In this document: piece by piece, positions 1-64,000 of the stretch
How the letters are laid out: the number at the start of each line of letters is the position of its first letter
How positions within the stretch are numbered: position 1 is the first letter of the stretch
Source of the DNA: Anaerotruncus sp.
GTDB lineage: Bacteria > Bacillota > Clostridia > Oscillospirales > Acutalibacteraceae
Length of the DNA stretch: 64,000 nt
NCBI GenBank assembly: GCA_022009795.1
Contig: CP091724.1
Coordinates: 1,925,494-1,989,493, forward strand
Direction: 5' to 3'
The notes under the pieces: generated by a model
Seen by the model: only the letters and a program-made list of their open reading frames with translations
The model's database searches: none
Told to the model about the DNA's origin: nothing
Translations under genes and position numbers: made by a program

Positions 1-313
1 CATTTCCGGAAATGAGGTAGGTGTTTTCCGAGCCGCACAGCGGGCAAATTTTGCCGTGCTTCACCGTTTCATAGGTGCCTTTGCAATCCTCGCAAAAGGT
101 TACGGCGGGAATAACCTCGATTTGCAGCCTTGCGCCGCTCATCAATTCATTTTTAGCGCACGCCCAATTCCAGCAATCATCAAGATAATTGTGCAGCACG
201 CCCGAAACCTCGCCGAGCTCTATTGTGACTGCATTCACCTTTTTTAATTGATTTTCTGCGGCAACGCCTTCAATGCTTTTTATAATGTGAAAAACTATTC
301 CCAATTCGTGCAT
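1..313 (-). CDS. hypA: Nickel metallochaperone HypA (3' end outside window)
   Basis: Manual translation MHELGIVFHIIKSIE...CEDC...CPLCGS: MHE Ni motif plus two CxxC; probable internal indel. Confidence 0.9.
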   Translation of the reverse strand, partial: MHELGIVFHIIKSIEGVAAENQLKKVNAVTIELGEVSGVLHNYLDDCWNWACAKNELMSGARLQIEVIPAVTFCEDCKGTYETVKHGKICPLCGSENTYLISGN

Positions 314-315
314 TA

Positions 316-3151
316 TTATTTTCCTTTGTTTGCACGCTTGATTTTGATGTTTCGCTTAATCATATACGGCAAAATTGCTTTCATCTTATCATCCGAATTA
401 ACCATGTTGCTGCATTCCGGGTGATCGCGGTGAAGCTTAATCGCGTCAAATTCACACTTTGTGGTGCATATTCCGCAGCCGATGCATTTGTTTTCATCAA
501 CAACCGAAGCGCCGCAGCCGAGGCAACGCGCGGTTTCGATTTTAACCTGAGCCTCCGTGAGCGGCTTATGTGCGTCGCGGAAAGACTTTTTGCGGTCTAT
601 GCTGCCGTCCGTTCCCGGGATTTGGCGGGATGAATTATCGTAGCTTTCAATTTTGATGTCGTTTTTATCAAGCTCAATAAAGTCGCGTCTGTTTCTGCCG
701 ATGGTAAGGCTTGCATTGTAATGAACAAAGCGGTGAATTGATTCTGCTCCCTCCTTGCCTGCGGCAATTGCGTCAATTGCAAATTTGTGCCCTGTGTAAA
801 CATCTCCGCCAACGAAGATATCCTCCTGAGCGGTTTGATAAGTGAGCTTATCGGCAACGGGGCCGTTTCCTCTGCCCAGCTCAACCTTTTCGTTTTTTTA
901 AGCATATCGCCCCAAAGAATGCTTTGGCCGATGGAAAGATAAATATCGTCGCATTCAAGCTGCATTGTGTCGTTATCGTCATACTGCGGATTGAATCTGC
1001 CGTTTTCATCCTTAACGGAGGTGCATTTTTTAAGAATGACGCCGCAAACCTTGCCGGAATCGGTGAGAATTTCTTTTAATCCCCATCCGTTGTTTATTGT
1101 TATGCCCTCGTCCTCCGTTTCAAACACTTCTTCATCGGAAGCGGGCATTTCTTCTCTGCTTTCAAGGCAATACATGCCGATAATATCGGCACCGCAGCGC
1201 TTTGATGAGCGCGCAACATCAACCGCAACATTGCCGCCGCCGATAACAACGGTTTTTCTGCCGGAAAGGTCAAGCTCGTGGTTTTCGGCTATCTTGTGCA
1301 GAATATCAACCGCACTCATAACGCCCTCGGCATCCTCACCCGAAACGCCTGCCTTGCGGCTTCCTTGGCAGCCGATTGCAATGTAAAATGCTTCGTAGCC
1401 CTGAGCACGAAGCTCGTCAAGAGTGATGTCCTTGCCAACCTCGACTCCGCATTTGATTTCAACACCGAGTGCGCGGATAACATCGATTTCCGCTTCAACA
1501 ACATCTTTCTCAAGCTTGTAAGACGGAATTCCATATGTAAGCATACCGCCGGGTTTTTCGTTTTTTTCAAAAACGGTGGGTCTGTAACCGGTTACCGCAA
1601 GATAATATGCGCATGAAAGCCCTGCGGGGCCGCCGCCTATTATTGCGATTTTGTTGTTGAATTCTCCTCTGTTTGAGGGAATAACTTTTTTAGGAATATA
1701 TCTTGTTGCAGAATCAAGATCCTGCTGTGCTATAAAGCGCTTAACCTCGTCAATTGCAACTGCCTCGTCAATTGTGCCTCTTGTGCATGCATCCTCACAG
1801 CGCCTGTTGCAAACTCGGCCGCAAACGGCAGGGAAGGGGTTTTCTTTTTTTATAAGAGCAAGCGCATCTGTGTATCTGCCCTGAGCTGCCATTTTAAGAT
1901 AGCCCTGAACGGCAATGTGCGCCGGGCAGGCGGTTTTGCAGGGCGCCGTGCCGGTGTCGTAGCAATTGATTCTGTTTTTATCTCTGTAATCCGGGCTCCA
2001 TTTTTCCTTGCCCCATTTAACCGCATCCGGAAGCTCCTGCTTGGGATAAGTTACCTCTGAGCCGTCTTTCTTGCAAAGCTTTTGGCCAAGCTTAACGGCG
2101 CCTGCCGGGCAATATTCAACGCATCTGCCGCAGGCAACGCAATCCTTTGCCTCAACCCTTGCCACATATGCCGAACGGCTCATATTCGGCGTGTTGAAAA
2201 GCTGCGATGTGCGAAGCGCGTTGCAAACCTTAACCTGGCAGTTGCAGATTGCGAAAATTTTGTTTTCGCCGTCTATATTCGTAATTTGGTGCACAAAGCC
2301 GTTGTCTTCTGCTCTTTGCAGAATTTCCATAACCTGCTCGCGGGTGATGTAGTGCCCCTTGTTTGTTTCAACAAGGTAATCCGCCATATCGCCAACGCCG
2401 ATGCACCAATCCTCGGGATCATCGGCACAGCCCTCGCCCAAAACAGAGCGTGAATAGCGGCAAGAGCACGGGCCTGCGGCATATTTGCCGTCATATTTAT
2501 CAAGCCAGTGAGAAATGTGCTCAATCGGCACGGATTTGTTTTCCATATCTATGGCTTTTTCAACGGGAATAACATGCATTCCTATTCCCGCGCCTCCGGG
2601 AGGCACCATCGGCGTTATCTTTTCAAGCGGAAGCTGAGTCATTCTTTCAAAAAAAGCTTGCCACTTCGGGGTGCTCGCAGATGTTTTTCCCATTTCATAT
2701 TAAAGAATTCGGCACTGCCGGGCACAAACATAGGCAGCACATATTGCTTTTCGTGCAGGGGGTTTTCCCAATTGTATTCAATCAGGCCGATTTGCGCCAT
2801 ATCGTCAAGAATTTTTGCAAGGTAAGCTTCGTCCTTGCCCGTGGCTTTAATCATTTGGGGCATAGTCATGCCCTTATGCACTTTCATTTTAAGCGCAACC
2901 TCTGCCATTTCATCCGTTACCATGGCGGCAAGTCCCCAATATTCGGGGTCATTTACCGTCAATTTTTTCGCCCACTTTGGGCATCCACGGCATTTTTATA
3001 AAGCACGCGGTCCGTAATCTTTGTGCCCATCTTTATGATAAGCTCCCTCGGCGGCTCGTTGCTGTGATTTTTCATAATAATGCATAACGCGCTCCGCGCT
3101 CGGATACGATTTGCCCTCGGGCTTCATTTTGTCAAATTTATATTCATACAT
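316..3151 (-). CDS. Large FAD/NAD(P)-dependent 4Fe-4S oxidoreductase (GltD/PreT-like core plus ferredoxin domains), frameshifted
   Basis: ORFs 2639-2962 and 597-2693 plus flanks; CxxCxxCxxxCP, CKTACP, GGGPAG, GGGNVAVD motifs; SD GAGGGAG upstream of ATG 3151. Confidence 0.85.
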
Positions 3152-3178
3152 AAAACACACTCTCCCTCGCTTTATGCC

Positions 3179-3853
3179 TTATTTTTGCCACTCGTGAACT
3201 TCGTTAAGCAGCCAGTTTGCCCATTCGTCTATGCCCTCGCCCGTTTTTGCGCAGATGAGGAAAACCTTTGCGTTCGGATTTCTTTTCTTAATATATTCCC
3301 TGCATTTTTCAACGTCAAAATCAAAATATGGAAGCACATCGATTTTGTTTATCAGCACAACATCGCAAATTGAAAACATAAGCGGGTATTTAAGCGGCTT
3401 GTCGTCGCCCTCGGGCACGGAAAGAATCATTGCGTTTTTAACTGCTCCCGTGTCAAATTCCGCCGGGCACACAAGATTGCCCACATTTTCAAGAATTGCA
3501 AGCTCAACATCGTCTGTGTTAAGCCCTTCAAGGCCCTGCCTTGTCATTTCCGCATCAAGGTGGCACATTCCGCCGGTGTGAAGCTGAATTGATTTAACTC
3601 CCGTTTCGGCAATCTTTTTAGCGTCCACATCGCTGTCTATATCGGCCTCCATAACGCCGATTTTAACCTTATCTTTAAGCGCGCCTATTGTGGCTTTTAA
3701 GGTGGTGGTTTTGCCCGAGCCCGGAGAGGACATCAAATTCAGCAAAAAAACACCCCTCTTTCCTTTAAGCTTTTGCGAAGCGCAGCGGCTTCGTCATCGT
3801 TGTTTTTTTAAATACGCTTTGCTTAATTTCAAGAATTTTTTTACTTCATCCAT
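3179..3853 (-). CDS. hypB: Nickel incorporation GTPase HypB
   Basis: SSPGSGKT, GGMCHLDA, ENVGNLVCPA, DKPLKYP, NKID; N-terminus frameshifted. Confidence 0.95.
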
Positions 3854-4013
3854 TTCGCACTTCTCCATAATTGTTTTATCGTTTTCCATTCTACAATGTG
3901 TGTGAATAAATTGTCAATATGATATTAATGGATTTTACAATTTTGTTAGATTTGTAAATAATTGTGTGAATTTTTTTGTTACGATATTCGGTTTTTTTAT
4001 CATTTTTTTAACA

Positions 4014-4042
4014 TTGACAATCATTTGTCATTCGGTTAATAT
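4014..4042 (+). promoter_or_regulatory. Sigma-A promoter with palindromic operator over the -35
   Basis: TTGACA 4014-4019; palindrome TGACAA-tcat-TTGTCA 4015-4030; TAATAT-like -10. Confidence 0.55.
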
Positions 4043-4111
4043 ATAAGCGAATATACATTGCTTGAGCCGCGCAGTTTGATTGCCCGGCATTATTTTAAGG
4101 AGGATTTTGTT

Positions 4112-4532
4112 ATGGCATGTTTTCTTGTTCCCGCAGCAGAGGCGATTATAGTTTCCGCAGCTGTGAAAATATCAGAAAAAAATGAAAAAGCCAAATACAG
4201 CTTGCCTGAGGGTGCTGTTAAGCATACGGAAACAGCAGGGGATTCTCATAAGCTTCCTTTTTTTCCAAAAAGCTTTCTTGGCTCAGAAATTTGCTTTTGG
4301 GGCGACACGATTTTTGCTTGTGTTCGAGCATTTGTGGCACGGTGAAATTTCGCCGTTTTTCCCATTTTTAACGGCGGCGTCAAATCCGCAGGATACGGCC
4401 GTGATGCTGCATGAATTGGCAACCGTCGGCGTTTCAATGACGGTGGCGGTAACCGCAATTTGGGGCGTAATGCTTTTGGCGGCAAAAATCAAGGAATCAA
4501 AAATCGAAAAAGCCGAAAGGGTTAAGGAATAA
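4112..4532 (+). CDS. Small membrane protein (MACFLVPAAEA...), frameshifted
   Basis: AAGGAGG SD; hydrophobic segments; EHLWHGE motif. Confidence 0.75.
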
Positions 4533-4870
4533 TGACTTTGCTTATATCAACCGCGGCAGCAATTGCGGCAACCCTTGTGTGGTATTTTTGCAAAAGGCGA
4601 TCCGAATTTAAGCTTTCGCTTCTTTGTTTCATGTTTTGGGGCGCTTCGATAATGTGGCTTGTGGATGCGGTTTTTGAATATGTGAGCGATGGCGCTGTAA
4701 TATTTACCCCTGCGGCTTCGGATATGCTTAACGATGCATTTCTCGGCGCGGCGGTTGTGATTTTTGGCGCTTGTTATTTGGCTTGCGGCACTTTTGATAA
4801 AAGACCCAAACGGCGTTCTCACCGATTTGTTTAAAAACAAAAGCGGCAATGCCGATAATAAAAAAATGAT
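4532..4870 (+). CDS. Small multi-TM membrane protein
   Basis: TAATG coupling to the previous gene; hydrophobic helices; end approximate. Confidence 0.7.
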
Positions 4871-4902
4871 AAATAATTATTAAATATAGAGTAAATAAGA
4901 AT

Positions 4903-4937
4903 GCAGGGCACGATAATCCGTTGCCCTGCGTTTTTTT
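4903..4937 (+). terminator. Intrinsic terminator
   Basis: GCAGGGCA...TGCCCTGC hairpin followed by T7. Confidence 0.7.
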
Positions 4938-5143
4938 AATGTGCAATGATTTATATTTGCCAAACAGGATATTCATGAGGCTGTATTGCGCGTTAAAACA
5001 TCTTTGAGCATAATCCGATTGTGGTTTTGCGGCAGATTTGATATAATATAGAAAATTACGATGAGCGGGCGATAAATGCGTGCGCGATTTGCCTGCACGG
5101 ATATGCAAACGCAATTTTAAAATAAAGAAAGCGAGTCGGTGAT

Positions 5144-6155
5144 ATGCCGCTTCAAATAATACGAAACGATATAACAAAAATCAAATGTGATGCCGTTGTG
5201 AATGCGGCCAATTCCTCTTTGCTCGGCGGCGGAGGGGTGGACGGAGCAATTCACAAAGCCGCAGGCAGGCAATTATTGCGCGAATGCAAAACGCTCGGCG
5301 GGTGCGAAACGGGCAAAGCAAAAATTACAAAGGGATATGATTTGCCCTGTAAATATGTTATTCACACTGTGGGGCCGATTTGGCGCGGTGGCGATTTCGG
5401 TGAGCGCGCTTTGCTTGAATCCTGCTACCGCGAATCGCTTAATCTTGCGCTGGAGCATGGGTGTGAGTCCGTGGCGTTTCCGCTTATTTCTTCGGGTGCT
5501 TACGGCTATCCCAAAGAGCAGGCATTGCAGATTGCCGTGAATGAAATCGGCAAATTTTTGCTTTCGCACGATATGCTTGCGTATATTGCGGTGTTTGATA
5601 AGGCAAGTTTTAAGCTCAGCCGCAGGCTTGTTTGCGATATTGAGGAATATATAGATGAAAAATTATGTGGATTTGAATTTTGAAGCACGAAGCCGCGCCC
5701 TTTATGCGCCGATGTGCGCTTCGGAAGCCCTTTTGCCGAAAGAGGATTTTGCGGACGCAGCAACTTCTTTTTGCACTCCTGCCGAAAGCCTCGGCAGTGC
5801 CCTTGAAAATCTTGACGAAAGCTTTTCGCAAATGCTGTTCAGAAAAATAGATGAAAAAGGGGCTTACGGATTCGCAGGCTTATAAAAAGGCAAATGTGGA
5901 TCGCAGGTTGTTTTCAAAAATTCGCTCGGATGCGAACTATAAACCGAGCAAGCCCACCGCCATTGCCTTTGCGATTGCTCTGGAGCTGAGCCTTGAGGAA
6001 ACAAACGATTTCTTAATGAAAGCGGGCTTTGTACTTTCGCGCAGCAATAAATTTGATGTGATAATCGAATATTTCATCAAACACGGCAATTATAATATTT
6101 TTTTGAAATCAATGAGGCACTGTTTGAATTCGATCAGCAGCTTCTCGGCGCATAG
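5144..6155 (+). CDS. Macro-domain (O-acetyl-ADP-ribose deacetylase-like) protein fused to a C-terminal HTH-like domain, frameshifted
   Basis: [36 protein letters not shown]; continues through 5655-5885 and 5851- frames ([15 protein letters not shown]). Confidence 0.85.
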
Positions 6156-6180
6156 CGCCCGAAAACGGCAGGAAAATACA

Positions 6181-6937
6181 ATGAACTTTAATGATAATCA
6201 AAGCGAAAACGCATTGCAGCTTCGCGGTAAAAAAATTTCGATTTTCGGCGATTCGATAAGCACGCTTATAGGCTATAACCCTAAGGGATACAACTTGTTT
6301 TTCACGGGCGGAACCTGCCAAAAGGCGGGCGTGCGCACGGCAGAGGATACCTGGTGGGGAAAGGTGATCGGCTCTTTGGGCGGCGAACTGCTGGTTAATA
6401 ATTCCTGGTCGGGCAGCTGCGTAACGAAATTGCCGAATAGGGAAGGGCTTTTCCCCTCCGGCTGCAGTGACGAAAGAACAAGCGCCCTTCACAGCGGTCT
6501 GCAAATGCCGGAGATTATTATTGTTTATCTCGGCACAAATGATTGGGCAAACGGCGTTTTGCCGCGGTACGGCGGCGAATTTGCCCGCGGTGAGGTCGAT
6601 TGGGAGTTCGTTTTTGAAGCGGCTTATTGCGAAATGCTTAAAAAGCTGAAACATAATTATCCCGCGGTGCAAATATTTTTGCTGCACGCTTTGCGCGGCT
6701 TATATGTCGCAAAAATCCCGAATTTGTTTTTTTAACGAAAATGCGGGCGGAATAAATATAAAAGAGTATAATGCCGCAATTTGCAGAGCGGCAGAAAACC
6801 AAAATTGCAGGCCGATTGATTTGTATAAATATGCCGTGCCGTATGATTCGATTGACGGCACACACCCCAATAAAGGCGGAATGAGCACCTTGGCGGATCT
6901 TATTCTGCGCGAAATGCTCGGCGAAAACAATGCGTGA
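6181..6937 (+). CDS. SGNH/GDSL hydrolase, frameshifted
   Basis: GDSIST, LGTND, DGTHPN blocks. Confidence 0.85.
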
Positions 6938-7229
6938 TTGAGGATGCGGAAGGATTTGCCTTTAAAATATTGTCGCCCGGCAGGCGACCAAACACTGCCT
7001 TTCGGAAATTATAATGTGGTTGTAAGGTTTAAAAACCCCGCAACCGCATTATTTTTTTAGGATGTAAACAGTGTGAAAAATCACACTGTCAAATTATATT
7101 GCCTTCAAAATTTGCCTGCGGCATAATTTGAACCGGCTGAAATCACCATTTACGCCTGCTCAGGCAACGCAGGTCAATCAGGTGATTTTTAATAAACTAT
7201 TTGTTGCCTGAAAGGTTATGGTGATTAAA

Positions 7230-7885
7230 ATGAAAAAGGCAGAAAAACAATATCACGGAGCTTGTGTTTATTTTTGGACCGCAGCGGCTCGATGTCGGGC
7301 CTTGAGGGCGACACAATCGGTGGCTTTAATTCGCTGATAAAAAAAAGCAGAAAAAAAGCAGCCGGGCGAATGCTTTGTTTCAACAGTTTTTGTTTGATAA
7401 CGAAAGCACGGTTTTTGCACGACAGGGTTGAGCTTTCGCAGGTGCGCAAAATGACCCGCGAGGATTATGTTCCCTGCGGCTCAACCGCGCTGATAGACGC
7501 CATCGGCGGCGCAATTCACCACATTGCAAATATTCATAAATATGCCCGCCGGGAGGATGTGCCTTGCCGCACAATGTTTGTGATTATAACGGACGGCTAT
7601 GAAAATTCAAGCCATATTTATTCGAGCGACAGGGTTAAGGCCATGATTGAAAAAAAGAAAAAAAGAGAAAAATACGGCTGGGAATTTCTTTTTATCGGCG
7701 CAAATATAGACGCTGTTGAAACCGCAAAGCACTTCGGAATAAGCGAGGATCGCGCCGTTGATTATTGCGCGGACGGGCAGGGCACCGCCGTGGTTTACGA
7801 CGCGGTTGCCGACACGGTTTGCGAGATGCGCGCCGCAATGCCGATATGCAATGATTGGAGCAAAAAAATAAAAAAAGATTTTTAA
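7230..7885 (+). CDS. vWA (MIDAS) domain protein
   Basis: LDRSGSM, GSTALIDA, IITDGYENSS; indels near the N-terminus. Confidence 0.85.
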
Positions 7886-8014
7886 GTGGCGCACTAAGTA
7901 AAAAAATTAAGCCGTATTTTTTTACGAGGCTGTGACAAAGGGCAGAAAAAAATTTGCCGCCGGCGGCCACTGCTTCAGCAGGCGCGGCGCTGAAACGAAA
8001 ATATATAAAAGCAT

Positions 8015-8065
8015 AATAAAAACGGCGGAGCGGGATTATACCCAAAGCTTCGCCGTTTTATTTTA
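8015..8065. terminator. Bidirectional intrinsic terminator between convergent genes
   Basis: AATAAAAACGGCGGAGC...GCTTCGCCGTTTTATT hairpin. Confidence 0.6.
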
Positions 8066-8203
8066 TCGTTTATTGACTTTTAAAAAAAGCCGATTCAATT
8101 TGCACCGGGATTTATTTATATGTTTTAAATGCTTTTCGGGGCACAGACTGTTTTTTTGCCGCGCTTAACGCTTTTTACATATGAATGTGTTTTTTGCGGC
8201 GAT

Positions 8204-10666
8204 TTAATCCGCGGCTTGTTCGCTTTTCAGCTTGCCTGCGGGGATTTTAACCGTGGCTTTAAACAAATCGCCGTCTATCACTATTTCAAGGCTTCCGCCG
8301 TGCAGACGGCAAAGGTCCGAAGCAATTGAAAGCCCAAGGCCGTGACCGTCCGTCTTTCTGGATTTATCGCCGCGCACAAAGCGCTCGGTTAATTCGGCGG
8401 CGGAAATGTTAAGCGCTTCCTTTGAAATGTTTTTAATTTCAAAGCAGCCGAAATCGTTTTCGGTGTAAACGCGGGTGTAAACGCGCGAGCCGGGCGCGGA
8501 ATATTTTCTTGCGTTTGAAAGCAGATTTTCAAGCACGCGGTAAAGCTTTGCGCCGTCTGCCGAAACAATGTTTTTGCGCGCGGGCTCTTCAAACACCAAT
8601 TGCAAATTCGCTTTTTCAAAGCCCGTGGTTTCCTCCACGATTGCCTGTGTTGCAAGCTCGTTTAAATCCAGCAGGGTTTTATTCAGCACAATGTTGCCGG
8701 AGGAAACTTTTGACGCTTCTATCAAATCCTCAATCAGCTTTTTAAGCCTGTTTGCCTTATCGGCAATAACCGCCATGTATTTTTTTGCGCGGCTTCATCC
8801 TTGATATCGCATTTTTTTGCAGCAAATCAATATAGTTGATAACGGAGGTGAGCGGCGTTTTTTTAAATCGTGGGAAACATTTGTGATAAGCTCGGTTTTG
8901 GTGCGTTCGTCCTTAACCGCCTTGATAACGGCACTCTGCAGTGCGCAGCTTTGCTTATCAAGAGAATCGGCGAGGATTTTAAGACTTTGCGGCAGGCTTT
9001 GCAAATCCACTTCAACCGGTGCGCCGGCCGTGGCGCAGGCAATGATTTTATCAAGCTCGCCCATGTATTTTGAAGCCTTGTATGCGCCGTAAATATCCGC
9101 TGCCAAAAGGCATGCCGTTAAAATCAGCGCAAGGAATATAAAAATTCCTCTGTTGAGCGCAAATAAAACCGCAATCAGCGCAATGCCGAAAAGGTTTAAA
9201 ACAACAAAGCCCGTTATTAAAAGAATTGTGTTTTTTTTCATTTCCTGCGGCTTATATGCAAATGCGGAAATCACCTTTATGTTTCGTTTTGTGATGCGCT
9301 TTATAAAATTGCCGAATTTGTAAATCAGCGTGCTTTTCCATATATTTATGCCGCTTTTTGCCATGCGAGCATATGATGTGAAAAGCTCAAGCAGTGGCAA
9401 ATAAATCACAATGCCCGCCAAATATAAAAATCCGTAGTTCGATGATATAAGCCTGAAAATCTTATAAAGATTGTTTACAGAACCGTAAAAAACACCCGAG
9501 CCGACGGATATTATCAGCCAAAAAGCAAGCGCTTCAATCGCCGCTGCAAAGGCAAAATGCAGGTCGGCGGGAATTTTATCCGTAAATGCGGTTTCGGCTT
9601 CGGCCTTGGTCTTGCTCGGCGATTTGCGACCCGCAAGCCTGATTGATATAACAAAGAATATTATGCAGGCAGCCGCGCTTGCGGCAAAGTAATAAACGCA
9701 ATAATCGCCGGTGTGGTTTGTTGCCGCTTCTATGGCGTTATTAAGCGTGCCGTATGTATCGTCGGCGGAAAAGGAGGTGTCTATCTGTGCATAAAGCTTA
9801 ACCTTTGAAAGAGTTTGATCGTAGCCGCTGTAGCCGTAGATTGAAAGCGATGAATCGGATGAAACATCCAAGATATCGGATTCTGCTTTGCCGTTTTCGA
9901 TAATATAATAATCATTAACGGCGCGGTTCTCCATATTGCTCAAAAAAGCCTGCGGATCCGCAATGTTTGAGGCAACGGAGCCGTCATCATAAACGGCATA
10001 ATATTGAATGTTTTTCAGCGCAAGCGAATCCGACTCGCCTGCTTCGTTTGTGTCGTTGCAATAATATCGGTAAAAAAATTGTTGCCGAATTTTTCTTGCG
10101 ATTTGAGATTTTGCATTGTCGTCCGTCAGCCCGCTGCTCAGCGAAACGGAAAGCTCGCTTTCGGGCAATTCGCGTATGGGCAATTGAAAAAACACTTTGC
10201 CGTCTTCAAATCCGTAATCCGAAACGCCGTATTGCAAAAGGCTGATCCGAAGCTGTTCGTCGCTCGGAGCGGTAATCTGCGTCATGCTTTCACCGCCGCC
10301 TGAATCGCTTTGCAATGTTGTTGTGGTCTCCGTGGTTGCGGTTTTCGCATAGGCGGTTAGGATTTTGTAAACCTCAAGCCCGCGCTGAGCGGCGGAAGCC
10401 TTTGCGGCATCATATGTTGCCTGATTTTCATTGTGGCTCACATCGTCTATTATCTTTTGAATATCGCTTGCGAAATTTTCTTTAAATATGGTTGAATCCA
10501 CGGTTCTTGTGTTGTCGCCCGCGAGCGCCTGCAAACCGAAAAGCTCAACCCTAACAAGCGCTCCGATTCCGTTGAAGCCGCATAAAGCCGCCATCAGGCA
10601 GCCTAATAATGCGCATAAAATTTTATTGAATTTGCTGAATTTAAATTTTGTCCACTTTGTATCCAA
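8204..10666 (-). CDS. Membrane sensor histidine kinase, frameshifted
   Basis: H-box ITNVSHDLK, N-box NLLSNARKY, G-box GHGLGLSIA; multiple TM helices. Confidence 0.9.
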
Positions 10667-11333
10667 GGCCGTACACCACCTTAATATATTTAGAGTCTTT
10701 TGGGTTTATTTCGATTTTTTCCCTTATGTTTTTGATATGCACGGTTACTGTTTTTTCCGTTCTGAAGGCAGGCTCGTTCCAAACCGCTTCATAGATTTGC
10801 GCTGATGAAAGCACACGCCCCATGTTTTTGCACAGGTATTCCAAAATCATATATTCCCTTGCCGTAAGCCGCACGGATTCGCCGTCCACGCTCACGGTTT
10901 TTGCTTCGGTGTCCACCACCAAGCCGCCCGTAACGATTTGTTCGGCCTTTTGCACAAAGCCGGAAAAGGAAACATATCTGCGAATCTGCGATTTAACTCT
11001 TGCCACAAGCTCAAGCGGGTTAAACGGCTTGGTAACATAATCATCCGCGCCAAAACCAAGGCCGGCGATTTTATCCGTGTCCTCCGATTTCGCGGAAAGC
11101 ATAATAATCGGAAAATTCTTTTTTTGCTCTCTTATTTTAAGCGTGGTTTGCAAGCCGTCTGTGCCGGGCATCATAATATCCAGCACAAGGCATTGGATTT
11201 CATTTTCGGCAATAACGTTAAGTGCCTGCTCGCCGCTTTCGGCTTTAAGCACATTAAATCCCTCTGCTTTAAGATAAATCTCAATTGATTCCAAAATTGC
11301 AATATCGTCGTCACACACAAGCACGGTTTCCAT
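10641..11333 (-). CDS. OmpR-family response regulator
   Basis: Receiver (CDDD, LDIMMP, GADDYVTKPF) plus winged helix (VTVHIKNIREKIE, GLGY). Confidence 0.95.
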   Translation of the reverse strand: METVLVCDDDIAILESIEIYLKAEGFNVLKAESGEQALNVIAENEIQCLVLDIMMPGTDGLQTTLKIREQKKNFPIIMLSAKSEDTDKIAGLGFGADDYVTKPFNPLELVARVKSQIRRYVSFSGFVQKAEQIVTGGLVVDTEAKTVSVDGESVRLTAREYMILEYLCKNMGRVLSSAQIYEAVWNEPAFRTEKTVTVHIKNIREKIEINPKDSKYIKVVYGLGYKVDKI

Positions 11334-11577
11334 GCCTTCACCTCCGTTTGATTTCTTAAACAGTATAGCATATGCCTTTGGGTTTAATCAATCCCCGAGA
11401 CCCTATGCCTTTATTAAACAGCAGTATAATAAATACGGGGTAACGGAAAAATAAACAATTATAAAGTTGGCACAAATAAGCGTTAAGGCTTCTTGTTATT
11501 GACACGGTCGTTGCCGCTGTGATAAAATAAAAACAGCCAAGCGTTGGAAAAAGCAAAAATCAAAAGCCGGTGAAAAA

Positions 11578-11925
11578 ATGGAAAAACATTATGCTCCCGC
11601 AAAAAAGAGCATTGTAAAGCACTTCGTTTGCTGTGCGGTGCTTGCGGCAGCTCTTTTGTTTATTTATCATTGCCCTTTTAAACTGCTTACCGGAATTGAT
11701 TGCCCGGGTTGCGGATTAACCCGTGCTTTTGCCTGCATGCTGCTGTGTGATCCAAAAGCGGCATTTTATTATAATCCCGTTGCACCTTTGCTTTTCGTTC
11801 AGCTTGCGGGGCTTCTTTATTTCCGGATTGTGGCAAAAAAGAAAGTTTTGCAGGGCGTAATAATCACTTTGGCGGCGGTTAATGCGGCGGCACTTCTTGC
11901 CGCGTGGCTCGTTAAAATTATTTAA
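11578..11925 (+). CDS. DUF2752-like membrane protein
   Basis: CPFKLLTGIDCPGCGLTRA motif. Confidence 0.8.
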   Translation: MEKHYAPAKKSIVKHFVCCAVLAAALLFIYHCPFKLLTGIDCPGCGLTRAFACMLLCDPKAAFYYNPVAPLLFVQLAGLLYFRIVAKKKVLQGVIITLAAVNAAALLAAWLVKII

Positions 11926-11977
11926 AGCAAAATCTGTGCCGCGCGTGCGGCGCTTTAATATGAAAGGTTATAAAATT

Positions 11978-12370
11978 ATGGCAGATTCGGTTATGTTGAA
12001 TATCGGTCCAAATTTTGATTTTAATGCATTTGCAGACAGGCTTGCGCAAATGTATGCTGCTCAAGGCTTTGCCGTAAGCGTTGCCGATATAAATAATGCA
12101 AAGGTTATCAAGTTTGAAAAGGAAACAGGCGGAATAAACACCGTGCTCGGCCTTGGAGTTGGAATAACAGCCACTTGCTCAATTTATAACGGCGTGCTTC
12201 AAATTATGTATACCGATGCGGAATGGAACAGTAAAATCATTGGCGGTTTGATTGGCTGGTTTGTGTGCCTTGTGCCCTTGATAACGGCCATAATCGGTGC
12301 GGTAAGGCAAAGCGATTTGCCGAAGAATATCGGCAGAGATGCAGGTATGATAGTTGCTCAAATGGGCTGA
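11978..12370 (+). CDS. Hypothetical membrane protein
   Basis: GAAAGG SD; C-terminal hydrophobic segment. Confidence 0.7.
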   Translation: MADSVMLNIGPNFDFNAFADRLAQMYAAQGFAVSVADINNAKVIKFEKETGGINTVLGLGVGITATCSIYNGVLQIMYTDAEWNSKIIGGLIGWFVCLVPLITAIIGAVRQSDLPKNIGRDAGMIVAQMG

Positions 12371-12432
12371 TGAAAAGATTGCGCCCGCTGCGGCTCGGCT
12401 TTTTAAGCTTTTTTAATTTAATACACAAAATT

Positions 12433-12467
12433 AAGCGCACCCGCGGATTGCCTCGGGTGCGCTTTTG
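12433..12467. terminator. Terminator between convergent genes
   Basis: AAGCGCACCCG...CGGGTGCGCTT hairpin. Confidence 0.65.
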
Positions 12468-12488
12468 TGTGCTGCTTTGAAAATTATG

Positions 12489-14314
12489 TTATTCAACGGT
12501 AACGGATTTTTGCAAGATTGCGCGGTTTGTCTATCGGCAGTCCGTTTGCATCTGCCACATAGTAAGCCAAAAGCTGAAGCGGAATAACCTCAATAAACGG
12601 GGTTAAAAACGGAATTGAATCCGGGTATGTTATCACCGTTTCAAACTGCGCCAAATTTTCTTTAAGGCTTTCGGGTGCAAAAACTATCACCTTTGCACCT
12701 CTTGCAATAACCTCAATAAGATTTGAAACCGTTTTCGGCAGCAAATCCTTGTTGCTTATCAGGCCGAAGCAAACAGTGCCTTTTTCAATCAGGCTTATCG
12801 TGCCGTGCTTCAGCTCGCTTGCGGGGCAGCCCACGCAGTCTATATAGCTTATCTCTTTAAGCTTCAGCGCGCCCTCAAGCGAAACTCCGTAATCGGCGTT
12901 GCGCCCAAGGAAAAAGCATTTATTCATATCCTTAATATCGGCGGCAAGCGCTTTGAGCGAATCGTTTTTTTGCAGCACACGCTCAATCTTTTTGGGCAAA
13001 AGTGTGCTCATATTAACGGCAATTTCACTGAAAACCTCAGTGCAGGCATTTCGTGCCCTTGCAATATAAAGGCAAAGCATGTTAAGCATTGCAAGCTGGC
13101 AGGAAAATGCCTTTGTGGTAGCAACGGCAATTTCTGCACCCGCTTTTGTAAGCAGATTGTAATCGCTCATTTTTGCGATGGAGCTTTCGGGCACGTTAAC
13201 AATGCTTATCGTTTTTGCGCCGCTTTCCTTTGCCTGCTTTAAAGCTGCAAGGCTGTCGGCCGTTTCGCCGCTTTGGCTCATTATTATAACAAGGCAGTTT
13301 TCGTCAATAACAGGGTCTTCATATCTGAATTCACCGGCGTATTCGGCAAAGGTGGGCACGCCCGCGATTTTTTCAAAATTGTATTTTGCAATCAGCCCCA
13401 CATGGTATGCAGAACCGCAGCCGACTATATAAATGCGGTTAATGCTTTTTATATCGTCGTCCGTAAAGGGCATGTTTTCAAGCACCACATCGCCGTCACG
13501 CGTGACGGAATTTATCGTCTCGCGCACAACCGCCGGCTCTTCGAAAATTTCTTTAAGCATAAAGTGCGGAAAAATCGCCCTTGCTCGCCGCTCTTTTGCT
13601 CAATTCAATCGTTTTTTTGTTTCTTTTGCCGTTTCTGCAAAGTTTTTTTATCGTAAACGGTGATTGAATCTTTTGTGATTTTTTTGCGGTCTCTCCGTCT
13701 TCAAGATAAATTGCGTTATTTGTGTGCGCCAAAAGAGGATTGATGTCCGATGCAATAAAGTTTTCACCGTTACCCTTGCCTATAATCAGCGGTGAGCCGT
13801 TCTTTGCGCAGTAAAGCGTGTTTTCATCATCTGTGCAGATTATTCCAAGCGCATAAGAGCCTTCCAAAAGGCGCAGCGTTTTTTTGATTGCCTCAAGCAC
13901 ATCTCCCGAATAGTTTAATTCAAGCAGCTTGGGCACAACCTCCGTGTCGGTGTCGCTGACAAAGGAAACGCCGCTCATTTCAAGGCTTTCTCTAATCTCT
14001 TTGTAATTTTCTATAATTCCGTTGTGCACCACGGCAAAATGCTTGCTGCAATGCGGATGGGCATTCGTTTCGTTTGCCTTGCCGTGAGTTGCCCACCTTG
14101 TGTGCCCTATTCCGAGCTTTCCGTAAGGAGGCTGCTTTTTGATTTTTGCCTCAAGGTTTTTAATTTCGCCTTTTGCCTTAACAACGGCAAGCTTGTGCAT
14201 ATCAAGCACTGCAATGCCGCCGCTGTCGTAGCCTCTGTATTCAAGCCCTTTAAGCCCTTTGATTAAAATTCCGGTTGCGTCGCTTTCGCCGATATAGCCT
14301 ATAATTCCGCACAT
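12489..14314 (-). CDS. glmS: Glutamine-fructose-6-phosphate transaminase, frameshifted
   Basis: MCGIIG, LEYRGYDS, GHTRWATHG, SQSGETAD, EGALKLKE, PRNLAKSVTVE. Confidence 0.97.
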
Positions 14315-14356
14315 ATCAAACACCTCAAATTTTTAATTTTTTATAAAAAAATGTGA

Positions 14357-14416
14357 ATATTGTCATATAATATGTCAATATAGCCTAAGTATAGCTAAGA
14401 CGATATAAAAAGTCAA
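14357..14416 (-). promoter_or_regulatory. glmS sigma-A promoter with a 25-bp palindrome at the start site
   Basis: TTGACT (14416-14411), 17 nt, TATACT (14393-14388); palindrome 14357-14381. Confidence 0.65.
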
Positions 14417-14424
14417 GCACGATT

Positions 14425-16601
14425 TTAATTTTGGTATTGCTGCTCTGAAAAGCGGTGAAGCTTTGCGGCAATAACGCTCATATCGTCTTCTTTCATATCT
14501 TTGGTTATGTTCAGTGCTTCGCGAAGCACGGCGTTTGCCGTTTCCTGCGCCGTCATATCCTCGCCGCCCGTCAGCAAAGCGGCAAGCCAGTTTCCGCCCG
14601 GGTCGGTTATGCCGTCGCTCACCATCAGCAGCAAATCGCCCTCGCCGAGCACAGCGGTGCGCTTTGCAAATTCGATTCCGCGCAAAATGCCCGCCGGCAT
14701 GGAAGATAGCTCGCATTTTGTGATTTTGCCGTTTTTGGCAATGTATGTTGGCGGTGCTCCCGCCTTAAAAATATCCGTTTTGCCTGTGAAAAGGTCTATG
14801 CACGAGCAGTCAAGCGTTGCAAGGCTTTCGTCGTTTGATTTCACAAGCAAGGCGGAATTAACAACTTTGAGCGCACTGTCAAAGCCGAAGCCTGCGGTCA
14901 GTAATTTTGAAAGCAGGCCGGCTCCCATTGCGCCGTCCAGCGCCGCTCTGCCGCCCTTGCCCATGCCGTCGCTGATTATAAGCACGCTGCGGCCCTTGCC
15001 GTCGTTCACGGCTCTGATGCAGTCGCCGCAAAGCCTGCCCTCGGCGCTGTGCTGGGCGAAGCCTATTTCAAGGCTGAAATTCGGCTTTTTCCGTAAAGGT
15101 TATCATCGAATATTCGCTGAAATGCGTTGCCGTGCATTTTTGAGAAAAATATCTGCCGCAAGCCTTTGAAATCGCAGTTTGCAGGGCTTTGCTTTTTAAA
15201 TTTTGATTCGCCGCCCGCGGTTAAAATTTCTATGCGTATTCTGCCGAATTTGTCCTCAATAACGGAAATGTTGCGCGGATAAATTTCATATTCGCTCAAA
15301 ATTCGCCTTATTTTTCCCGCGGCAATATTGTCAAAATGCTCTGCTTCGTCAAATTCCGTTGCCAAATCGGCAAGCATGTCGGAAATGGAAAAGAATTGAT
15401 CCGCCGCCACACGGCGTATTTCGTTTGTTTTTTCATTTATTATTTCGCGTGTTCGGTATTCTTCGGGGCTGAAATCGGCGCGGCTTGCCTGCGAATCGCG
15501 CTCGTTAATATCGTTTATCCGCTCGCGCACCTCGTTTACGCTTTCGCTTATGCAGCTCATTGCGCCGGAAGCAAATCTCAGCCGCATAACAAGGCTTTGG
15601 CGCAGGGAACCGTCGGGCGTTATGTCGGCACCGTCGTGGAAGAAAGAGCGTATTTTTTCGCTGAGAACTCTCGGCAGCACGGCAACGGCACCGCAGCCTA
15701 TCGCCGCCTCGGCAAAATAAGACGCATCTGCGCCGAATGCCACATTGAAAAGCGCAAACGAAAGCGTAAACGCGCCTGCGGTTGCCGGTGTGCCGAATTG
15801 GCAGAAAAAGGCATCCCAAAAGTGCCGAAAATCCGTATGCCCCGGTTAAAAAAACAGCGAATCCGCGCTTTGAAGCGAAAGCGCAAAACCGGCGGCAAGC
15901 GCCAGCATCAGACCCGAAAGCTCTGAATCGTATCGCACTACAATCAGCACCGCCGCCGCGGCAAGTGCACGCGCGGGGGATATGCCGAAAATTTCCGTTT
16001 GCGAAAGGCTCATCAAAAGCAAAGCTGCGGAAATTACTATGCACACGGTGTCAGAAAGAGGCAGGGATTTAAATCTGAGCCTGTTTAAGTTGCAATTGAG
16101 CGCTCGATAAAAGAAAAACGCACCGCCCGCACCTAAAATGCTCTCCGCTGCGGTAAGCGCAAAATCCGCGGTGCCGCCGCCGGTTTTAATGTCCGTCACA
16201 AGCCCGGTGGCAAGTAAGGCGAAAAAAAGCATATTGCCATCGGCAAAAAGCGGCTTGCTTTTTCGCCTGAGCAAAATCAAGCGCAAGCACTCCCAAAAAA
16301 ACGATAACCGCCGCCGCGGCATACCTTGCAAAAATATTGTGGCATAAAAAGCAGGCAGCCGAGCGCCGCGCCCGCTGCACTGTAAAAATAATTTTTGCGC
16401 TTGGAAACGGATATCAGCGCTATCGCAAAAGGTGCCGTTCCGCCAATCACTCGGCTTCTTGCAAGCAAAAGCGCCGCGGTAACATAAAGTGCCGCCTCCG
16501 CGCCGCGGCGCACGGCGGGCTGCCGAAACACCTGCTTTACCTCGCTTATTGTTTTTTTGCCGCTCTTTTTTTAAATTTTTTCCGCCGGCTTTGTTTTTCA
16601 T
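14425..16601 (-). CDS. spoIIE: Stage II sporulation protein E (PP2C phosphatase), frameshifted
   Basis: N-terminal TM bundle; C-terminal CGD, SDGMGKG, ATLD, KAGA, SDG, DDMSV. Confidence 0.85.
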
Positions 16602-16780
16602 ATTTTACACTTCCGTTTATATTTCACATTCGCTGAAAGTATAATATAAATGAAAGAAAAAAATTTTTGTCATAAATTATACGCGCTGCGCTTTCGGCAT
16701 AAAAAAACGGCCGTGCATCGAACATTCCTTTTTCGGAATATGCCGATTTTGCACAGCCGTGATTTAAAATGCTGATTTTG

Positions 16781-17464
16781 TTATTTTGCCTTTTTCTTTC
16801 TGTTTCGCAAAATTATCATAAATATCATGCCTGCGATGCCGCCTATGGCGTTCATCATCATATCCGTCATGGTATCCACAAGGCCGATATAGCCGTATTC
16901 GCCGTGGTATTTTGATAAATCAAACATCGCCGTTTCGTGGCCGGCTTTTGCAAGCTGCAAATTTGTGCCGTGAAGCGTGTCCATCAAAAACTCGTAAAAT
17001 TCCCAGCCAACGGCTATGGAAAGCGCAAACATAAGCCCGAACATTGCGGCGAGCGTGGCAGCGCATTTGCCTTTCTTGCGCTGAATAATGCAGGCAAAGT
17101 CATAGCCGAACGAGGCGCACACAAAGCCCGAAAGAATATGCATGAAATTATCAAACCAAGATATTTTGTCAAACAGGCCGAGATATGAGCCGAAAACGAT
17201 GCCGACAAAAATTATTATGCTCAGCAAGGTTTGCGAAAGCGGCGGCACGTCTTCAATAAACGAGCCGTTTCCGAAGGTTTGAAACATATCCCAAAGGTGG
17301 GTGAAAATAAAGCAAAAAACAGATTCAAAGCCCATAACAAGGTCGCCGTTTATAAAGGAATAAGCAGCGCAGCAAAGCAGCGCAATTCGTGTTATAATCC
17401 AAAAAAAGCAAGCTGCGCTTTGGGCACGGCTTTAACGGATAATTTTTTTATTTTTATATGCCAT
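16781..17464 (-). CDS. Membrane protein with putative metal-binding motifs (FDNFMH, WEFYEF, DTMTD)
   Basis: ORF 16781-17335 extended upstream across an indel. Confidence 0.7.
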
Positions 17465-17685
17465 TTTTTTAGCCCTTTCGATAAATAATAAACAAGAATA
17501 TAATAAAAACGGCGCAGTGTAAAAAGTCAAACCAAATATTGTGAATAATTTATTATGCGCGTTTTATTATCCTGTAAAGTTCTTAACAAAGAATAAAAAA
17601 ATTAAACAATTCGCTTGAAAAACAAGCGCTTTTTGTTTGTTATAATGCAAATTACTATCACAGAAATGAGGAATTCGCGTATATT

Positions 17686-19371
17686 ATGGAATACACATCA
17701 AAGTATAATGTAAGAACCACAATGTATCAGCAGTTTGAAAATGCTGCAACAGAAAGAACAACAAATCCTTGCCTTTACTATTATAACAACACACTCAGCT
17801 GGAATGAAACATCGGAGCTTGTTGATAAATGTGCGGCGGCGCTTGTTGCAAACGGTGTTAAAAAGGGCGACAGAGTTATCGTTTGCCTGCCGAATATGCC
17901 TCAGTGCGTTGCGGCTGTTTATGCAATCAACAAAATCGGTGCAATCAGCTTCAATGCTTCATCCGCTTTCCGTTAAATCAGAGGCGGATTACGCAATCAA
18001 TCTTGTTGGTGCCAAATTTGCATTTTGCTTTGATGTTTCGGAAAAATCCTTCCAAAATCATCCCGAACTCACGGTTGTTATGTGCAGAACGGCTCAGTAT
18101 TTCCCGAAAACGGTTTACGGCCTTGCCGCAAATATGATGTATAAAAAGAAAATCAAGGGCAAAACCGGCCCGGCAGAAAATGTTAAGAAGCTTATTGATT
18201 GGGCCGATTTCATGAAAGAGGGCGGCAATTATATAGCAGAGCACGGCGTTCCCGAAACGGAAACGGATTACACGGCTACCGCAGCTATTATGATGACCGG
18301 CGGCACAACGGGCAATCCCAAGGGCGTTATGCTTTCCTCCGAAAACATCAACAACCTTTCTTATGAGCTTGTTGATGTTGTTGAGGATACTCTCGGAATG
18401 GCCATTGATAAGGATAACGACGGAATGCTTACCGCGCTTCCCGTTTTCCACGGCTTCGGCTTTGCACTTTGCATGCATGTTTCAATGTGCGTTGGCATGG
18501 CTCAGGCTCTGTTCCCGGCGTTTGACGCAAAAATGTGCTCGCAGGCAATCAAAAAAATATCACCTTAATTATATTTTTCGGCGTGCCCGATTTCTTTGAA
18601 AAAGTATTTAAAGCAGGATATCTTGAGGGTATCGATATGAGCACCATGAAACTTATCGGCTCCGGCGGTGATGTTGTTCCTTATTCTCTCACCGAAAAAA
18701 TGGATAGACTTCTTAAAGAAAACGGCGCAAAGTGCCATTTCGTTTCCGGCTACGGCTTAACGGAATGTGTAACCGTTTGCACTTTCACCGATCCCCGCCG
18801 CGAGGCTCCTCAGGGCTGTATCGGCGTGCCGACCTATAATATTCAGGTAATGACGGTTAAACCCGGCACCACCGAGGAATGTAAGGGCGAGGACGGCGAG
18901 CTTTGCATCTACGGCCCAACAATCATGCAGGGCTATTGGAACGATCCCGAGGAAACCGCCAAGGTGCTCGTTAAGCATGACGACGGCAAGGTTTGGCTCC
19001 ACAGCGGCGATATGTGCTGTATTGACGAAAAAGGCGACATCTATTATCGTCAGCGCCTTAAGAGAGTATATAAAATCAGCGGCTATCTTGTTTATCCTTC
19101 GTTTATTGAAGAAACCTACAGATCAATGGCTGAGATTTATGATTGCTGCGTAATCGGCAAGGAAGACGGCGGCAAAACCATGCTTAAGCTCTTTGTTGTT
19201 AAAAAAATAAGAAATTTGCAAAAAGATGATGAGGAAGCTCTCACCGAAAAAAATCAAGCAGTTCGGCAAGCAAAAATCTTTCTAAATGGTCTCTCCCGAG
19301 AGAAATTGTTTATATAGATGAATTGCCGCGCACAAAGGTTGGCAAGGTTGATTTTTAAGGTGCTCAATTGA
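17686..19371 (+). CDS. Class I adenylate-forming enzyme (acyl-CoA synthetase), frameshifted
   Basis: TGGTTGNPKG, GYGLTE, LHSGD, LPRTKVGKVD. Confidence 0.9.
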
Positions 19372-19515
19372 TTTGTTTTTCAAATACTTTCCGCCGTGCA
19401 GAATTGTGCGGCGGATTTTTGCGCAAAAAAAGCAAAATTTAAACCGCTTCTCTTGCATATACATCCTTTGAATGATATACTCTTTAATATAAAGCAATAA
19501 GAATTCGGTGATATT

Positions 19516-20027
19516 ATGAAAGAAATAACAATCAGAGAATTAAAAAGGAAAATCCGGTTAAGCTTATCAGCGAGGATTGGGCGTTGCTTACTGTTAAGGA
19601 TGCCGAAAAAAAGGCTCTTGCAATCCCATGACGGTTTCATGGGGCGGTGTAGGCGAGCTTTGGGGCGCCGATATGGCAACGATTTATGTGCGTGAAAGCA
19701 GATACACAAAAACTCTTCTTGATAATGAAGATTATTTTTCTCTTTGCTTTTTCGGCGGCAAGCAAAAGGAAGCATTGTCGTTTTGCGGCTCAAAAAGCGG
19801 CAGGGATTACGATAAAGTTAAGGAAACCGGCTTAACGCCCGTTTATGCGGAAGATGCCCCTTATTTCAAAGAGGCTGAAATTGTGCTTGTCTGCCGTAAA
19901 AAAGCCAGAACTTTTCTTGGAGAGGATAGCTTCCTTGATGAAAATATTATGAAAAAAATGGTATTCCGATCATAATATGCATTATATCTATTTCGGAGAA
20001 ATAGAAAAGGTATTGATTTCGGAATAA
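19516..20027 (+). CDS. Flavin reductase family (flavoredoxin-like) protein, frameshifted
   Basis: MTVSWGG, YVRESRYT, CGSKSGRDYDK. Confidence 0.85.
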
Positions 20028-20090
20028 TTTTTAGTATATAATATATAGGCAATTAAGTCGGCGAAGTTAAACGCCGTGCGCCGGTAAACA

Positions 20091-20233
20091 GGCGGTTGCA
20101 TTTTCGGCGTAGCGTATGGGCCCTGTGCGACGGGATGCTACGAACCTTGTCAGGCGGGGAACCGAGCAGCAATAAGTGGATTATTCTGTGCGCCGCAGAC
20201 AAGTCTGTACGCTACGCCGAGAGTGTAACCGTT
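20091..20233 (+). ncRNA. ffs: Signal recognition particle RNA
   Basis: Long hairpin with helix-8 variant TCAGGCGG-GGAA-CCGAGCAGC; typical position upstream of dnaX. Confidence 0.85.
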
Positions 20234-20262
20234 TTTATTTTTTTAAAAGGAGGGTGCGTTGT

Positions 20263-22058
20263 ATGTATCAAGTGCTATACAGAAAATACAGGCCAAAGGT
20301 TTTTGCGGATGTTTACGGCCAAGAGCATATAACATCCACCCTTATAAACGAAATTAAAGAGGGGCGTGTTTCCCACGCTTATCTTTTTACGGGCTCAAGA
20401 GGAACGGGCAAAACCACATGCGCTAAAATTTTGGCAAAGGCCGTTAATTGCGAGCATAATGAAAACGGCGAGCCGTGCAATGAATGCGAGATTTGCAAAG
20501 GGCTTGATGACGGCACCATTTATGATGTTGTTGAAATTGATGCCGCTTCTAACAACGGCGTTGATAATATCAGGGATCTGCGTGAGGAGGCAAACTATAC
20601 TCCGTCAAGAGGCAAATATCGTGTTTTCATAATTGATGAGGTGCATATGCTTTCAACGGGCGCTTTCAATGCTCTGCTTAAAACGCTTGAAGAGCCGCCT
20701 GAGCATGTTATTTTCATTCTTGCCACCACAGAGGTTCACAAGCTTCCGGCAACAATTCTTTCCCGCTGCCAAAGATTTGATTTTAAGCGAATTCAGCCCG
20801 AAACAATGGCAATCCGATTAAAGCAGGTTGCCGGCTTTGAAAATATGCGGCTTTCGGATGAGGCTGCAATACTCATTGCCAGAATTGCGGACGGCGGTAT
20901 GCGTGATGCGCTTTCAATTCTTGATCAATGCGCAGGCAGAAGTAAGGATATAGATGAAAAACTCGTTTCAGAGGTTGCAGGCATTGCGGGCAGGGAAGCG
21001 CTTTATGAGCTTTCGCAGGCGGTTGCCGCAAAAAGCAGCGGTGCTGCACTTGATATTATAGCAAAGCTTCATGCAAACAGCTATGATATGGAGCGCCTTT
21101 GCGTTGAAATGATAAATCATTATCGCAACTTCCTTATTGTTAAAACGGTTAATAAAAACAGAGGCTTGATCATCTGCACCGATGATGAATATAATTCGAT
21201 TTTATCAGGCGCGCAGGACTACACTCTGACGCAGGTTATATATGCACTGGATCTTTTTCAGGATACTCTTGTTAAAATTAAGGGCGGCGCAAATTCGAGA
21301 ATAGAAATGGAAATGAGCTTTATTAAGCTTTGCGAGCCAAAGCTTGATTCCTCCGTTGAATCAATTCTTTCAAGGCTTTCGCAGGTTGAAAATGCCGTTC
21401 GCCGCGGAATTTCCTCAGCGCCTCAAGGCCCGCAGGCTGCCGAAAGTGCTCACGCGCGGCAGGTGCCCGAACCGAAAAAAGAAACGGCTCAAAGCACAAA
21501 TAATCTTCCCGAGCAAAAGCCGCAGCCCGAGGATTTGCCGTGGAAAGAGGATTTTGATTCCGTTTCCGAAAAAGCGGCTACCGCAAAAGAAAACGCGGCA
21601 CAACACACTCCTTCAAACGAGGATTTGCCACCGGACATTTTCAATGCAGACGAAGCACCGCTTCCTCCCGAGCCTCCCGTTCACAGAGCCGAGCCGACAC
21701 CGCCGGCGCAAAGTCATGCTCCCGCTCAAAACGGCGATCAGGTTCTTTTTGACGGTTGGGCGGAATTTATGGATGAAATCTATAAAAAAAGATATCGCGA
21801 TTTACGGTGTGCTCAACGGCTCTCGCGGATATGTCAGGGGCGAATATTTTCTGATAGACGGTAAAAACCCAACGCTCAGGCAGTTTATAAAAATTCCAAC
21901 ACATTCAAAGGCAATTAAGCAGGCTCTTTATGATGTTACGGGAATCAATTATAAATTGGGTTTGATAAAAAGCAATGCCGAAGCCAAGGTCAAAAAGGGA
22001 TCCTCTTGAGGATTTGATTTCCAAGGCAAGCGGTAATATTAATATAGAAGTGGATTGA
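20263..22058 (+). CDS. dnaX: DNA polymerase III gamma/tau
   Basis: LYRKYRP, GSRGTGKTT, DEVHML, SRC; Pro-rich linker; C-terminus after indels. Confidence 0.97.
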
Positions 22059-22161
22059 AAAAAATAATATCGGCAGGCAATTAAATTGCTTGTTTAAACG
22101 CATAATGCGGCCACGGCAGAATGCGCAAAAATAAATTCATCGTGGCAGGAAAGGCATAATT

Positions 22162-22506
22162 ATGAAAGCAAGACTTCCAAAGGGAATGGGCGGCGGCCCG
22201 CAAAATATGCAGGCGATGCTTAAGCAGGCTCAGCAGATGCAGGCGGATATAGAAACAAAAAAGGCCGAGCTTGAAGAAAAAGAATATGTTGTTTCTTCCG
22301 GCGGCGGTATGATAGAGGTAACGGTAACCGGTAAAAGAGAAGTTAAGGCAATCGGCATCAATCCCGAGGTTGTTGATCCCGAGGATGTTGAAATGCTGGA
22401 GGATCTTTTGATTGCGGCGCTTAATGAAGCAATGAGAAAGATTGATGAAGAAGAGGAAAGAGAACTCTCCTCCGTAACGGGCGGCCTCAATATTCCCGGA
22501 CTTTAA
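22162..22506 (+). CDS. ybaB: YbaB/EbfC nucleoid-associated protein
   Basis: QAQQMQ...DPEDVEMLEDLL; dnaX-ybaB-recR synteny. Confidence 0.95.
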   Translation: MKARLPKGMGGGPQNMQAMLKQAQQMQADIETKKAELEEKEYVVSSGGGMIEVTVTGKREVKAIGINPEVVDPEDVEMLEDLLIAALNEAMRKIDEEEERELSSVTGGLNIPGL

Positions 22507-22575
22507 TTTTTTGCCGCGCTGCGGCTTGTAAAATCAAAAAAATCAGGCAATAATTTAAGTTGTAAGGTGTTAACA

Positions 22576-23174
22576 ATGGCATATAATCTTGCGCCGCTTC
22601 AAAATTTAATAGAGCAGTTTGAGCGCATGCAGGGTATTGGGCATAAAACCGCCCAAAGAATGGCCTTTTATGTGCTCGATTTAAGCGATGAGGATGCCAA
22701 ACGCTTTGCACAGGCAATCACCGATGCCCACACAAAAATCAGGCAGTGCAAATATGCTGTGATTTGGCGGATGATGAGCTTTGCCCTATCTGCAAAAGCG
22801 AAACCCGCGATAAAAGCGTGATTTGCGTTGTGGAAGATCCCCGTGATGTTGCCGCAATTGAGCGCACCCATGAATATAACGGCACTTATCATGTGCTTCA
22901 CGGCGCAATTTCGCCGATGAATAATATCGGCCCCGATCAAATCAAAATCAAAGAGCTGCTTGCCCGCCTTAATGACGGCGTGGTTGAGGAGGTTATAATG
23001 GCAACCAACCCAACTGTTGAGGGCGAGGCAACGGCAATGTATATAGGCAGGCTGCTGAAGCCCATGGGTATCACCGTTTCAAGGCTTGCTTACGGCGTGC
23101 CTGTAGGCGCAGATCTTGAGTATGCGGATGAGGTTACATTGTCTCGCGCGCTGGAAGGCCGCAGCCTGATTTAA
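22576..23174 (+). CDS. recR: Recombination mediator RecR, frameshifted
   Basis: [10 protein letters not shown]4 zinc finger, [12 protein letters not shown]. Confidence 0.95.
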
Positions 23175-23255
23175 TTCGGCGGGAATTTAACTGCAATATG
23201 CAAAATTTTCGCACAAACGCGGAATTTTGCTTGTTTAAAGAAAAGGAGCAAGGCA

Positions 23256-23730
23256 GTGGAAAAACAAAACAGCGGCTTTCTGCCCATAGCTTCAAACAGA
23301 AAAGCATATCACGATTATTTCGTGCTTGAAACGTATGAGGCCGGCATAGAGCTTTACGGAACAGAGATTAAATCAATCCGCGGCGGCAGGGTTAATCTTA
23401 AGGATTCGTTTTGCAGTGTTGATAACGGCGAAATGTTTGTTATCGGAATGCATATATCACCTTATGAGCATGGCAATATTTTTAACCGTGATCCGATGCG
23501 CAAGAAAAAGCTTTTGATGCATAAAAAAGAAATAATAAAGCTTTTCACTCAAAATCAGCAACAGGGCTTAAGCATAATTCCTCTTAAGCTTTATATAAAA
23601 AAAGGCCGCGCAAAGCTTGAAATCGGGCTTTTGCAAGGGCAAAAAGCTGCATGATAAGCGCAATGTTGCCGCAGAAAAAGAGGCAAATCGCAGCATAGAG
23701 CGCGCACTAAAGGAACGCAGCAAATATTAA
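23256..23730 (+). CDS. smpB: SsrA-binding protein
   Basis: [21 protein letters not shown]; tail after indel. Confidence 0.95.
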
Positions 23731-23740
23731 AATTTAATAT

Positions 23741-24092
23741 GGGGATGAAAGGATTTCGACGGGGTTGTTGAACCTTGGTCAGCGAGTAGCGGAGTTGCAC
23801 CGCTTTAAAAGTAACACTTTAAAATTAACTGACAATAACAGATCAGTAGCTCTTGCTGCTTAATTAGCGGCTTGCGTTCTGCCGGAGAGTGCCACGGCTC
23901 CGAACAGAGCGTCGATTTAGTGGCGAACATGAATGGAAGAGCGCCTTGGCTTCCGTCAGGTATAAAAGGCTACCGATGCCGATAGGCTGTTTGTTGCCGC
24001 TCGGTTTGGGGAATCCTAAATAATAAACTACACTCGTAGAGCCCTTGGCAAGATGATTTCGGACGCGGTTTCGATTACCGCCATCTCCACCA
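23741..24092 (+). ncRNA. ssrA: tmRNA; tag (A)DNNRSVALAA at 23831-23863
   Basis: 5' GGGGATG pairs with 3' CATCTCCACCA; T-arm GCGGT-TTCGATT-ACCGC; ALAA tag; adjacent to smpB. Confidence 0.95.
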
Positions 24093-24097
24093 CTTTT

Positions 24098-24133
24098 AGC
24101 CTTTTGAGCAGTAATGTTCAAAAGGCTTTATTT
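24098..24133 (+). terminator. Terminator after ssrA
   Basis: AGCCTTTTGAGC...GTTCAAAAGGCT hairpin. Confidence 0.7.
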
Positions 24134-24206
24134 ACGCCGAAAGCCGCATAAATAAGGGAATTTCACGATATGACGCACTTTCTTCAAAACTGACACAACC
24201 TCATAT

Positions 24207-24251
24207 AAATTACTCATAAAATTAATCATAAAGGGGTAGATTTTTGGGGTA
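24207..24251. repeat. Direct repeats resembling att arm-type sites
   Basis: AAATTACTCATA/AAATTAATCATA tandem (24207-24230); GGGGTA at 24233 and 24246. Confidence 0.45.
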
Positions 24252-24258
24252 CCGAAAA

Positions 24259-25174
24259 CTATATACTCATCTTATTTCTTGGATGGTTTTCTTTAAGAAT
24301 ATGGCGAATTTTGTTTGTGCTTATGTGAGTGTAAATTTGAGTAGTCGTAATTGAACTGTGACCGAGAAGCTGTTGAATATATCTTATGTTGACATTTTCA
24401 TCCATAAGTGCTGTTGCAAAAGTATGCCTGAACATATGCGGAGTAATATGTAAATCCACACCGCTCCTTTTTGCATAATCACTTATCATATTTCTTATGG
24501 ATTGCTCCGAATACCTGTTTCCTAATTTGTTGATGAAAACATAATCGCTATCGCAATCACAAATCTTAATATATTCATTTAAAAGTCTTGATACTTTAAC
24601 ATTAGCAATACACATTATGCGTTCTTTTGAACCTTTGCCGTAAATGTATATCGTGTTGCTGTTGAGGTCAAGACTTTTTCTTTTTAGATTGCTGATTTCC
24701 GATACCCTCATTCCGGTAGAAAACAGCAGTTCAATAATTATAACATTTCTTAGTGCCATTTTTATATTGATAACTGCTTTTTTTGCATTATCAAACTGTA
24801 AATATCCAAATTTCAATATACTTTTTTTATGTTCTCAATCGGAATAGTTTTTCGGCAGGGTAATCGGTTCTTTGTATTTTTAATGTAATTTTTGTGAAAC
24901 GGATTGATTTCAATAATGTCCTCAATTTCCATATACCTGTAAAATGCTTTCACGCAGGCAATTTTTCGCTTGGCAGTTTTAGGTTTGTAACGCTGATGAA
25001 GTGAGTTTATATATTTGTTTAGCTCATTCTTGCTAAAGCAATCCTTATCTTGCATATAAGAGCAAAACTGCTTTTAAATCAATTTTATACGCTTTTATCG
25101 TTAATGCACTCAGTCCTTTTTAAATTACTGCAAACCTCAATGTAATTCCTTGCTTCTTTTTCTATCTTTATCAT
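24259..25174 (-). CDS. XerC/D-like tyrosine recombinase (~305 aa), frameshifted; probable invertase
   Basis: TGMRVSE, GKGSKER, HMFRHTFAT, LGHSSITTTQIY; AGGAGG SD; no evident arm-binding domain. Confidence 0.9.
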
Positions 25175-25305
25175 AATAAAAACCTCCTAAAATATATGAT
25201 TTTTATTATGCTTGCTTATAAAAACCAAAAGTCGATAAAATTTGATTAAATATCTCAAAGTTATGCTATTCTTGACCATAAAATACACCAGTTTTGTATT
25301 TGTTA

Positions 25306-25371
25306 TTGAAAAAAATATTGAAATGTGCTATCTTTTAAATGAAATAAATGTAGTTTGAAAGGAATGCAGGA
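25306..25371 (+). promoter_or_regulatory. Fixed promoter and SD outside the left inversion site
   Basis: TTGAAA (25306), 17 nt, TG-c-TATCTT (25329-25334); GAAAGGA...AGGA 25357-25371. Confidence 0.65.
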
Positions 25372-25387
25372 TAACTATTGATTATCC
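25369..25387 (+). repeat. Left recombination site GGATAA-CTATTGA-TTATCC
   Basis: 6-bp inverted arms with a 7-bp asymmetric spacer; 18/19 identical to the reverse complement of 27160-27178. Confidence 0.85.
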
Positions 25388-26425
25388 TTTTTATATCAAT
25401 TTATATCAATGGAAAAATTAGATTATACTTTTTCAATAAAAAAAGTAAAAACGACAGATACAGATTATATAGAAGCAATAAAAATATATAACGAAAAAAA
25501 TACCATATGAAATTCGAACTCCTTCAAATGAAATAACAATGTGGATAAATGAAAGCCAAAAAAAATCACCATTTGCTTTATTTTTGCTTTTATTCTATAT
25601 TTTTTAATAATGAAGTTGTAGGATTTTTCAATGGAAACATATATAAAAAAAGAACCAAAAATAATGTTAGGAGAATACATTTCATTAAAAAAACAGGATT
25701 TGATTTTTGAAATAACAGTATTTACTTTTTTTAGATTTAATGAGAAACTACTATAAATCAAATAATGTAGATATATCTTATTTTTATAGATGAAATAAAT
25801 TATAGAAATTCAGGTAAATCGATTGACAAAGAAAGTCGAAAAATTTAAAAAAATCGTTATGTGTTCAAGGCTATGGGGAAATTGATTCAATTCATACAAT
25901 ATTGCCTTTGGGACTAAATAATTTTTGAAAGTTCTTTTGATGCCAAAATATATATAAAAATCTAATGATAAAATTTCTGAAATCTCAAAAGATACATACC
26001 TTCAAATAATTGAGTCAATATATTATGATTATTATGTAGCCTGGTATAAAAATCCTTTTTTTCTGAATCTGATCTTAATAAATACCAATTAAAAAGTAGA
26101 TACGTTATTTCAAGATTTAACAAACAAATTAATGAAAAACATCTAAATTCAAAGTTCTTTATACAGATTGCCCAATATTAAATGATAGAAAAAAATGCAA
26201 TACGATACAATTAGTGTTCCAACAAAAAAACATAAAAGTGGTTATGTATGGATAATTATTGTTCTATTAGTAATAATCGTTCCACCAATGGCCGGATATA
26301 TATACAATTGGTTGTTGAATATAATGGAAATAGAAATATCAAGCGTAGAAGCAATAATTGGAGAAAGTATCAGTGGAATATTAACTTTTATTTCAACTTA
26401 TATTGTTTATAAAAAAATATTATAA
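25378..26425 (+). CDS. AT-rich hypothetical protein, GNAT-like N-terminal region and two C-terminal hydrophobic segments, frameshifted
   Basis: Manual translation ...AIKIYNEK..PYEIRTPSNEI...VVGFSMETY...; ORF 26195-26425 tail; start TTG 25378 (needs one indel) or ATG 25409; GNAT call is pattern-based. Confidence 0.65.
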
Positions 26426-27169
26426 TTTTTTTAGTGTCATAATAATATTTCCAGAATGCTTTTTCATATAATTACTTTTTATTGAAATAATCGTCAAATT
26501 TATTTAGTTTCTCAGCAATATTTTTCATGATTAGCAAACAGAGCATCTAATATGTGGAATCCTTTTCACATCAACAACTTTAATACACTTAAAGCTCTCA
26601 ACAACTTTTCATTATATATTCATAAGAGTAGATCCATTGTCTTTGAAATTGATCTAAATACGGTGTTGTAATAATAGCCGCATCAGATTTATAATACTTA
26701 TTAAATAAATATTCAAAACTATTACTATTTTTCGAATTCTAAAATAATAATTCCTTCCGATTTTTGTCACTCGAATTAACTCTGAAATTGAAATAATAGC
26801 ATCTGTATAGTTAATAACGCTGCCTACACATAAAAACACCATCAAAAAAATACAATCATCAAATGGGATTTTTTTCAATTGAACCAACAGTATATTCTTT
26901 ACAGTTTTTCTATTTTTAATTTTTTGCTATGTCAATGTGATGCATTCTACATTTTTAAACCATAAGCATTGCCCGCCGATCCTGCATTTAAAAATATAAT
27001 TTGATTTGACTATTTCGCTATTATTAATGTAATTATCTATGTAGTTATAAGAGTGTTTATACCATGAAGAACTAGACCAAACAGATTCTGCTTTTTTTCA
27101 TAAAAAAATTTTTTTAACTATGTTTAAATCAAGCTTTTTTTCATAAGTGAAATTATAGTGGATAATCAA
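26420..27169 (-). CDS. Class I SAM-dependent methyltransferase, frameshifted
   Basis: Manual translation from TTG 27169: MIIHYNFTYEKKLDLNIVK...LNAGSAGNAY...IPFDDCIF...CVGSVINY...ELIRVTK...LEFE. Confidence 0.8.
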
Positions 27170-27178
27170 TAGTTATCT
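27160..27178 (-). repeat. Right recombination site AGATAA-CTATTGA-TTATCC (inverted)
   Basis: Plus strand GGATAATCAATAGTTATCT. Confidence 0.85.
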
Positions 27179-27211
27179 TTTTATTAACAACCAAACATCT
27201 GTATATAATTA

Positions 27212-27244
27212 AAAGCCTGTCGGTTAAAATCGGCAGGCTTTTTT
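27212..27244 (+). terminator. Terminator-like hairpin upstream of parA
   Basis: AAAGCCTGTCG...CGGCAGGCTTT then T run. Confidence 0.6.
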
Positions 27245-27267
27245 GTATATATAGAACTAAAACGGAG

Positions 27268-28104
27268 GTGTTTTTAACGAAACAAACAAAAGTAATTGCA
27301 ATATGCAATCAAAAAGGCGGTGTAGGTAAAACTACAACCGCCTTAAATTTTGGAGTCGGTCTTGCAAATGAGGGCAAGAAAGTCTTGCTTATCGACTGTG
27401 ACCCACAAGGTGATTTGACAACAGCTTTGGGTTGGAGAGATACAGACGAACTTTCGGTTACTCTTGCAGACAAACTCGTCGAGTATATTGAAGAAAGGAA
27501 CAAGAACCCAGCAAACGGTATTCTCCACCATAAAGAAAATATTGATTTGCTCCCGGCAAACCTTGATTTGTCGGCACTTGAACTTAGTTTGGTCAACACA
27601 ATGAGCCGTGAAACCGTGCTGAAAGGTTATGTAAATTCAATAAAAGCTGCGTATGATTATGTAGTTATTGATTGTATGCCGTCTTTGAGCGTGCTTACGG
27701 TTAATGCATTGGTTGCTGCCGATTCGGTTATCATTCCTGTGCAGTCGCAATTCCTTGCAGCTAAAGGTATGACACAACTTGTTAAAACTATAAGTAAAGT
27801 TAAAAGACAAATTAACCCGTCACTTAAAATTGACGGTGTTTTGCTTACACTTGTAGATGGCAGAACTAACCTTTCCAAAAGTACAAAGGAAGCTATCGTA
27901 AATGACTACGGCAAATATCTTAAAATTTTTGATACGCAGATACCTATGGGTATTAAAGCGGCTGAAACTGCAATAAGTGGCAAATCAATATTCGCTTATG
28001 ATAAAAACAGTAAGGTCGCAAAAGCGTATGTAGACTTTACGAAGGAGGTATTGAAACTTGAGCGAAAAGAGAAAAACAGACTTCAGTCTGAACAGGCTCG
28101 ATGA
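27268..28104 (+). CDS. parA: ParA/Soj family ATPase
   Basis: NQKGGVGKTTT, DCDPQG, IDCMPSL. Confidence 0.95.
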   Translation: MFLTKQTKVIAICNQKGGVGKTTTALNFGVGLANEGKKVLLIDCDPQGDLTTALGWRDTDELSVTLADKLVEYIEERNKNPANGILHHKENIDLLPANLDLSALELSLVNTMSRETVLKGYVNSIKAAYDYVVIDCMPSLSVLTVNALVAADSVIIPVQSQFLAAKGMTQLVKTISKVKRQINPSLKIDGVLLTLVDGRTNLSKSTKEAIVNDYGKYLKIFDTQIPMGIKAAETAISGKSIFAYDKNSKVAKAYVDFTKEVLKLERKEKNRLQSEQAR

Positions 28105-28996
28105 TTTATTCACATCACAAAGCGAACGAGAAAACGGACTTACTCCGACTATAAAAGATATCCCTCTTGAAAAACTTGTACCGTTTCCGAATCATCCATT
28201 TAAAGTGCGTGACGATGAAGAAATGAATAAACTTGTTGAAAGCGTTTCTGAAAACGGAGTGTTGGTTCCTGCTATTGTTCGTGAGAAAGATAACGGTGAT
28301 TATGAAATCATCTCAGGACACAGACGAAAATTTGCAAGTGAGATTGCCGGTAAAAACACATTGCGTTGTATCGTTTCAAATTTGGATGATGACGCCGCAA
28401 CCGTCATTATGGTTGACAGCAATATCCAAAGAGAAAACATTTTGCCGAGTGAAAAGGCATTTGCATACAAAATGAAATTGGATGCGATGAATAGACAAGG
28501 TAAAAGAAACGATTTAACTTTATGCCAAGTTGGCACAAAGTTAAATTCTGCTCAAATAATTGCAGAAAACACAGGCGAAAGTACAAGGCAAGTCTTTAGA
28601 TATATTCGCCTTACCTATCTTATCCCCGAACTGCTGCAAATGCTTGACGAGGGTAAAATGAAAATGTTACCGGCTGTCGAAATATCATTTCTTGATAAAG
28701 AATGTCAGCAAGATTTGTTGGAAGCAATAGAAAGCGAATGTTGTACTCCGTCTCATGCACAGGCTATTCGTATGCACAAGATGTTTAATGACGGAGAACT
28801 AAACAGCGATACTATTCTTGAGGTTATGTGTGAATTGAAACCAAACCAACAGGAAAGGCTCATAATTCCACATAAGACGCTTGAAAAGTATATCCCAAAA
28901 TCTGTTGCACCTGAGAAAAGACAAGATTATGTATGCAAGGCTTTGGAGCATTACAACAAGTTTCTGAAAAGCAGAGCCGAAAGGGACAGCAGATAG
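28058..28996 (+). CDS. parB: ParB family partition protein
   Basis: HPFKV, YEIISGHRR, DSNIQRE. Confidence 0.93.
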   Translation: MSEKRKTDFSLNRLDDLFTSQSERENGLTPTIKDIPLEKLVPFPNHPFKVRDDEEMNKLVESVSENGVLVPAIVREKDNGDYEIISGHRRKFASEIAGKNTLRCIVSNLDDDAATVIMVDSNIQRENILPSEKAFAYKMKLDAMNRQGKRNDLTLCQVGTKLNSAQIIAENTGESTRQVFRYIRLTYLIPELLQMLDEGKMKMLPAVEISFLDKECQQDLLEAIESECCTPSHAQAIRMHKMFNDGELNSDTILEVMCELKPNQQERLIIPHKTLEKYIPKSVAPEKRQDYVCKALEHYNKFLKSRAERDSR

Positions 28997-29178
28997 TAGG
29001 AGTATATTTTTCTATTTTCCCCCCTCTTTTCAATATACCCCCCTAATTTAACATATAAACTTGCAGAAAAGAAAGAGCCTTATAAATCAAATAAAGGAAT
29101 GATGTGTATGATTTAATAAACGCACCTTTGCCGAAATTACCAAAATCTGTTAAATTGGCAGTGAAAAGCAAAGGAGGA

Positions 29179-29778
29179 ATGCTAAATGAAAAAAAGTCAG
29201 TGATTTTGTGTATGGTAGCAGTTGTGCTAATCAGCGTATTTGTAGGTTGTTCGGTTAAGAACAGTGATGTAAATGAAAATGCAGAAACAAGTTCTTTTTC
29301 TGCAAGTAAAGAAACAACACTGCATATTTCGACTGCTGAAAATGATACGAAAGCCGATACAACAACTACTGCTCCAACTACAAATGCAAAAATAACGAGC
29401 ACAACTTCAAACAAGATTGAGTTGAGTGAAACAACCACAAAAAGAAAGGTTGTGTCTACAACATCAAAACCTGTTCAAACAACAAAATCTACAACACAGC
29501 ATACAAAAAAAGCAACGACTACATCAAAACAACCAACAACCAAAAAAGCAAGTAAATGCAGTAATAACAATAATCACTCAATGAAATGTGGCAATATGGG
29601 CAGATGGTTTGACAGCAAATCGGATGTTAAAGCATATGTTGATTCGGTAATGAAATCTTGGGCAGATAAATGGGAAAGCGGAGAAATATCCGACGATGAA
29701 TATTTTGCTAACTGCCCACAAGGCTATGAATGCTGGAGTTGCGGTTACTGCGGTAAATGGACAGGCAATTTCAAATAA
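29179..29778 (+). CDS. Thr/Ser-rich lipoprotein with Cys-rich C-terminal domain
   Basis: Lipobox FVGC; TTT-rich linker; CWSCGYCGKW; AAGGAGG SD. Confidence 0.8.
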   Translation: MLNEKKSVILCMVAVVLISVFVGCSVKNSDVNENAETSSFSASKETTLHISTAENDTKADTTTTAPTTNAKITSTTSNKIELSETTTKRKVVSTTSKPVQTTKSTTQHTKKATTTSKQPTTKKASKCSNNNNHSMKCGNMGRWFDSKSDVKAYVDSVMKSWADKWESGEISDDEYFANCPQGYECWSCGYCGKWTGNFK

Positions 29779-29798
29779 CAATATCATAAATTTAACCT

Positions 29799-29828
29799 GA
29801 GAAGATGTAACAATCTTCTCTTTTTTTA
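29799..29828 (+). terminator. Intrinsic terminator
   Basis: GAGAAGAT...ATCTTCTC plus T7. Confidence 0.65.
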
Positions 29829-29857
29829 TGCCTTAAAACAGGTAGAAAGGAAAAGTT

Positions 29858-32800
29858 ATGAAAGATAAATTCAAAAGTTTAGGCAAAAGAATTGTTGCAG
29901 TTCTTTTGTCGGTATTAACAGTTACAATGATGTTTCCGTTAAGTGCCTTTGCGGCAACGGAAAACCTCGGTGCGGTATCTGGTATGAAGAAACTTGATAT
30001 CAGCGTTTCAAAACATTACGGACACGAAGTTCATACTACGAAAAAAGGCGGTACAACTTATCCGCTTTTCTGTATTGAATACGGCACAACATCGCCGAGT
30101 TCGTCATATCTTAAAGGCAAAAAAGCTATGGCAAGTGACACAGCAATTAAAGCTGCAAAGTGGATATTTGCAGGATATTATCTTGAACACGGCAACTCGA
30201 TAGATTGGCAGGATATGGCTTACTGTCAGAAAAAAGTGTGGTCTATCTTCGGTTCCGATACAAGCTGGGATTTCAGCGACGGCGGATACAAAGCGTGGTG
30301 TGACAAGGCACAGGACAGAATGGACAACCTAAATAAAAAGCCGTCATTCAATAACACCAATGTCGGAACAATCGTTGCAGGGAACAGCCTTACCGTTACC
30401 GATACAAACAAGGTGCTTTCTGATTATCCCGCATTCACGAAAAACGGAAGCGGTTGGAGCATTACCCACAGCAAAAATTCTAACTCATTAACAATTAAGG
30501 TTGATAAATCTTGTACTGCGTCAAGCTTCAAACTTGCCAACGGTGAATATTACAAAGATGGTACAGGTGATGACGATGAACTTTTGCTTTACTATCCCTA
30601 TGGCAGTGAAGCATATCAAAAACTTATCTATTCGGCATATTATGACCCTGTTTCGATGGCATTTTCGGGTTCGATTACTCCACTCGGTGATATGAAACTT
30701 GTTAAAACTTCCGAAGACGGTATTGTAGCCGGTATTAACTTTACTGTCACAGGCGCTAATGGGTTTTCAAAAACTGTCACAACAAATGCAAACGGCGAAA
30801 TTGATATTTCTGATTTAGCCCCCGGAACATATACGATTACGGAAGAAAACATTGACAGATATGTACCTAATCAATCGCAAACTATAACTGTTTCAAGCGG
30901 TAAAACATCATCGGTCAGCTTCTATAACATACTCAAAAAATTCAGAGTAACCGTGACAAAACAAGACTACGAAAAAGGTCACGCACAAGGTGATGCAAAA
31001 TTAGGCGGTGCTGTTTATGGTTTGTATAAAGGCGATGAACTTGTTGCACAATATACAACTGACAGTAACGGCTCTTTTACTACCGACTATTATGTATGTG
31101 GTACTGATTGGACAATAAAAGAAATCAGTCCAAGTGAAGGTTATCTTTTAAATGATACTGTGTATAAAGTCGGTGCGGATCCAAGGGATTACAACATTGA
31201 ATATAACACAGCACCCGATATGACTGTTATGGAACAAGTTATCAAGGGTAAAATCGGCATTATTAAACATACGGATGATGGTGAAACTCAAATCGAAACA
31301 CCCGAAAAAGGTGCAGAGTTTCAAATCTATCTTAAATCGTCAGGCTCATTTGTAAACGCTGATAAAGACGAACGAGATACTATTGTTTGCGATGAAGACG
31401 GCTTTGCAAGCACAAAACTACTCCCATACGGCGTATATACAGTTCATCAATCAAAGGGATGGGATGGCAGAGAAAAAATAACCGATTTCGATGTGTTTAT
31501 CAATACCGATGGTAAGACATACAAATTCCTTATCAATAACAAGAATTTTGAATCATATCTCAAGGTGGTTAAACTTGATAAGGAAACGGGTAAACGAATC
31601 CCATACGAAGGTGCTGCTTTTGAAATCTACGATAGCAACAATCATAGAATTACAATGCAGTACACCTACCCTCAAGTGACATCAATTCATACCTTTTACA
31701 CCAACAAAGAGGGATATTTAATCACACCTGAAAAGTTGCCGTATGGTGATTATACTCTTAAAGAAGTACAAGCACCGTATGGATATGTTCTTGACGATAC
31801 TCCGATTCCGTTTTCTATCAGTCAAGAAAATTCATCAACCGATACAGGTGTTACCGTAGTTAAAGTTAAGGCACGAGATGTTGCACAAAAAGGTGTAATC
31901 AATATCACTAAAACAGGTGAGATTTTTTCATCTGTTGAAGAAAACAAAGGCGTATACACTCCGAAATACAGTATAAGTAATCTTAAAGGAGCAATTTTTG
32001 AAATCTATGCTGCCGAAGATATAACCACTCTCGACGGTACGGTAAGATATGAGCAAGGCACTTTGGTTGATACTATCACAACCGACGATGACGGTGTGGC
32101 TAAATCAAAAGAACTTTATCTCGGTAAATATACAGTTATTGAAAAGACTGCACCAAACGGATATGTTCATAATGCCGCCAAGTATGATGCTGAACTCACC
32201 TATGCAGGACAGAATGTTTCCGTTACCTCAACCGACATTTCGGTGTATAACGATAGACAAAAGGTTTCGGTTTCACTTAAAAAGATTATGGCAAATGATA
32301 AGACATTCGGTATCGGCAATAACGGTGAAATCACTTCTGTAAGATTCGGTATTTATGCCGATGAGGACATTAAAGCAAGCAACGGCGATGTTATTCCAAA
32401 AGATGCTCTTATCACTTTTGCAAATTGTGATAAAAATGGAAGCATTGTCTTTGATTGTGATTTGCCGGTAGGCTTTAAGTGGTACGCAAAAAGAAATCGC
32501 AACCGATGCGCACTATATCTTATCCGATACAAAATATGAGTTTGATACCGAATATAAAGGTCAGGACATAAAGGTTATTGATATTAAAATCAATAACAAT
32601 AAAGCTATCGAAAACAATCTCATTTATGGTTCTGTTAAAGGCTTAAAAATTGACAGAGAAACGCAGGAAGTAATCAAGGGTGCAACCTTTGGTTTGTTTA
32701 AATCAGACACTACCGAATTTTCAGAAGATAAAGCAATCTTAACTGCTATTACCGATGAAAAACGGCGTATTTGTTTTCAATAACATTCCTTACGGTGAAT

Positions 32801-33423
32801 ACCTTATAAAGGAACTTAAGCCAGCCGACGGCTATCTTGATAATGAAGATGTCTTTACCGTAATAATCAAAGATAATGAGCAAGTTGTTGAACTTACTGC
32901 AATCAATGATAAAGTGCCAGAGTTAAAAACAACGGCAACCGTCAATGGCAAAAAAGAAGTCATCGCAAAAGGCGAAATATCCATAAAAGATACTGTTGAG
33001 TACAAGCATTTAGTACCTAATACCGAATATGTTATCAAAGGCACATTGATGGATAAATCCACAGGCAAGCCGTTTATGGTGAAAGGTAAAGAAGTTACTT
33101 CAACTGTGAAATTCACGCCAGACAAAGCAAACGGCAAAGTAGAAGTCACCTTTACTTTTGACGGTTCGGCTATTAAAAAGGATACCGAACTTGTAGTCTT
33201 TGAGACATTGTCTCGTGACGGTGTTGAGTTAACCGCTCATGACGATATTGACGATAAAGGACAGACCGTAACGATTAAGCCGTATATTCCTCATAATCCG
33301 AAAACGAGAGATGATAGAAATATCAATCGTATTTTTAGGTATTGCCGGTGCTTCTCTTGTCGGTATCGCAGGCTGTGTATATTTCTTTATTAAGAAAAAA
33401 AGGAAAAAAGGAGGCACAGATAA
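29858..33423 (+). CDS. Sortase-anchored adhesin (SpaA/CnaB repeats, VaFE-type repeat, possible N-terminal thioester domain), frameshifted
   Basis: Signal peptide; LFCIEYG; KEVQAPYGY-type repeats; VVFE; NPKT-x-D, TM and basic tail. Confidence 0.88.
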
Positions 33424-33695
33424 TGAGTGACAGAACTAATGCAGGCTACACCATTATCAATGCCGTAACCGTCGGCAAAGGTGAAATCGTGCTCGGTGAA
33501 AGAACTACTGCAAATAAAGAAAAGCAATATGTTACTTGGGAATGTAATAACGGCTCGTATTATTACGGTCATTATATTGAAAACAAATTTGATGCGTTAA
33601 AAGACTTTGGTCAAAGGGTTGCCGATAAGGCTGAAATGTATCGCTGTTTTGAAAATGAAAGACAACGGCATAACCGAGAACGAGATGAGCGATAA
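33423..33695 (+). CDS. Hypothetical ICE protein
   Basis: GGAGG SD, TAATG coupling; YVTW...YYGHY. Confidence 0.75.
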   Translation: MSDRTNAGYTIINAVTVGKGEIVLGERTTANKEKQYVTWECNNGSYYYGHYIENKFDALKDFGQRVADKAEMYRCFENERQRHNRERDER

Positions 33696-33716
33696 TGAAA
33701 AGGAGGTAAAAAGATA

Positions 33717-33815
33717 ATGACAGTTAAAACGATTGTGTCTATTGTACTCGTTGTCTTTATTGTTGCAGGGCTTGTTTTTCTCCAAGTCAGAAACAAAAAG
33801 AAAAACGATAATTAA
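33717..33815 (+). CDS. 32-aa single-TM peptide MTVKTIVSIVLVVFIVAGLVFLQVRNKKKNDN
   Basis: AAGGAGGT SD; hydrophobic core and basic tail; below ORF-track cutoff. Confidence 0.7.
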   Translation: MTVKTIVSIVLVVFIVAGLVFLQVRNKKKNDN

Positions 33816-33868
33816 ACTTATTTGGGCGGTAACTTCGGTTGCCGCCTTTAATAATAAAGGAGGCTAAT

Positions 33869-34457
33869 ATGGACAAAGAAAACGAAGTTATTAACGGTTA
33901 TGAAATTATTGAGTCTATGTATGTAGGTGAAAACGAGGTCATAATCGCAGAAAATCATAATGAAAACGGCGATAAATATCTTTGCGGGTATTATGAAAGC
34001 AATGAACTTTTTGCAAGAATTAACGCTATATGCACATCAAATTCTTATCCCGATATAGTCATTGCTTTTTTTGCGATAATGTGAAAGAACAGGCAGAAAA
34101 AAGAAAAGAACAAATAATTGACGGAATTGGCGTAATCACAAATGATATGTGTGCTGCTATTGATGAAAACACAAAACTCGTTGGTAAAGTTATTGTACTC
34201 AAACCGTCTATCTTAAGGCGAGAATACCGTTATGCAGACAGTCAGCTTTTTTACTGCACCGGAGGTAACGGTGCAATGCCTAATGCAATAGGCACAAAGG
34301 TATATGGTTGTTCTCTCTCAACCGGAAAAGAAATGTATGTGCGCCGTTATGACATACTCGGAACGATTGATAAAAAAACAATTTGCCTGAATGGGCAAAG
34401 GTCGGTCTTGCCAATATTCAACGAAGTGAAAAGGCAAAAGACAGAGGTGAACGCTGA
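33869..34457 (+). CDS. Hypothetical ICE protein, frameshifted
   Basis: AAGGAGG SD; joins ORFs 33839-34084 and 34030-34506; LRREYR...CTGGNG. Confidence 0.7.
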
Positions 34458-34672
34458 TGGATACAGATTTCCAAACAAAAACGAAAGTGCTTTTAAAGCT
34501 TTTTAAGGCAGGCAAATGCAATGAAGCAGATATTTTGAATATGAAAACAGAAGAAATGCTTGATTTGCCTAATGTTTCGATTAAAGAAATTAAGGCTATA
34601 TGTGCCATTAAAGGAGCTGTGAAAAAGCACACGCTTTATTCATATCTCGGAGGTAAACAAGATGAAAGGTGA
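34457..34672 (+). CDS. Small hypothetical protein
   Basis: TGATG coupling; 71 aa ORF. Confidence 0.65.
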   Translation: MDTDFQTKTKVLLKLFKAGKCNEADILNMKTEEMLDLPNVSIKEIKAICAIKGAVKKHTLYSYLGGKQDER

Positions 34673-34677
34673 TGACT

Positions 34678-37600
34678 ATGGCTACAAGATTTGAACTCAT
34701 TTCTGCTCTTTATGATGATGTTTCAAAGGATGTTATCCGTTCGCCGAGTAATTGGCAGGAATTTTTGAAAAGTTCTTGCAATAACTACGGATTGCCTTTT
34801 AGTGAGCAACTGCTTGTATATGCTCAAAAGCCTGACGCTGTTGCAGTTTTACCTATGGCAAGCTGGAATAGGAGGTTTGGCAGATGGGTAAATAAAGGTG
34901 CTAAAGGCATTGCACTTTTTGATGTGTCAAATAAAAACTACCCAAGGCTTAAATATGTGTTTGATGTCAGCGATACCCACGAGGGCGAGCAGGCAAAAGA
35001 AGTCCCTATTTGGCATATGAAAAACGAATATGCCGATAATGTTATTAAGACACTTGAAAACGTTTTCGGCGCAGTTGATGATAAATCAGATTTAGGCAGT
35101 GCCGTCATATCTGCTTGTAAAAACGGTGTAAACGACAATTTGTCCGATTATCTTTTTGAACTTTGCAGTGCAAAGCAAGACAGTTTTCTTGAAGATTTCT
35201 CCGACGATATTATTTCATCAAAGTTTCGTAAATTGGTTTCAAACAGCGTTTCGTATACAGTTCTTTCAAGGCTTGGTGTTGACGCCGATTTAATGCTTGA
35301 TACGGAAGATTTTGAGGATGTTGTTAATTTCAATACACCGAACACTTTTAATGCCCTCGGTGAAGCAACAAACAATATTTCAAAAACAGCACTCCTTGAA
35401 ATATCAAAAAACATATTTGCACTTGAAAAAGAAAATCGCATATTTGAAAAAACTTCAACAAGTCCCTACAATAAAGATGAAAACAAAAACGAAAGGAGCA
35501 ATTCAAATGAAGATAACATACACACAAGTCGGAAAAACAGCTTTATCCGAACCTGATTATGCCGACAAAGAAGGAGCAAATGGGATATTACGCACAGAAA
35601 AGACAGGAATATCTCAAAAATCACAAGAAAGCGATATTCACAACTTTATTGACAACCTGCAAGCTGACGGAACACCTGATGTCGATTCAGGAACAGGCAC
35701 AGCAGATGGAAGAACAAATCATAACTCAGATGGCAAAAGCACAGGGAGTGACAGAGAAACTCAAGCAAACGAATATGATGACTTGGGTGGGAATGATGAA
35801 CAATATCAGGAACTCGGCGAGGGAAACAGTCTTGAACGAACTGATTTACACGATGTAACCGATGAACTGCCGCCTTTTGTTGACGAACAGGCTATCAGGT
35901 ATTTGTTAAGCAATCCCGATGATGATTTGGTGCAAAGAAAACCTGCAATCATCAAGGCTTACCAAACCACCAAAAAGGATAATGAACTCATAAACTATAC
36001 AAAAACGCTGTATCCAAGACGGTTTGACGAGTACGATAAATTCAATAAACACTTTGGCTTTACTTTAGCCGATAACGGACTTCTTATGTATGAGGGTAAC
36101 TACAAAACCCGAACAAAGGAGTCCGTTTTTTCGTGGGATATTGTTGTTGGTATCATTAAAGAACTTATCAATGACGGCAAGTATCTTGATACAGAAAAGG
36201 AAGGAAAAACACAGCTTGACTTATTTAGTTTTTCTTATGATAACGAGCCTGTATATGATGAAATACCTCAAACATCACTTTTTACCGATTTTGGCATATC
36301 GCAACAGATTATTGATGAAGCACTTTGCTGTGGCTTTAATGATAAAAACAGCAGAGTACAAATTGCTATGCACTTCAGACGGGACAGAGGTATTGAGTAT
36401 AACGCAAGAATGCTCAAATTCCTTTACGGCACTAACGGTGCAGGCTTTGTCTTTAACGGTGAAAAGGTTTCCTTTTGGTATGATGAAAACGGTATAAGTA
36501 TTGCTAAAGGTACATCGGCTAAAACAAGTACGGCAACACATCTCACTTGGGAGCAAGCTGCTGTTCGTATTCGTGAACTTCTTGATGTAGGCAGATATAT
36601 GCCACAGTATGAACTTGACAAGGTCGATGACTATGAACTCAATAAAGTTGCAGACAGGCTCACAGAGTTTATCCGAGATTTGAGTGACGATTATCCCAAT
36701 AAAGATAATTGTCTGCAATCAATACAAAAAGAAATTGACGGCGTTTTAGGCTATCCCGATATGGTTGAAAAAATTACCGATATGCTCAAAGATGATGAAA
36801 AGCGTGCTCAAATTTTCAAAGAGTACGGCAAACTGATGGATGACTACAACGCCGGTATGAAAATCATTCGCTTTAATTATGCAGCTCAATATTCTATACC
36901 ATATATTGCAGAGATTATTGAGGGTATGAAACGAGAGCCTATTCCGTTTAAAGCTGAATCGGGTTATCTGCCTGACAGAGAAATGTTCATCTCACAAGAT
37001 GAGATAGACAAGATTATCATAAACGGCAAAAACAATCACGCTTACAGGCTTGAAACCTACACCTACTTTGTTAATCACCCTGATAAAGCAGACAGAATTA
37101 AATATGTAGGCAAGGATAATCAAAGCGGATATTTAGGCGGTAATGACAGCGTTAATAAAACAACAAAAGGTATCGAATTCAGCCACGGCTCGGTTATGGA
37201 GCCTTATGCAAAAGTTCTTGTTAAATGGAGCGATGTCGCAAAAAGAATCGATACTCTTATCAAGCAAAACAAGTTTGTAACGCAAGAGGATATTGACGCT
37301 ATACCCGATATATACAAAAACGAAATATCAAGAGATTTGGAATCGTTCTTTGAAGGTTTATCCGAGAATGACGCTAAGCCTTATCCGAACGATATTGAGC
37401 CATACAAGATTTCAAGAGTTATCAAGGCTCAATTTGATAACCCACAGGCACTTGATGACATTGAAAATATGATGTCAAATGCTTTGGCTCTTATGGATAA
37501 AGAGGACAGAATGTATCAGTACCGTAAGCAAATCTATGATGACTTTATCGCTTACAAAAACGGCACATTCAAACTTTATGATTATCCAAACCTTGCGCCA

Positions 37601-40600
37601 AAAGTAAAACAACTGAGTAAGTTTACTAAACCGGCAGAAAAAGAAAAGGTTGATGCAAAAATTGAGCCCGTTGTATCGGAAGCTGATGATGGCTTAGACT
37701 TAATCGGTGAAGAAATAGATATTGACGGCAGACACTTTGTTGTTGATTCCGTCAGCAATGGTTATGTATCTATGGCTGACCAAACTTTTGCCGATGGAAC
37801 AGGCTTTCCTATTTTTCGCAGAGAAGCCGTTGAATTTGTAAGGCAATATTTACCGACAGAAAAAGAACAGATAATTCCTGTTCAGAATACAAAACAGCAT
37901 ACTGAACATAGTCAGTGGGATATTCATCCCGAAATTCCTGTTGAACAAAGGCACGACTTTGATTTTGCCGCACATCCTGTTGAGATTGTGGGCAAAAAGG
38001 AACGCTTTCGCAGGAATATGGAGGCTATCAAGGTTTTTAAAAGAATGTGAAGCCGATAACCGTTTTTGCAACACCTAATGAACAAATCGTTCTTTCAAAA
38101 TATGTCGGTTGGGGCGGTATTCCCGAAGCGTTTGACGAAAACAATTCGTCTTGGGCAAATGAATACAAGGAACTCGTTGAAGTGCTGTCACCTGATGAGT
38201 ACGCACACGCTCGTGAAAGCACATTAACTGCTTTCTATACTCCTCAAGAAGTAGTTAAGGCTTGTTATGATATTGCCGAAAATCTTGGCTTCAAGCAAGG
38301 CAATATTCTTGAACCGTCCTGCGGTATCGGTAATTTTATCGGTATGAAGCCAAAGAGCATGGCTGACAGTAAGGTGTACGGTATTGAACTTGACTCTGTT
38401 TCGGCAGCTATTGCACAACAACTTTATCAAACTGCAAGCATTGTTAATAACGGCTATGAAAAGGTGGATTTACCCGATAACTTCTATGACCTTGTAACTA
38501 CCAATGTACCTTTTGGCGATTTTAAAGTATCGGATAAGAAATACGATAAGCATAACCCGCTTATTCACGATTACTTCTTTATGAAGTCACTTGATAAAGT
38601 CAGAACAGGCGGCATAATGATACTCATTACCTCTAAAGGTACTATGGATAAAGAAAACAGTAATATCAGGAGATATATTGCTCAAAGAGCAGACCTTCTC
38701 GGTGCAATAAGACTTCCTAACGATACTTTTAAGGGCAATGCAGGCACAGAGGTAGTATCGGATATTCTTGTTCTTCAAAAGCGTGACAGAATGCTTGATA
38801 TTGAGCCTGATTGGGTACAGCTTGATAATACCGAAGACGGTATCAGAATGAATAAATACTTTGTTGATAATCCCGATATGGTACTCGGTAATATGGAAAC
38901 GGTTTCAGGTCGTTTCGGTCCGGAATCAACCTGTATTTCGTATGATGATAGAAGTCTTGAAGAACTGCTTGACGTGGCTGTTAAGAATATTCAAGGACAA
39001 ATTACAGAGGTGCAAATCGGTGATGAATTTGAAGAAGATTTATCTATTTCTGCATTACCTGATGTTCGTAACTTTTCATATACTGTTGTAGACGGAAAGA
39101 TATACTTTAGAGAAAATTCAAGAATGACGCCTGTTGATGTATCCGCTACTGCCGAAAACAGAATCAAAGGTATGATTTCAATTAGAGACAGCACCCGAAA
39201 ACTTATTGAACTTCAAACCGATGATTATCCTGAAGAAGACATACTTGCAGAACAGAAAAATCTTAATGAACTGTATGATAAGTTTACGGTAAAGTATGGC
39301 TTAATAAACAGCAGAGCAAACAAGTCGGCATTCGGCGAGGACGCTTCGTATCACCTTATATCTGCTCTTGAAATACTCGGAGAAAACGGCACTCTTGAAC
39401 GCAAAGCAGATATGTTTACCAAGAGGACTATTAAACCTCATATTCCCGTAACGGAGGTTGATACTCCTTCGGAAGCACTTGCCGTATCTATGGGTGAACG
39501 GGCAAAGATAGATATTGAATATATGAGCAATCTTTGCCATAAGTCCGAAAAAGAGATTTACGATGAACTTCAAGGCGTAATATTCCTTAACCCTGAATAC
39601 AATGCCGATAATCCTACTGCTCAAAAATACTTGATGGCAGACGAATATCTTTCGGGTAATGTAAGAGCAAAACTGCGTTTTGCAAAAGCCGTTGCAAAGA
39701 CACAGCCTGAATATCAAATCAATGTTGAATCACTTCAAAAGGTACAGCCTAAAGACTTAACGGCAAGTGAGATTGATGTCAGGTTAGGTGCTACTTGGCT
39801 TCCTGTTGACGTTGTTGAGAATTTTATATATGAATTACTTGAAACTACGTACTATTGCAAGTTAAATATCAAGGTGAATTTTTCACCGTTCAGCAGTGAG
39901 TGGAATATTACAAACAAAAGTGGCGACAGAGGAAATGTTAAAGCAAACAGCACTTACGGTACAAGCCGTATCAATGCTTATCAAATTATTGAGCAAACAT
40001 TGAATCTTAAAGATGTCCGTATTTTTGATTATGTTATTGATGACGACGGTAAGAAAAAGCCTGTGCTTAATAAGAAAGAAACAGCTATTGCTATAGAAAA
40101 GCAAGACGCAATTAAACAGGCATTTAAGGACTGGATATGGAATGACCCTGAAAGACGTAACCGTTTATGTGAAATGTATAATGAGAAGTTTAATTCAATC
40201 AGACCTCGTGAATATGACGGCAGTCACCTTATCTTTCCCAATATGAATCCCGAAATCACTTTAAGACCTCATCAATTAAACGCTGTTGCTCACAGTCTTT
40301 ACGGTGGTAACACGCTTCTTGCTCACGCTGTCGGTGCCGGTAAGACTTATGAGATGATTGCAATAGCCGAAGAATCAATTCGTCTCGGCTTATCAAGTAA
40401 ATGTATGATTGTTGTACCTAATCATCTTACCGAACAATGGGGTGCAGATATTCTCACTCTCTATCCAAATGCAAAGGTACTTGTGGCAACCAAAAAGGAT
40501 TTTTGAAAAGAAAAAAACAGAAAGCGTTTTTTTATCCCGAATTGCTACCGGTGATTATGATTTGATAGTTATAGGTCACTCACAGTTTGAAAAAGTGCCT

Positions 40601-42746
40601 ATGAGTATTGAAAGGCAGCAAACAATTCTTCAAAGGCAACTTGACGAAATTATCGAGGGTATATCCGAACTCAAATACCAAAGAGGTCAAAACTTCACCG
40701 TAAAGCAGCTTGAAAAGGCTAAAAAGAGCATTCAAGCAAAACTCGATAAATTAAACGACCAAAGCAGAAAAGACGATATTGTGACCTTTGAAGAGCTTGG
40801 TGTAGACAGATTGTTTATTGACGAAGCACATTATTTTAAAAACCTTTTCCTGTATACAAAAATGCGTAATGTCGGCGGTATAGCACAGACAGAAGCACAA
40901 AAGTCAAGTGACCTGTTTATGAAAACACAGTATCTTGATGAAATTACGGGCGGTAGAGGTGTAGTATTTGCGACAGGTACACCAATCAGTAACAGTATGG
41001 TTGAGCTGTATACAATGCAAAGATATTTGCAGTACAACACCCTTCGCAGGCACGATTTACAGCACTTTGACGCTTGGGCGTCAACATTCGGCGAAACGAT
41101 AACCGCCATTGAATTAACTCCTGAAGGTTCAGGTTACAGACCGAAAACCCGTTTTGCTAAGTTCTATAACCTGCCTGAACTGATGTCAATGTTCAAAGAG
41201 GTGGCTGACATTCAAACTGCCGATATGCTTAAACTTCCCGTACCTGAAGCTGAATACAAAAATATTGCCGTTAAGCCGTCGGACATTCAAAGTGAAATGG
41301 TTAAATCACTTTCAGAGCGTGCAGAAAAGGTGCGTAACGGTGGTGTTGACAGCAGTCAAGACAATATGCTCCTTATCACAAATGACGGCAGAAAGCTTGC
41401 TTTAGACCAAAGAATGATTGACCCATTGTTACCAGACTTTGAGGGCAGTAAGGTCAATGCCCTTGTTGACAATGTATATCGTATTTGGGACGAAACAACA
41501 CCGAACAAGTCGGCACAACTTATCTTTTGTGACTTATCAACACCTAAATCATCCAATGATTTTTCTGTGTATAACGATATTAGAGATAAGTTGATTAAAA
41601 AAGGTATTCCACACGATGAGGTGCAATTCATTCACGATGCGAATACAGAAACGAAGAAAGCCGAGTTGTTCAAAAAGGTACGCTCAGGTGAAGTCAGAGT
41701 TCTTATGGGTTCAACTCAAAAGATGGGTGCCGGCACCAATGTGCAAAACAAATTGATTGCCATGCACGATTTAGATTGCCCTTGGAGACCTGCCGATTTG
41801 GAGCAACGAGCCGGAAGAATTATTCGTCAAGGTAACGAAAACTCTAAAGTGGAGATTTACCGTTATGTAACAGAGCAAACCTTTGACGCATATCTTTATC
41901 AGCTTGTTGAGGGTAAGCAAAAGTTTGCTTCGCAGATTATGTCGAGTAAATCTCCCGTTAGGTCTGCCGAAGACATTGACGAAACAGCGTTATCCTATGC
42001 CGAAATCAAAATGCTTGCAACTGGCAATCCCTACATCAAAGAGAAAATGGATCTTGACATTCAGGTGCAAAAAAACTTCGTATGTTAAAAATCAAACTTT
42101 TTTTATCGGAAAGATATTCTCTTGAAGACAAGGTGCTTAAAGATTTTTCCTCGTGACATTGCAAGATACACATCGAGGATTGACGGCTTTATTAAGGACA
42201 TAGCTACTGCAAAACATAACCCAAAGAATATTGCCGATACCTTTGTCGGTATGATTGTAAACGGTGTAAGGTATGACGAAAAGGCAGACGCAGGTCAAGC
42301 CATAATTGATGTATGCAAGACATTATCTGACAGCAATACTTATCCTCTCGGTGAGTACAGAGGTTTCAAAATGGAAGTTCATTATGAACCGTTCAGTCAT
42401 CAACACAGAGTTGAAATCAAAGGTGCAATTTCTCATCAAGGTGTGCTTGGTTCTGATCCATTAGGCAACATTACCCGTATTGATAATGTAATTGACGGTT
42501 TAGAAAAGGTTCTTGAAAATGAAAAAGCAGAGCTCTCAAACAGTCAAAAACAGCTTGAAATTGCAAAAGAACAACTTCAAAAACCGTTTTCAAGAGAAGA
42601 TGAACTTAAACAAAAAGAAGCACGGTTAAGCGAACTTAACGCACTTCTTAATGTTGATAAAAAAAGAAAATGAGATTGTTAATGATGACAACGAAATAGT
42701 TAATGATTCTCCTCAGCGAAGTGAAGTTGACAGAGAATCACGGTGA
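34678..42746 (+). CDS. Giant ArdC-like/N6-adenine methylase/SNF2 helicase protein (DarB-like), frameshifted
   Basis: [12 protein letters not shown] (ArdC-N-like), [44 protein letters not shown] across five ORFs. Confidence 0.9.
35507..35858 (+). CDS. tnpV: TnpV-family protein nested in an alternative frame of the helicase gene
   Basis: GAAAGGAG SD; ITYTQVG.QLYPNL...[33 protein letters not shown] after removing one A at 35533-35537. Confidence 0.8.
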
Positions 42747-42784
42747 AATCAGAAACAATTTATATTTGATTTGCTTATTTATAA

Positions 42785-42820
42785 TGAAAAAAATAGTGAA
42801 AAAAATAGTGAAAAATTTAG
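42785..42820 (+). repeat. Three tandem 12-bp repeats TGAAAAAWWTAG upstream of the fic promoter
   Basis: Units at 42785, 42797, 42809; TATAAT at 42846. Confidence 0.8.
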
Positions 42821-42875
42821 TGGAGATTTTTTTATAAAAATAGGTTATAATATATTCAGGAGGAATGCAGTTATT

Positions 42876-44003
42876 ATGATTAAAGTAACACTATCTAATG
42901 AAATATTAAAATATATAACCGAAATTGATAAGAACAGATATAATGTTTCTTCTGTAAATTTATCTCCGAATATCGCTAATAAATTGCGTAAAAAAATTCA
43001 AAGAAGAAAAAGTTCTTATGCCTCAAATAAAATCGAAGGAAATCCGCTGACTGAAAATCAGGTTGATGAAGTGATTGACAATGATGAACGAAAACACTTT
43101 TTTAAAAGCCTGAACAGGAAGTAAGAAACTATTTTTTTGGCATTAAATTATTTGGAAGAAAAAAAGCGAAAAGCAAAGAACCTTTTTTTCAAAAAAAACT
43201 GATTTTAGATGTTCAAAAAAATTAGTTGAAAAAAAGGTGCGTCAAAGGAAAAAAATCGGATTAAGAGGTCCTATGCCACCGGGTGTGCTTTTTTTGCCGT
43301 TTATGATTCAAAAAAACAGGCAATGCCGATTATATTCCGCCCGAAGCCAAAGATATACCCGAACTCATAGATGAATTGGTAGAGTATGTGAATACTACCG
43401 ATGATCACCCGTTGATTGTCGCTGCCATAGTTCATTATCAGCTTGTTACAATTCACCCGTTTGAAGACGGTAACGGCAGAACTGCAAGGCTGCTTTCGGG
43501 CTATATTTTGGATATTAACGGTTACGGTTTTAACGGTATAGGCTCACTTGAAGAATATTTTGCTTATGATGTTGATGAGTATTATAATTCGATTCAAATA
43601 GGACTGCCTGCATTGTATTATTCGGGCAGAGATAATCCGCCACATTCGGAAATTTGGATTAACTATTTTTTGCGAATGGTTTTGCTTTATTCAAATAAGG
43701 TTTGCGACTTACAGTTGAGCTCAAACTCCGATGAAGTCGCCGGTAGTCTTTCATATCTTAAAGCGAGAGAAAAAGAATTGCTTTTGTTCTTGATACAAAA
43801 TTATAATCGTGAATTTACACCTAAAGAGGTCAGCGAAGAAATAGGCGTTACAAATAAAACAATAATTAACCGTCTGGCTGTTTTTGTCAAAGAATGGTTT
43901 TTGTTGTACCGAATTTGGTTAAACAAAGAGTACGTTCGTATGAGTTAAGTGATTTTTACCAAAAAAATTATAAAAAAATGAGATTGTAGATAAGATAAAA
44001 TAA
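42876..44003 (+). CDS. Fic-family protein with N-terminal inhibitory motif and C-terminal HTH-like region, frameshifted
   Basis: HPFEDGNGRTAR; SNKIEGN. Confidence 0.88.
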
Positions 44004-44013
44004 CAATTACCAT

Positions 44014-44048
44014 TAAGACACTTGTATTTATTACAGGTGTCTTTTTTT
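44014..44048 (+). terminator. Intrinsic terminator
   Basis: AAGACACTTGTA...TACAGGTGTCTT plus T run. Confidence 0.65.
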
Positions 44049-44067
44049 GTAAGGTGGTGAAAAAAAT

Positions 44068-44433
44068 ATGATTAATGAAGAGCAACTTGACAATATGCTC
44101 TATGAAAAAATGCAGAAAAGAGTATGATTTGTTTCTTGAAAAAAATTAAATCCGAGCAGTCGGTAAAAACCCAATCAAGCTATTGAATCGGCTTATGAAA
44201 TCGTATATAAGCAAGACATTTTGTATTGCTTTGAAGATAACGATTTGAATTTAAGCTATAACGAAAAGAAGCACTTGCTGTTAAAGAAAAGACCGCTTGA
44301 ATTTCTTTATCAAGAGTGGCTTACAACAGATTGTACTCATATGCAAATGATTCGTGATTGTATTAAGAACGGTACCGGGCACGATTTAAAATTGACACAA
44401 GAGCAAAAACAAAAATACAGAGGGGAGCGATGA
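44068..44433 (+). CDS. DUF3848-like ICE protein, frameshifted
   Basis: LYEKM...AYEIVYKQDIL...PLEFLYQEWL. Confidence 0.7.
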
Positions 44434-45445
44434 CCTTGCCATATTATTCAAAAGAAGTAATCAAAAAAGCAAAGGAAATGGACTTGCTCACATATCTTCA
44501 AAACTACGAACCTGATGAGCTTGTTCACTTTTCAGGTGATACCTATTGCACTAAAGAACACGACAGCTTGAAAATATCAAATGGGCTTTGGTGTTGGAAC
44601 TCAAGAGGTATAGGCGGCAAAAGTGCAGTTAAATATTTGACCGATGTTAAAGGATATTCTTTTATCGACGCTGTCAAAATTATCGTTGAAAAAGAAAAAT
44701 TGCAGCCGCCGGTTAAAGCGATTGCACCTAAAAAGAAACGGGTATATAACTTGAAACTGCCACCAAAAAGTTCGACAGATGATAAGGTTAAAGAGTACCT
44801 GACCAGCAGAGGTATTGACGAAAGTATCATAGATTATTGCCTTGAGCATAACCTCATATTTGAAAGTTTACCGTATCATAACGCTGTTTTTTTGTAGGTT
44901 TAAATGAACAAAATAAGCCTAAGTATGCAGCGTTTCGTGTAACGGAGAACAAAAGAATTATGGGCGAATGTGAGGGAAGTGATAAGTCATATTCCTTTAA
45001 ATTGACAAATGATAATGCAAATATTCATCTGTTTGAATCTGCAATCGACCTTTTATCTTATGCCACTCTTGTTAAAATGCACGGTAAAGATTGGCAAAAA
45101 TGTTTCGATGATTTCTCTTGCAGGTGTGTATACGCCTAAAGAAAAAAAATCGAAGAAAGCAAGATACCGAAAGCACTTGTGACATATCTTAAAAAGTCAT
45201 CCGTATATTGAAAAAATATATTTGCATCTTGACAGCGATTATGCCGGAAGATTAGCTACAAAAACATTAAAAAAATCATTTTTACCAACTGAATATCCCA
45301 ATATTGAAATCGTTGACAAACCTGTTCCGAGAGGAAAAAGATGTTAACGATTTTTTTGCTTTTAAGTAAAGGTATGAAGCCGGTTGTATCTGAAAGGAGA
45401 ATACCAAGTGAACGAAGAAAACCCGATAAAGGTATTGCTCGTTGA
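44430..45445 (+). CDS. DUF3991/toprim domain protein, frameshifted
   Basis: HDSLKIS, YLTSRGI, FESAIDLLSY, LDSD, KDVND; end inferred. Confidence 0.8.
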
Positions 45446-45743
45446 ACCGTTTGACAAGCCAAAGATAATTACAATCGAAAACAATTATCAAGCGATTAGT
45501 GAAATTATCTGCGGTGATGTAGACGAATATATGCCGTTTGAAGATGATGTCGCCTTGCTTTGTAACGCTGACGGTAAAAGACTTTCTCTTTCTGCAAGTC
45601 ATACTGTAACAGATATTGAAACAGGTAAAACAGAACTCATATACGGCAGTTTTATCCTTGTAGGTGCAAGTGAATTTGATACCGAATATCATTCGTTAGA
45701 TGATGATTTGATTGATAAATATATGGATTTATTCAGTAAATGA
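45408..45743 (+). CDS. DUF3846-like protein
   Basis: IKVLLVEP...LLCNADGK...YGSFILVG; GAAAGGAG SD. Confidence 0.7.
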   Translation: MNEENPIKVLLVEPFDKPKIITIENNYQAISEIICGDVDEYMPFEDDVALLCNADGKRLSLSASHTVTDIETGKTELIYGSFILVGASEFDTEYHSLDDDLIDKYMDLFSK

Positions 45744-45745
45744 AG

Positions 45746-45845
45746 CAGCATAATACTATGCTGACTTGTCTTAGCAAGCAGTGCGTTTTTTTACTCCTAA
45801 AGAGCAAAAAAACACGCTTGTTAGGGGTTCTCCCCTAATACCCCA
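45746..45845. other. Putative oriT
   Basis: Clustered inverted repeats (CAGCATA/TATGCTG, CTTG/CAAG, GCGTTTTTT/AAAAAACACGC, TTAGGGG/CCCCTAA) upstream of mobC; minus-strand TGCTTGC resembles MOBP nic sites. Confidence 0.55.
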
Positions 45846-45870
45846 ATTACACACAGAAAGGAATAACAAA

Positions 45871-46015
45871 ATGAAAAACTATAATTATTTCAATACTCTC
45901 ATTTTTATTCGGAGGATTTGCAGGAATTACAACAATGTGTTTGGTGCAAATCAATAGGACTAACGGCAATGAGCGTTTTGAAAAGGAGGATTCATCCGAT
46001 GAACAAGACGATTAA
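45871..46015 (+). CDS. Small TM protein (DUF3789-like), frameshifted
   Basis: GAAAGGA SD; ..IISILSFLFGGFAGITTMCLVQ. Confidence 0.6.
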
Positions 46016-46337
46016 AAAACAGTTTTGGATAACACCTGAAGATGATGAAATTTTAAAGTTGAAATGCGAAAAAGCCTGTTTGTCCGAAGCCGCATTGATG
46101 AGGTACTTGATAAGAGGTTATGAGCCGAGAGAAAAGCCTGACGAGCGTTTTTATAAATCAATGAACGATTTATCGGCTATCGGCAGAAACATAAATCAAA
46201 TTGTCGCAAAGGCTAATACATTGAATTTTTGTTGACGCACCTCTTTTAGCAGAAGAATTAAATAAACTTAAGGTGTTGAGAACAAAAAAATTGAGATTTT
46301 GTATCTCAGACCTGTTGAGAATGATAAATGGCAGTAA
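45999..46337 (+). CDS. mobC: Relaxosome accessory protein MobC, frameshifted
   Basis: RHH-like start; LSAIGRNINQIV. Confidence 0.85.
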
Positions 46338-47672
46338 GTAAGATATGGAATGTCAACAGCAGACTTGACAAAGTAATAAATTACAGCAGTAATGAAAAGA
46401 AAACCACAAATCCTGATTATGATCCACTAAAAACAGTTCTCGGTTACGGTGATAATCCCGATAAGACCGAAAAGCAGTTATACTCTACAGGTATAAATTG
46501 TGACGCTGAATTTGCTTACCAACAGTTTATGACAGTTAAAATGCAATATGGCAAAACAGACGGAATTCTCGGTTATCACGGATATATGAGTTTTAAGCCG
46601 GGAGAGGTCACACCCGAACTTGCACATAAAATCGGAATTGAAGCCGCCAAACGAATTTGGGGTAAAAAATTTCAAGTGGTTGTGGATACTCATTTGAATA
46701 CTGATTGTTTGCATAATCATTTTATCATTAACTCCGTTTCGTTTGTGGACGGCAAAAGGTGCAGAGAAACTTCGTGGTTTAAAAAAAATAAAATGGTTTT
46801 TTTGATGAGGTTTGTAAGGAATACGGTATTTCTGTAATTGATAAACCTAACAGGACAGTTGACAGAAGTTATATCAATCAAAAAGAACAAGCAGGAATGC
46901 CGACAAGATATAACCTTGCAAAAGAATCACTTGATGTTGCAATCGAAAACAGTAAGAGTATAAAAGAACTGGAATACAATCTTAAAAAGCTCGGTTACAG
47001 TTGTAATTTCAATGTAAATCATAAGTATTGGACTGTGACACCGAAAGGATACGACAGACCTATCAGAACATATAGGCTTGGTGAAAAGTATTCAAAGAAA
47101 AATATATTTTTGAATGCCGTTTTGGAAAATAACAGACCTGTAAAATATAAACCGTTTATGCAAGGTCAGGTGCAATATAAACTTTCAACGAGAGGTACAA
47201 GACTACGCAAGGTCAAAGGACTTCGTGGCTTGTATTTCTATTACCTATATAAACTCGGTTATCTGCCAAAGAATAAACCGAGAAACAATTCAAGAGTTCA
47301 TTATCTTTTTAAGAGAAGATTTGATGAAACTTGATAAATTATCAAATGAGGCAAGGCTCCTTGAACAGTATCGGATAAATACTGTTGAGGAGCTTTTTCT
47401 CATATAAATCGAAAGCCGAAAAGAAAATCGAAATATTAACCGAAAAACAGAAAGCAACTGCGAAATAAATCAAAAAAAGAAAGAATTGCTCAAATCTGAA
47501 TGAGGTTAAAGAAGATATATCCGAAATCGGCAAACGGTTAAAAGAATTACGCAAGGAAATTTTGCTCATTGACGATATTGCCGAGCGTTCAAATGAAATT
47601 GAAAAAAAATTAGAGCAAGCAGAAATTGATGAGCAAAAAGAAATTGCAAAAAGGAGGAAAAGTATCGTGAAT
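46328..47672 (+). CDS. MOBP relaxase, frameshifted
   Basis: YHGYMSFKPGE; HLNTDCLHNHFIINSV HUH motif; end approximate. Confidence 0.9.
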
Positions 47673-48397
47673 AACTCAGGCGACGCCGCCGAACAAGTTG
47701 TAAGACTGTCACTTGAAGGATTTGAAGTTGTTGCAAAGGTATCGGGAGAAGCTGCAAAGAATATTGCCGTTCTTCTGCTTGCCGCATTAAAGCAGGAACA
47801 AAAAGCCAAAGGTAAGGCAAGACTTTCAAACCTGATTAAGTCCGGCAAAGAACTTAAAGTGTTTTCAATTCCACAAAAGGATTTGAAAAAGTTTACAGAG
47901 CAGGCAAAGAGATACGGTGTTTTGTATTCTGTTCTTAAAGACAGAAAAGCAAAAGGTAAAAATGTCACCGTTGATATTATTGCCCGTGCCGAGGACGCAT
48001 CCAAAATTGATAGGATTATTGAAAGATTTAAACTCGGTACAGTTGACAAAGGCTCTATCACCAATGAGGTTGAAAAGTCTGTCAGCGAAAAGACAAACAA
48101 AAGCAACGAAGAAAAAACAAATGGCGACCTTATCCTTGAGCATATTGAGGCAAAGAGTACGGAGAAAACGGATAAAAACCCCTCTTTATCTCGGACGGAA
48201 AAAGACAGTCTGTCCGAGAGTTCATCGAAAGCTATCAATGATAAGGACGCTAAAGACAAAAAACAGTCTGTTAAAGAATTGCTTGACGGTTATAAAGATG
48301 AGATTAAAGCCGACAGAGCAAAAGATATTGCAGATAAATCAAAAAAACGGTTGCAGATACCGTAGTAAAATCTGCTAAATCAATAAAGGAAAGGTAA
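47667..48397 (+). CDS. PcfB-family protein
   Basis: NSGDAAEQVVRLSLEG...AKRYGVLY...ARAEDASKIDRI. Confidence 0.8.
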
Positions 48398-48402
48398 TTG
48401 AT

Positions 48403-49257
48403 ATGAGTTACGGTTACAAAAAGGATATAATCCACAAAAGTATGCCGAAAATGGAAAGGCAGAAAAGGAAAGAACATATCAAATGATTGACGATACGGCA
48501 GTCGAGGTTTCAAGAAGTCCCGACAAGCTCAAAGAATTTCTTGCTGTTCAGGCAAAGTTTGATATGTATTCGGCGGCAAATACTTTGCTTATCTTTAAGC
48601 AAATGCCTAATGCCACACAGCTTAAATCTTTTGAAGATTGGAACAAGGACGGTGTCAAAGTTCGTCAAAAGCAAAAGAGCATAGCAATCCTTGAGCCTGT
48701 CGAATATACAAAGAGCGACGGCACACCGGGTCTTGGATATAATGTCAAAAGAGTATTTGACCGTTCACAAACAAATTCAAAAAGAGAGGCAGTTCAAAAG
48801 ACCGATGATTTGAAACATACTCTCAAAAATTTTGTAAATGCTTCGCCTGTTGAAATTGTTGTAGGCGAAATACCAAATTCAAATCTTGGTGCGTTCTACA
48901 ACTTTGAAACACAGCAAATTACACTCAATGAAAATCTTACCGATACAAAACAGATTTTTGAGTGCCTTGCTCAAGAGGTTGCATTTGCTCAGCTTGCCGA
49001 CGGTAAGAAATCATATAGCCGTAGAGACGAAGGGTTTAAGGCAGTTTGTCTTGCATATATGATTTGCACCAAATACGGTGTTGATAAAAACGCTTTCGCT
49101 ATTGAAAGCCTGCCGGATAATTGGAAAAAGGCGGACGCAAAAGATATTCGCCGTGAACTTTCTTCTGTAAATTCTGCATACAAGGAAATTGTCAGCAGAG
49201 TTAATGATGAAATCTATCGCCAAAAGGCAGGCAAAGAGCAAGGAAATGGAGCGATAA
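48403..49257 (+). CDS. ArdC-like ssDNA-binding/antirestriction protein, frameshifted
   Basis: YSAANTLLIFKQMPNAT...W..DG.KV...VFDRSQT. Confidence 0.7.
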
Positions 49258-49260
49258 TAT

Positions 49261-49452
49261 ATGAAAGAAGGACGCTACCATTTAGTTCTTGATGATTTTG
49301 AACAAGGCGTAGTTATTCGTGCTCTCAATGATTTACGCACAGATTTAATCAGCGATAAAAGAGAAACCGATGCCGTAGATGAAGTGCTGTTAAAGGTTTG
49401 CAAAGCACCTACCAAAAAGATAAAGGTGGTAAAGCAAAATGAGGAACGATAA
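49261..49452 (+). CDS. Small hypothetical ICE protein
   Basis: 63-aa ORF overlapping the virD4 start. Confidence 0.7.
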   Translation: MKEGRYHLVLDDFEQGVVIRALNDLRTDLISDKRETDAVDEVLLKVCKAPTKKIKVVKQNEER

Positions 49453-51250
49453 CAAAAAAGCAGAAATTATCGCTTTTGTAGTTTTTGTTGTACCTTTGAT
49501 ATATATTGGGCTGAAAATTGCACCGTATATGTCAAACGGTTTAATATCAATTCTTAATAGCTTTGGCGAAATATTTGCACAACCGTTTAAGATAACCTTA
49601 TGTGAGGACAGTTTAAAAACTGTCCTCATTTTGCTTTTAATCTACGGTATTACTTTGTTGGTGTATTTTTCTTCAAAGAAAAATTACAGGCGTGGCGAAG
49701 AACACGGCTCTGCAAAGTGGGGCAAAGCAAAACAGGTTGGTAAAAAGTATATTCAAAAGCCGATAAATCAAAACAAGATATTGACTGATAATGTCGCTAT
49801 TGGTATGAACTGCAAAAAGCACAGGCGAAATCTTAATACGATAATCTGTGGCGGTGCCGTTGCAGGCAAAACAAGATTTTACGCAAAGCCGAATTTAATG
49901 CAGTGCAACACCTCTTTTGTTATTCCTGATCCAAAAGGTGAAATAGTTAAGGCTGACGGTAATCTGCTTGTAAAAGAAAGGTTATGATGTCAAGGTTAAT
50001 GATTTGATTGATATGGAAAAGAGCTATTGCTACAATCCGTTTGTTTATCTTGAAAATGACAATGACATACAAAAAGCTTGTAACTAATCTTTTTCAAAAG
50101 CACAACACCGAAAGGCTCGCAGACTAATGACCCGTTTTGGGATACGGCGACACAAATGCTTTTACTTGCTTTAATCTTTTATCTTCACTATGAAGCACCC
50201 GAAGAAGAACAGAATTTTGCAATGGTAATGTATATGCTTCGTGCAGGTGCTATTGAAGATGACGAGGACGGCCCATGCCTTACACCACTTGACCGACTGT
50301 TTTACAATCTTGAAACCGAGAAACCCGAACATATAGCAGTTAAGTATTACAAGTCTTATCATTCAGGCTCGTCAAAAACGCTTAAATCAATTCAGATAAC
50401 CTTGATGTCAAGACTTGAAAAGTTCAATCTTGAAAGCCTTGCAGCTTTAACCAAGACAGATGAACTTGATTTATCAACTATGGGAGAAAAGAAAACAGCC
50501 TTGTTTGCCGTTATTCCCGACAATGATACAAGTTTTAATTTTCTTATCTCGATTTTATATACTCAACTGTTTCAACAACTCTTTTATTGTGCTGACAAAA
50601 AGCATGGAGGAGCGTTACCGATACCCGTACACTTTCTCATGGACGAGTTTGCGAATGTATCATTACCCGATGATTTTGATAAGCTACTCAGCGTAATGCG
50701 TTCAAGAAACATTTTCGTATCCATAATACTTCAAAATCTTTCTCAGCTTAAAGCCTTGTTTGAAAAGCAATGGGAAAGTATTGTCGGCAACTGCGACCAA
50801 TTTCTTTATCTCGGTGGAAATGAGCAATCAACACACAAATATGTTTCCGAGCAACTCGGCAAGGAAACTATCGACACAAACACATACGCACGAAGTTTTG
50901 GCAGAAACGGTAACTATTCTACCAACTACCAAATATCAGGCAGAGAGTTAATGACGCCTGCCGAAGTGCGTATGCTTGATAATCGCTATGCAATTCTCTT
51001 TATCCGTGGTGAAAGACCTGTTATTGACCTCAAGTATGATATTCTTAAACATCCGAATTTGAAGTATACAGAAGACGGCAGAGCCAAGCCTTTTTATTTA
51101 CGGTGAAGAAAAAAATCTTCTATTGCCTCAATTACTTTTTACTTTTTATTAAAAGTGATAAAAAAAGCAGGAAAAAAAGATGATATTGCAGACGATTATG
51201 ATTTTGACTTAATTACAAAAGAAGAACTTGAACTGATGTTCAATATTTAG
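49439..51250 (+). CDS. virD4: Type IV coupling protein VirD4/TraG, frameshifted
   Basis: EHGSAKWG, GGAVAGKT, DPKGE, MDEFAN, ILQNLSQL. Confidence 0.93.
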
Positions 51251-51261
51251 GAGGAAAACTT

Positions 51262-51619
51262 ATGTTTAAATTCAAAACAAAAAAGAGTGATGAAGTCAAA
51301 ACTTCACCACTCACTAATAAATCAAATGCTGTTGCAAAGGCAACTATGTTTTTTTGCAACGCTTATTGCAACAATGTTCTGTTTTGCTGTTACTGCTTTT
51401 GCAGACGATGATCCACTTACGGTTGTAAACAATCTTTCAACCTTTATTTTCGGTCTTATCCGAGCAGTTGGACTTATCATTCTTGCTTGGGGCATTGTTC
51501 AGGTAGGCTTGTCGTTTCAAACGCATGATCCGTCACAGCGCTCTAACGGATTTCTCACCCTTGCCGGTGGAGTAGTTATTACCTTTGCAAAGAAAATTCT
51601 GGATGTAATTATTGGGTGA
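51262..51619 (+). CDS. VirB2/TrbC-like small conjugation membrane protein
   Basis: AGGAGG SD; HDPSQRSNG motif; TM helices; position after virD4. Confidence 0.7.
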
Positions 51620-51627
51620 AAAATTTA

Positions 51628-51654
51628 GTCGTATCTTTTTCGATACGACTTTTA
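51628..51654. terminator. Terminator at the cargo boundary
   Basis: AGTCGTATC...GATACGACT hairpin. Confidence 0.6.
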
Positions 51655-51748
51655 CATATTAGTTAAAAATCAGAAATAGACTTTTGCTTTATAGTATAAT
51701 AATATCTATATTCTTACACTATATTAAACATTAAAACATTGAAAAAAA

Positions 51749-52463
51749 TTAATATTTTTTTATTAAAAAAACTAAATGATACTCAAGTCCTTTTTTTAGT
51801 CTTTTTCTCATTCTCGGATTTTTGCCATTTCTGTTCAACAATTTTAAAATCATTAAAAATATTTTTTTAGCAAAATCTATAGAATGTGCTCCATTACCAT
51901 TAGGCAACATTAATAAATTGTCAATTAAATTATAATATGTCTCTCTAGTTTCTTTAATTGTTTTTCGCAAGTTCTCCTTTAAATACATACTCGCCTTGTT
52001 GTAAAATATTTAGGTCATGAAAAAAATACGATTGCATAATATCATGTAATTCTCTGTCTCTGTCCCCTTTCATAGCACGTTGCAATAAGTCAGGACATGT
52101 TGGGTTACTGCATGTTTGTGAATAGGTAAGTCGTTGACTAACCCATATACTAAATATCATTTTGTTTTCATACATTAAAAACTCAAATAAATCCTCCCAC
52201 TCCTCATCATCTGAATTAATTTCATAGTTCATGTCTCTAATACTAAAATAAAAAAATCTGAAATGAAATTTATAAGTCTAAAAAAACTTTTTAATCTTTT
52301 TTTCAAACATTGCCGTCTTATTTTGTTTCCTTGTTGTATAAATAGTTGCCCATATTGCTACAGTAGCTAACAATATTGAAGTTATTGTTGTAACATATTC
52401 AAAATAATCGTTGAAGTTACTATTTGTATTCAATGTAATTCTATAAACAATAAAGTTTTCCAT
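51749..52463 (-). CDS. AT-rich hypothetical cargo protein with N-terminal TM, frameshifted
   Basis: Joins ORFs 52278-52463, 51954-52232 and 51749-51988. Confidence 0.6.
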
Positions 52464-52479
52464 AATTCATCCATCCTAT

Positions 52480-53612
52480 TTTTAAATAATAAATATCATG
52501 TGCCTATAAAAAAATCCTATTATTAATGTCCATGAGCAATTCTTTTTGTAATGTTCGAGTTGCTGTGATATATGTACTTAAAGCGTAAAAAAACATGCAT
52601 TTGTTTATCATTCAATATCTACCAATTACATATGAAAAAAACTTACCTTTACATATATAACTCATATGGTTCACAAACCCGTATTTTATGTTCTTTAAGC
52701 AAAAATTGTATAATTAATTTATTGTTTAATTCCAAACAAATAAATTCACTTTCGTTAAAAGTTAGTAATTTAACAACTAAGTTATAGTTATTAATGTTAA
52801 AAATGTTTCAGTAGTTCAATAATATTAAAAAAATGCTTTTTTTATAAAAAAATTGTTGATAAATATTAACTTTATTTCGCCAATTATTATGTGTGTTTAT
52901 AACATCATACGACATTCTGTTAGACATATAGCCTCCTCCCATTGAAATATATTTTTTTCCTGGATTTGTTTCTACAAAAGAAGTTATTCCGGCTTTTTCT
53001 AAACTTAGCAACTGATTCATCACTAATGGGCTCTGCAAAGCGAAACGATTCCTTCAATTTGATATTTACTTAATAATTCTGGCCAATTATTCTCAATTAT
53101 TCTAACTAATTCTATTTTGGAAAACAAATATGGCTCAATGTTTTTATTGTGATTGTAAATTTGTAGCAAATATGCTGAGTTATTAGTGATGTATGCGAAT
53201 AGTAAATAATCACTTCTGTCAACAAATGTTTTTTTATTGTTAAGCCTATTTAAATGAAAATGATATATATTCCAATCATATATCAACATATCTTTTGAAT
53301 CTTTCTTTTCGATCTTTCTACTCATATACGGTGTAAGGGAAAATCCACGCATTAATTTGAGCACTATTTCGTTGAATGCTTGTTCACGTTCTTTTGGACA
53401 ATTTAATTCTTTTGAGATATAAACTTTTCTTGGAATAGTACTAATATTCCTTTTCAGTATATTTAAATATGAATATACATTGTCGCCGGATTTATTTGGA
53501 CTATATCCCATATTTTTTTAAACCATCGCACGCAATTGTATTTAAATCCTCAGCGAAATTAATTTCTATTGAATAATTTATTTTTTTCAGGTATTTGAGA
53601 ATTAATAATCAT
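52480..53612 (-). CDS. AT-rich hypothetical cargo protein (DWNIYHFHL...RSDYLLF), frameshifted; 3' end uncertain
   Basis: Joins ORFs 53023-53511 and 52808-53038 plus flanks. Confidence 0.6.
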
Positions 53613-53841
53613 ATTTTTTTATTCACCAGCTAAAACTAAATTTTTAAAAAGTGTTGTTATAAATACTATTCTATATCTTTCTCAAAAAAATTCAATAATA
53701 AAGTGAGTATTCGTTAGATTAACTAAATACAAATGATATAATTATAAAAATTTAAGTATGTTATCTAAAAAGTTCCAAACGGCGAGTCGACACCGTTTGG
53801 GGCTTTTTATATATAAAAAATTTTAAGAAAGGAGTGTTTTA

Positions 53842-54679
53842 ATGTCAGATAACTGGGTAGTACGCAATCTTGAAAACGCTCTTGAAACTTGGAATGATAA
53901 GCTGACAGAGATATGGGGATTGCTGACCGCTACACCCGAAGAATTCAAAGGCGGTAAAATATGGAATGTCATACTCGATATTAACGGAGCATTGCAGGTA
54001 ATCGGTACAGCTCTGCTTGTTTTGTTCTTTGTTGTCGGTGTTATGAAAACCTGCGGCTCATTTGCCGAAGTTAAGAAACCCGAACACGCATTAAGACTTT
54101 TTATCCGTTTTGCACTTGCAAAAGGTGCAATAACCTACGGACTTGATTTAATGCTTTCTTTATTCAAAAATTGTTCAAGGTACAATCTCAACAATAATGA
54201 CTTCTGCCGGATTCGGACAAGCAAACAAAACGACATTGCCGCAAGAAATGATTACGGCTATTGAAAATTGCGATTTCTTTGAAAGCATACCGTTGTGGGC
54301 AGTAACACTAATCGGAAGTCTGCTGATAACAGTCTTATCATTTATTATGATAATGACTGTTTACGGCAGATTTTTTAAGTTGTATATGTATACTGCCATT
54401 GCACCGATACCGCTTTCAACATTTGCAGGAGAACCGTCACAGCATGTCGGCAGGTCATTTATCAAAAGCTATTGTGCTGTATGCTTGGAAGGTGCAATTA
54501 TTGTTCTTGCCTGTGTCATATTCTCACTCTTTGCAGCATCACCGCCGCAAGTTGATACAACTGCACCTGCGGTAACTATGGTGTGGAAATATGTGGGTGA
54601 ACTCATATTCAATATGCTTGTACTTGTCGGTTCAGTTAAAACATCAGATCATATTGTACGGGAAATGATGGGACTTTAA
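53842..54679 (+). CDS. VirB6/TrbL-like conjugation membrane protein, frameshifted
   Basis: YGRFFKLYMYTAIAPIPL; multiple TMs. Confidence 0.85.
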
Positions 54680-54690
54680 GGAGGTAAATA

Positions 54691-55053
54691 ATGCAAATAC
54701 AAATCAATAAAGAGTTTAGAGATTATCGGGAAAAGGTGTATTTCGGACTGAGTATTCGACAGTTGATATTTTCATTTCTTGCTGTCGGCGTTGCAGTAGT
54801 ATCATATATTTTGCTTAAAGATAAGCTCAGTATCGATACAATATCGTGGCTATGCATACTGCTTGCCGCACCGTTTGCTGCTTTGGGTTTCGTAACATAC
54901 CACGGTATGACTTTTTGAGAAAAATTGGCTTTGGCGTGGATAAAATCAGAAGTCTTAATTCCTAAAAAGACTTGTTTTTAAAGCGGAAAGCAAAACTCAT
55001 ATTGAGAATAAAGAAATGATTAAACAAAAAGAAAAGGAGGTTTTCAAGAATAA
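54691..55053 (+). CDS. prgI: PrgI-family protein
   Basis: INKEFRDYREKVYFGLSIRQ...PFAALGF. Confidence 0.85.
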
Positions 55054-57394
55054 TGAAAACTCGCAATAAAATGAAAAAAAACTTGAACAGGAAAAGTTCG
55101 TTGTACCCAAAACTGTTCAAAATGTTATTCCTATCAAAGCCGTCTATAAAGACGGCATTTTTTTCTTGTCGGTAAAAAAATATGTATTCCAAAACATTCC
55201 TTTTTACTGATGTTAATTAATATATCGCTTGTGAAAACGAAAAGAATGATTTAATGCGTCAGTATTGGGCAGTTATCAATTCTTTCGGAAACGGTGTTAC
55301 CGTTAAACTCACAATCAATAACCATAGATTTGATAAGGAAGATTTTGAAAAATCAATCCTTATGCCGTATTACTATGATAACCTTGATGTATATCGTAAG
55401 GAATATAACGAAATGCTGCTCAATAAAGCGGCAACATCCGAGTGTATTGTTCAGGATAAGTATTTTACCGTTACGGCAAACAAAAAGTGCTATGAAGACG
55501 CAAGAGCTTTTTTCACTCGCATTGAAAAGAATCTGTCAACAAATCTTTTTGCACTCGGCAGTAAATGTGAGCCGTTAAATGCAACCGACAGACTTAAGAT
55601 ATTCCATAATTTCTACCGTGCAGGGAGTGAAGAAAACTTCAATCTTGATTTTGAACTTTTGCAAAATCAAGGTTGTGATGTCCGTGACTATATCTCTCCC
55701 GATTCTATGGATTTCAACAGCGACTATATGATGATTAACGGTCAGTATTGCAGAACTGTTTTTCTTCGTAACTACGGTACATTTGTTGATGATAATATCA
55801 TAACCGAGCTTACATCAATCAATAAAAACTTAATGCTTTCTATTGATTTTATCCCTATTCCTGTTGATGAAGCAAACAAGGATGTAGATAACATTTTGCT
55901 TGGTGTTCAATCGGATAAGGCAAACTTCAATCGCCGTCAGGCACAAAACCAAAACTACGGTGCTACCAATTATGACCTTGAGCAAAGAGAAAAGGAAATA
56001 CTTGAAATCAGAAACGATATGCGTTACCGTGACCAAAGAATTTATGACACGATAATTTCAATGGTAATAACTGCCGACAGTAAGCAGGAACTTGATAACT
56101 TAACCGAAAGTATTTTTTTGCCAAAGCGTCCGAGAACAGCACAGCACAGTTTGCAACGCTTCGTTATCAACAGCTTGACGGACTAAATACTGTTTTACCG
56201 TTTGGCATCAAAAGAATTGAATGTTACCGTACACTTACAACGGAATCGCTTGCGTCTTTTATGCCGTTTCACGCTCAGGAGGTCAGTCATCCGGGTGGAG
56301 CGTATTACGGTCAAAATGCTATCAGTAACAATATGATATTTGTTAATAGGCATTCGCTTCTTAACGGTAACAGCATTGTGCTCGGTGTACCCGGTGGTGG
56401 TAAATCATTTTTGGTTAAGGAAGATATTGTATCAATCTTTCTTTCAAATCCCGATGCCGATATTGTAATTATAGACCCTGAAAGAGAGTACAACGCTCTT
56501 GTTAAAGCATTCGGCGGAGAGGTAATCAACATATCGGCAAATTCACCAAACCATATTAACGCTATGGATATGAATGCAAACTATGAAGATGAGGGCAATC
56601 CCGTAACCACAAAATCCGAATTCATTATGTCTCTTTGTGAACAGTTGCTCGGTACATCTGCCGACGCTAAAGACAAGTCTATCATTGACAGATGCTGTAA
56701 GAATGTTTATGACGGATATATCAAAAACAATTTCAGCACACAGCAACCTACACTTAAAGATTTTAGAGAAGAACTGCTAAAGCAAAAGGAAACCGAGGCG
56801 CACGATTTGGCACTTGCCATTGAGTTATTTACAGACGGCTCGCTTAACACTTTTGCACAGCCTACCAATGTTGATATTAACAATAGGCTAATATCATATG
56901 ACATTCTTGAACTCGGTGATTCGCTTCTGCCTGTAGGTATGCTTATCGTACTTGATAATCTTTTAAACAAGATTACTTCAAACAGAGAGAAAAGACGACA
57001 AACATATATCTTTATTGATGAGATGTATTTGCTTTTTGCTCATCAATATACGGCAAAAATTCCTTTATCGTATTTGGAAACGAGTAAGAAAATACGGAGC
57101 GTTTGCGATAGGCATTACACAGAATGTTGGAGATATGCTTGAAAGCAACACGGCAAGAACTATGGTGTCTAATTCCGAGTTCGTTATTATGCTTAATCAA
57201 AAAAAGCAAGTGACGTGCTTGAGCTTTCAAGGCTTCTTGAAATCACACCTAACCAAACGCAATATTTTACAAACAAGGATGCCGGTCAAGGTCTAATGAA
57301 GATAGGCAGCAATCTTGTGCCGTTTGTAAATAAATTCCCAAAGGATACACAACTCTACAAGTTAATGACATCAAAACCGGGAGAGGCTATATAA
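55053..57394 (+). CDS. virB4: VirB4-like conjugation ATPase, frameshifted
   Basis: GVPGGGKS, IDPEREY, FIDE, GITQN, LYKLMTSKP. Confidence 0.93.
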
Positions 57395-57464
57395 TTATTA
57401 AATACAATCATACAGTGCCGCTGACTTAAAGTCGGTGGCATTGTTTTTTAAGGAGTTATACACT

Positions 57465-58196
57465 ATGAAAAAATCTGTTTTTGTTATTTTACTCGTATTA
57501 TTCATATCTGCTTTTTCAATCAGTATGTATTTTGTTGTTAAAGAAACTGTTGAGGATAAAAAGCAATATGAAGTATTTGAAAATATTGTTTCATCTGTTC
57601 AAGTTGAAGATGACAGTTCTGATTATACAGATGACAAACTTAAAAGATATATCGAATTGAACACGGAAAATTCCGACTTTGTAGGTTGGGTAAAAATTGA
57701 CGGTACGCACATAAATTATCCTGTTATGAAAAGCAGTACACCTGATTACTATTTGCACCGTAATTTTAATAAGGAGTATTCATATTACGGCACACCGTAT
57801 TTAAGTGATAAAAGCGATACTATGAAGCCTACCGACAACATAGTTATCTACGGCCACAATATGCGAGATAACACTATGTTCGGTGATTTGAGTAAATACA
57901 AATCAAAAGAGTTTTTTGAAAAGCACAGATACATTCACTTTGATACGCTTGTAGATTTAGGAAAGTATGAGATTGTATGTGTATTCAAAACCACACCAAT
58001 CAAATTCGATTATCAAAATTATACCGTCTTTGATTCTACCGATGAATTTAATTCGTATATTCTAAAATGCAAAGAAAGCGAATACTACAACACCGATGTA
58101 TCTTGCAATTACGGTGACAAGTTAATAACGCTATCCACTTGCGAATACAGTCAAGAAAACGGCAGGCTTGTAGTGGTTGCCAAAAAGGTGAAGTGA
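57465..58196 (+). CDS. srtB: Class B sortase
   Basis: INYPVM, IYGHNM, TLSTC, GRLVV. Confidence 0.92.
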   Translation: MKKSVFVILLVLFISAFSISMYFVVKETVEDKKQYEVFENIVSSVQVEDDSSDYTDDKLKRYIELNTENSDFVGWVKIDGTHINYPVMKSSTPDYYLHRNFNKEYSYYGTPYLSDKSDTMKPTDNIVIYGHNMRDNTMFGDLSKYKSKEFFEKHRYIHFDTLVDLGKYEIVCVFKTTPIKFDYQNYTVFDSTDEFNSYILKCKESEYYNTDVSCNYGDKLITLSTCEYSQENGRLVVVAKKVK

Positions 58197-58197
58197 T

Positions 58198-59887
58198 ATG
58201 AGCGAGATTGAAATTAAAAAGGTTGCCGAGAAAACTCTTAAAACTGCCGACAATCTTGGTATAGCGACAGAAAAGGCAAAAGGGATAGCTTTAAAAGCGA
58301 AAGAAAAGGTATCGGAAAGTGTTAGTGATAATTCCGAAAGCCCTGTTAATTATGCTATTGATAAAGTTCAGGATGATGCTAAAAATATTTCGGAGGACGC
58401 AATATATCTTTTCAAAAAGCAAGGCAAAAAGAGTGTAAACGAAACTGTTAAGAATACAAAAAAGCTCGAACAATCTATTGAAGAAGTTCGAGCAAAAAGA
58501 AAAATTAAAAAAGATAAAAGCAAGGTAAATAACCCTGATAAATATACACCCAAAGCACCTGATGATACAGTTAAGACCGATGATATTGTATCTAAAAACA
58601 CACCAAAGAACACTCAAAACAAAGTCCGTAGTGCAAGCAGTATCAAAACAAAAGAAACCGTATCTGCCGTTAAATCAAACCAACCTATTATAAAGGCAAG
58701 TAAACAATCTGCGAAAGACACAGCAAAAGCCATTAACAAATCATCTCAAATAGCTAAAGAAACGGCAAAGCAATCAGCCAAAGGTGCAAAGAAAGCTGCA
58801 AGAGCAACTAAAAGAGCCATCAAATCTATGATTGAAAGCACAAAGGCACTCGTTAATGCGATTATTGCAGGTGGTTGGGTATCTGTTGTGGTAATCATTT
58901 TAATATGCCTTGTAGCTGCTTTATGTTCATCATTTTACGGCATATTCTTTTCAAGCGAAACTTCGCAAAGCGGTATGAACATAACTTCTGTAATTCAGCA
59001 AATCAACAATGAATTTGATGACAAGATTGACGAGATTAAATCATCGGGCAGTTTTGACGGAGTAGAAGTAATCGGCAGTCGTTCTAATTGGAAAGATATA
59101 CTATCTATTTATGCAGTTAAGACTACTACCGATGAAAACAACCCTATGGAAGTCGCTACTGTTGACGAAAAACAAAAAGGCAATTTTATCATCAATCTTT
59201 TGGGATATGAACAACATATCAAAATCTGTTGAAACACGGACAGAAACGATAACGAAAGAATCAACCGATGAGCAGGGGAACAAGATCGAAACTACAAAGC
59301 AAGTTGAAAAGAAATATCTTGTAATAACCTTAACCGGCAAGAGTGCCGAGGATATGTCAGCTACTTACTCATTCAATGATACGCAAAAGAAATATTTAGC
59401 CGAATTGATGAGTGACAAAAACAACAAGCTTTGGGCATCGCTTATCTACAACATCGGCGGAGTATCGGGTGGTAGCGATATTGACATTAAAGGCCTTGAT
59501 TTTTCAAACGAAACGGTCAATGACACGCAGAAGAAAATCGTTGCAGTAGCGACAAATTCGGCAAAATACGGTATTTCTGCCCGTTCGGGTTACTGTCAGG
59601 CTTGGGTTGCAGATGTATATCAAGCTGTTACAGGTTCAAGAGGTTCTGCTCACTGTGCCTTGTGTGCTGCAGATATGTGGGCAGTATCAAGCGACTTTTC
59701 TCAAATTCCCGTTGGTGCAACTGTTTACGGCTATTCATCAAGCAAATACGGTCATGTCGGTATCTATATCGGTAATGGTATGGTCGCTCACAATATCGGT
59801 GAAATAAAAATAGAAAGCCTTGAAAGTTGGGTTAAAAATTACAAAGGCTTTGCTTGGGGGTGGGAGAATGGATATATAAAAGAATAA
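58198..59887 (+). CDS. Conjugation cell-wall hydrolase (NlpC/P60-CHAP-like C-terminus), frameshifted
   Basis: Lys/Ala-rich N-terminus, TM, GYCQAWV...YGHVGIYIGNGMVAH. Confidence 0.82.
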
Positions 59888-60093
59888 GGAACATTAAGTT
59901 CCTTATTCTTTTATACATACTCAGATAGTATTCTATTAACTTGTTCATACCATTCGTTACTTTTTTTATTCCATATTCACAATACATTTGTGCATCATTT
60001 AGTGCTTCTGTTAATTGGCTTTTATTATAAATAGATGTGTTATCACAAATAAAATCAATCATACTTGTAGAGTATTTAAAAAGAATATCCCAT
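59880..60093 (-). CDS. Small AT-rich hypothetical protein
   Basis: AGGAGG SD before ATG ~60093; ORF 59832-60062; end uncertain. Confidence 0.4.
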
Positions 60094-60219
60094 TTTTAAA
60101 TTCCTCCTAATTGTATTTGATGGATTCTTATAATTTAAATATTATGGATAATATTTATTCAGTATTTTTAGAATTGGAAATATTCATATTTGGAAAGATT
60201 AATCTTGTTATTAAAGATT

Positions 60220-60639
60220 GATTTTTCAATTTTTTTAATACAGCATTTTTCATTTTTTTGTTATAATTGCTTGAAATGAAAGCGTTTGCATTGCTATCTA
60301 AATAAATTACACCATAATCTATTGCGTTTTTCATTATAGTAGATTTTTTTATGAAAGCTGCTATTGTACTTAGCTTTTTCAGAGGAAGTATTATTAGTAT
60401 TATTAGCTTCTTCTAATAATGCTGCTAATTCATCATCAATTTTTGATTTCTGTTTCATTTCCTCCAATTGTAACAGTTATTTTATTGATTTTATCTATAT
60501 CAAAATTTTTCTTTAATTTGTGTTCTCTTTTCGGTTACTTGATATGGATTTGTTGGCTCTTTATTTTTTTGGATATTGTACAAGATGAAAAAGCAACAAG
60601 TAAACATATAATCAATAAAATTGATATTATTTTTTTCAT
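60220..60639 (-). CDS. Putative lipoprotein, frameshifted (end approximate)
   Basis: MKKIISILLIICLLVAFSSC lipobox; GAGG SD. Confidence 0.6.
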
Positions 60640-60649
60640 TTGTTTTCCT

Positions 60650-61081
60650 CTAATACCATTTATTTACCCAACCTTTATCATCTGTGAATGATTGGGTAGT
60701 GGATTTTGTATTTGATGTGCTTTGAGCTTTTTTTGTAGTTGTTTCATTGTCTTTTTAAAGTGGTTTCTAATATTTCTGTGTTATTATTATTTTTTTAGAA
60801 ATTTCTGATTCGAATGAAGTTATATTATCTGATTCACTTTTAGAAGAATGGTTTTGAATATTGGAAAATGATACTTTTTGAGTAACAGATTCTGTAATAT
60901 TCGAATGCTTTTTTGTTGTGTTACCCTTATCACTTGTTGATGGCTCTTGATTTTTTGTGTATATGCCACCGTATTTATTTGTAACAGCAGCAGAATTATT
61001 ACTACTGCTGTTATTTGTGCAAGCAATAAAAGAGAAAAGCACAACTAAAATTGAAATCATAATTAGTATGCACTTCTTCAT
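60650..61081 (-). CDS. Ser/Thr/Asn-rich lipoprotein ending FTDDKGWVNKWY, frameshifted
   Basis: MKKCILIMISILVVLFSFIAC lipobox; manual joining across indels. Confidence 0.65.
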
Positions 61082-61082
61082 A

Positions 61083-61211
61083 TTACCAACCATCAGAACC
61101 GTCTACTATATTATCATCTTTTCCAATGTCATTTGAACTTGTTGTGATAACATTTGTAGATGAAAACTCCTGAATCTCGGTATTTGGTTTAGTGTATATT
61201 TCTTTCATCAT
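61083..61211 (-). CDS. 42-aa micropeptide MMKEIYTKPNTEIQEFSSTNVITTSSNDIGKDDNIVDGSDGW
   Basis: GGAGG SD; TAATG overlap with the upstream protease stop; intact frame. Confidence 0.75.
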   Translation of the reverse strand: MMKEIYTKPNTEIQEFSSTNVITTSSNDIGKDDNIVDGSDGW

Positions 61212-64000
61212 TAACCCTCCAATAATTTGTTGATTGCATTTTTTTAGTGTCTTTATCTATTTCCTTGTCATTGATAACAAGATTTGATACTTCGCTAAAT
61301 GAGCCGCTTAATGTATTTGAATAAAAATACATTCCGTCTATACAAACATATGCTCGTGCAGTAATATTATTGTTGTAATAAGCTTTGGGAATGTTTGAAA
61401 TTACAAGATTGAATGATGTATTTCCATCATTTTCCACTCTGTTTGGAGCAAGTGCCTTCTTAACGGTTGTACCATTTACTGCTTCAATAGATAAATCTTT
61501 AATTCCTTTTTGACTGTAGATAAATCCGTATTCAATATTTGAAGCCAAATTTTTCAATTTCGGGTATTTCGCTCCAGTCAAAACCAAATCTTAATCCTGC
61601 AACCGTGGTGCAAATTGATCGCCCTTTAGCGTTGACATTTATTGCATCTTTTTGATCGCTTTCTCTTTTGTCACTTGTAATGAATTTTATGTCATTTTCT
61701 TTAGCATATGTTTCTGCATAAGAACCGCTTGGAGCAATAATTGTTGCCTGTGTTGCTGGGTAAAGTTCATTTTCTTCAAATTTATCTGACAAGTACAACT
61801 TGAAATCCACTTCTGTAGGTAAGCCGCCGATATACTCAATACTAGGCAAATAAACCCATTCTAAATTGCCGCAACATAGGATAAAACCTCGTTCACTTGT
61901 TACTGCCTTAGGAGCATAAATGAATTTTAAACTCATTGTTTTACTGTTTTCTTCTTCACTTGAAGGGAAAATTGCTGGAAGATTTACGGCATTAGGAAGA
62001 TAAAGTTCCTCTAAAGAAAAACAATCGGTAAATATGTTTTGATAATCAGCGTTATAGCTTTCAACAAAATTAGGCATATTGATATGCTTAAGTTCTTTGC
62101 ATTGATAAAATGTACGTGAACCAAAATTCTTAACATTAGGAATATCAATATATTCAGCGTGACAACTGTCAAATGTGCTGCCTTCAAGCTTTTCGGGTAA
62201 AGGTAATTCTATGTTTTTTTAAAATATGAACCTTTAAATGCACCTGATTCGACTTCTTGAATATTTCGTAAATCATATTCGCCTTCTTTTACAAATTCGG
62301 TAAGTTTAATACAATTATTAAATGCACCGTTTGCCAACTTTTCTATTTCAGGTGCGTATAAATGTTCAAGTGCATAGCAATTGCTGAAAGCACCGCTTGC
62401 CCAATATATTAAAGGTAAGTCTGCTGATATAAGCGGCGTATTCGCAAATGTGTCTTGAAAGTTATAAACATTTGGAAAATATGCATATTTGAATCCTGTT
62501 GCCTCAAATGCACTCGAATATAATTCTTCAACTGTTTCATTAAAGTTGACTGTTTCAAGCTTTTTACAGCTTTCAAAGGCCGATGTGTTTACAAGCGAAA
62601 CATTAGGCATATCAACATTTGTTAATGATGTGTCAGAATAAAAACAAAATGTGCCTATTTTTTTGTTACTCCTTTAGCAGTAATTGAGGTGAGCTTTGCA
62701 CATTTATTGAAAGCATTTTTGCCGAGTGTTTTTACTGTTTTCGGCAATTGAATTACTTTTATATCGCTGTTTGCAAATGCATTATTTGCAACTGATACAG
62801 GAGTTATTCCGTTAATTGTATCGGGAACTATAATACTTGTCTTTTCACCCGAATAGCTGCTTACGGCACCGGCTGCCGTGATTTTAAAATCACTTTCGTC
62901 TGCTTTGTATATGATAGAGTAATTGAGAGGAACATATTTGCTTTTTCCGGTTTCGTTTATTGCAACAGCAACAAATGATTTGCTGTCATCAATAGTCATT
63001 GTGCCATCAAAAACTTCTCCGTTAGTCAAAGTCGGGATAGTATTATCGGTAGTGTATTTTATTGTGTATCCGCTTTCTGCATTTGCCGTAAGATTGATAA
63101 CTTCATTGTATGCACCGCTTTTTTGGCTGAATATCGGCGCAGGTGCAAGTATTTCTTCATAAATTGCAGAATAGTTTAAAATTCCTGCACCGCACCATTC
63201 GGCTTCTGAATTTGAAACAATCGGAAAAGCAGCATCTTTAATTTTGTCTTCAACTTCTTTAGATGTTAGTGTGTTGTCAAGCATCAAAACCGTAGCTGCT
63301 GCGGCAGTTACAAACGGTGCTGAAAATGATGTTCCACTGTGACTGTTTGTATATCCGCCACCTAAATTTGTTGTGTAAATGTTATCGCCCGGAGCGGCAA
63401 TGTCAACCACGGAGCCGAAATTAGAATAATAACTTTTTTCATTTTTCGAGGTTGATGCCGAAACCGTTATTACATTATTTATGTTTGAAGGGGAGTAGTT
63501 ACCTGCGTCGCTTGATTCATTGCCTGCTGCAACAACTACGGTGCACCCCTTTCCAATAAGGCTTTCTATAAGACTGCGAAGAGTTTTTTCAAACGGGTCA
63601 AGCTTATCGTATTCGCCGCCTAATGAAAGGTTGATAACATCGGGAGCGTCGTTTTCTGAAAGTATATGATTAACGGCGGCAATAATTTGTGAAGTGGCAC
63701 ATTTACCGTCGCTGTTGAGCACTTTATATGGCTTTATTTTTACATTTTCGGTAGTGTTTTGCATAACAATACCTGCGACCATAGTTCCGTGTCCCTGATC
63801 GTCCATACTGTCATTGGTTTTGCCGCTTGTTGAGAAATTCAAATTTGTATCAACAATTCTGTTTTTCAAATCTTTATGCGTATAATCGACACCTGTATCA
63901 ATAATTCCAACTGTTACCTCCGACAGTTTTCTGTCGGAGGCTTTTATTGCATTTAAGGTTTCAACTGATTCAATTCTGTCATTACCCCAAGTTTTCGATG
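61211..64000 (-). CDS. S8 subtilase with FN3-associated domain, BspA-type LRRs and a GLRF...ARAY C-terminal domain (5' end outside window), frameshifted
   Basis: VGIIDTG, GHGTMVAG, AAGN, GTSFSAP; IKYTTDNTIP; AFxxCxxL repeats. Confidence 0.88.

Follow-up and report, generated by a model that had tools for sequence, protein, structure and literature searches.

A short segment in the genome of Anaerotruncus sp., lying within the 64,000-nucleotide stretch that we analysed (the window), is bracketed by inverted copies of one site, adjoins a tyrosine recombinase gene, and holds two convergent genes; that it is an invertible either/or cassette is well supported. Taken as a whole, the evidence is probably best explained by a DNA-inversion module with one promoter and two alternative gene states. 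The module would sit at the edge of an integrated mobile element, where a dedicated XerC/D-like recombinase would recognise two 25-bp sites that take their direction from the CTATTGA spacer; because the sites are inverted, recombination would flip the 1.77-kb cassette between them. The cassette would consist of two unrelated, convergent, and apparently promoterless genes, for a membrane-anchored GNAT-like acetyltransferase and for a methyltransferase of small molecules, with starts about 23–25 nt in from the respective sites. A conserved promoter between the recombinase gene and the proximal site would read across that site into the adjoining gene, a terminator hairpin would close the far side, and the population would hold two states, “acetyltransferase on” and “methyltransferase on”. 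We infer that the recombinase of the window catalyses the inversion and that the orientation of the cassette decides which gene is expressed.

The module, its genes, and the state of the assembly

The module lies in a genomic island, and the 3' end of the tmRNA gene (Table 1) forms the left junction of this island. Past 24.1 kb the GC content of the window falls from 0.45 to 0.24–0.35, and a second copy of 24072-24645, a 576-bp repeat, is found about 52.8 kb further downstream in the genome. At its far end, beside the att repeat, the island has a tyrosine integrase of its own, located by a profile search; the recombinase of the window is therefore not needed for integration. Beyond the cassette lie ParA-like and ParB-like genes of the mobile-element backbone, whose DNA is covered by contigs from all four metagenome runs compared.

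Table 1. Coordinates of the module and its neighbours in the window
Feature	Position	Strand	Basis
tmRNA gene	23741..24092	+	ARAGORN
XerC/D-like tyrosine recombinase, proposed cassette invertase	24259..25174	-	PF00589 and homology
Promoter-like block TTGAAA-17-TGcTATCTT, reading toward the left site	25306..25334	+	pattern scan
Proximal site, GCAGGATAA - CTATTGA - TTATCCTTT, 9-bp arms, 7-bp spacer	25366..25390	+	
GNAT-like acetyltransferase with C-terminal membrane segment	25410..26425	+	homologs; split by frameshifts
Class I SAM methyltransferase, small-molecule type	26420..27144	-	homologs; split by frameshifts
Distal site, inverted copy, minus-strand reading AAAAGATAA - CTATTGA - TTATCCACT	27157..27181	-	
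G+C-rich hairpin with flanking A-run and T-run (two-way terminator shape), between distal site and parA	27211..27242	+	14 pairs, 6 GC, T tail
ParA-like and ParB-like genes, mobile-element backbone	27268..28996	+	ORF translations read, P-loop KGGVGKTT

It should be mentioned that frameshifts break the recombinase gene, both cassette genes, and recR in this assembly. Because the completeness of the single-contig genome is only 71.85% and recR is broken too, these breaks look like indel errors; if they were real, the switch would be dead in the source genome. In the recombinase region, metagenome contigs of relatives differ in length by 1–2 nt at more than 10 places.

The initial annotation described a XerC/D-like recombinase transcribed divergently beside the cassette, and this was confirmed. 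Its reading frame lies in at least three pieces (24259-24816, 24813-25055, and an N-terminal piece reaching the ATG at 25174, upstream of which stands GGAGG), and the stretch 24302-24754 matches Phage_integrase (PF00589) with 148.5 bits (E 1.9e-43; cut-off 27.1). The intact recombinase of the related locus L014 (301 aa) scores 143.7 bits for PF00589 and 38.1 bits for an N-terminal SAM-like domain; by tblastn this protein is 70.8% identical to the window recombinase in an alignment that crosses the frameshifts, and the DNA identity to the L014 locus is 90%. The motifs MRVSE, GKGSKER, HMFRH, GHSS, and IYTH are legible in the window translation. Residues R153, K177/K180, H243, R246, H269, and Y278 are invariant in the recombinase alignment (A1), with their motifs also legible in the window ORF 24259-24816, and we take these R, K, H-x-x-R, H/W, and Y positions to be the catalytic ones. 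Although XerC and XerD are the best NCBIfam matches, both equivalog scores fall below the cut-offs (236.5 vs 335.15 and 230.3 vs 329.6), as do those for the integron-integrase models (integrase_gron, 98.9 vs 265; PRK15417, 67.7 vs 435) and for the FimB/E-type invertase model (74.4 bits vs 221). A separate Xer-like gene is present in the genome at G000:771098-771562. No gene with a Resolvase domain occurs in the window; the matches in the genome (G000:1694266-1694703 and 2006634-2007010) both lie outside it.

Two convergent genes between the sites, as first read, were likewise borne out by the reading frames: a plus-strand ORF (26189..26425) and a minus-strand ORF (26420..26503) overlap in their stops, TTATAA (26420-26425). 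Ten cassette fragments from the window gave no Pfam family above cut-off, so the cassette genes are identified through their homologs only. The GNAT-like gene is a single gene of about 320–337 aa in relatives; the homologs from L099 (320 aa) and L034 (337 aa) match 25497-26392 in two frames by tblastn, and the last 76 aa correspond to the ORF 26195-26425. The L099 homolog matches PF00583, and the Atlas look-alikes of the protein are N-acetyltransferases. The methyltransferase is about 240 aa long in relatives, where it matches Methyltransf_11 and is UbiE-like in NCBIfam; the proteins MT240 of L034 and MT241 of L099 match 27133-26601 of the window by tblastn.

It had been proposed that both genes start at TTG codons inside the recombination sites. 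A TTG is indeed present in each spacer (25378-25380 and 27169-27167), but the starts suggested by the L034 and L099 alignments lie 23–25 nt inside the sites, and among relatives the spacers vary freely, with no conservation of TTG. The TTG at 27169 is in frame with the methyltransferase only as the assembly stands; its homologs point to the ATG at 27144, which is probably the start and which needs one base in the T7 run at 27135-27141. The GNAT-like gene, to which both homologs align near the ATG at 25410, probably starts there and not at the TTG of the left spacer. We also considered the outer arm AAAGGA as a Shine–Dalgarno (SD) sequence for a spacer start and rejected it, because most spacers are without a start codon and the real starts are further in.

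Paired sites and the two orientations

The two sites are present as originally read: GGATAACTATTGATTATCC stands at 25369-25387 and its inverted copy at 27178-27160, with 18/19 letters identical and the inner 17 nt exact, so that GATAACTATTGATTATC occurs as exact inverted copies at 25370-25386 and 27161-27177 (17/17). The whole site extends to 25 bp with near-palindromic 9-bp arms, (A)AAGGATAA / TTATCC(TTT). Matches with three or fewer mismatches number three in the window against 0.31 expected, a count reached in 0 of 100 shuffles. In the whole 2.04-Mb genome, GATAA-N7-TTATC occurs four times, and the window pair is the only inverted pair among them.

The recombinase has 228 relatives among species-representative genomes, and the best 80 loci were surveyed for sites. 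The motif (A/G)GATAA-N7-TTATC lies beside the recombinase gene (within 300 nt upstream or 200 nt downstream) in 69 of these 80, with a density of 2.14/kb near the gene vs 0.084/kb elsewhere in the same loci; the sites foreseen near recombinase homologs are thus there, and the foreseen ORF starts at a spacer TTG are not a conserved part of them. An inverted partner 0.3–9 kb away, counted as an exact match of the 15-nt core including the spacer, is present in 33 of the best 80 loci. A site without a partner is found in 36, and 25 of these have less than 600 nt on that side. Altogether, exact pairs in 34 loci comprise 39 inverted pairs (37 distinct cassettes) and 0 direct ones, with the consensus AAAGGATAA-N7-TTATCCTTT. 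Across the 37 cassettes the arms are constant and the central 7 nt are variable: both copies of a pair covary, the spacer being identical within a pair and different between loci (e.g., CTATTTA, CTCTGAA, CTAATAA). Tyrosine recombinases require spacer homology between their sites, and the identity within pairs fits this requirement. Inverted pairs around cargo also occur on plasmids, with the recombinase on either side of the cassette; a second recombinase gene outside the far site was rejected, as none of 28 neighbours there gave a Phage_integrase match. A constant spacer orientation relative to the recombinase gene was considered and dropped, as loci with the site upstream show both GATAAC... 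and GATAAT... forms. A recombinase may also serve two cassettes whose spacers differ, as some appear to do.

Both orientations exist across samples and relatives. A 970-nt metagenome contig (run X5, record 26) reads 24611-25369 on the plus strand and then 27177-26915 on the minus strand, which is the flipped form; at the joint (25369/27177, opposite strands) 18 letters are shared. It comes from a different sample, and its recombinase part differs from the window in 62 of 759 letters. The metagenome runs consist of assembled contigs, no run sharing more than 0.17 of the sampled words, and cassette stretches left uncovered are uninformative. Compared with its homologs, the window cassette is reversed in the case of L034 and equally oriented in that of L099; whole cassettes of relatives, compared at the protein level with the recombinase as reference, align entirely in the same or entirely in the opposite orientation (opposite examples are L035-L071, L075-L088, L072-L085, and L046-L055u). 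A DNA-level all-against-all comparison of the relatives' upstream regions gave no minus-strand matches, the flips being visible at the protein level only. Of the best 80 contigs, twelve break off no more than 5 nt from a site's inner edge, six of them exactly at the edge, as expected from a branch in the assembly graph. Spacer covariation, the flipped contig, the two orientations, and the contig breaks strongly support what the initial annotation called an invertible cassette at tyrosine-recombinase sites, with the exception of the start codons that it had placed in the spacers. Inversion would also take place within a clone.

Expression, exchange, and rival explanations

A sigma-A promoter had been read only outside the left site. 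The block at 25306-25334 is real, but the word “only” finds no support from the pattern, since 24900-27400 holds 21 promoter-like matches vs 19.9 expected from shuffles. The promoter assignment therefore rests on the conservation of this block: judged by eye and with a loose regular expression, most of 25 upstream regions of relatives, anchored on the site, show TTG...TGnTAT about 30–60 nt ahead of it. The hairpin of the window is also present in L014, where it likewise follows the distal site. As a general feature, a terminator beyond the far site was rejected: a crude hairpin rule, by which the imperfect hairpin of L014 went unnoticed, gave 2 of 35 flanks vs 5 of 600 control windows. The closest gene beyond the far site is directed at the cassette in 19 of 33 relatives, and in these the far cassette gene may not be silent.

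The case for expression switching comes from the gene start positions and the shared leaders. At both ends of most cassettes, the inward gene starts 3–60 nt from its own site. Several relatives have identical leaders, SD sequences, or ATG codons at both cassette ends, and in L056, L072, L063, and L100 the repeats extend inward over a shared leader, SD, or even ATG plus three codons; in L019, L031, L054, and L076, one end is without an inward gene. It is plausible on these grounds that one fixed promoter serves whichever gene adjoins it.

The cargo in relatives includes ATP-grasp proteins, glycosyltransferases, and PLP enzymes, often opposite TIR, SIR2, STAND, or pentapeptide proteins; PADLOC gave no convincing match for 10 cassette proteins of relatives (best E 4.8e-4). 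A blastn search of 24100-27300 against plasmids returned six records, each covering at most 6% of the query, and one of these led to an Aliarcobacter faecis plasmid with a recombinase relative (44% identity, E 2e-84), an inverted repeat, and a GNAT/methyltransferase pair. Cultured carriers are Aliarcobacter cryaerophilus ATCC 43158, A. faecis CCUG 66484, and S. salivarius ICDC2. Their sites lie at 7947/11767 of L101 (the A. cryaerophilus plasmid), 1277/2957 of L099 (A. faecis), and 3350/6892 of L100 (the S. salivarius megaplasmid); L085 comes from the mouse isolate 1XD21-29.

Because different cassettes, or none, lie between identical flanks in relatives and metagenome contigs, with the variable cargo bounded exactly by the sites, it is likely that whole cassettes are also exchanged, through recombination at both sites. 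This leads to a rival explanation, to which we give a minor but real chance: the paired sites may be mainly a docking slot for cassette exchange, with inversion a side reaction of no regulatory role and both genes self-expressed. Engineered recombinase-mediated cassette exchange and the proposals for pdif modules offer parallels. About 2.5 kb of other sequence replaces the region between 25070 and 27182 in record 11 of run X2, and contigs of X3 show the same joint; single “empty” sites occur in L030, L042, and L040, where L031 carries a 2.3-kb cassette; and one spacer may go with unrelated cassettes (CTAATAA in L025, L046, L050, and L055; TTCTCAA in L045 and L050). The inward-pointing neighbour at the far end of 19 of 33 loci also agrees with this reading. 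It leaves unexplained, however, why genes start so close inside both sites, without room for a promoter, and why leader, SD, or ATG should be identical at both ends, and a single integration would give direct repeats, of which there are none against 39 inverted pairs. The docking-slot reading is compatible with the inversion module and does not exclude it.

It is very unlikely, in our judgement, that the recombinase is the island integrase or a resolvase, the 19-bp repeats att-like or dif-like leftovers, and the cassette ordinary non-flipping cargo. The gene does lie at the very edge of the island, adjoining the tmRNA gene, the genomes G019 and G022 carry it at an element edge adjoining tsf, and its best family matches are XerC and XerD. 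Against this stand its scores below the XerC and XerD cut-offs, the other integrase at the att repeat of the far end, the invariable arrangement of the sites as inverted pairs around a cassette, on plasmids too and with the recombinase on either side, and the existence of the flipped form in X5. Still less credible is an origin of the repeats by chance or as the inverted termini of a small transposable element. Short imperfect repeats are abundant in such AT-rich DNA (144 inverted pairs listed within 4.5 kb), but the shuffles, the spacer covariation, and the site density beside the recombinase reject this reading; moreover, no cassette protein has a Pfam match to a transposase family, and empty loci keep single sites at the same place.

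Relation to known inversion systems

DNA-inversion switching is textbook knowledge, and the difference from known systems first claimed for this locus was overstated, because the Mu G segment and the Mycoplasma vsa/vpma loci already switch genes behind a fixed promoter. The phage Mu G and P1 C segments (Gin, Cin) and Pin/Min use serine invertases with an enhancer and Fis. They share with the proposed inversion module an invertible segment, short inverted repeats, two convergent alternatives, and a fixed outside promoter; their repeat, however, lies inside coding sequence and a constant N-terminus is fused to the variable ends of homologous tail-fibre genes, whereas the window module has a tyrosine recombinase, complete unrelated genes, and widely varying cargo. 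No serine recombinase (Resolvase domain) lies beside the segment, unlike in the Gin/Hin/Pin switches. In the Mycoplasma vsa/vpma/vsp loci, HvsR/Xer1 switch families of related surface lipoprotein genes through many sites. In the proposed module, too, an adjoining Xer-like tyrosine recombinase would invert DNA at short sites in the 5' untranslated region and move a silent gene behind a single promoter. The module differs in having two sites and a single cassette, in its cargo of enzyme or effector genes that are unrelated to each other, and in its occurrence on mobile elements of Clostridia, Streptococcus, and Aliarcobacter.

As in invertons, inverted repeats flank a segment that adjoins a recombinase gene. 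The fimS switch (FimB/FimE), the Bacteroides and C. difficile RecV switches, and the hsdS “epigenetic invertons” also resemble the module in their tyrosine recombinase, inverted repeats, and, as proposed here, ON/OFF heterogeneity, but these flip a promoter or shuffle gene halves, whereas in the window module the promoter would stay fixed and whole genes would flip. The likeness to integrons lies in the loci of the upstream type, including the window: next to a divergent recombinase gene stands a putative promoter, from which transcription would pass the primary site and enter promoterless, exchangeable cargo. Unlike integrons, the family appears to have no attC sites and, judged from the site pairs (0 direct vs 39 inverted), no direct arrays; it carries one cassette between inverted double-stranded core sites. 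The pdif modules of Acinetobacter plasmids are also exchangeable gene modules between inverted Xer-type sites, but those are 11-6-11 XerC/XerD sites served by host Xer proteins, whereas this family has 9-7-9 sites with near-identical arms and a dedicated recombinase adjoining. XerC/XerD act at a single dif site, whereas in this family the sites are paired and inverted, have a 7-bp spacer, and enclose cargo that mobile elements and plasmids carry.

To our knowledge, the inversion switches described so far turn a promoter round, recombine the ends of genes, or select one of several related surface or tail-fibre genes. What is new here is a replaceable cassette that carries at its two ends whole genes, or sets of genes, unrelated to one another, and a device that recurs across phyla with dozens of cargoes. 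Full-text literature searches, with subscription journals outside their reach, found no description of this cassette class, and neither did passages of PMC5903667, PMC11892184, and PMC7159879.

A wider reading, possible though less likely than not, is that of a widespread, undescribed class of modular “flip cassettes”, in which AAAGGATAA-N7-TTATCCTTT and the Xer-like recombinase might form a universal socket, the spacer an address that separates neighbouring cassettes, and the cassettes be both inverted and swapped, as bet-hedging between two exclusive defence or physiology states. Its carriers would be ICEs of gut Clostridia, Streptococcus salivarius megaplasmids, and Aliarcobacter plasmids. 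Typical cargo at one end would be an immune-type effector or sensor (TIR, SIR2-SLOG, STAND/NACHT, Mrr-STAND, pentapeptide), and at the other a small-molecule or surface-modifying function (ATP-grasp, glycosyltransferases, PLP enzymes, radical SAM, polyamine synthesis, acetyl- or methyltransferase). The cultured carriers make the switch directly testable. If it works as proposed, it would yield a compact family of natural orthogonal site pairs, with the same arms and different spacers, for genetic memory devices. Many cargo genes look like abortive-infection effectors, and a working switch would explain the frequent recombinases in defence islands. If the switch works as outlined, it would be a general plug-in through which mobile elements obtain either/or expression of costly genes.

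Paired sites beside a Xer-type recombinase

The initial annotation described an 18/19 inverted repeat bracketing two genes, with a XerC/D-like recombinase next door. The repeat is present as written, its inner 17 nt being exact and identity falling to 77% over 35 nt, and a tyrosine recombinase gene does lie to the left of the cassette. The enzyme belongs to the Xer branch of the tyrosine recombinases; among solved structures, XerA and XerD are its nearest relatives, and it falls under the cut-offs of the XerC, XerD, integron integrase, and FimB/E-type invertase models. The left site reads GCAGGATAA-CTATTGA-TTATCCTTT and the right one, on the minus strand, AAAAGATAA-CTATTGA-TTATCCACT, each near-palindromic individually. 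With up to three mismatches allowed, the window holds 3 matches against 0.31 expected (at least 3 in 0 of 100 shuffles), and the window's pair is the sole inverted one among the four GATAA-N7-TTATC motifs of the 2.04-Mb genome.

Features of the module and its surroundings (window positions, except where G000, the genome carrying the window, is named)
Feature	Position	Strand	Remark
tmRNA gene	ends 24092
Tyrosine recombinase gene	24259-25174	-	PF00589, 148.5 bits
Proximal site core GATAACTATTGATTATC	25370-25386	+	exact 17-nt match to inverted copy
Distal site core GATAACTATTGATTATC	27161-27177	-	exact 17-nt inverted partner
Strong hairpin	27211-27242		A and T runs on both sides; beyond far site
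Second tyrosine integrase gene	G000:2001331-2001840		just ahead of the 576-bp repeat

The same annotation had proposed looking for such sites around homologues of the recombinase. Using the intact recombinases of four relatives (alignment A1) as query, we scanned one genome per species; of the 281 candidate stretches, 228 code for a relative, and from these 228 loci we kept the best 80. In 69 of the best 80, (G)ATAA-N7-TTAT(C) occurs near the recombinase gene, at most 300 nt upstream in 37, at most 200 nt downstream in 37, and on both sides in 5. Its density in those flanks is 2.14/kb versus 0.084/kb in the remaining locus DNA, a background that takes in the partner sites. An exact inverted partner (identical 15-nt core, spacer included) lies 0.3-9 kb off in 33 of the best 80 loci; 36 loci have a site without a partner, and for 25 of these the available sequence on that side is shorter than 600 nt. 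Across the 34 loci with pairs, we counted 39 inverted exact pairs versus 0 direct ones, corresponding to 37 cassettes, because overlapping motifs make L034 count three times. The arms (AAAGGATAA / TTATCCTTT) are constant across loci, and the 7-nt spacer varies (CTATTGA, CTATTTA, CTCTGAA, CTAATAA, CTACAAA, TTCTCAA, TAACAAA, and more) and is always identical within one pair. Strand exchange by tyrosine recombinases needs identical crossover regions; the identity within pairs therefore fits such an enzyme, unlike what would be expected of transposon ends. The site pair and the recombinase are a real, conserved recombination module.

The architecture also occurs on a plasmid of Aliarcobacter cryaerophilus ATCC 43158 and on a Streptococcus salivarius megaplasmid (L100), where a pezAT toxin-antitoxin pair is annotated right behind the recombinase gene (8264-9498). 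In three loci (L050, L052, and L055), a single recombinase gene, at 9001-9900, has a cassette on each side, with differing spacers (CTATTTG and TATTTAA in L052). L087 (9896-9960) and L097 (9406-9472) each have, right after the recombinase stop, a tandem of two different-spacer sites about 50 nt from each other, which may be nested or multi-segment, shufflon-like versions; these contigs end soon after. The inverted repeats of L075 (9897-10000), L081 (9996-10085), and L088 (9916-9991) are 76-104 nt long and contain extra GTTATC or TTATCC-like half-sites inside the cassette, which may be accessory recombinase binding sites.

Cassette genes and the element that carries them

Between the sites, reading frames on the two strands converge on overlapping stop codons in TTATAA (26420-26425), as first described. 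The window's cassette fragments have no match in Pfam, and their relatives identify them. A weak DNA match leads from this region to plasmid pAFAEC of Aliarcobacter faecis, whose recombinase has 44% identity (E 2e-84) to that of L014, a relative of the window's enzyme. After the plasmid's recombinase comes an 18/18 inverted repeat, AATAATAGGATATTATAT (1277 and 2957), around two convergent, overlapping genes, one for a GNAT-family protein of 320 aa and one for a methyltransferase of 241 aa. L034 has the same gene pair (337-aa protein and 240-aa Methyltransf_11 protein), with 41% identity to Aliarcobacter in the methyltransferase and 28% in the GNAT-like protein, and both pairs align to the window through its frameshifts. 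The GNAT-like gene has its C-terminal tail in a 76-aa membrane ORF of the window (26195-26425), and the methyltransferase is a small-molecule (UbiE-like) enzyme rather than a DNA methylase. The initial annotation had placed both starts at TTG codons in the spacers; homologue alignments put them instead near ATG 25410 (GNAT-like gene) and near ATG 27144 (methyltransferase), with a one-base correction in the T7 run (27135-27141) needed for the latter.

The recombinase gene and both cassette genes are frameshifted in this assembly. We provisionally read these breaks as probable indel errors, because recR (22567-23174) is likewise broken into two frames that overlap, the one-contig genome has a completeness of 71.85%, and within the recombinase gene there are more than ten places where relatives' Illumina-type contigs are 1-2 nt longer or shorter than the window. 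Homopolymer indels seem to be numerous in the assembly, and its “pseudogenes” are therefore not to be trusted. Abrupt ORF ends are common across the window.

Directly past the tmRNA gene, G+C drops from about 0.45 to 0.24-0.35. The stretch 24072-24645 is repeated about 52.8 kb onward in the genome, beyond the window (576 bp, 91%), the distant copy containing the 3' end of the tmRNA gene together with a second recombinase gene copy, which is truncated. Because of this tmRNA-end repeat and the separate integrase there, the module lies at the left edge of an integrated element possessing its own integrase. At the right end of the island (G000:C1:2001331-2002941, about 12.9 kb past the window end), the integrase gene is followed by the repeat, which suggests tandem or successive insertions at ssrA. 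ParA-like and ParB-like genes, named from ORF translations, follow the cassette, and two further very low G+C patches (0.25-0.30) lie within the island at 51000-53000 and 60000-61000. In two relatives (G019 and G022), the same recombinase (90% DNA identity) stands at the edge of a similar element, adjoining tsf instead.

Probable exchange and inversion of the cassette

Whole cassettes apparently come and go or are swapped precisely at the sites, because differing or absent cassettes are found between the same flanks and unrelated cargoes occur with one and the same spacer. In metagenome run X2 (record 11), about 2.5 kb of other sequence lies between 25070 and 27182, with the same joint in contigs of run X3; in L030, L042, and L040, a single site is followed directly by sequence found past the far site elsewhere, L031 being the occupied counterpart of the empty L040. 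The single site of L030 and L042 lies about 185 nt upstream of the recombinase, and their spacers, CTTAATG and CATTAAG, are mutual reverse complements, as if the spacer alone had turned.

A 970-nt contig of run X5 (record 26) follows 24611-25369 (+) and then, with 2 other letters, the minus strand from 27177 to 26915; at the opposite-strand joint 25369/27177 the two segments share 18 letters, which are the site itself. This is the flipped form, in which the methyltransferase end adjoins the left flank with the promoter. The site repeat is shorter than a 31-mer and a false join is therefore not expected, if, as we infer, 31-letter words governed the contigs. The recombinase-adjacent gene is GNAT-like in the window, the methyltransferase in L034, and GNAT in A. 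faecis (L099). In a tblastx comparison of 38 cassettes, each read from the recombinase side, homologues align wholly in the same sense (e.g., L060-L098, L055d-L088, and L076-L081) or wholly reversed (L035-L071, L075-L088, L055d-L075, L072-L085, L046-L055u, L094-L095, and L054-L068), L056-L063 being the sole mixed pair. In 12 of the best 80 loci, a contig ends no more than 5 nt from a site's inner edge, and in six exactly there (L032, L043, L049, L046, L061, and L078), as an assembly-graph branch at the end of shared sequence would give. Both orientations are seen across samples and relatives, and a switch within one clone is a prediction.

Expression, cargo, and likeness to known systems

In most cassettes, the inward gene at each end begins 3-60 nt from its own site (exceptions are L019, L031, L054, L070, and L076), which leaves no room for a promoter. 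The repeat extends inward by 20-104 nt in many loci, taking in a shared leader with a Shine-Dalgarno sequence (SD) in L072, L063, and L100, and SD, ATG, and three codons in L056. In most of 25 anchored sequences from upstream-type loci, the window's kind, a TTG...(17-18)...TGnTAT block precedes the site by about 30-60 nt. Where the locus is of the downstream type, the site lies about 8 nt past the recombinase stop codon, so that the cassette would be readable only from the recombinase transcript or a promoter within that gene. On the other side, terminators outside the far site are not general (2/35 flanks vs 5/600 controls), the nearest outside gene is aimed at the far cassette end in 19/33 relatives, and the promoter pattern matches only at chance level in this AT-rich DNA, all of which weighs against a simple either/or rule. 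The either/or switch first proposed was largely right: the conserved recombination module stood, the start codons within the sites did not, and the supposition that inversion would switch expression is well motivated.

Closest in mechanism among known systems are the G segment of phage Mu and the vsa/vpma loci of Mycoplasma, in which alternative genes are switched behind a fixed promoter. Integrons are near in layout, and pdif modules are likewise exchangeable modules between inverted Xer-type sites. The present module differs from all of these in having (i) complete unrelated genes at the two ends; (ii) a dedicated Xer-like enzyme; (iii) spacer-coded site pairs; and (iv) very diverse cargo. 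A full-text literature search, which most subscription journals lie outside, returned no description of it, and an earlier one is possible.

Pfam searches on 80 cassette proteins, with additional searches, returned two recurrent kinds of cargo. One comprises ATP-grasp (Ddl-like) proteins, GT2/GT1 glycosyltransferases, PLP enzymes (aminotransferases, decarboxylases, and SHMT), radical SAM enzymes, spermidine synthase with AdoMet decarboxylase, polyprenyl synthase, methyltransferases, and GNAT; on the opposite side are TIR, SIR2, SIR2-STALD, NACHT/STAND or AAA with TPR, Mrr_cat-STAND, and pentapeptide-repeat proteins. PADLOC named none of ten cassette proteins. Because the neighbours include KwaB, Schlafen/AlbA_2, DUF3800, relaxase, and coupling-protein genes, the setting of the module, as predicted from these genes, points to mobile elements and conflict systems.

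Follow-up and report, generated by a model that had tools for sequence, protein, structure and literature searches.

Can a single stretch of a bacterial mobile element encode two proteins on the same strand, and if so, which reading frame is the gene and which is the overprint? The question is raised by a locus in a 64,000-nt stretch of an Anaerotruncus sp. genome (hereafter the window). A sequence-only reading had proposed that a gene for a TnpV-like protein is overprinted there inside a giant methylase-helicase gene, and that one base too many in a run of A residues has broken both.

Positions 24259-59887 of the window form a conjugative element beside smpB, with genes for a tyrosine recombinase, ParA/ParB, a SpaA-repeat adhesin, the giant helicase, Fic, a relaxase, a CD1115-type VirD4, a CD1110-type VirB4 and a class B sortase. 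No resistance family scored over its cut-off among the 52 ORFs of the window or among 27 of the 35 listed downstream ORFs.

Layout of the locus and the surplus base

The giant gene (34678..42673, plus strand) is present in the assembly as five ORFs. Pfam matches to N6_Mtase, ResIII, SNF2 and Helicase_C were found in its downstream pieces, and the PF02384 (E=3.7e-10) and PF00271 (E=6.9e-8) matches describe an N6-adenine methylase fused to a SNF2-type helicase. The gene is ∼29% identical to P1-like darB, and its methylase module starts at ∼38010. The N-terminal domain (34678..35454) is putatively ArdC-like, to judge by its homologues: those on Listeria plasmids carry the name “ArdC-like ssDNA-binding domain,” and ArdcN (PF08401) matched 4 of the 79 homologues that were aligned (best E=4.6e-5), the window member not being one of them. 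The domain had no match in the PDB.

Downstream of this domain the sequence contains a Shine-Dalgarno (SD) motif, GAAAGGAG, at 35491-35498, followed after an 8-nt spacer by an ATG at 35507, a run of five A residues at 35533-35537 and a TAA at 35856-35858, all on the plus strand. The helicase N-terminus beginning at 34678 is in frame 1 and stops at 35554; frame 2 is common to the 35297-38050 ORF and the ATG at 35507, and the ORF at 35559-35858 is in frame 0. With this arrangement one base less unites both pairs of ORFs, and the frame arithmetic agrees with the proposal that removing one A repairs two frames at once. Without the surplus base, tnpV (35507..35858) has 116 codons in the +1 frame relative to the giant gene, which reads the same bases (35506..35857) as an open, cysteine-free, acidic/polar linker. 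The assignment of the product to TnpV, made earlier from the letters alone, was borne out by the ORF at 35559-35855, which matches Pfam TnpV (PF14198) with E=9.8e-33 and 112.9 bits (curated cut-off 27 bits).

Relatives do not have the extra base. Contigs from 4/4 public runs, belonging to four studies, are one base shorter in the A run, as the sequence-only reading had expected, and represent close relatives rather than the sample's own raw reads; one of them, 2,469 nt long, covers the whole 2-kb stretch with 42 substitutions and a single gap. A related locus with 95% amino acid identity, L003, has one 2,145-aa ORF with an intact 116-aa TnpV inside (131 bits against PF14198, profile positions 1-111), and tnpV is likewise intact, without the surplus base, in the 95%-identical relative L065. 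The window and L065 differ by 13 indels over ∼11 kb; every one of them adds bases to the window, and most lie next to homopolymers. The public contigs and these indels point to an assembly error, and we conclude from the relatives that this is what the extra A is. The assembly is a single 2.04-Mb contig that is 72% complete and has split core genes.

The giant gene is one ORF in L003 and other relatives. Its proposed split at the A run stands as an assembly break, but it is not the only one: further breaks were located at ∼38038-38067, 40500-40527 and 42088-42122. Surplus homopolymer bases also split glmS (a core gene) and the acyl-CoA ligase, VirB4, VirD4 and adhesin genes in the window. Other frameshift-based findings from this Anaerotruncus sp. 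genome call for caution.

Conservation of the nesting and selection in the two frames

To follow the arrangement in other genomes we used the N-terminal domain alone as query in 401 order-level and 401 phylum-level genomes, of which 69 and 28 matched, own genome included, and examined the 88 non-self loci with strong matches. With the TnpV profile applied to the alternate frames of these homologous helicases, TnpV was found in the +1 frame, and the host frame was stop-free across tnpV, in 82/88 loci, which are kin and not independent samples. In three of the 82 (L039, L044, L099) the host frame stops 9-65 codons past tnpV. The other six comprise one locus cut by a contig end (L037), one in which tnpV is intact and the host frame is broken (L071), two short ORFs that have the ArdC-like domain only and lack TnpV (L094, L100) and two with a divergent +1 ORF that has an SD and an ATG (L105, L106). 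These divergent ORFs (1000-1429 in L105) are 139-144 codons long, lie at the tnpV position and are too divergent for the profiles. Outside the 88, eight weak partial ArdC-like matches were without TnpV. Nesting was also seen in 6/6 plasmid loci (Virgibacillus, Enterococcus, Anaerococcus, Listeria innocua, Aerococcus and B. thuringiensis), which were retrieved with a query including the linker. The 30 best stand-alone tnpV copies all have stops, 3-16 each, in the corresponding host frame.

Start signals are conserved along with the frames. Among 89 nested homologues the start codon is ATG in 87, and the SD match is at least 6 nt in 66 and at least 4 nt in all 89; since starts were picked by best SD, these SD counts are upper bounds. 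The case for a candidate internal promoter is less clear. A promoter-like site, TTGAAA-17-TACAAT (35444..35472, plus strand, unproven), lies 34 nt 5′ of the tnpV ATG, but one site was found in the stretch examined against 1.5 expected by chance. A similar site is present in 44/89 homologues, against 0-8 in eight control windows and 35/89 in a ninth; as this ninth window scores nearly as high, the internal promoter is possible and the evidence for it suggestive. The ninth window lies ∼200 nt 5′ of the tnpV upstream window, inside the ArdC-like domain, and may reflect a codon artefact or another internal promoter.

Selection differs between the two frames. Purifying selection acts on the TnpV frame, for which omega over 22 disjoint pairs was 0.23; the value for the host frame was 1.47, and the ArdC-like domain gave 0.16 in frame and 1.40-1.74 out of frame; pS was 0.26 in tnpV vs. 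0.44-0.47 in the flanks. The host frame of the nested loci nevertheless has no stop, no cysteine and 2% aromatic residues in 11,412 codons, in agreement with the acidic/polar linker proposed at the outset. The same frame of stand-alone tnpV has 410 stops and 183 cysteines in 6,434 codons, and the third frame of the nested loci has 1,273 stops and 486 cysteines over these 11,412 codons. In third positions of tnpV codons, a T that would make a host-frame stop occurs in 0/3,165 nested vs. 232/1,147 stand-alone cases and a T that would make a cysteine in 0/592 vs. 183/415, whereas a T that makes serine is unchanged (0.32 vs. 0.34). Tyrosine and tryptophan are depleted in the host frame and serine is not. 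G+C content is somewhat higher in nested loci (0.48 vs. 0.41), and after synonymous recoding with the nested genes' own codon usage only ∼4% of trials per sequence kept an open host frame. This filter against stops and cysteines, despite an omega of 1.47, suggests that the host frame, though not conserved in sequence, reads as a translated, disordered linker.

With open frames, SD and start codon conserved and selection specific to each frame, comparative sequence evidence leaves us in hardly any doubt that the proposed same-strand dual coding of tnpV and the giant gene is real. The direction in which it had been proposed, with tnpV as the overprint on the helicase, should probably be reversed: the constrained frame is that of tnpV, probably the older gene, and the degenerate frame is that of the host, which would be an overprinted linker.

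Phage genes, free copies and a proposed role of TnpV

The tie between tnpV and the methylase-helicase was approached from the other side with 80 IMG/VR loci chosen by their methylase domain (two overlap loci of the other set). A +1 nested TnpV match was present in 58/80, including 43/43 loci with a full ArdC-like domain and 14 without that domain; 13 of these 14 are large genes, mostly phage-type giants, with the small ORF shortly before the methylase. Wider profiles, which are partly circular as they were built in part from these loci, raised the number to 68/80, all in +1, and 7/80 loci with long N-termini had no TnpV match even with them. The PF14198 cut-off was passed by 6 of 19 TnpV-like ORFs from the methylase-chosen loci, and a comparison of the TnpV-like and TnpV profiles gave a probability of 96.9% (E=1.8e-10). 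A tie of TnpV to the ArdC domain was considered and given up, because methylase-chosen loci carry tnpV without that domain.

Eight cultured phages, Itty13, Stean, PEp14, Pavtok, VvAW1, SopranoGao, Atu_ph08 and PBC5, are those found with such an ORF; in all 8 it has 102-109 codons, an ATG and an SD-like site and lies in or overlaps a DarB-like gene. In four phage pairs pN/pS was 0.20/0.52 for the small frame and 0.31/0.18 for that of the host. An Arthrobacter plasmid has the same nested layout, and no TnpV match was obtained for the P1-like, Nitrobacter, Labrenzia and Anabaena genes, whose N-termini are short. From these comparisons we conclude that nesting is typical in the giant gene family and extends to phage DarB-like genes. 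A Stutzerimonas plasmid (L274, 4621-4926) encodes a 101-aa hypothetical protein in +1 inside its methylase-helicase ORF, at the TnpV position and without a profile match.

A PF14198 match, nested or not, is present in 171/300 family genomes. Trees of TnpV have only 118 columns to draw on: in one of 154 rows the stand-alone label needs 7 changes, of which strong branches force 4, and nested copies occupy the deepest rows. When phage rows, which do not fall on one side of a branch, serve as outgroup, 7 changes are needed and 2 are forced. We infer that the family began as a nested gene, from which free copies escaped on several occasions; the root of these trees is not secure. The stand-alone transposon tnpV accordingly looks like the derived state in these trees. 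The second tnpV of the own genome stands alone behind a serine recombinase (L001 1459-1842; G000:C1:2008529-2008861), has one stop in the −1 frame and a nested-like codon bias and groups with the nested L093; it is probably a recent escape. In L003 (16430-18887) a serine-recombinase element that carries its own tnpV truncates the giant gene; it resembles the S. suis IMEs that carry tnpV and insert into and disrupt snf2 genes, as described in the accessible text of PMC9815147. The impression that a stand-alone tnpV usually follows a serine recombinase did not hold, with a recombinase upstream of 2/51 copies (two queries). No methylase was found within 1.5 kb of a stand-alone tnpV (0/55), so these copies act in trans or do something else.

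The AlphaFold model of TnpV (pLDDT 87) has an N-terminal beta-hairpin and five helices. No column of the alignment is invariant, and those that come close are mostly structural or hydrophobic. With a median net charge of −2, TnpV is not clearly a DNA binder, nor is it a DNA mimic of the strongly acidic kind. There was no Foldseek match at E<=0.001 in PDB or BFVD, no sequence match in the PDB and no usable match in the Atlas. The top fold match, 2apl_A (Z 6.6 (VIA), rmsd 2.1 over 61 residues), is below the tool's meaningful level; 2apl we take to be DUF1896 (PF08989), a family without a match in the own genome and not among the Pfam hits shown for TnpV-like proteins. The Xis fold is a DNA-binding winged helix, and no Xis is among the listed fold matches of TnpV.

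As the small gene follows the methylase-SNF2 dyad whatever the N-terminus, we favor a partner role. In the mechanism we propose, tnpV would be translated from its own SD and ATG into a folded, mostly helical protein of 116 aa, while ribosomes in the −1 frame would read the same bases as a hydrophilic, cysteine-free linker that connects the ArdC-like header to the remainder of the DarB-like methylase-helicase. TnpV would be a non-catalytic partner of the methylase-SNF2 module. In the donor or infected cell it would bind the giant protein and hold it inactive, ready for loading into the conjugation machinery or the phage head, and the giant protein would then act on the incoming DNA in the recipient. 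At first tnpV would have been located just 5′ of the methylase-helicase gene; delivery domains would have been fused by reading through its −1 frame, and this fusion would have locked both genes together. The account as a whole, with its dual coding, its partner TnpV and its origin in a fusion of delivery domains, strikes us as slightly on the probable side; for the partner role by itself the balance is even. The stand-alone copies with no methylase nearby, and the giant genes that have no tnpV, speak against such a role. A more far-reaching version, which we put forward tentatively and with less belief than doubt, is that TnpV is an ancient, cross-phylum inhibitor or chaperone of injected DarB-like methylase-helicases, with its own promoter as befits an antidote, embedded by fusion and captured repeatedly by small mobilisable elements to control or exploit the anti-restriction machine of a helper.

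Alternatively, the dual coding could be real while TnpV works independently, as an anti-defence or establishment factor with DNA or a host component as its target, and owes its nesting only to the benefit of being co-expressed and co-inherited with an anti-restriction gene. The abundance of stand-alone tnpV, its location away from any methylase, its possible own promoter and the disruption of snf2 genes by tnpV-carrying S. suis IMEs (PMC9815147, as far as accessible) would all suit such a factor. Frame and position relative to the methylase-helicase are, however, fixed across ICEs, plasmids and phages of several phyla, a pattern that a direct functional tie fits better, and the net charge is a further point against it; we consider an independent factor rather unlikely. 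An Xis-like role, as excisionase or recombination directionality factor, has been postulated for the TnpV of Tn4451 from homology to lambda Xis (PMC3158075, accessible part), and a serine recombinase gene does precede tnpV in L001 and the second copy in L003. We think this very improbable, given the predicted hairpin and five-helix model, which is unlike a winged helix, the rarity of recombinases 5′ of stand-alone copies (2/51) and the presence of homologues inside virion-protein genes of phages.

Programmed frameshifting could also join the frames and yield a fusion of the N-terminal domain with TnpV, besides or instead of free TnpV. In PBC5 the upstream part of the giant gene does continue in frame into the TnpV-like ORF, but the host frame is continuous in the other 7 phages, the PBC5-like Atu_ph08 among them, so the PBC5 split looks like a one-base error. 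Moreover, SD and ATG are conserved, and a stop in the tnpV frame lies 0-94 codons 5′ of the ATG, often fewer than 15, which leaves little probability for such a fusion. Annotation of the PBC5 record (L280, 2764-9306 and 10938 onward) divides the DarB-like gene into two, of which the first terminates in the TnpV-like frame. This in-frame continuation accounts for the C-terminal match to phrog_938, and the error has probably shaped PHROG 938; a fusion of TnpV to a virion protein, suggested by that match, was dropped because it rests on the split record. Least probable of all is that one frame only is used, through a true frameshift of the strain or an open second frame as by-product of codon bias, as the resemblance of the host omega to the off-frame controls and the dependence of the A-run evidence on relatives rather than raw reads are outweighed by the public contigs and L065 indels, by the ∼4% of recoding trials and by the stops and cysteines of the third frame.

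Comparison with known systems

The sequence-only reading had expected annotators to miss this gene, which is correct for some records: several list the giant gene and omit tnpV, and none of the 8 cultured phage records annotates the TnpV-like ORF as a separate gene. The opposite fault is also seen, as RefSeq annotates TnpV in Monoglobus and Arthrobacter and gives the helicase a late start there, and a Cohnella record with an incomplete gene table lists TnpV with the helicase absent. For phage Itty13 (L278, 3990-16325) the annotation shows three hypothetical genes on one strand where the other strand holds a 4,112-codon DarB-like ORF. A systematic annotation fault is exposed in this way, either TnpV with a truncated helicase or a giant gene without TnpV, and deletions of or insertions into snf2/darB-like genes may unknowingly strike two genes.

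A literature search, for which most subscription papers and supplements were out of reach, found no published report of tnpV nesting. The giant gene resembles the DarB-type polyvalent proteins in having a putatively ArdC-like N-terminus, an N6-methylase and a SNF2 helicase on a conjugative element (PMC5512222, accessible text). For such proteins it has been proposed that ArdC-N stands at the head of polypeptides that travel with the DNA, and that protection of the incoming DNA falls to the methylase-SNF2 dyad (Iyer et al., 2017; PMC5512222), and only by analogy with this family description would the giant protein be transferred with DNA and act against restriction. The words “TnpV,” “overlap” and “linker” do not occur in the main text of that paper.

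The nested tnpV belongs to the same family (PF14198) as TnpV of Tn4451/Tn4453, well above the Pfam cut-off. The available text of PMC3158075 treats the Tn4451 gene as a stand-alone transposon gene, whereas the tnpV of the window lies wholly inside the giant gene; the deeper TnpV diversity in our tree is among nested copies. A gene that is very common in the gut mobilome and long unexplained thereby gains a testable context.

A small companion of a DarB protein is known. Ulx has a role in DarB packaging. In phage P1, DarB works with this Dar-system protein, which is encoded with darB (PMC12810830, in part accessible). The Ulx gene (phrog_1629) lies downstream of darB without overlap, unlike the nested tnpV, and TnpV-like profiles gave an hhalign probability of 0.2% against Ulx, with no phrog_1629 match for 17 TnpV-like proteins. 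We favor a partner role for TnpV that is analogous, not homologous, to that of Ulx.

Rz1 in Rz is one same-strand nested gene pair. Nested bacterial genes are known, and according to the accessible text of PMC11230408 few have been characterized; comS in srfA and GndA in gnd are, like tnpV, frameshifted ORFs with their own SD and start inside a larger gene. Unlike these, tnpV would encode a folded product of ∼115 aa (GndA has 36 aa) that is conserved in phages and in several phyla; its frame is the constrained one and the host's the degenerate one, and tnpV also exists as a free gene. The nested tnpV family would make a large and phylogenetically deep addition to the few same-strand nested genes of bacteria, and its polarity would be unusual in that the small gene is constrained and the overprint is the giant one.
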